DNA of 63,630 bases, filler included, from Octopus bimaculoides (Eukaryota): NCBI RefSeq assembly GCF_001194135.2. It is 5 parts of 3 records of this genome, joined end to end, with 100 filler letters (N's around TTAATTAATTAA, not from the genome) between each part and the next. Parts side by side here need not be neighbours in the genome. Positions count along the whole stretch, not along the records: positions 42,836 to 61,220 come from NC_068981.1; 4 more parts are not named here. One strand, given 5' to 3'. Below the pieces are notes generated by a model. It was not told the DNA's origin, did no database searches, and was given only the letters and a program-made list of their open reading frames with translations. The translations under genes were made by a program, and so were the position numbers. Within the stretch, counting starts at the first letter, position 1. Each line of letters opens with the position of its first letter. Positions 1 through 63,630 of the stretch are shown piece after piece.

Positions 1-27823: not shown

Positions 27824-28601
27824 NNNNNNNNNNNNNNNNNNNNNNNNNNNNNNNNNNNNNNNNNNNNNNNNNNNNNNNNNNNNNNNNNNNNNNNNNNNNN
27901 NNNNNNNNNNNNNNNNNNNNNNNNNNNNNNNNNNNNNNNNNNNNNNNNNNNNNNNNNNNNNNNNNNNNNNNNNNNNNNNNNNNNNNNNNNNNNNNNNNNN
28001 NNNNNNNNNNNNNNNNNNNNNNNNNNNNNNNNNNNNNNNNNNNNNNNNNNNNNNNNNNNNNNNNNNNNNNNNNNNNNNNNNNNNNNNNNNNNNNNNNNNN
28101 NNNNNNNNNNNNNNNNNNNNNNNNNNNNNNNNNNNNNNNNNNNNNNNNNNNNNNNNNNNNNNNNNNNNNNNNNNNNNNNNNNNNNNNNNNNNNNNNNNNN
28201 NNNNNNNNNNNNNNNNNNNNNNNNNNNNNNNNNNNATATATATATATATATATATATATAAATACTGGTTTGTCTGTGTGTATTTGCATTGTCAAACTAG
28301 TGAGGACATATGACTGATCAACGTGACACAATGAGTTCCTTATCGAATATTGCCACTAAACTATATCGAAGGAAGTTCAAAATTGTTTAGTTGATAATAT
28401 TCTACGCGAGACTGATAGCAACACAGTGATGAGTTATATACAATGATTAGCAATATATTGTTTAATGATATAAAAACGAAACTGTTGTATTTCATATATT
28501 GACAAACAACACATGCACCCAAATACACACACACAAACACACTACACGTGCACAGAAACGCGCACACGGAAACACGCACACACAAATACACACACACACA
28601 T

Positions 28602-28653
<52 letters not shown>

Positions 28654-28669
28654 ATTGCAACTATTTGTC

Positions 28670-28960
28670 AGAAGAGAGCCATGTCCTCAATGTACATTGC
28701 ACAAACAAGTACATGCAGGTGGCTTTGAAGCCTAGTTCTCATTCTGCGGCAAATTTCACAGATGTGACACTTATTTCTCTGTTCAGTACAAACCCACCGT
28801 AGTTCGCGTGACGGTGCAACCATCTCGCAAAGAGCTGGATTTACCTCTGCCCCATGTGACTTTCGTTGGCTGACAAACCCAGCCCTTGAGACAAGAACAT
28901 GTACACATACATTGCACTGCAATTGCCGCTGGATATATGCACTCCATTTGGCTTCTGCTT
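28670..28960 (-). mobile_element. Degenerate tandem C2H2 fingers, probably a LINE ORF C-terminus
   Basis: QCNVCVHVLVSRAGFVSQRKSH and CEICRRMRTRLQSHL. SRAG-type fingers are typical of LINE ends. A relic host C2H2 gene is not excluded. Confidence 0.45.
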
Positions 28961-29112
28961 ATAATTATTAACGAGGAGACTAGAGTGAGCAAATCGTTTT
29001 ATTATATAAATTTATAATTCTTTTACCGGCTTTCGAACTAAAGTGTGTTCCTATATTAAAACCTGAATGAAACTAGTATTATGCGTGTGTGTGAGTGTGT
29101 GTGTGAGTGTTT

Positions 29113-29166
<54 letters not shown>

Positions 29167-30090
29167 NNNNNNNNNNNNNNNNNNNNNNNNNNNNNNNNNN
29201 NNNNNNNNNNNNNNNNNNNNNNNNNNNNNNNNNNNNNNNNNNNNNNNNNNNNNNNNNNNNNNNNNNNNNNNNNNNNNNNNNNNNNNNNNNNNNNNNNNNN
29301 NNNNNNNNNNNNNNNNNNNNNNNNNNNNNNNNNNNNNNNNNNNNNNNNNNNNNNNNNNNNNNNNNNNNNNNNNNNNNNNNNNNNNNNNNNNNNNNNNNNN
29401 NNNNNNNNNNNNNNNNNNNNNNNNNNNNNNNNNNNNNNNNNNNNNNNNNNNNNNNNNNNNNNNNNNNNNNNNNNNNNNNNNNNNNNNNNNNNNNNNNNNN
29501 NNNNNNNNNNNNNNNNNNNNNNNNNNNNNNNNNNNNNNNNNNNNNNNNNNNNNNNNNNNNNNNNNNNNNNNNNNNNNNNNNNNNNNNNNNNNNNNNNNNN
29601 NNNNNNNNNNNNNNNNNNNNNNNNNNNNNNNNNNNNNNNNNNNNNNNNNNNNNNNNNNNNNNNNNNNNNNNNNNNNNNNNNNNNNNNNNNNNNNNNNNNN
29701 NNNNNNNNNNNNNNNNNNNNNNNNNNNNNNNNNNNNNNNNNNNNNNNNNNNNNNNNNNNNNNNNNNNNNNNNNNNNNNNNNNNNNNNNNNNNNNNNNNNN
29801 NNNNNNNNNNNNNNNNNNNNNNNNNNNNNNNNNNNNNNNNNNNNNNNNNNNNNNNNNNNNNNNNNNNNNNNNNNNNNNNNNNNNNNNNNNNNNATATATA
29901 TATATATATTATACACACATACACATATATATGTTTGTACATGTATGTCTGTGTGTAATCAAGCACGTCAGGAAGGTATCCATTTCACTCGGAAAATGAA
30001 TATTAATAAGCTAGAATATGCACACAGCTACAAACAAACCCCTTCGAATATATATAATATATACTTATGTATGCAGACACATAATACAAG

Positions 30091-30128
<38 letters not shown>

Positions 30129-31267
30129 GTATATATATATGCATATAAATACATATACATGTATGAGTGTCTGTGCGCATGTGTGCAGGTGTGCGTGATC
30201 ATACGTGACGTGTATATGTGTATGTATTAATTTTTGTGCAAGATTGTATCTGTATGTGTGCGGGTGCGGGTGCGCGCGTGCGCGCGTGTGTGTGTACGTG
30301 TGTGTTATGAATGACATGAATACAATCTACCCCGAGTTCAATGAGTGCTTTCTCACTTGTTCCATCTCTGACACAGTAGACTTTCCTATCCCCTTCCTTT
30401 TCTCAGTCTCTCCCTTTCTCTCTGTTTCACTCTCTCTTCCTCCACGCCACCTATAAACCCACTCCACCCTTTAATCTCCCCGGACACCCGCCCCCTTCGC
30501 CTCCTTTTCCTTATTCTTCTCTCAGGTATGTTTACCTGTCGAGAATGTCCTTAGACGTGTTTTCTTGAGTTATCGCTCAGGTGACTTCTGTGACCTAACC
30601 AATGGAAGTTTCATTATTGCGTCTGCTTCTATTTAAACGACGGACACATTGATGGCATCAGGTAGTTGACAACACCAGAAAGCAAGTGGAAAAAAAAACA
30701 ATAACAAAAACAAAACAAATAATAATAGTATAATAGATGAAGTAAATAAATAAAAGAAAGAAAATAATGAAAAAAAAACACTACATTCACTACACCTATC
30801 ACTGCCGCTGCCACCACAATAGACCAGTTCCTCCATCGACAATACCACCATCAACACCACTGCAACAAACAAAAACAACAGCGCCATGTCCATCACAAAC
30901 CACGGAAACAGCAACAACAGTAACGGTAACATTGCAAACACCAGCTAGCGATGTAGCTATACATATATGGGTGTATGTATGTGTGTGTAGGGGTGTACGC
31001 GCGCGTGTGTACATATGTGTGTATATATATATGTGTATATATACATATATACATATATACGTATGTGTGTATGTATATATACATATATACATATCTATAT
31101 ACGTACAAATGTATAGGTGTATATATATATGTGTGTGTATATATATATACAAACATATATCAATATCTATCTATCTATCTATCTATATATGTATATACCT
31201 ACATATATAGGTATATATATATTATGTATATACATATATACACACATAAATAAATATATATATGTAC

Positions 31268-31350
<83 letters not shown>

Positions 31351-31475
31351 NNNNNNNNNNNNNNNNNNNNNNNNNNNNNATACATATGCATGTATGTATA
31401 CATACATACATACGTACATATGTACATACATACATACATACATACATACATACATGCATACATACATACATAGAA

Positions 31476-31508
<33 letters not shown>

Positions 31509-32570
31509 CATACATACATACATACATACATACACATTCATATATATACATGTTGAGAAAAGATGCACAATACAATCAGCCATTTTCTTCTAGTCACAAC
31601 AGTTCAGTCAAGCCAAGAAAATAAAACAACCATTGACAGACACTCTCGACCAGGCTGAATTTTAGCAACAGACTGATGTCATTCCGTGCAACACACGAGA
31701 TTTACATTATTTGGTTTTCCAAAAAGTTACTCCTTTCTCTTTTTTTTATTCTGTCATACATACATGCATACTTACATACATAACATAACATACATACATA
31801 CATACATATAATATGTGTGTGTGTGTATATATATATATGTATATATATATATGTATATATACAAGTACCCATCAATCCATACATACAAACACACATGAAT
31901 ACACACATACATACATACATACATACATACATACATACATACATACATACATACATACATACACTGGTAGCTCTCTTAACTCAAAAAGTCATGTCGTTTT
32001 GTTAGTGACCGGCTTGAACTGTCTTACGACAAACTTAAATTAGACTCAAAAGAAAAAGAAAACACGTACATATATATATTTCCTTTCCTTCATTGCTGAC
32101 CTTATTATATGTTCGTAGATTGGATCGAATCAAAATATTTCTTTCTTTAACCAGTAACAAATTTATATACATATATACGTACATACATATACATTTCTGG
32201 ATATATATATATATACATACACACACACACACACACATATATATATATGCACACACACACATATATAAATATACATGTGAATTTCCAATTATATATATGT
32301 GTGTGTGTATGTATGCTTGTATGTATATGTATATGTAATTGTATAACATGATTAAAAATTTAAATTGCATGAGGTATGAACAGTATTTAGAATTCCAAGT
32401 GCATTCTTATAAATTTAAAGAGAAAATTGCGAAGACATCAGGCAATTCAATTTTCCTTTCAATGTTCTCCATACTTAAGGTCACGAAGTACACACAGAAT
32501 AATAAAAGAAACCTGCCGAACTAGGTATGTTTTCTAGGTTTTCATATTATCAGAAGCTCATGTTGATTGA

Positions 32571-32620
32571 ATCTCTGACGAAGTGAAGACCTAAAATCTT
32601 CACTGAAACACGTGTAAGAT
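32571..32620 (+). ncRNA. Minimal type I hammerhead ribozyme (Penelope/retrozyme type)
   Basis: atct-CTGACGA-agtgaaga(cctaaaa)tcttcact-GAAAC-acgt-GTA-agat. Core intact, 8-bp stem II, 4-bp stem I, short palindromic stem III (acacgtgt), GUA cleavage triplet. Confidence 0.75.
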
Positions 32621-33004
32621 GACAGAGTTTGTCTCTATTCAAACCCTTTTTATCTCCTAAACTGATTCGTCTTCTTTAATACGTAATACAGGAGAACAGT
32701 GTCCTGTTATAAACAGTAAAATCCCTTGAAATATAAAATGACAAAGTAGATTGTAAGCTTGCGATTTTCTTCTTGTATTCCTCAAGTTCTTTATCTGTTT
32801 ATCAAACGAGGAGCAATATCCACTTTCCTATAATAACACATCTTATTGCTAAAAACACTGACCTCTCATATCTAGTGCCTGCTTGACCTGGAAACTAGAT
32901 CTGTATATTTATTCTTTTCCTGAAAACTCACTCATATTAAAGCAGACCTGAGGCATATTTGTGAAAGATTTATAGAGATTAAAACCTCCTTTTTTCATGA
33001 ATGA

Positions 33005-33315
33005 TCATGGGATTACACCTAGAAAGTTCCCTTCCGAGGCACAAGTTCGAGCAGTGTTGTTTATAGAAGACCAGCAGTTGCCCATGCATACCAGCCTTCC
33101 CTCTCCCTCACTGATGTTATCCAAGAGAAAGGCAAAGGCCGATACAGCTTGGCACCAGTGACGTCGCAACTCATTTCTACAGCTAAATGAACTAAAGCAA
33201 AGTGAAATAAAATATCTTGCTCAAGAACACAACGCACAGCCCGGTTTGGGAATCGAATTCACTACCTCCTGATTATGAGCCCGGCTCTCTAACCACTGAG
33301 CCATGCGCCTTCACA
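33005..33315 (-). mobile_element. tRNA-headed SINE family D
   Basis: Minus strand ggcgcatggctcagtggttagag..attcgattccc..gtgttcttgagcaaga. Confidence 0.75.
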
Positions 33316-33782
33316 GAGAAAGATTTATATACAACCGATAGTAAAAGATGTTAAGTTAAGCGCTTATGATCATTGATCCATTGTCTGCCACTCTTTCTAT
33401 CCGGCGGGTAAAAGTGACATTTTTTTTTATACAAAGCCTATATACTTGCTATTTTATACTGAATGGCATAAAAGCTGGTAATACTAACGCTTTGATGAAA
33501 AATTTGCATTAGAAAAGGCATATTTAAATCCCGAGACCCACATATTCATTAATAATATAATGGAATGTAATATAAATATGTATGTCTTCTGGAAAGCGTC
33601 AACATTGGTACAATGAAAAAAAAAACAGAGGGAGAGAGTGAGTAAAGGATATAGCGTGGTTCACGATATATATTAACTATGGGAAAATACCTAAAAACTA
33701 ATTACCCTTACTTCAACTAGCATTCATCACGTTGTCGTTGCTTCTCACGTATTCACGTTTTCCTATTTCCATTTCCAGTTCT

Positions 33783-34128
33783 GGATCTATTTTAAAACGG
33801 GGGCCACATTTTTCATTAATGTTTTACGTAGTGTTTTTGGTACGGAAAGACTTTCAAACTTCGTATACTTATCTATTTTGTGTTATAGAACAGAAAAATA
33901 TTTTTGTATTCGAATTTATTTCATGTAAAAAATTGTCTTATTTCGATAATTTCAACCAATCACTGACAAGTATTCAGTTGTTTATATTTACTCCTTTGGC
34001 TGATTAAGCGATGTAAAGCGTATTTAATCTCCATACCTTCGTTTTATTTGCTTTTTTCATTTTAAATTTGCTTTAATCCTAACCCTAACCCTAACCCTAA
34101 CCCTACGGTTAGGGTTAGGGCTAGGGTT
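33783..34128. mobile_element. Second copy of the same MITE, inverted, truncated by a gap
   Basis: Starts ggatctattttaaaacgggggcc and follows the reverse complement of 25800-26039. Contains (CCCTAA)n then (TTAGGG)n. Confidence 0.8.
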
Positions 34129-34575
34129 NNNNNNNNNNNNNNNNNNNNNNNNNNNNNNNNNNNNNNNNNNNNNNNNNNNNNNNNNNNNNNNNNNNNNNNN
34201 NNNNNNNNNNNNNNNNNNNNNNNNNNNNNNNNNNNNNNNNNNNNNNNNNNNNNNNNNNNNNNNNNNNNNNNNNNNNNNNNNNNNNNNNNNNNNNNNNNNN
34301 NNNNNNNNNNNNNNNNNNNNNNNNNNNNNNNNNNNNNNNNNNNNNNNNNNNNNNNNNNNNNNNNNNNNNNNNNNNNNNNNNNNNNNNNNNNNNNNNNNNN
34401 NNNNNNNNNNNNNNNNNNNNNNNNNNNNNNNNNNNNNNNNNNNNNNNNNNNNNNNNNNNNNNNNNNNNNNNNNNNNNNNNNNNNNNNNNNNNNNNNNNNN
34501 NNNNNNNNNNNNNNNNNNNNNATGACTCTTCTTCTCAGTACCTGCCGCCGTTATCATTACACGCACGCACACACA

Positions 34576-34649
<74 letters not shown>

Positions 34650-34912
34650 CACCACACAAATACACACACAAATATACACACATACATATGTATGTATACT
34701 TTAGTACTTTGGGGTTAACAAGGTTACCATTGATTTCATGCCTAGAGATTTCTCAATCTTGGAGACGAGTACCAACTTTCCATGTGACTGGATTGAGAAT
34801 TGTTGACAGATTTCTCTCGCTATGAAAATGATGGTAGCTTTGATACCGCACATAATGAATATCTATCCACCAATGCAATGTGGAGCACTCATTCTCACTG
34901 TTCGATATTAAC

Positions 34913-34946
<34 letters not shown>

Positions 34947-35123
34947 NNNNNNNNNNNNNNNNNNNNNNNNNNNNNNNNNNNNNNNNNNNNNNNNNNNNNN
35001 NNNNNNNNNNNNNNNNNNNNNNNNNNNNNNNNNNNNNNNNNNNNNNNNNNNNNNNNNNNNNNNNNNNNNNNNNNNNNNNNNNNNNNNNNNNNNNNNNNNN
35101 NNNNNNNNNNNNNNNNNNNNNNN

Positions 35124-35288
35124 TGTAGGCCCAAAATTCCGAGTTCTTTTACAGGGCTTACAAAAACTGAAGGACCGTTACAATAAGTGTGTGAATCTAA
35201 GAGTGGAATATGTTGAATAAAGTCATAATTATCTGATCATCGTGTATTTTCTTTTACCCATACCCAAGACCTTTTCAGCACCCGATAT
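35124..35288 (+). mobile_element. Mariner 3' end fragment
   Basis: DRYNKCVNLRVEYVE* C-terminal motif followed by TIR-like ccttttcagcacccgata. Confidence 0.65.
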
Positions 35289-35289
35289 A

Positions 35290-35327
<38 letters not shown>

Positions 35328-35329
<2 letters not shown>

Positions 35330-35774
35330 GTGCAGACAATCAAAGAGACCTTGTGCAATAGAAACCCGAGTGTCTTTTTGGCCACCTGAAAGAAGTTTTG
35401 ACTGCTATGTTTTGACTGGTTGCGGGTCTCCCAGAACGTTCGTCAATATCGACGTTTTTCCGACTATCTTGGAAACGTCTGAACCACTCGTATACTTGTG
35501 TGCGGCTCATAAACCCCTCTCCATACACTGTCTGAAACTTTGCGCAGGTCTCTGAGTAGGTATCGCCATGACAACTTTCTCTGTCATGGTCATGTTACGA
35601 TCATACGCTACACACCTTCCTTCCAAGCACTGCTGTAAACAGCGAAAGTGAGTTAGATCGTTAAGACTTAGTGCACATGCACAGCAGAGTTCAAGGTCAA
35701 TCTTTGCAAAGCGGCTTCACTCTGCGTGCTTTAGCTTCGTCACTATAGTCCGGATACTTATTGATCAAACCTCG
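35328..35774 (-). mobile_element. Mariner 5' half
   Basis: TIR tacgaggtttgatcaataagtatcc. MYGEGFMSRTQVYEWFRRFQDSRKNVDIDERSGRP HTH region. Confidence 0.8.
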
Positions 35775-35821
35775 TATAAGTCTATATATGTATGTATGTA
35801 TGTTTGTATGTATGTATGTAT

Positions 35822-35852
<31 letters not shown>

Positions 35853-36519
35853 TATATATATATACAGATATAGGGCAGGGAATTGCCAATTAGTAATAAA
35901 ATTAAGCCCTATATATTTATGATTATATATATACATATATATATATAGTGTTTAGGCTCAGTTTGAAAGCTAAGTAGCCCTCACTCCTAATGTTTATACT
36001 GCGCGCTCTCACGCCAACCAAGGGTGTTTTCTACGTCCCTACAATCAGATGGATTGTCATCACTATGCTAGTTAACCTATCACTGGGACAGGTGCTACTA
36101 CTCCGGCTTAGATTAGACCTGGGGACAATATTAGCAAAGAGGTGGTCCCACACGCTTCAAAACCCTAGAACTCTTGAACCAATTCCCCATTACTGGATGC
36201 AGATAAAAATCATAGCTAGGATGGACGGACACCCCCCCCCCACACACACACATACGCACACACACACACACATTTATTTACGCACACATACATATGTTTC
36301 CATTTTTGCTTGAATGTCATGCCGTTTGACTAAATTCATAAAGTATTAATGGCAATCATCCATATACTGCTTGGTTTACATCTCAGCATCAAACTTTGTT
36401 CTGTCCACAATCCACATATTAACTGACACTTACCCATCCCATTTCTAAATATACTTTTATGTATGTATAAGCTGCTGTATAACTAACGATTGCTTCGCTT
36501 ACTGGTATTGTTGGGTTAT

Positions 36520-37530
36520 AGTTATCATATAAGTTTCAAATTTTGGCACAAAGCAAGCAATTTCCGGGAAGGGGTAAGTCGATTACATCGACCCCAGTGC
36601 TTAAGTGGAACTTATTTTACTGACCCCGAGAGAATGAAAAACAAAGTCGACTGCGGCGGAATTTGAACTCAAAACGTAAAGACGGTCGAAATGCTGTTAA
36701 GCATTTTGGCGGGTGTGCTTATGAATCGGCTAGCTCACCGCCTCATCTATAGTTAACACATTGACCGATAGTAACGAGAGCACATTTCGATTTATTCTTC
36801 TTTCAAATTTCAATGCAGGATTCCTCTATAATATCCATTCTACTAAAGGTACAAGGTCTGAAATTTGGTGTGGGTGGGGGGACTAGTCAATTGCATCAAC
36901 CCCAGTGTTTCACTGGTACTTAATTTATCAACCCCGAAAGGATGAAAGACAAAGTAGACCTCGGCGGAATTTGAACTCAGAATGTAGTGATAGGCGAAAT
37001 ACCGCTAAGCATTTCGTTCAGCATTTTAACGATTCTGCCAGCTCACCGATTGATTCCTCTACAATATCTCCAGGAGTTGTCAACAATTTAAATTCTTTTA
37101 TCCTTTGACTTGTTTCAGCTATTTGACTTTGGCCGTAATGGCGCGACTCCATCAGAAACGTAGCATTTCTTCCGGCTCTTTACGTCCTGATTTCAAATTT
37201 CACTAAGACCAACTTTACCTTTAATTTCCCCGGTACCGATAAAATGAAATACAAGGTCAAATGAAGAGGTCGAGGGTATCGACTCAACCCTGCCTTCAAA
37301 ATTACTGGCCTTGTGGCAAAATCAGAAATACTTATTATTAGTGGAGGAGTAGCAGAATCTTCAGAGGGTTGAACAAAATGCCTTGCAGGATTTAGTTGAG
37401 TTATTCTATGTTCTTAGTTCAAATCCCGCCGAGGTTAACTTTGCTTTCCATCCCCCCGGAGTATATAAAATAAAATGTCTGTCAATTACTGTAGTCTCGC
37501 AAAATTTTGGTTTTGCGTTTGTTAGAAACC
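36520..37530. mobile_element. SINE family B cluster (two minus, two plus copies)
   Basis: Same motifs in both orientations. More copies lie at ~497, 2170, 6630-7190, 15480-15830, 38640-39830, 51695, 55588, 62875 and 63180. Confidence 0.8.
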
Positions 37531-37945
37531 ATTATTTTTCTTTCTTTTTTTTTTATCAGATTACTTAACATGTCATAATAAAATGCAAATTTATTCCTAC
37601 TAATTCCATCCACCCACACTACTTAATTTACCTTTCACAATGATTCCATATAGAATATAAATAATGAATAATCTCAATGAAGTTCAAAATTTAATTACAG
37701 AAAAAGGATCGAAACGAAACTGCAAAAACAAAACACGTTGATGCTGATTTTGGTGGTTATATTACCTTTCTTAGCCATTATTTACATTGTATCTATGGTA
37801 ACTTTAATCTTAAAATACTATATAGCAGCAGGCAGGATGCGACATCAGCTCATGATGTGTGTATATAATGAGAAAACAAGGTAAAAATCATTGAATGATT
37901 TTTACCTTGTTTTCTCATTATATACACACACACAATCTCTCTCTT

Positions 37946-38036
<91 letters not shown>

Positions 38037-41000
38037 TTATCTCTATCTTTATCTCTCTCTCCCTCTCTCTTTCTCCTACATTCCCTAGATGTATGCATGT
38101 ACGCACACACAGACACACATTATGCTCTTACTCTCTCAACACCTCATGTTCATTCTTCTTTTGACGTTTTCCCTTCAACTGATTTACATATCCTTACGCA
38201 TTTTCTTTATTATTATTATCATTATTGTTATTATTATTATTTACAATGTACTGAATGATACCGCCATGGTAACAAGAGAATCGCTAATAACGGTCCTTGA
38301 TGAATTGTATTTAATTCGCTAGTTAACGCGATCAATCATAAATTGCACCCCTCCGAACTGCCCACCCACTGTGACCCATGTCAACCAGATCACAGGTCAT
38401 GCAGTACACATATTACCTGTGTTACTTTCTCGAACATCGGCTGTACTGACCGTCCTTGTTTTGGATTGTTGTATCTGAAGGTACGGGGTGACTGCTGAAA
38501 GCCGGTGTCCGTCGAAACAGACTAAACAAGGCCACTTATACAGATGGTTGGGTAAGAATATTTAATTAATTTATTTATTTATCATGATTATGTATAACGT
38601 TCTCTATGTAAGCACAGAATCTTATAGCCAATAAAGAAATCATCATTATCCATATTTAATTAATTGTTAGAGCATCGGAAAAGATACCTAACAATATCTG
38701 TTCCAGCTTTATGCATTTTGATTCAAATCACGAGGAAGTTAACTACGCCTTTCATTGCTTCCCGGGTCGATAAAATTTTCTACCAGTCAAGTTCAGTGTC
38801 GATGGAAACGACTATTCCTCTCCTGTAAACTTGGCCTTGTGTCAAACATTGAAGCAATTATCATAATTATTGTAGAGGATGTTGGCTGTCACAAGAAAAA
38901 AATCAAGTGTTTAAAATGCTTCACTGCCTTGTTGTACGCCATTACATGTCTTTAAGGTCTGAGTTCAGATCACGCCATGGACATCTTTGCTTTTCATCCA
39001 TGTGAGTGGTGTGGCTGCCGGTGAAATCAGTAATAGTCAAGTTCTAGGTTTGAAATAGTCGGATGTTTTCTCCTGGTTTGTTGCCTATACATAAAAAGAA
39101 ATTCAATATTATTATTGCAAAATGGAATCGTTTGTCTCACCGATCATGAATCATGTAAAGTGGTCACACATTCTTTTTCGTGGTGATAGATTACTAAATT
39201 TCGGAAATCAGTAAAAGCGATAGATAAAACCACTTGCAGTGTTTAGATTTCAAATCCCTTGGAGGTAGACTTTCCATTCCTTCGGACCATTAAAATAATT
39301 ACGAAAAAATCATTAAAGTTGATTTAATCAATTCTATCGATTATGCACTAAAACATATGTCTATGTTAAGAAAAAACAAACATATTGATATTAGATGAGT
39401 AGATTGAGGTTGATGATAGAATCGGTAGGCAGCTGGATAAAACGCATATAATTCCTTGTAAAATATATCTTTTAATTTATAACCTTTCTTTAGTTCACAT
39501 CTCCCCAAGGGCAACTTTACAATTAATTTAAATAAGGAGCCATGATATACGATATAATCAACAGCTCACAAATTTTCATAACTAATGAAAAATTAATTGA
39601 GATGTCCATTACAGTTTTTAGTATAGATTTTCAGCTTTACTAAACAGCATCAGCCAATATTAAACAGAGAAAGTAAATTAATAATTCTTTCAAATTATAG
39701 TACAAGACCAGCAATTGTGAGGGAGGGGGCAATCGATTGCATTGACTCAACTGGAACTTATTTTATCGATCCCGGAAGATTAAAGGTAAGTCAAGCCCGG
39801 CTAAGTAGTTTGTCCAGTTCGGTAACGATTCTGTCAGTTAATGTGCTTACAGCAAATTATAGATAATGAAGTCAATTTAAGAAGGGATTTGGAACTGTGA
39901 TTTTTCTCTAACTCTTGTTATAGAGTAGTTAATTGAATTAGCAAGAAATTATCGAAATTTTGTAAAATTATATACATTATCGCTGATGAAGCTTGTAACT
40001 TTTTCTAAAATATGAATTAGATGATTGTTCACCAAAAAGTTTGAAGAATTAGAACCAAGAATAACAGAAAATATTTATGCGATACGATGCCCCTTAAATG
40101 ATGCGAAATTTGACGCGGGAGTATTTAAAGAAAAATTGGATTTCATTTCATTCTGAAGGAACAAAACAAAAATCTTGTACGAAAATCTTCAATATATTTT
40201 AAATTAACTCGGGATATTCTGGACGTTATAATTCAATATTATTTGAGTTATTGGTTGAAAACTTATTTGAATCATGCTATTAAGGGATTTCATGAAATAG
40301 GTCACTTTAATATTTCTATGAACAAAATTTATGCAGTTTTTCAACAGTCAACAGCAGCTTTATAAAATTACTGCAGAATTAACTATCCATAGAAAAATTC
40401 GATGTAGGTCATGTTTTTTGGTCTACAATGGGCTTCCTGTTTTTATACTTTTCTCCAAGGAGAGACACGACAGCAAGCATCAGCATTTTTAACGAATAAT
40501 CATTACTATCACGTACACTACAAAGAAGACGAATCAAAGTATACAATATCATATAACCATTACGGCCGAGCTTACCGAGCTGGGTATTAGAAACAGTTGT
40601 TAGATTAAGTAATACCGCGTGCTCTATATGTGTGCGTCTATGAATATTTTCCCACCTCCATCACTAATCACTTGACAACCGGTGTTGCCTCGTAATTTGC
40701 GGTTCGACAAAGGAACCGGTAGAATAAATAACAAAATTAAAGGCAAAATAATAAGTACTAGGTTTGATTTATTCAACAAAACGCTTTACAATATATAATA
40801 CCCAGAAATGGCTACAGTCCAATGACTGACACGAGTAAAAGATAAAAGGTATATAAAAAATTGATATTAAACTACAATATTTTCCTGTTATGGGAATAAA
40901 GAAATAATAATTAAAGTATAATAATTATGACACAACTACAGTAGATTCAGCAGGAGCCTCTTCAGGGTGGAGTGAGGTGATTAAATTATTTCCATTGTGA

Positions 41001-41399
41001 ATACGTACCATTAAGTTTCAGGAATCCGCTATCATATGTAATATTATGGATGATAGATAGATAAAACATCGATCCATTTTTTCTCATACCAGAATCAGTG
41101 CATGTCAAATAACACATTACAGAAAGATCTAAGAAACCATTTTGAAATTGTCACTATGATAAGTAACAACAAAACGGTATGTAAAAATGTCGAAATTTCG
41201 TACAAAAACAATTTATAAGACTAGAAACGCTGAAATATATATGTTCTTAATAATCCATTATTAGTAAAGCTAAATTTAGTTAAAAATTAAGAATCGTTAT
41301 CGATAGTTTACTACCAAATTCTGAGTTTTATAAACAAAATATATGAATCAAATTACGTAATCTCCGATCATACATAGGAATGCGTATATGCACATAAAT

Positions 41400-41442
<43 letters not shown>

Positions 41443-41557
41443 GTGCACCAGCATGACCGCAGCCACTTGGCTGAAACACATAAATAAATAAATAAATAAA
41501 TAAATAAATACATACATATATATTTATAAGCGTATATATATATATGTGTGTGTGTGT

Positions 41558-41612
<55 letters not shown>

Positions 41613-41911
41613 NNNNNNNNNNNNNNNNNNNNNNNNNNNNNNNNNNNNNNNNNNNNNNNNNNNNNNNNNNNNNNNNNNNNNNNNNNNNNNNNNNNNNNNN
41701 NNNNNNNNNNNNNNNNNNNNNNNNNNNNNNNNNNNNNNNNNNNNNNNNNNNNNNNNNNNNNNNNNNNNNNNNNNNNNNNNNNNNNNNNNNNNNNNNNNNN
41801 NNNNNNNNNNNNNNNNNNNNNNNNNNNNNNNNNNNNNNNNNNNNNNNNNNNNNNNNNNNNNNNNNNNNNNNNNNNNNNNNNNNNNNNNNNNNNNNNNNNN
41901 NNNNNNNNNNN

Positions 41912-41952
<41 letters not shown>

Positions 41953-42682
41953 GCTACCTTTTATTTTAAATATTTTTCTATTTTCAGTCGTAAATCACTT
42001 GCGAGAATAAAGAAATTATTACTGTTTAGATTAAGCAAAGAAATATAACGTGCTTACGTGTGTGTGTGTGTGCGCGCACACACGTGTGTTTGTATATGTA
42101 TTTGTATGTTTACGAAAAAATAAGATAAGGAAATAAAGATAATAATTAAAAAAAAGAGTAAAATGAAAATAAATAAAAATAATAAATTCCAATCAACTAA
42201 AAGCATAACAATGAGTTCTGGTATCTGGACAGAAGATTTACGAGAATTGAAAGATCTAAAATAAAAGTATAGTATAATTTTATTTTATTTTCTTTATCAA
42301 TAAAGCTAAAATAACAGGCAAATAAAATTAATATATTAAATGTCACTAAATCTAGCCTTTAAACACAGGAACTGCAGTCGCTGAGTTGAATAGAAATAGC
42401 CCATTTCTAAAAGGCATTAACTTGGAGAGGTGACCTGTGTCAACATGACAATCTGATAAACTTTTACTATTCATGCCTGCAAGGCTAAAAGCATTCGGAC
42501 GACAGTTAGTGCAATGAGATCCAAATCCAGCGTTTTTCCTGACAAACAGCTGGCAAATCGTATGTTATGTTCTGGATGAATCGGTGAGAATTGAACAGAA
42601 AGAGACGAGACGTGTTCGAAAAGAGACGAGCAGAATTACTGCGATTTGTTCCACTTCCCTTTACCAAACTTCATTCTGTCTG

Positions 42683-42735
<53 letters not shown>

Positions 42736-43393
42736 NNNNNNNNNNNNNNNNNNNNNNNNNNNNNNNNNNNNNNNNNNNNTTAATTAATTAANNNNNNNNN
42801 NNNNNNNNNNNNNNNNNNNNNNNNNNNNNNNNNNNTATATATATATATATATATATGTAATGTGAGATAATAGTTTCACTATGTACATATTATATAACAT
42901 AGTGTAACTATTAAAAGTGATACTATATCTCACATTACAATAGAGATGTTATTGTTTCACTTTTGACACATAATACTGAAACAGATTAAGAGATTACTCT
43001 CAGCTCGCATTTAGCAAGAATTTGAACATATTGGCCCATGACAGTCCATGGACCCTAAGTAGTGCATGTGTAAAATTTGAATGAAATCAGTTGGGTAGTT
43101 CTCGAGTTTTAGTGATGCACACACCCACATACAAACAGACAGACACACATTCTCAGTTTCATATATATATATAGATAATTGGCAGAGGTTACAGAATTAT
43201 TCAGGGGTCAAGAGCTATACATATTGGCACTTATTGGTAAGTGCCAAAGTATGAAATTCATGACCCTTCAGTCACTCTGTAGCTTGAATTTATATATATA
43301 TATATATATATGTCTGTGTGTGTGTGTGTGTATCATATACACACACACACATATACATACATAAATATACATATATATATATACACATGTATA

Positions 43394-43447
<54 letters not shown>

Positions 43448-44316
43448 TGTTGGCACTCCGTCGCTTACGACGTCGAGGGTTTCAGTTGATCCGGTCAACG
43501 GAACAGCCTGCTCGTGAAATTAACGTGCAAGTGGCTGAGCACTCCACAGACACGTCTACCCAAAACATAGTTCTCCGGGATATTCAGCATGACACAGTGT
43601 GACAAGGCTGGCCCTTTGAAATACGGGTACAACAGAAACAGGAAGTAAGAGTGAGAGAAAGTTGTGGTGAAAGAGTACAGNNNNNNNNNNNNNNNNNNNN
43701 NNNNNNNNNNNNNNNNNNNNNNNNNNNNNNNNNNNNNNNNNNNNNNNNNNNNNNNNNNNNNNNNNNNNNNNNNNNNNNNNNNNNNNNNNNNNNNNNNNNN
43801 NNNNNNNNNNNNNNNNNNNNNNNNNNNNNNNNNNNNNNNNNNNNNNNNNNNNNNNNNNNNNNNNNNNNNNNNNNNNNNNNNNNNNNNNNNNNNNNNNNNN
43901 NNNNNNNNNNNNNNNNNNNNNNNNNNNNNNNNNNNNNNNNNNNNNNNNNNNNNNNNNNNNNNNNNNNNNNNNNNNNNNNNNNNNNNNNNNNNNNNNNNNN
44001 NNNNNNNNNNNNNNNNNNNNNNNNNNNNNNNNNNNNNNNNNNNNNNNNNNNNNNNNNNNNNNNNNNNNNNNNNNNNNNNNNNNNNNNNNNNNNNNNNNNN
44101 NNNNNNNNNNNNNNNNNNNNNNNNNNNNNNNNNNNNNNNNNNNNNNNNNNNNNNNNNNNNNNNNNNNNNNNNNNNNNNNNNNNNNNNNNNNNNNNNNNNN
44201 NNNNNNNNNNNNNNNNNNNNNNNNNNNNNNNNNNNNNNNNNNNNNNNNNNNNNNNNNNNNNNNNNNNNNNNNNNNNNNNNNNNNNNNNNNNNNNNNNNNN
44301 NNNNNNNNNNNNNNNN

Positions 44317-44394
<78 letters not shown>

Positions 44395-44708
44395 CATATC
44401 ATTGAGACACAGTTGAATTAAGTGCTTAAGTTGAAGCATCAAGTCAGTCTGATATTATTGCACAGCTCAAAGTCAGGTGAATAAAATCTAAATAAGCAAC
44501 AGGATATCAAGAAGTGATGCAGTAGAACTGTTTCAAACAGCTCCATTTAATTGAACAACGCAATCATTACACCAAGTTAAATGCATTTTATTGTACCCGC
44601 AATCTGATATACTCGTATGTACAGAATATAGTAAATTTTTCAATCATAAAATTTATGCATAGGAAAACAATATCAGCGATGTATGTATGTATGTATGTAT
44701 GTATTATA

Positions 44709-45118
44709 TGAGGTGGCATTAAAAGGTTCCAGGGTTAATTATATTTAATAAAAAAATAACTTATCTAAGCTTTAGCATCATCTCCTTTGAAATAGTTGCC
44801 TTGCCCAGCATTCCTGCCACTTTTGGAATCTGACCTGGAAGTCGTTTTCCATAAGCAAGTTGAGGACTTTCTGAAATTTGCTTTGGACCTCAACAACAGT
44901 GTTAAAACAGCTACCTTTGAGCTGCATTTTCATCTTGGGGAAGAGATGGAGGTCACAGGCGCAGGAGTGGCTGTGTGGTAAGTAGCTTGCTTACCAACCA
45001 CATAGTTCCGGGTTCATTCCCACTGCGTGGCATCTTGGGCAAGTGTCTTCTACTATAGCCTCGGGCTGACCAAAGCCTTGTGAGTGGATTTGGTAGACAG
45101 AAACTGAAAGAAGCCCAT

Positions 45119-45155
<37 letters not shown>

Positions 45156-45880
45156 ATATGTTTGTGTGTCTGTGTTTGTCCCCCCCCCCATAACATTGCT
45201 TGACAACCGATTCTGGTGTGTTTAGGTCCCTATAACTTAGCAGTTCGGCAAAAGAGACCGATAGAATAAGTACTAGGCATCCAAAGAATAAGTCCTGGGG
45301 TCGATTTGCTCGACTAAAGGTGGTGCTCCAGCATGGCCGCGGTCAAATGACTGAAACAAGTAAAAGAGTAAAGAGTCCACAGGTGCTGAATCTGGTGGGT
45401 ACAGAAGTGATACCATGTTGTCTTTGGTGATAATCTCACAAGTAAGGAGAGCTTGGTGGCAGGGTGCATTGTTGTCATGAAGAATCCAATTCTTTGTGCT
45501 CCACAGATCTGGTTGCTTTTGCCAAATGTCCTCCCACAAACACTTCAAAACATCACAGTAGAACTCTGGATTGATGGTCTGGCCCTGGGGAATGAATTCT
45601 TGATGCACAATACCACATATCTGGGATTGATGCTTGTGACAGGTCTTCCAGATTGCTCATCATCTTCCAACGATGTTCTTCCACTTCTAAAGTGCCTGTG
45701 CCACTTGAAACATTGCACATGACTCATTGCCTTGTCACTATAAGCCTGTCGAAGCATGCTCAATGTCTCTGTAGCAGACGTCCAAAGTTTAATGCAAAAT
45801 TTCACGTTGGCTCTTTGTTCCTGTCCCTGACAAAATCACAGATTACAGCATACATGTGATCACAAAAACATAAATTTCAC
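44709..45880 (-). mobile_element. Internally deleted mariner interrupted by a SINE
   Basis: KFCIKL..ATETLSML..AY...KWHRHFRSGRTSLEDDEQSGRP; HQEFIPQGQTINPEFYCDVL; LHDNNAPCH. Right end approximate. Confidence 0.82.
44958..45376 (+). mobile_element. SINE family A inserted in a mariner
   Basis: Full-length match to 20076-20486. Confidence 0.9.
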
Positions 45881-46589
45881 AAGATTAGGAACGCTTAGCT
45901 GGAGAGAGATGCAGAGGACAAGCCTGTATGTAAGAACAACCACTCTTTTACTTAGCTCGGCGTACATATGTACGCAAGTAAGTGTGATTTCGTCATCATA
46001 AGGCGAGCATGAGTAATAACACATAGATACATATGTACATACATACATAGATGACGAACAAAAAATATTTCCAACTACATCAATATATGTCAACTGAGAG
46101 GAAGTATAACAAACATAAAATTGTTGTTGAGATGCTACTTCCTGTGAAGTAAGACGTCCAGATATCTGTGAAGCACTTAATATAGTGTGATACATACGAA
46201 GAATAAGACAGGAAATTCATGTATAGCAAATAATAATAATGTGAAGTGTGTACACACCTATTAATATAAACAATACTTGTCGATAGATGAGAAATATTCG
46301 GTCAATAAATGCTAAGATATAGTCTGGACAGTGTTCTTTAAGACAAAAACAAAACAAGACCACAAAAAGATAGCCATCCACCAAAGAATGAATTAATTAC
46401 AGTAAGTGTATGAGAATTATCTCTAGTTAATTTTGTCTTTCTTTCTTGTTTATATAAATGTTTTATACATACACACATACATATATGTATGTGTGTGTAT
46501 ATACGTATATATGTATGTGTATATATGTGTGTGTGTATATATGTATGTTTTTCGTTGTAAGGCTTTATTTTTTAGTTGATTTTCACCTA

Positions 46590-46651
46590 GCAAGACTTAT
46601 CATAGATGGCATAATAAGTCACACCCGGACAACGTCGGGTTATACTGCTAG
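46590..46651 (+). mobile_element. Helitron-like 3' terminus
   Basis: Hairpin acccggac-aac-gtcgggt (46623-46640) followed 7 nt later by CTAG|T. Confidence 0.5.
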
Positions 46652-46958
46652 TATATATATATATATATATATATATAGTTTTAGGGAAAAGAACCAAGGT
46701 TCATGAACTCATCGATGAAAATCTAAAGCTCAATGTAAAATTGTAAAGCTCAATTTAATTTTAATTTTTTATAAATTGATTTTAATTGAGTGTTTACCTG
46801 TAATTTTGGATTTTGTCCCTAATATTATTATATATATATAATATGGGTGTTTAGTTCACTGGTGATCTAAACAAATGGATTATCAGGGTTCTGGATATTT
46901 ATGCTGTGAAAATACTTTGCTGTAATACATACGGACTAACATCCATACCCTCTGAAAA

Positions 46959-47126
46959 ATGAACTGTGAACTTTATTTCCTTACTCTCTACTCTTCCATT
47001 TCATTGCTTATTATCTGCAAATTTTCCATGTCTAGATCTTTCATATGTTCTCTACTTGGCTCTGATGATGGAACACCCCATATTCAGGCATATTTGCCTA
47101 TCACTTGGGATATCTCAGAAACAGCT
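46959..47126 (+). CDS. Candidate first exon with signal-peptide-like N-terminus (MNCELYFLTLYSSISLLIICKFSMS...ISETA)
   Basis: ORF with a hydrophobic start. A possible donor ct|gtaaga at phase 0 is compatible with 47760-47820. The pyrimidine-rich start could instead be an intron acceptor tract. Confidence 0.25.
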
Positions 47127-47219
47127 GTAAGACCTCAACTAAGTTAAGAATAATAATGTATATGACTTGAGATGTTTGTTATGCCTTGGCATTTGTTGTC
47201 CTCTTTCACAAATATAAAT

Positions 47220-47273
<54 letters not shown>

Positions 47274-47759
47274 TCATCATATGTGTGTGTGTGTGTGTGT
47301 ACATAAAATTAATCCAAACAAGTGGAGGAAAAGGAGAAATGAAGTTGCAAAAGCACAGAGAATATATTAGAATTATTTCAAATTTCATTATACCTTAAAA
47401 TATAGGAATGCACTTGGCTGGTTTCACATGAGATTTTCAAAAGTGTATAGTGTATGGAGTTGTTTTGTAAATTATGTCTATTTTGATCATTATTATAAAA
47501 ATAGTTTGTTTTCAAAGTAGGAATCTGGCAATATATATAAAGAGCCTCTAAATGTATTAAATGTATACATACCATTAAAAGGCATGATGTTATGGAATTG
47601 TCTGAGATAAAATCTCTTCATTGACCTGTGTTAAAAACACAATGTATATCAGAGTGAGATAAATGTTGCTGCGGTGACTCGTGAGAATGACTTTCTTGAG
47701 ACTCGTCAATGGCAAGCATCTGTCACCTGTTTTAACAAAATTTGTACCTTGTTATATAG

Positions 47760-47820
47760 GAAACAGTGAATAAAATATTTACTAGCACTGCTGATGTTTG
47801 CCATGCTGTAGAAAAATTTG
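47760..47820 (+). CDS. Candidate upstream exon ETVNKIFTSTADVCHAVEKF(G/D)
   Basis: ttgtaccttgttatatag| acceptor and ttg|gtaaac donor. 61 nt, open only as phase 0 to phase 1. Link to the downstream gene is unproven. Confidence 0.3.
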
Positions 47821-47972
47821 GTAAACACAATGGAAACAGTATTAAATTAAAATAACCACCTGTGTATCATACTAAATGTATATGTACTGTTAGAAGGCAT
47901 AATACTGTGTCTGTTTCATATATTTAGCATTCTCACAAGCTACTACAGGATTGTTATTTCATCTCCCTCTGA

Positions 47973-48073
<101 letters not shown>

Positions 48074-48177
48074 TTATATATAGAGGGTGATAAATTGAAT
48101 ATTAATTCAATTGAAAACCAAGTGGCCTAGCATATAAAAAATCTGAAAATTCAGAAAAATTGTATTACGTGTGTATA

Positions 48178-48485
48178 AGAAGGGATGACCACTAAGTGGA
48201 CATCCTATATGCTAGAAAGAGGTCATCAATGACCCAACCACAAAGAAAAATAGTGTTCTCCAGAAAAAATTTTCGCAAAACACCAGAGCATAGCGAGCAA
48301 GACAAAATGAGAAATATACAGAATAAAAGAATTCTTTTATTCTGTGTATTTCTCATTTTGTCTTGCCCGCTATACTCTGATGTTTTGCGAAATTTTTTTC
48401 TGGAGAACATTATTTTTCTTTGTGGTAGGGTCGTTGATCACCTCTTTCTAGCATATAGGATGTCCACTTAGTGGTCATCCCTTCT
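48178..48485. mobile_element. Spacerless 308-bp palindrome, MITE-like, TA flanks
   Basis: 154-bp arms centred on GAATTC (48329-48334); I count 9 mismatches. Confidence 0.85.
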
Positions 48486-48956
48486 TACACACACACACAC
48501 ATATATATTGTTTTCAAATGCAGTACATCAATAAGAGATGTCTCAGATGAATATTCTTCCTAGCTTCTTTGAATGATTATTAATGATCGTAATGCTCTCT
48601 CACTGTCACAGCTGGATTCCTTGTGTTGTCTCTAGTATTTCATTATTGAATTCAAGTTCATCAGGCAAATTGAATTTACCATGTTTAAATTTTTTAAACC
48701 TTTTTTTGTTATTTCTTACATATATACATACATGCATTGTCATCATTGTTTAATGCCCATGTTTTATGCTGGCATGGGTTGGAAAGTTAGACAGGATGTG
48801 ATTGGCTCAAGGACTGCATCACATATGTGTCTACTTGGGGGCATAAGGATGGCCTCTTAACTCATATTTATTGTAATTATTCATTAATGCTTTGTCTGTT
48901 AATTTGCAGAGATTACAAACCATCAATAGAAAAAGAAAGAAAATTTGTATTAAATA

Positions 48957-49038
48957 ATGAACTTCCAAACAACACCAGATCATGAAAGAACTTATTCAAC
49001 AGATGCAAGCCAATCACATATGCTACATTTCCATGCAA
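48957..49038 (+). CDS. Probable upstream coding segment MNFQTTPDHERTYSTDASQSHMLHFHA (exon starts ~48910)
   Basis: Acceptor tttgtctgttaatttgcag| at 48909 and donor caa|gtaagt at 49039. The phase-1 end matches the TM exon. The ATG has A at -3 and an in-frame upstream stop. Confidence 0.5.
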
Positions 49039-49263
49039 GTAAGTTCTTAATTATTTTAATCGATTTCATATATTAGTGTATGTCATCCAGGAGTGTTACC
49101 ATACTTGCCACGCTTGACACAGTGGGTTTGTAAGCCTTTTAGAGGGCTTTTTCTTCATGCAGGAATATGTTGGGGCTTGTTCTTTACTGTTGATACTCGC
49201 ATGACACATGGACACACACACACATGAAAATAAATAAGTAAAAAAAGTTGAAAGGTTAAAAAA

Positions 49264-49636
49264 TAGGGGTGGCTGTGTGGTAAGTAGCTTGCTTACCAAC
49301 CACATGATTCCGGGTTCAGTCCCACTGCGTGGCATCTTGGGCAAGTGTCTTCAACTATAGCCTCGGGCGGACCAAAGCCTTGTGAGTGGATTTGGTAGAC
49401 GGAAACTGAAAGAAGCCCGTCGTATATATGTATATATATGTGTTTGTGTTTGTCCCCCTAGCATTGCTTGACAACCGATGCTGGTGTGTTTATGTCCCCG
49501 TCACTTAGCGGTTCGGCAAAAGAGACCGATAGAATAAGTACTAGGCTTACAAAGAATAAGTCCTGGGATCGATTTGCTCGACTAAAGGCGGTGCTCCAGC
49601 ATGGCCGCAGTCAAATGACTGAAACAAGTAAGAGAG
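49264..49636 (+). mobile_element. SINE family A
   Basis: Full-length match to other copies. Confidence 0.9.
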
Positions 49637-49956
49637 TATACATGCTCACAGTCCCTCCTCCAGCACCACCACTTTTGGATGGCCACTGACTTTCCTCTGC
49701 TCTTTTTAATGGGTTTCGTTTTCTGTCCTGCAGGGTGTCTAATAACCACCCTCCTCACTCAGCTTATTTGGTGGGGTTACCAGTTTAGTCACCAATGACC
49801 CAACCAAGACGAAAGACAATATGACAAGATGATCTCAGCTGCTACCTGGGCCTGCATGATCGTGACTGGTCAGAAATAGGCAGTAGTGGAAGGAATCCAG
49901 GGAGGGATTCGTCTTTTAAGAGTAACGAAGCCCAGGTTGAGGTTTAACGTAATGGT

Positions 49957-50164
49957 TCTTTTACTCTTTTACTTGTTTCAGTCATTTGACTGTGGCCATG
50001 CTAGAGCACCGCCTTTAGTCAAGCAAATCAACTCCAGGACTTATTCTTTGTAAGCCTAGTACTTATTTTATCGGTCTCTTTTGCCGAACTGCTAAGTCAC
50101 GAGGACGTAAACACACCACCATCGGTTGTCAAGCGATGTTGGGGGGACAAACACAGGCACACAA

Positions 50165-50225
<61 letters not shown>

Positions 50226-50392
50226 CGATGGGCTTCTTTCAGTTTCCATCTGCCAAATCCACTCACAAGGCTTTGGCTGGCCCGAGGCTATAGTAGAAGA
50301 CACTTGCCCAAGGTACCACGCAATGGGACTGAACCCGGAATCATGTAGTTGGTAAGCAAGCTACTTACCACACAGCCACTCCTACACCTATG
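49957..50392 (-). mobile_element. SINE family A
   Basis: Reverse complement of the family consensus. Confidence 0.9.
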
Positions 50393-51253
50393 GAAATTTC
50401 TGTAGAAAAACAACTAGTAGGGACCTATGAATCAGTCTTTCCTACAATAACCTGGATACAAAATATCTGTTGCATGACATTGTATAAAACTGTCAAAACC
50501 AAGTGATTCCAAACGATTCTCTTTGTTAATGGCCATCTACCATCTTTTGTCAAATATCAGCTTACCAATTATAAATGGAAGGAAGACTGATACTCCCAGA
50601 TTGTTCATGAGACTGTTTTAGTCTGTTAGGGAATCTGTAGGGAGAGCTTGAATGCACAGATGCTACACTCCAATCTCTCCTTGAGGAAATTACTATGTGG
50701 AAATCTTCCATCATCATTCATCATTGTTTAACGTTCCTTTTTTCACCCTAGCATGGGTTGGACGGTTTAACTGGAATTGATAAGCCGGAGAACTACACTA
50801 AACTTCAATGTCTGCTTTGGCAATAGTTTCTACAGCTGAATGCCCTTCATAAATACTCTACAGAGTATACTAGATGCCTTTTTTGTGGCACTGTCACTTG
50901 TGAGGTCACCAAATACTCACAAGACATGATGCCTAGACTGAGTGAAGGATAGTATTGAAGGGGGTGAGAGTATGATAAAGAGACAGGAACATGTGTTTTG
51001 TTAAAGAGAACATATGGCTTCTCCAGTTTGGATCGGGACATAGCCTCAAAGTATAAGATTAATATGTCTACTTATCCATGCTTACATGGGTTGGAGAAAG
51101 TTTGAGGCAGATTTTCTACAGATGTTCTTCTTGTCACCAACCCTCGACCATTTTTCCATTTTTATGGAATATATTAGAAATGAATGACACTGTTTGTAAG
51201 ACAGTAACACATATTTACAACTGTCATGGCAAGAACACACACACACACACATA

Positions 51254-51454
51254 CTCTTTTACTTGTTTCAGTCATTTGACTGTGGCCATGCTGGAGCACC
51301 GCCTTTAGTCGAGCAAATCGACCCCGGGACTTATTCCTTGTAAGCCTAGTACTTATTCTATCGGTCTCTTTTGCCGAACCGCTAAGTGACGGGGACATAA
51401 ACACATCAGCATCGTTTGTCAAGCAATGCTAGGGGGACAAACACAGACACACAA

Positions 51455-51485
<31 letters not shown>

Positions 51486-51590
51486 CATATATACGACGGG
51501 CTTCTTTCAGTTTCCGTCTACCAAGTCCACTCACAAGGCTTTGGTCCGCCCGAGGCTATAGTAGAAGACATTTGCCCAAGATGCCACGCA
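51254..51590 (-). mobile_element. SINE family A (5' end degenerate)
   Basis: Reverse-complement match. Confidence 0.85.
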
Positions 51591-52535
51591 AAGCTTCTTT
51601 CACCAAATTCACTCACAAGACTCAAGGTTATAGAAGCCCAAGGTACCACACGGAAGGACTGAACCTGAAACTGTGTGGTCAGAAAAAGCATAATGTAGCA
51701 AACTGGTAGAAACGTTAGCACGCCGGGTGAAATGCTTAGCGGTATTTCGTCTGCGGCTACGTTCTGAGTTCAAATTCCGTTGAGGTCGACTTTGACTTTC
51801 ATCCTTTCAGGGTCGATTAAATAAGTACCAGTTACGCACTGGGCTCGACATAATCCGTTTGTCTGCCCTTGTTTGTCCTCTCTGTGTGTAGCACCTTGTG
51901 GGCAGTAAAGAAATAAGAAAAGCAATAATGTGTGTGTGTGAGAGAGAGTTATTGCAAAAACTATACACACATTGGCGCAGGCGTGGCTGTGTGGTAAGAC
52001 GTTTGCCTCCCACTCACATGGTTCCAGTGAGTGGATTTGGTAGACGGAAACTGAAACAAGCCCGTCGTATATGTGTGTGTGTGTCTTTGTAGTCTCTCCA
52101 CCATCGCTTGACAACTAATGTTGGTGTGTTTACGTCCCTGTAACTTAGCAGTTCGGCAAAAGATCCCAGTAGAATAAGTACTACACTTACAAAGAATTAG
52201 TCCTGGGGTCGATTTCTTCGACTAAAGCCCTTTAAGGTGGTGTTCCAGCATGACGTATTTGTGTAGCCAACCTTGTTTATCAATATCAAGTTTAAGTAAA
52301 GGGAAATAACTCCTTCTGAATCCGAATTATTTCCCTTTTTTCGTCGTCCCACCTGTCGTGTACTCTTTCACTTTAGCCATAATGACTAGCTATTTCCACC
52401 TTCTTATGCACGGATGTATATATATATATATTAAGCTAATAATAAGGATTATTATTTTTTTTTTTTTTCTTTCCAAATAAGCACATGCAATATATATTTG
52501 TTCTTCACTCATTTATTACTCTTCTTATTCTAACT

Positions 52536-52861
52536 CAGGCCTGGCCAACTCGAATTACATTGCAGGCCACTTTAATGACAGAAAGTGCTGAGGGCCGCTT
52601 GTATACTGACAGAATTGAAAGCATTTTGCTTTCTCATGCTGTTATTACAATAACGAATGAATGATCGTTGATTCAACATGAAATATCGTTGCAAAAACAG
52701 TAGAATCTTTGTGTTTTACTTTGCATAACGAGCTTTAATTTTTGATAAAATTTTTTAAATGTTTGTTTGAAGAAATCCATTTCAAGAAAGTATCAAACTG
52801 GCCGCAAGATAAAAGTCTGCGGGTCACATGCGGCCCATGGGTCTCAGGTTGGCCAGCACTG
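52536..52861. mobile_element. hAT-like non-autonomous element
   Basis: TIRs caggcctggccaac / gttggccagcactg and subterminal tgcggccc; no intact TSD. Confidence 0.5.
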
Positions 52862-53479
52862 TAAAACACATGTCCATTGTCTGGAAATCTTTCGTCACAC
52901 ATCTGTGACCTCTTCAGTGACACTTTTCGTCTTTGTGTGTGCTCTTGCTCCACTTATTTCATTCTGCTCTTCTATGATGCGTATCCTTATGTGAGTATGC
53001 GTTTACATCCGTGTATGTGTGTGAGTATGACCTTCGCTCAACCCCATCCTCTTCGCCTGTTGTTGCAGCTGATTTCCTAGGATCCAAAACTTTGGTATAG
53101 TTTCTGTATCTCTGTGTTCACCTACGATGCTGCCATTGTGGTAATTGTTGTTATTGTTGCCACCGTTGTCACCGCTGCTACTGCTGTCATTGTTAGTACT
53201 GTTGCAGCTGTCTGTGAAGTTACTGTGTGTGTGTGTGTATATATGAGTTCGCTTCTTATGTTGTTCGTATCCATGCCCTTTATATAGATTTATTCATTTA
53301 TTTATCATTTTTCATCTACTTCTATTTCTTATATGTATCACAGGTATGTGCATATATGTCTACTGTGTGTGTATTACCTTGTTTGTATCTATGTTTTATT
53401 TATATTATTATTTATTCCTTATCTCTTCTCCTCTCATCTGTCTTTAGTCATGTGGTGTGGTGGTTACTGTTCCATTCGG

Positions 53480-53900
53480 GTTTTCTATTGAGGCTCAGCC
53501 TGTCTACTGCTATGTGTGTAGCCTCTGTGATCTGTTTAAGTGTCATGTCAGTTCTATGTGTCGATAATACTTTAACCTCTATGCTATTAACCAAGCCTCC
53601 AAGTTCTGCTTGAGTATGTTAGTAGAGCACTGATGAGCCTTTCCCTTCTTTGAGCTCTCACCAGTGTTCACCTATACACTCCCCTATGCTGCATGCAGTC
53701 TCTCCAATGTAAGTAGTTGTCATGTTTCTGCACAGTTCCTCAGTACATCATCAGCTATACACTATGTTCTTAACCTTACAGTTAATCCGTAGGTTCATCC
53801 TACATACAACACAATTGTTCTCCATAGATGGGAACTTATCAAAGGGATAGGTTCTACAGATCAAGGATGTTATAGGGGCATCAGGCCTTTCTGCTACTTT
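53480..53900 (-). mobile_element. Penelope-like element GIY-YIG endonuclease relic
   Basis: NNCVVCRMNLRINCKVKNIVYS**C..LC...TTTYIGETACSIGECIGEHW, which matches CxxC..NVVY..C..C..YIGET.R...R..EH. Confidence 0.78.
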
Positions 53901-53954
53901 AATCCATAGAGTAGCTTTACTTAAATGTTATTCTAAAAAGGTAAAAAAAATGAC

Positions 53955-54352
53955 CAGGAGTGGCTGTGTGGTAAGTAGCTTGCTTACCAACCACATGGTT
54001 CTGGGTTCAGTCCCACTGCGTGGCATCTTGGGCAAGTGTCTTCTACTATAGCCTCGGGCCGACCAAAACCTTGTGAGTGGATTTGGTAGACGGAAACTGA
54101 AAGAAGCCCGTCGTATGTATGTATACATATATTTGTGTGTTTGTGTGTCTGTGTCTGTCCCCCCAACATCGCTTGACAACCGATGCAGGTGTTTTTACGT
54201 CCCCGCAACTTAGCAGTTCGGCAAAAGAGACCGATAGAATAAGTACTAGGCTTGCAAAGAATAAGTCCTAGGGTCGATTTTCTCGACTAAAGGCGGTGCT
54301 CCAGCATGGCCGCAGTCAAATGACTGAAACAAGTAAAAGAGTGAAAGAGAGA
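53955..54352 (+). mobile_element. SINE family A
   Basis: Full-length match. Further partial or degenerate copies lie at ~4975, 16841, 18005, 20855, 40670, 51975, 56035, 58477, 59200, 60240 and 60700. Confidence 0.9.
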
Positions 54353-54475
54353 GTATCCTGAAATACAATATCTATTTCAAGACATGATTTCACATCAGGA
54401 GCTTCTGACAAAAAAAAGTTCCTACTTATGTCTTTTCATGTTTATATTTTCATCCTTTTCCTAATTTTCTTTTAG

Positions 54476-54560
54476 GATTAATTACTTATATTGGCGCTAC
54501 TATATCTGTTGGATTATGCATCATCACTCTTTGTGTCTTGATTTGGTACATCAGGAAACA
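54476..54560 (+). CDS. Internal coding exon encoding a transmembrane helix: (x)LITYIGATISVGLCIITLCVLIWYIRK(Q)
   Basis: Long pyrimidine tract ending ttttag| and a perfect donor |gtgagt. The 85-nt exon (phase 1 to phase 2) is open in this frame only from the acceptor. It gives ~22 hydrophobic residues followed by WY-RK stop-transfer residues. Confidence 0.78.
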
Positions 54561-54710
54561 GTGAGTATCCATTTTTCATTCTTTATTAGGAAGTTACTCC
54601 TCAGAGAATAAAGAACTTGATAAACCCAGCATTCCAATCAGACCAAATTCCCAGATAAATTCTACAGAATGTTTGCATTGTTTTCATCATCATCACCATC
54701 ATTATTGTCA

Positions 54711-55055
54711 GCATGTAAAAAGCACCATCCAAACATGATAGATGCCAGTGTCCCCCGACTGGCTCCCATGCTGGTGGCACATAAGCACCATCCGAACATG
54801 GTCGATGCCAGTGCCCTCTGACTGGTGGCATGTAAAAAGCACCATCCAAACATGGTCAATGCCAGTGCCCACTGACTGGCTCCTGTACCAGTGGCATGTA
54901 AAATGCATCCACTATACTGAGAGGTTGGCATTAGAAAGGGCATCCATGCCAGGTCAGACTGGACTTGGTGCAGCCTGCTGGCTTGCCAGTCCTCAGTCAA
55001 ACCGTCCAACCCATACCAGCAAGGAAAACGGACGTTGAAACGATGATGATGATGA
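54711..55055 (+). mobile_element. Older RTE-related 3'UTR with internal ~60-70 bp tandem units
   Basis: Three related units (gcatgtaaaaagcaccatccaaacat..gatgccagtgccc..gactgg), then the RTE-type tail ggacgttgaaac(gat)n. Confidence 0.65.
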
Positions 55056-56204
55056 TCATAATCATCATCATATTTTCTCTATATCTAGTTATGGTATTTA
55101 TCACCGCAGTTACAGAGATGCAATAAGATTGTCTTCCACTGCACACAGAGCTAAACAGTTTAATTTGCCTCCTAAAACAATAAACATTGAGCAGGAAATA
55201 TTTTAGTAAAACAAAGCTATAACAGTAAAGTTTATTTTTAAACTGGTATTCTGTCAGTTATGATGATGACTTGCAGTTGATCCGGGCAACGGAATAACCT
55301 GTTTGTGGAAGTAATGAAGTGGCTGAGCACTCCGCAGACACCCCATCCTCTTAACATAGTTGTCGGGGAGATTGTGTAGCACAGTGTGACAAGGCTGGCC
55401 CTTTGAATTATGGGTATGGCTCCTTTTTGCCAGCCAAGTGGACAGGTGCAACACGAGATGAAGGGTTTTCCTCAAGGGTACATTTCACTGCCAGGAATTG
55501 AACTTACAACTGTGAGCCAGACACTATAACCAATAAGCCACGCACCTTCACAATAACACTAGTTTATTATAGTGTTAATATAACACTGTGAGCTGGCAGA
55601 AACGTTAGCATGCCAGGCGAAATGCTTAGCAGTATTTCATCTGTTTTTACATTCTGAGTTCAAATTCTGCCGAGGTCAACTTTGCCTTTCATTCTTTTGG
55701 CGGGGTTGAGAAATTAAGTACCAGTTGTGTACTGAGGTCAATCTAATTGACTGCCCCATCCCCCCCAAAATTTCAGGCCTCGTGCCTAGAGTAGAAAAAG
55801 ATATAAATAAATAAAAGGACCACTACCAATTTTGTGGAAACCTCCTTTGACAAAAACTGACTTTCCTCTTCAACAGCTTAAACTGTTGACATGGACAATT
55901 TCAATCTTACTTGGGTGGCCTGTGAAGAAGCCCTTAGCATAGCCCCTTCCTCCCAAAATCCCCTTTGATATCGCATAAAAGCATACAAGACAATTTCATG
56001 AGTTGAGGTCATCTGGATTGTGCATGGGATTATAGGTGCAGGCATGGCTGTGTGGTAAGAAGTTTGCTACCCAACCACAGTTTTGAGTTCATTCCCATTG
56101 CATGGCATTTTGGACAAGTCTCTTCTCCTATAAACCTGGTCCAACTAAAGCCTTGTAAATGGAGAGAATCTAAAAGAACCTTATCATAGCTATATATAGT
56201 GTAA

Positions 56205-56855
56205 GTATCTTGAGAGAAAAGCTGAACATTAGAAGCATCAGTTGTGGCGTGCAAGAGAGACGATTGCGCTGGTATGGACATGTGGTGAGAATGGAGGAGG
56301 ATAGCTGCGTGAAAAAGTGCCACACCCTAACAGTTGAGGGAACCCGTGGAAGAGGTAGGCCCAGGAAGACCTGGGCTGAGGTGGTGAAGCAAGACCTTCG
56401 TACATTGGGCCTCACCGAGGCGATGACTACGGACCGAGACCTTTGGAAATGGGCTGTGCGTGAGAAGACCCGGCNNNNNNNNNNNNNNNNNNNNNNNNNN
56501 NNNNNNNNNNNNNNNNNNNNNNNNNNNNNNNNNNNNNNNNNNNNNNNNNNNNNNNNNNNNNNNNNNNNNNNNNNNNNNNNNNNNNNNNNNNNNNNNNNNN
56601 NNNNNNNNNNNNNNNNNNNNNNNNNNNNNTGGCACATAAAAGACACCATTTCGAGCGTGGCCGTTTTCGTGCGGGTGACACGTAAAAGCACCCACTACAC
56701 TCTCTGAGTGGTTGGCGTTAGGAAGGGCATCCAGCTGTAGAAACTCTGCCAAATCAGACTGGAGCCTGGTGTTGCCATCCGGTTTCACCAGTCCTCAGTG
56801 AAATCGTCCAACCCATGCTAGCATGGAAAGCGGACGTTAAACGATGATGATGATG
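56205..56855 (+). mobile_element. 5'-truncated RTE-clade LINE (ORF C-terminus plus 3'UTR, (ATG)n tail)
   Basis: RRLRWYGHVVRM..RGRGRPRKTW..DL..DRDLWK; gap 56475-56629. Confidence 0.9.
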
Positions 56856-57195
56856 GTGTGTGTGTGTGTGTGACTGTCTCCTTGTTTTGACTTTGTGTGA
56901 TAGTTGCAAATGAGTGTCACTATCCTGCAAGCATTGTCCTCCGTTTCCAACCTTCTGTGGAAACATGTCTGGTTATGGGGAAATATTACCTTGCTTGGAA
57001 ACGGGTGAGAGTTGGCAACAAATCTCATCCAGCTCATACAAACATGGATGTTAAGTGAAGACAATAATGATAATTATTCAGAGTAGCAATCAATTATCAC
57101 ATATATCCTTTTCTTCTCTAAATTTTGGTGCTTATCTCTCGCTTTCTAGATTGTATTGACTCTTTTGTTACTCTTTCTCTTCCTTCCTGAACAAA

Positions 57196-58470
57196 CATCA
57201 TCATCATCATCATCATCATCGTTTAACGTCCGCTTTCCATGCTAGCATGGGTTGGACGATTTGACTGAGGACTGGTGAAACCGGATGGCAACACCAGGCT
57301 CCAGTCTGATTTGGCAGAGTTTCTACAGCTGGATGCCCTTCCTAACGCCAACCACTCAGAGAGTGTAGTGGGTGCTTTTACGTGTCACCCGCACGAAAAC
57401 GGCCACGCTCGAAATGGTGTCTTTTATGTGCCNNNNNNNNNNNNNNNNNNNNNNNNNNNNNNNNNNNNNNNNNNNNNNNNNNNNNNNNNNNNNNNNNNNN
57501 NNNNNNNNNNNNNNNNNNNNNNNNNNNNNNNNNNNNNNNNNNNNNNNNNNNNNNNNNNNNNNNNNNNNNNNNNNNNNNNNNNNNNNNNNNNNNNNNNNNN
57601 NNNNNNNNNNNNNNNNNNNNNNNNNNNNNNNNNNNNNNNNNNNNNNNNNNNNNNNNNNNNNNNNNNNNNNNNNNNNNNNNNNNNNNNNNNNNNNNNNNNN
57701 NNNNNNNNNNNNNNNNNNNNNNNNNNNNNNNNNNNNNNNNNNNNNNNNNNNNNNNNNNNNNNNNNNNNNNNNNNNNNNNNNNNNNNNNNNNNNNNNNNNN
57801 NNNNNNNNNNNNNNNNNNNNNNNNNNNNNNNNNNNNNNNNNNNNNNNNNNNNNNNNNNNNNNNNNNNNNNNNNNNNNNNNNNNNNNNNNNNNNNNNNNNN
57901 NNNNNNNNNNNNNNNNNNNNNNNNNNNNNNNNNNNNNNNNNNNNNNNNNNNNNNNNNNNNNNNNNNNNNNNNNNNNNNNNNNNNNNNNNNNNNNNNNNNN
58001 NNNNNNNNNNNNNNNNNNNNNNNNNNNNNNNNNNNNNNNNNNNNNNNNNNNNNNNNNNNNNNNNNNNNNNNNNNNNNNNNNNNNNNNNNNNNNNNNNNNN
58101 NNNNNNNNNNACGCATGCGTCATACAGTCTGCCTTTTACTCTGAGTGAGAGTCCCTTTGTCGCCAGCAGGGGTAAGAGCTCTCTAAACTTTGCCCAGGCT
58201 ATTCTTATTCTAGCAGCTACACTTTCAGCGCACCCACCCCCACTACTAACTTGGTCGCCCAGATAGCGGAAGCTATCGACTACCTCTAGTTTTTCACCCT
58301 GGAATGAGATAGAAGTTGTTTCCTGTTTGTTTGCAGTCTTTATTGCACCTGAACATCTGCCACAAACAAAAACTAACTTGCTAGTTAACCTGCCTTTGAT
58401 GTTGCTGCACCTCTTATGTGTCCATAGCTTGCACCGGGTATAGCTTAGTTCGCATGAAACATTGTCTGAT
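57196..58470 (-). mobile_element. RTE-clade LINE copy with PHD-like insert and late RT motifs
   Basis: CKLWTHKRCS..FVCGRC; LEVVDSFRYLGD..IRIAWAKFRELLPLL..KGRLYDAC. 3'UTR nearly identical to 56630-56855. Confidence 0.9.
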
Positions 58471-59663
58471 ATATTCTTTTCTTTTACTTGTTTCAGTCGT
58501 TTGACTGTGGTCATGCTGGAGCACCGCCTTTAGTCGAACAAAGCGACTCCAGGACTTTGTAAGCCTAGTACTTATTCTATTGGTGTCTTTTGCTGAACTG
58601 CTAAGTTACAGGGATTTAAACACACCAACATTGGCTGTCAATCGATGATGAGGGTACAAACACACATGCATATATATATATATATAAGGTTGAGGAGGGT
58701 ATTGGATTTAACTAAACCCAAAAAGATACAGGTAATACCAAGTAAGTGCTGAGCTTCTTTCCCTTTCCATCTACCAAATCCACTCACAAGGCTATAGTAG
58801 AACCCAAGGTACCAGGCAGTGGGACTGAACCTGGAACTATGTGGTTGGGAAGCAAGCTTCTTACCCACAAAGCCATCCCTTCACCCATGTTTAATTTTTT
58901 TTTTATAAATCCTAAACAATGCAAGTTATAAGAATTAATACAGCTCAATGGTTTATACTTTTAACTTGTATTTCAATATTAGGATCCCTTCTTCAGAAAA
59001 TCTTCTGAGAAATGGTCTTGTAAAAAACATACAAACAATCAATCTGTATTATTTCCACACACACNNNNNNNNNNNNNNNNNNNNNNNNNNNNNNNNNNNN
59101 NNNNNNNNNNNNNNNNNNNNNNNNNNNNNNNNNNNNNNNNNNNNNNNNCACACACACACACACACACACACACGGTTTTTTAAAAAAAACAGATCTGACT
59201 GTGTGATAAGAAGATAACTTCCTAATCACATGGTTCTGGGTTCAGTCCTACTGTGTTGCACCTTGGGCAAATGTCGTCTACAAAAAGCCTCAGCTTCACT
59301 AAAACCTTATGAATGGATTTGGTAGATGGAAACTGAAAGAAGCCTGTCGTATATATATATATATATGTGTGGGTGTGTCTCTGTGTTTGCCCCCCACCAT
59401 CACTTCACAACTGGTGTTGGTGTTTAAAAGACCATAACTTAGCAGTTCAGTAGAAGGGAACAATAAAATAAGTGCCAGGTTTTATACAAAAGATAAATAC
59501 TAGAGTTGATTTGTTGGACTGGAAAAAAGAAATTCAAGGTGGTGCCGTAGTATGGCCAGAGTCTAATGACTGAAACGAGTAAAAGATAGAAAACATGCAT
59601 CTCCATTTGTCTGTCCATCCAATTTCCTACATTATGAAATAATTATTTTCTTTTCTCTCACAG

Positions 59664-59976
59664 AAAAAGCGTAACTTTTGAGCAAGTTCCGGTAGAAGAT
59701 GGCAATACAAATGAAGGTAAAAGTAATACGAAAAACGTATATGATGACTTCCAATATCTCAGATGTAAAAACAACGAAAACACGCAACATAATGACAACA
59801 GAATGCAGCAGACCAGTGTTGTTTATGAAACACCAACAATAGAAAAAGAACATGTCACACTCAGAGGAAACACTACAGATGAAGATGCAAATATTTATGG
59901 CAATACTCTGCAACACCAGAGGCTTGAAAGGCAACCCAAGAGCGAAATATATATGAACATGGATACCAATAGGTAG
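59664..59976 (+). CDS. Terminal coding exon: tyrosine-motif cytoplasmic tail (KSVTFEQVPVEDGNTNEGKSNTKNVYDDFQYLRCKNNENTQHNDNRMQQTSVVYETPTIEKEHVTLRGNTTDEDANIYGNTLQHQRLERQPKSEIYMNMDTNR*)
   Basis: Strong acceptor ttttcttttctctcacag|. The first base completes codon CA|A from the TM exon, so the phase matches. There are 103 open codons to TAG (59974-59976) with hydrophilic composition and recurrent V/I-Y motifs. Confidence 0.78.
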
Positions 59977-60197
59977 AAGAGGCTAGAGTAACTAGAAGAG
60001 GACTTGTACATATCTTAATCAAAAATGTCTACTGAATTTTCCCCTTGTCTGTATTCCATTTGTTTTAGCCATTACAGCTAAGGCCCATGTCAGGTCAGGC
60101 CAGAGCAGCAATCTTATATATATATATATATATTTATTCAAACTGAGATTTTAGCCTACATTTCAGTAATGGCCTAAAATATCAGTTTAAATATATG

Positions 60198-60668
60198 CAG
60201 GATGGGCCAAAAGTCACGCACCGAAACATTTGACATTTTATTCTTTTATTTGTTTGTCATTTTGACTGCAGCCATGCTGGAGCACCACTTTTAGTCCACC
60301 AAATCGCCCCCAGGACTTATTCTTTGTAAGCCTAGTACTTATTCTATCGGTCTCTTTTGCTGAACCGTTAAGTTACGGGGACGTAAACACACCAGCATCG
60401 GTTGTCAAGCGATGGTGGGAGGGGGGACAAACACACATATATACACATGATGGGCTTCTTTCAGTTTCCATCCACCAAATCCACTCACAAGGCTTTGGTC
60501 GGCCTGAGGCTATAGTAAACACTTGTGCAGTAGGACTGAACCTGGAACCATGTAGTTGGTAAGCAAACTACTTATCTCACAGCCACTCCTGTTCATTATT
60601 TTAGAAAAATTGAAGCTAGCCCTTAACAGTAAGTTTTAATCTTGGTGCCTGAATTTTGGTCCACCCTG
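60198..60668. mobile_element. Tc1/mariner-type MITE interrupted by a SINE
   Basis: caggatgggccaaaagtcacgcacc vs the reverse complement of ggtgcctgaattttggtccaccctg|ta. Confidence 0.6.
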
Positions 60669-61329
60669 TATATTTACAATATTTATAAACTGTTATGTGT
60701 GTTTACATGCATGGTTAAGTTCATTTTGCAACCATTTGGTTTTGAGTTCAGTCCCACTGCATGGCAGCTTAACCAAGTGTCTTTTACTTACAACCCTGGG
60801 CTGACCAATGCTTTGTTAATGAATTTAGTAAATGGAAACTGTGTGGTAGCCTGATATTATGTGTGTGAATGCATGTACATGTTTATCTTATTACTTGACA
60901 GTGTTGGTTTGTTTATGTCCCTGTAACTTGGCAATTTGGTAAAAAAAAAAAAAAATGAAAAAAACAAACAAAAATGTTGGGGCCGCTTTGATAGACTGAA
61001 ATCTGAGACAATGCTCCAGCATGGCCACAATCCAATGACTAAAAAAAAAAAAAATATATACACACAGACTCATTTATGTAGCACACTGTTGAATCATTAA
61101 GTCTTTTTTTTTTTTACATACTTTATGGTAAACAACATTGAATTTTCAACTGTTATTGAAGAAATCATTTTCAAAAATATTTTATTCAGTAAAAGATATT
61201 ATGGACTTGGCAGGTCAATTNNNNNNNNNNNNNNNNNNNNNNNNNNNNNNNNNNNNNNNNNNNNTTAATTAATTAANNNNNNNNNNNNNNNNNNNNNNNN
61301 NNNNNNNNNNNNNNNNNNNNTGTATAATT

Positions 61330-62203
61330 TCTGTTGTGGTGCAAGAAATCATATTAGCGTAACTGCTCGTGGCTTGTGTTACGAAGCTCATGTTTGATTC
61401 CAGCCAGTCAGCCAGCCAACTTTATTCTGGTTTTCTCCAGGTTTCCTATGAGTTGATCGCAGTGATAGTTTAGTACTATTCTTCAATACTACCTCGTCAA
61501 TCAATTTGTCACAAACATGTATGAGACTCGCACCGGAAGCTCCAATGCGAACATTTCAGTGTGTTTGGGTGTCAATCTGGAGACACTTCAATCTCAGGAC
61601 AAATATTGAGAGTGATAGAAATCAAACATCCAGTCAACATCATGGTATTTGGAATAATCACTAAGTGATGGCGACGTTATGCCTCCATTCATCTTTCTAG
61701 ACGACCTCTCACTCAACACGGAGGCCTACATCAAGTAGTGCTGCTCTGGGTGAAAAAGGTGGCTGCTGGAAGAGCCTATGTCTGGTAACAGAACTCTGCA
61801 CCATGCCACACAAACAGGAGAACGCAGTCATGTGTATCAGACGATTTCTGCGACCATATCATCCCTAACATCTGGCCACCTAACTCTCCAGACTGCAACC
61901 CACTTGATTATTATGTGTGGGGTGCAGTTGAGCAAGTGACCAACAAAACTCTTTGTAGCACCAAAGATGAACTGATGATAACATTCACCAGCTTAAACAA
62001 GGAGACCGTCCAGAAGAGTTTCAGGAGATTCCGAAGTCGTCTGGAGGCCGTGGTTGAAGCCAATGGCGATTTTATTGAATAAATTTACTCATTAGTATTC
62101 CAAGATAATTCTGCGTAATTTTAGTAAAAATATCTGTTAAAATGAGATGTCAGTGTTATATTAATTTTTCGTAATTTAGACAACAGTTTATTCACCGATC
62201 CCG
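61330..62203 (+). mobile_element. Tc1/mariner-superfamily DD37D (maT) relic
   Basis: HPVNIMVFG; VW*Q(N)SAPCH ... WPPNSPDCNPLDYYVWGAVE with 37 residues between the second and third catalytic positions. TIR-like ttattcaccgatcccg|ta at the end. Confidence 0.85.
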
Positions 62204-62387
62204 TATATGTGTGTANNNNNNNNNNNNNNNNNNNNNNNNNNNNNNNNNNNNNNNNNNNNNNNNNNNNNNNNNNNNNNNNNNNNNNNNNNNNNNNNNNNNN
62301 NNNNNNNNNNNNNNNNNNNNNNNNNNNNNNNNNNNNNNNNNNNNNNNNNNNNNNNNNNNNNNNNNNNNNNNNNNNNNNNNNNNNNNN

Positions 62388-62423
<36 letters not shown>

Positions 62424-63630
62424 GCACACAACACACAAACATACCATTCCTCTCAACCTTTGCCATTCATTAATTGAGAAGCAATAAGGCAAAATATCTT
62501 TCAGAAAGTGAGGCTCAGAAAAGAAGCTTCAGTGGATTTAGCAATATTATGGTTATGCTTCTAAGGAAGCTTAAGAGAAGTGATAAGGAAATACTTTAAA
62601 AATCTAACAAACAATATTAATCATTGACCACGATGTGTATTCCTTTTAAATCACTGAAAGAACATATATATATTTATGTGTGTGTGTGTGTATGTGTGTG
62701 TGTTTCTGTGCGCGTGAATGTATATGTCTGTACGTATATAAATCCATATTTATGGCGATTATTTGAAACTACATGTTTCAGTCAATACATTTTGTTTCAT
62801 GTATTCATGCGCAGATTGCACGAATAGCAATGACAATGATGACAATCTTGATGATGATGAGCATAATAATAATAATCCTTTCTACTATAGGCACAAGGCC
62901 TGGATTTTTCGCGGAGCGGGTTTGTCGATTATATCGAGCCCAGTGTTTCACTAGTACTTAATTTATCGACCCCGAAAATATGAAAGGCAAAGACGACCTC
63001 GGCAAGAATTTGAACTCAGAACGTAGCGAGGAGCGAAATACCACTAAGCATTTCCTCCATCGTGCTAAAGGCTGCCTTTTTTCTTTTTAAATCTTTTTAA
63101 AAATAGAATAATAATAATAATAATGATGATGATGATGATGATGATGATAATAATAATAATAATAATAATAATAGTAATAATCCTTTCTACTAAAGCACAA
63201 GATACTTATTTCATCGACCCGGAATGAATGAAAGGCAAGTCGAACTCGATGGAATTTGAACTCGAAACGTGAAGACGGACGAAATATCGCTAAGCACTTT
63301 GCCGGGCGTGCTAACAAATCTGTCTTCTCCATGGCGTTTTATACAAATAACTTTGATAGGCGGAATTAAAAGATTCCACGGACCACAGTACTTTACCGGC
63401 ACGTTATTTTATCGACGCTGACGTCATCATGATTTGAAACTGTTCGCGAACAGTAAACGGCAGAGAACATTAGATGCTTTCTTATAGTGTTAATAAATGC
63501 AAGGTTTATTGGATGCTATCGTTATTAGCCGCATGTGGAAAGAAGTGCTGAATAAATATATAACGGAAGTTCATTAAGCAACCAAATGGTTCTGATTTCG
63601 ATCCCGCAACGTCAGATACGACACATTAGA

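What the first reader, a model, noticed from the sequence alone, without database searches (positions are those of the whole stretch)
48957..59976. Hidden spliced gene for a small transmembrane-adaptor-like protein with a CD28-type YMNM motif
Seen: three exons with canonical splice sites and matching phases (1, then 2) join into a 159-aa ORF that is absent from the ORF track. It has ~30 N-terminal residues, one TM helix with two Cys (GLCIITLCVLIWYIRK) and a 106-aa hydrophilic tail with no catalytic domain and five Tyr: NVYDDF, QYLR, VVYETP, NIYGNT, EIYMNM. All exons lie between the joins at 42791 and 61265. Established: YMNM is the CD28 motif that binds PI3K p85 and Grb2, YxN binds Grb2, YxxP binds Crk/Abl/Nck-type SH2 domains, and acidic-I-Y is a Src-family substrate context. 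Vertebrate TRAPs (LAT, NTAL, PAG, SIT, TRIM) have this short-ectodomain, multi-Tyr design. Inference: this may be a mollusc SH2-scaffolding adaptor or immune co-receptor, most likely convergent. Caveat: IYxN tails are common in invertebrate receptors, so it could be the end of a longer receptor.
Basis: partly seen in the sequence, partly recalled or inferred. Interest (0 to 1): 0.8.

Follow-up and report, generated by a model that had tools for sequence, protein, structure and literature searches.

The report
Octopus small tyrosine-rich membrane adaptor gene
The three exons form a real octopus gene, already in the public annotation as "uncharacterized", for a 159-residue single-pass membrane protein whose floppy tail keeps five tyrosine docking-type motifs across octopods, so it looks like a signalling adaptor, though no experiment or expression data support that yet.

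Summary
Exons 48957-49038, 54476-54560 and 59664-59976 have GT-AG borders and phases 1 and 2, and join into the 159-aa ORF as described. All three assembly gaps lie inside intron 2 and touch no exon.

The gene is not new. It is 100% identical to RefSeq XP_014775714.1/XP_014775715.1 (LOC106873026, Octopus bimaculoides, "uncharacterized protein").

Orthologs with the same three-exon structure exist in O. vulgaris/O. sinensis (86% identity) and in Argonauta hians (40%). Nothing else matched among 1.84 billion representative proteins, and no Pfam family matched.

Coding is supported by frame-preserving indels, dN/dS of 0.26 (0.15 in the tail) and a reading frame that is open in all four genomes. 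A stop codon two codons before the ATG argues against this being the end of a larger receptor.

All five tail tyrosines are conserved in Argonauta together with their key flanking residues: YDDF, YL, YExP, IYxN and a YxN at the EIYMNM position (YANT there). Argonauta also has an extra C-terminal EIYYNM.

The adaptor reading (LAX- or DAP10-like, convergent) is therefore plausible but rests on motifs alone. There is no juxtamembrane CxxC, no charged transmembrane residue, no expression data and no biochemistry. Interest is moderate.

The parts
48957..49038 (+). Coding exon 1 (82 nt): start ATG to intron phase 1. Encodes the poorly conserved N-terminal 27 residues. An in-frame TAA lies at 48951-48953.
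   Evidence: The ATG, the upstream stop and the gtaagt donor are identical in O. vulgaris/sinensis. Exon lengths of 82, 85 and 79 nt in the three lineages all give phase 1.
49039..54475 (+). Intron 1 (5437 nt), full of SINE-like and other repeats.
54476..54560 (+). Coding exon 2 (85 nt in all four genomes), the transmembrane exon.
   Evidence: About 97-98% identical between O. bimaculoides and O. vulgaris/sinensis over a 196-nt stretch that covers the exon and its flanks.
54478..54552 (+). Codons 29-53, the single TM helix LITYIGATISVGLCIITLCVLIWYI, followed by RKQK.
   Evidence: Hydropathy. The AlphaFold2 model has a helix at 16-60, with mean pLDDT per 10-residue block peaking at 79 (residues 31-40) and 91 (41-50). 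Conserved face G34xxxS38-C42-T45-L49-Y52, helical moment P=0.03.
54561..59663 (+). Intron 2 (5103 nt). Holds all three assembly gaps (56475-56629, 57433-58110, 59065-59148) and a lineage-specific repeat block.
59664..59976 (+). Coding exon 3 (313 nt including the TAG stop): the cytoplasmic-type disordered tail.
   Evidence: tail dN/dS 0.15; pLDDT<50; only this frame is open in all four genomes.
59740..59763 (+). Y82-DDF-Q-Y87-LR. Both Tyr, DDF and L are invariant in Argonauta.
59818..59835 (+). VVY110ETP, a YExP motif (Argonauta: TVYEIP). This is a Crk/Abl/Nck-type SH2 ligand context.
   Evidence: The motif meaning comes from established SH2 specificity data.
59893..59904 (+). IY134GN, a YxN motif (Argonauta: IYCN). 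This is a Grb2-type SH2 ligand context with Ile at -1.
   Evidence: YxN as the Grb2 motif: PMC3342071.
59944..59961 (+). EIY152MNM, a YxNM motif. Argonauta has EVYANT at the aligned position plus an extra C-terminal EIYYNM.
   Evidence: YINM/YMNM binding of PI3K p85 and Grb2: PMC5852076.

Best explanation
This is a genuine, stand-alone, three-exon gene restricted to octopods as far as these searches reach: Octopus bimaculoides LOC106873026. It encodes a 159-aa single-pass membrane protein.

The most likely working model is a phosphotyrosine scaffold of the transmembrane-adaptor type, in these steps:
1. With no signal peptide, the hydrophobic segment at 29-53 inserts as a signal anchor. The short N-terminus (28 aa) faces outside and the RKQK-led 106-aa disordered tail faces the cytosol (inferred).
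2. Non-receptor tyrosine kinases of the Src/Abl type phosphorylate the conserved [I/V]-Y sites (inferred).
3. The phosphorylated motifs recruit SH2 proteins: Grb2/Drk at YxN (Y134, Y152), PI3K p85 at the C-terminal YxNM, and Crk/Abl/Nck-type domains at YExP (Y110) (inferred).
4. The conserved polar/small face of the TM helix (GxxxS...C...T) suggests it pairs with itself or with a ligand-binding partner, because the ectodomain is too short and too variable to be a receptor (inferred).

Shown here: the gene structure, the coding constraint, the architecture and the motif conservation.
Inferred only: topology, phosphorylation, binding partners and cell type.
For: Gene reality:
- 100% match to a RefSeq/UniProt model.
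- Identical splice sites and phases in O. vulgaris, O. sinensis and Argonauta hians.
- Both coding indels are 3 nt.
- Nei-Gojobori dN/dS is 0.26 overall and 0.15 in the tail.
- There are 23 amino-acid differences against 32.2 +/- 2.8 expected from the same 46 substitutions placed at random (P about 0.001).
- Only the proposed frame of exon 3 is open in all four genomes.

Stand-alone status:
- In-frame stops lie just upstream of the ATG.
- No other gene is called within 10 kb in the Octopus loci.

Architecture:
- One strong hydrophobic segment.
- The AlphaFold2 model shows a helix at 16-60 and a tail with pLDDT<50.
- No Pfam domain.

Motifs:
- All five tail Tyr are invariant at 40% overall identity, together with D83 D84 F85, L88, E111, P113, I133, N136, E150 and N154.
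- Identity is 55% within -2..+3 of the Tyr against 34% elsewhere in the tail.
- Argonauta carries a third YxN and a terminal YYNM.
- I/V at -1 is conserved at Y110, Y134 and Y152.
- The motif meanings come from the literature.
Against: - No paper mentions the locus.
- Within one sequence the motif counts are close to chance, because the tail is 14% Asn.
- The enrichment of conservation around the Tyr is only marginal (Fisher P=0.07). Other non-Tyr stretches (TLTFEQ, NRM, QHQ, PTI) are equally conserved.
- Only three lineages are available and two are nearly identical, so 'conserved' rests essentially on one distant comparison.
- Topology is ambiguous in Argonauta: flank charges are similar on both sides, and N-glycosylation sequons occur in both the N-terminus and the tail.
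- There is no juxtamembrane CxxC, no PxxP, no ITAM/ITIM and no TM charge.
Confidence: 0.45

Rival explanations
1. The gene and protein are real, but the conserved Tyr-containing stretches are not SH2 docking sites. The protein would be a small accessory or trafficking membrane protein. YDDF and YMNM would act as YxxPhi sorting signals, or the tail would bind partners without phosphorylation. Its role would come from the TM helix pairing with a channel, transporter or receptor.
For: YDDF and Y[MY]NM also fit the YxxPhi endocytic pattern in all three proteins. The TM helix is the best conserved part and has a conserved GxxxS face. Several conserved tail stretches contain no Tyr. Motif counts are near chance in an Asn-rich tail.
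Against: Five of five Tyr are conserved. The Asn at +2 is kept at both YxN sites, Pro at +3 of YExP is kept, and I/V at -1 is kept. Together these fit kinase/SH2 logic better than sorting signals, which do not need Asn or Pro. Argonauta has added a further YxN/YxNM copy.
Confidence: 0.3
2. The orientation is reversed (type II): the short N-terminus is cytosolic and the Asn/Thr/Gln-rich tail is extracellular and glycosylated. The Tyr motifs would then have nothing to do with SH2 signalling.
For: In Argonauta the basic residues are balanced on both sides of the TM segment, and the tail carries three N-x-S/T sequons. O. bimaculoides has its only sequon in the tail (N125).
Against: RKQK/SRKK directly follows the TM segment in all species. 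The N-terminus carries sequons in O. vulgaris (NNS/NST) and Argonauta (three). The tail has no conserved Cys and none of its sequons is conserved in position. A short N-terminus of under 30 residues is readily translocated (established knowledge).
Confidence: 0.1
3. The three exons are the last exons of a larger receptor gene whose upstream exons lie outside the piece.
For: An acceptor-like ttgcag|AG at 48908 upstream of the ATG shows that exon 1 probably continues from a 5' exon.
Against: An in-frame TAA sits two codons before the ATG in the Octopus species, and TAA/TAG/TGA lie within 60 nt in Argonauta. Any upstream exon would therefore be 5' UTR. The gene models deposited for all four genomes (O. 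bimaculoides, O. sinensis, O. vulgaris, Argonauta hians) begin at this Met. No other gene is called within 10 kb upstream. No receptor tail in 1.84 billion representatives resembles it.
Confidence: 0.03
4. It is a chance ORF or a mis-predicted model, meaning non-coding sequence.
For: The N-terminal 28 residues show no constraint (9 nonsynonymous against 1 synonymous change). No transcript-derived copy was found in the protein collection. Overall nucleotide divergence of the CDS (9.6%) is about the same as that of the introns.
Against: An ortholog at 40% identity in Argonauta has identical intron positions and phases. There is an excess of synonymous change (P=7e-5 overall, 2e-6 in the tail). 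Indels preserve the frame. The frame is open in four genomes while the other five frames are not.
Confidence: 0.02

Closest known systems
LAX (LAX1) and the other vertebrate transmembrane adaptor proteins (LAT, NTAL/LAT2, PAG, LIME, SIT, TRIM)
   Same: Short N-terminal ectodomain without a ligand-binding domain, one TM helix, and a catalytically inert disordered tail with several Tyr motifs including repeated YxN. Like LAX, it has a YxxM site and no juxtamembrane CxxC (features per PMC3342071; sequence features).
   Different: No sequence similarity to any TRAP Pfam family. The tail is much shorter (106 aa against 200-400). There are 2-3 YxN sites rather than 5. It was found only in octopods. 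The TRAPs are a functional class rather than a homologous family, so any likeness is convergent. Phosphorylation and immune-cell expression are untested.
DAP10 (HCST), the YINM signalling subunit of NKG2D
   Same: A very small single-pass protein whose tail has a YxNM motif, which in DAP10 binds both PI3K p85 and Grb2 (PMC5852076). The ectodomain is too small to bind ligand, which implies signalling on behalf of a partner.
   Different: DAP10 has a cleaved signal peptide, ectodomain cysteines for disulfide dimerisation and an Asp in the TM helix for receptor pairing (my knowledge). Here there is no N-terminal signal sequence, no ectodomain Cys and no charged TM residue. The octopus tail has four further conserved Tyr.
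CD28 cytoplasmic tail (YMNM)
   Same: The literal YMNM tetrapeptide in the Octopus species. This motif couples CD28 to PI3K.
   Different: There is no Ig ectodomain and no PYAP/PxxP motif. The exact YMNM is not conserved: YANT/YYNM in Argonauta. There is no homology.

Membership tests
Transmembrane adaptor proteins (TRAP class: LAT, NTAL, PAG, LIME, LAX, SIT, TRIM) | Short extracellular segment of a few to about 20 residues without a ligand-binding domain | tested here: inconclusive
   There are 28 residues before the TM segment, poorly conserved and without a domain. That this end is extracellular is only inferred from RKQK after the TM segment and from N-terminal sequons in two of three lineages.
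Transmembrane adaptor proteins (TRAP class) | Single transmembrane helix | tested here: met
   One hydrophobic segment at 29-53 (mean KD 2.38; next best -0.43). The AlphaFold2 model has a helix at 16-60, with block-mean pLDDT peaking at 79-91 over residues 31-50.
Transmembrane adaptor proteins (TRAP class) | Cytoplasmic tail without enzymatic activity that carries multiple tyrosine-based SH2-binding motifs | tested here: met
   No Pfam domain. The tail is disordered. Five conserved Tyr, including 2-3 YxN, one YxNM and one YExP. This is a sequence pattern only.
Transmembrane adaptor proteins (raft-associated subgroup LAT/NTAL/PAG/LIME) | Juxtamembrane CxxC palmitoylation motif | tested here: not met
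   No CxxC. C42 and C47 lie inside the helix with CxxxxC spacing, and C47 is Ala in Argonauta. LAX also lacks the motif, so the wider class is not excluded.
Transmembrane adaptor proteins (TRAP class) | Inducible tyrosine phosphorylation by Src/Syk-family kinases and recruitment of SH2 proteins | not testable with these tools
   Needs biochemistry.
Any named TRAP, DAP10 or LST1-type Pfam family | Significant sequence match to the family profile | tested here: not met
   hmmscan against Pfam-A at E<=10 (P0001, P0002) and E<=1 (P0003) returned only DUF6821, Col_cuticle_N and PFF1_TM, all far below cut-off and all on the TM segment. The PDB profile search found nothing meaningful.
DAP10/DAP12/FcR-gamma-type signalling subunits | Acidic residue in the TM helix for pairing with a basic residue of the receptor; ectodomain Cys for disulfide dimerisation; cleaved signal peptide | tested here: not met
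   The TM sequence LITYIGATISVGLCIITLCVLIWYI has no charged residue. There is no Cys in residues 1-28 and no N-terminal hydrophobic signal.
DAP10/DAP12/FcR-gamma-type signalling subunits | YxNM (DAP10) or ITAM (DAP12, FcR-gamma, CD3-zeta) in the tail | tested here: met
   YxNM is present at the C-terminus in all three proteins (YMNM, YMNM, YYNM). No ITAM, ITIM or ITSM was found.
CD28/CTLA-4/ICOS co-receptor family | Ig-V ectodomain with a stalk Cys; tail with YxxM and proline motifs | tested here: not met
   There is no ectodomain beyond 28 residues, no Ig domain and no PxxP. Only the YMNM tetrapeptide is shared.

The most novel reading that the evidence does not exclude
Octopods evolved their own transmembrane phosphotyrosine scaffold. 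It would be either a lineage-restricted gene or one diverged beyond recognition, unrelated by descent to vertebrate LAT/LAX/DAP10. It would couple a still unknown receptor to Grb2/Drk-Ras and PI3K through conserved YxN/YxNM/YExP sites. That would be convergent invention of the TRAP design in a lophotrochozoan, possibly in hemocytes or neurons.
Probability: 0.35. Interest if true: 0.6.

Novelty: new member of a known kind. Interest (0 to 1): 0.35.

Why it matters
Transmembrane adaptor proteins are described almost only from jawed-vertebrate leukocytes, and how invertebrate immune and neural receptors assemble signalosomes at the membrane is poorly known. A small octopod-restricted protein with conserved Grb2-, PI3K- and Crk/Abl-type docking motifs would be a tractable example of convergent evolution of this design, and a handle for finding the receptor it serves. 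It also shows how short-linear-motif proteins can arise or diverge quickly in a lineage. As it stands it is an annotated but uncharacterised gene with a reasonable, untested functional hypothesis.

Tried and rejected
- Pfam scans of all three orthologs gave only sub-threshold hits on the TM segment.
- A profile search against PDB sequences found nothing meaningful.
- An exhaustive HMMER search of 1.84 billion representatives and a word-seeded profile search of 5.8 billion proteins with the three-sequence alignment found only the three octopod proteins. No decapodiform, other molluscan or vertebrate relative and no paralog turned up.
- tblastn of the Octopus and Argonauta proteins against +/-10 kb of all four loci found no tandem paralog.
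- A literature search for the locus and accession identifiers gave zero papers.
- Exact-sequence look-up for transcript-derived contigs returned only the genome assemblies, so there is no expression evidence.
- ITAM, ITIM, ITSM, NPxY, di-leucine, CxxC and PxxP scans were all negative.
- The antisense 100-aa ORF over exon 3 (59632-59934) was rejected as chance. It is interrupted in the other three genomes.
- A Foldseek search was not run, because the model is low-confidence outside the TM helix and would give meaningless matches.
- The high conservation of exon 2 plus its 3' intron flank in Octopus was examined. The flank is not conserved in Argonauta, so this was not pursued.

Full report
**1. 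What the sequence shows**

The piece 42836-61220 is base-for-base identical to Octopus bimaculoides assembly GCA_001194135.2, chromosome CM046601.1 (locus L001).

Joining 48957-49038, 54476-54560 and 59664-59976 gives 480 nt.
- Donors are CAA|gtaagt and ACA|gtgagt.
- Acceptors follow long pyrimidine tracts (ttttcttttag|G, ctctcacag|A).
- Exon lengths of 82 and 85 nt give intron phases 1 and 2.
- A TAA lies two codons upstream of the ATG.
- The bacterial-style ORF list contains only the last 57 codons of exon 3. That is why the gene looked hidden.

**2. The assembly gaps**

All three N runs (56475-56629, 57433-58110, 59065-59148) lie inside intron 2 (54561-59663). No exon or splice site abuts a gap.

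The gap-free loci of O. sinensis (L002) and O. vulgaris (L003) have a shorter intron 2. They lack a counterpart for about 55.05-59.17 kb of the window, which is the block that holds the gaps. That block contains LINE/RT-like ORF pieces and a 99% inverted duplication directly flanking two gaps.

The proteins of all species are collinear. Nothing coding is therefore missing in the gaps.

**3. It is an annotated gene**

The joined protein is 100% identical over its full length to XP_014775714.1/XP_014775715.1. This is 'uncharacterized protein LOC106873026', UniProt A0A0L8H3M9.

Relatives found:
- O. vulgaris/O. sinensis LOC115214262: 161 aa, 86% identity in the alignment (85% by BLASTP).
- Argonauta hians GAB1597841.1: 175 aa, 40% identity.

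Nothing else was found, whether by an exhaustive HMMER scan of 1.84 billion representative proteins or by a profile search of 5.8 billion. There is no tandem paralog within +/-10 kb of any of the four loci. No paper mentions the identifiers.

**4. Is it really coding?**

- In L002 and L003 the ATG, the upstream TAA and all four splice sites are the same, and the two coding indels are each 3 nt.
- In Argonauta the gene again has three coding exons of 79, 85 and 364 nt, giving the same phases 1 and 2, with intron positions that match in the alignment.
- Nei-Gojobori dN/dS between O. bimaculoides and O. vulgaris is 0.26 overall, 0.15 in the tail and 0.29 in the TM part. It is above 1 in the N-terminal 28 residues, but on few sites.
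- Placing the same 46 substitutions at random with the observed transition/transversion ratio gives 32.2 +/- 2.8 amino-acid changes. The observed number is 23 (P about 0.001). Only 18% of such simulations stay stop-free.
- The binomial excess of synonymous change has P=7e-5 overall and 2e-6 in the tail.
- Of the six frames of exon 3, only the proposed one is open in all four genomes. The antisense ORF seen in O. bimaculoides is broken elsewhere.

A caveat applies. Total nucleotide divergence of the CDS (9.6%) is similar to that of the introns (6-11% mismatches), so the constraint is moderate rather than strong. The N-terminal 28 residues appear unconstrained. I put the probability that this is a real stand-alone protein-coding gene at about 0.95.

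**5. Not the tail of a larger receptor**

- In-frame stops lie immediately upstream of the ATG in Octopus (TAA at -2 codons).
- In Argonauta, TGA lies at -4 codons, with TAG and TAA further up.
- The gene models of all four genomes start at the same Met.
- No other gene is called within 10 kb upstream.

The acceptor-like ttgcag|AG at 48908 suggests only a 5' UTR exon upstream. That would fit the two RefSeq transcript variants that encode one protein. This last point is inference.

**6. Architecture**

- One hydrophobic segment at residues 29-53 (mean KD 2.38; next best window -0.43).
- AlphaFold2 with the three-sequence alignment gives a single long helix at 16-60. Block-mean pLDDT peaks at 79 and 91 over residues 31-50, and nearly all of the rest is below 50.
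- No Pfam family matched and no PDB relative was found.
- RKQK (Argonauta SRKK) follows the helix. The N-terminus carries N-x-S/T sequons in O. vulgaris and Argonauta, though not in O. bimaculoides.

I infer an N-out/C-in signal-anchor topology. In Argonauta the flank charges are balanced, and sequons also occur in the Asn-rich tail, so topology is not settled.

Thirteen of 25 TM residues are identical between Octopus and Argonauta. They lean to one helical face (G34xxxS38, L41, C42, T45, L49, Y52; moment 0.36, P=0.03), which hints at a helix-helix interface. C47 is Ala in Argonauta. The two cysteines are intramembrane with CxxxxC spacing, so they are not the juxtamembrane CxxC of raft-associated adaptors.

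**7. The tyrosine motifs**

All five tail Tyr are invariant across the three proteins. Their informative neighbours are too:

| Tyr | Octopus | Argonauta |
|---|---|---|
| Y82 | YDDF | YDDF |
| Y87 | YL | YL |
| Y110 | VYETPTI | VYEIPTI |
| Y134 | IYGN | IYCN |
| Y152 | EIYMN | EVYAN |

Argonauta adds a further C-terminal EIYYNM. The conserved features are therefore two to three YxN sites, a C-terminal YxNM and one YExP, not the literal CD28 string YMNM.

- Identity is 55% within -2..+3 of the Tyr against 34% in the rest of the tail (Fisher P=0.07).
- In the single sequence the counts are not beyond chance. Two or more YxN occur in 13% of shuffles and YxNM in 1.9%, the latter a post hoc test.
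- No ITAM, ITIM, ITSM, NPxY, PxxP or di-leucine motif is present.

Motif meanings rest on the literature:
- YxN is the Grb2 SH2 motif used to discover NTAL, and YxxM binds p85 in LAX (PMC3342071).
- DAP10 YINM binds p85 and Grb2, and CD28 YMNM is the PI3K site (PMC5852076).
- Two points rest on my own knowledge of peptide-library studies (Songyang and colleagues) and were not checked here. One is that YxxP/YExP suits Crk/Abl/Nck SH2 domains. The other is that I/V at -1 marks non-receptor tyrosine-kinase substrates.

**8. Mechanism proposed**

Confidence is 0.45. The steps are:
1. Signal-anchor insertion, with the tail in the cytosol.
2. Phosphorylation of [I/V]-Y sites by Src/Abl-type kinases.
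3. Recruitment of Grb2/Drk, p85 and Crk/Nck-type adaptors.
4. Input from a partner receptor through the TM helix face, since the ectodomain is short and unconstrained.

Everything after the architecture is inference.

Main rival (0.3): a small accessory or trafficking protein in which YDDF/YxNM act as YxxPhi signals, or in which the tail binds partners without phosphorylation.

Lesser rivals:
- Inverted topology with an extracellular tail (0.1).
- Terminal exons of a larger receptor (0.03).
- Chance ORF (0.02).

**9. Comparison with known systems**

By the definition in PMC3342071, transmembrane adaptor proteins are a design class without mutual sequence homology. The design is a short ectodomain, one TM helix, and a non-enzymatic Tyr-motif tail, with or without CxxC.

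The octopus protein fits the design and is closest to LAX (no CxxC; YxN plus YxxM). In size and in its YxNM motif it is closest to DAP10. It fails DAP10's defining TM acidic residue, ectodomain Cys and signal peptide. It fails CD28's Ig domain and proline motif. It matches no family profile.

It can be said to look like a TRAP. It cannot be filed as a member of any named family.

**10. Verdict**

- The gene model is already public but uncharacterised.
- The functional idea is reasonable and is now backed by cross-octopod motif conservation, but it is untested.
- Novelty: a new (convergent) member of a known kind, if the function holds.
- Interest: 0.35.

Noticed in passing
window 56475-58514 (inside intron 2): A near-perfect inverted duplication directly abuts two assembly gaps. 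The readable arms are 56630-56858 and 57205-57432, 99% complementary. Outward of them lie LINE/reverse-transcriptase-like ORF pieces on opposite strands (56210-56474 on +, 58111-58514 on -). The whole 55.05-59.17 kb block is absent from intron 2 of O. vulgaris/sinensis. It is either a palindromic TE insertion or a scaffolding artefact.
   Followed up: partly
window 45273-45805, minus strand: A relic of a mariner/Mos1-type transposase. The HTH_48 domain scores E=7e-8 and there is a weak partial DDE match. It is broken into short ORFs.
   Followed up: partly
window 44957-45370, 49265-49638, 53955-54342, 59166-59551 and others: Many copies of a SINE-like repeat of about 350-400 nt lie in the flanks and both introns, plus numerous (TA)n/(CA)n microsatellites. 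The same repeat family is scattered through the O. vulgaris/sinensis loci.
   Followed up: no
window 54466-54700: Exon 2 together with about 140 nt of the downstream intron is 97-98% identical between O. bimaculoides and O. vulgaris/sinensis, while neighbouring intron sequence is 85-92%. Exon 2 has only one synonymous and one nonsynonymous change. The intron flank is not conserved in Argonauta. The cause is unknown; possibilities include a splicing enhancer, an RNA structure or chance.
   Followed up: partly
window 59632-59934, minus strand: A 100-aa antisense ORF overlaps exon 3. It is open only in O. bimaculoides (1 stop in O. vulgaris/sinensis, 4 in Argonauta), so it is a by-product of the AT-rich sense codons.
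   Followed up: yes
window 59977-61220: No AATAAA or ATTAAA occurs in the 1.24 kb between the stop codon and the end of the piece. The 3' UTR end is therefore not identifiable here and may lie beyond the piece.
   Followed up: no
L004 20627-23758 (Argonauta hians): The nearest called neighbour of the Argonauta ortholog is a DUF2046 (PF09755) gene on the opposite strand, about 7 kb downstream. It could serve as a synteny anchor for finding orthologs in other cephalopods.
   Followed up: no
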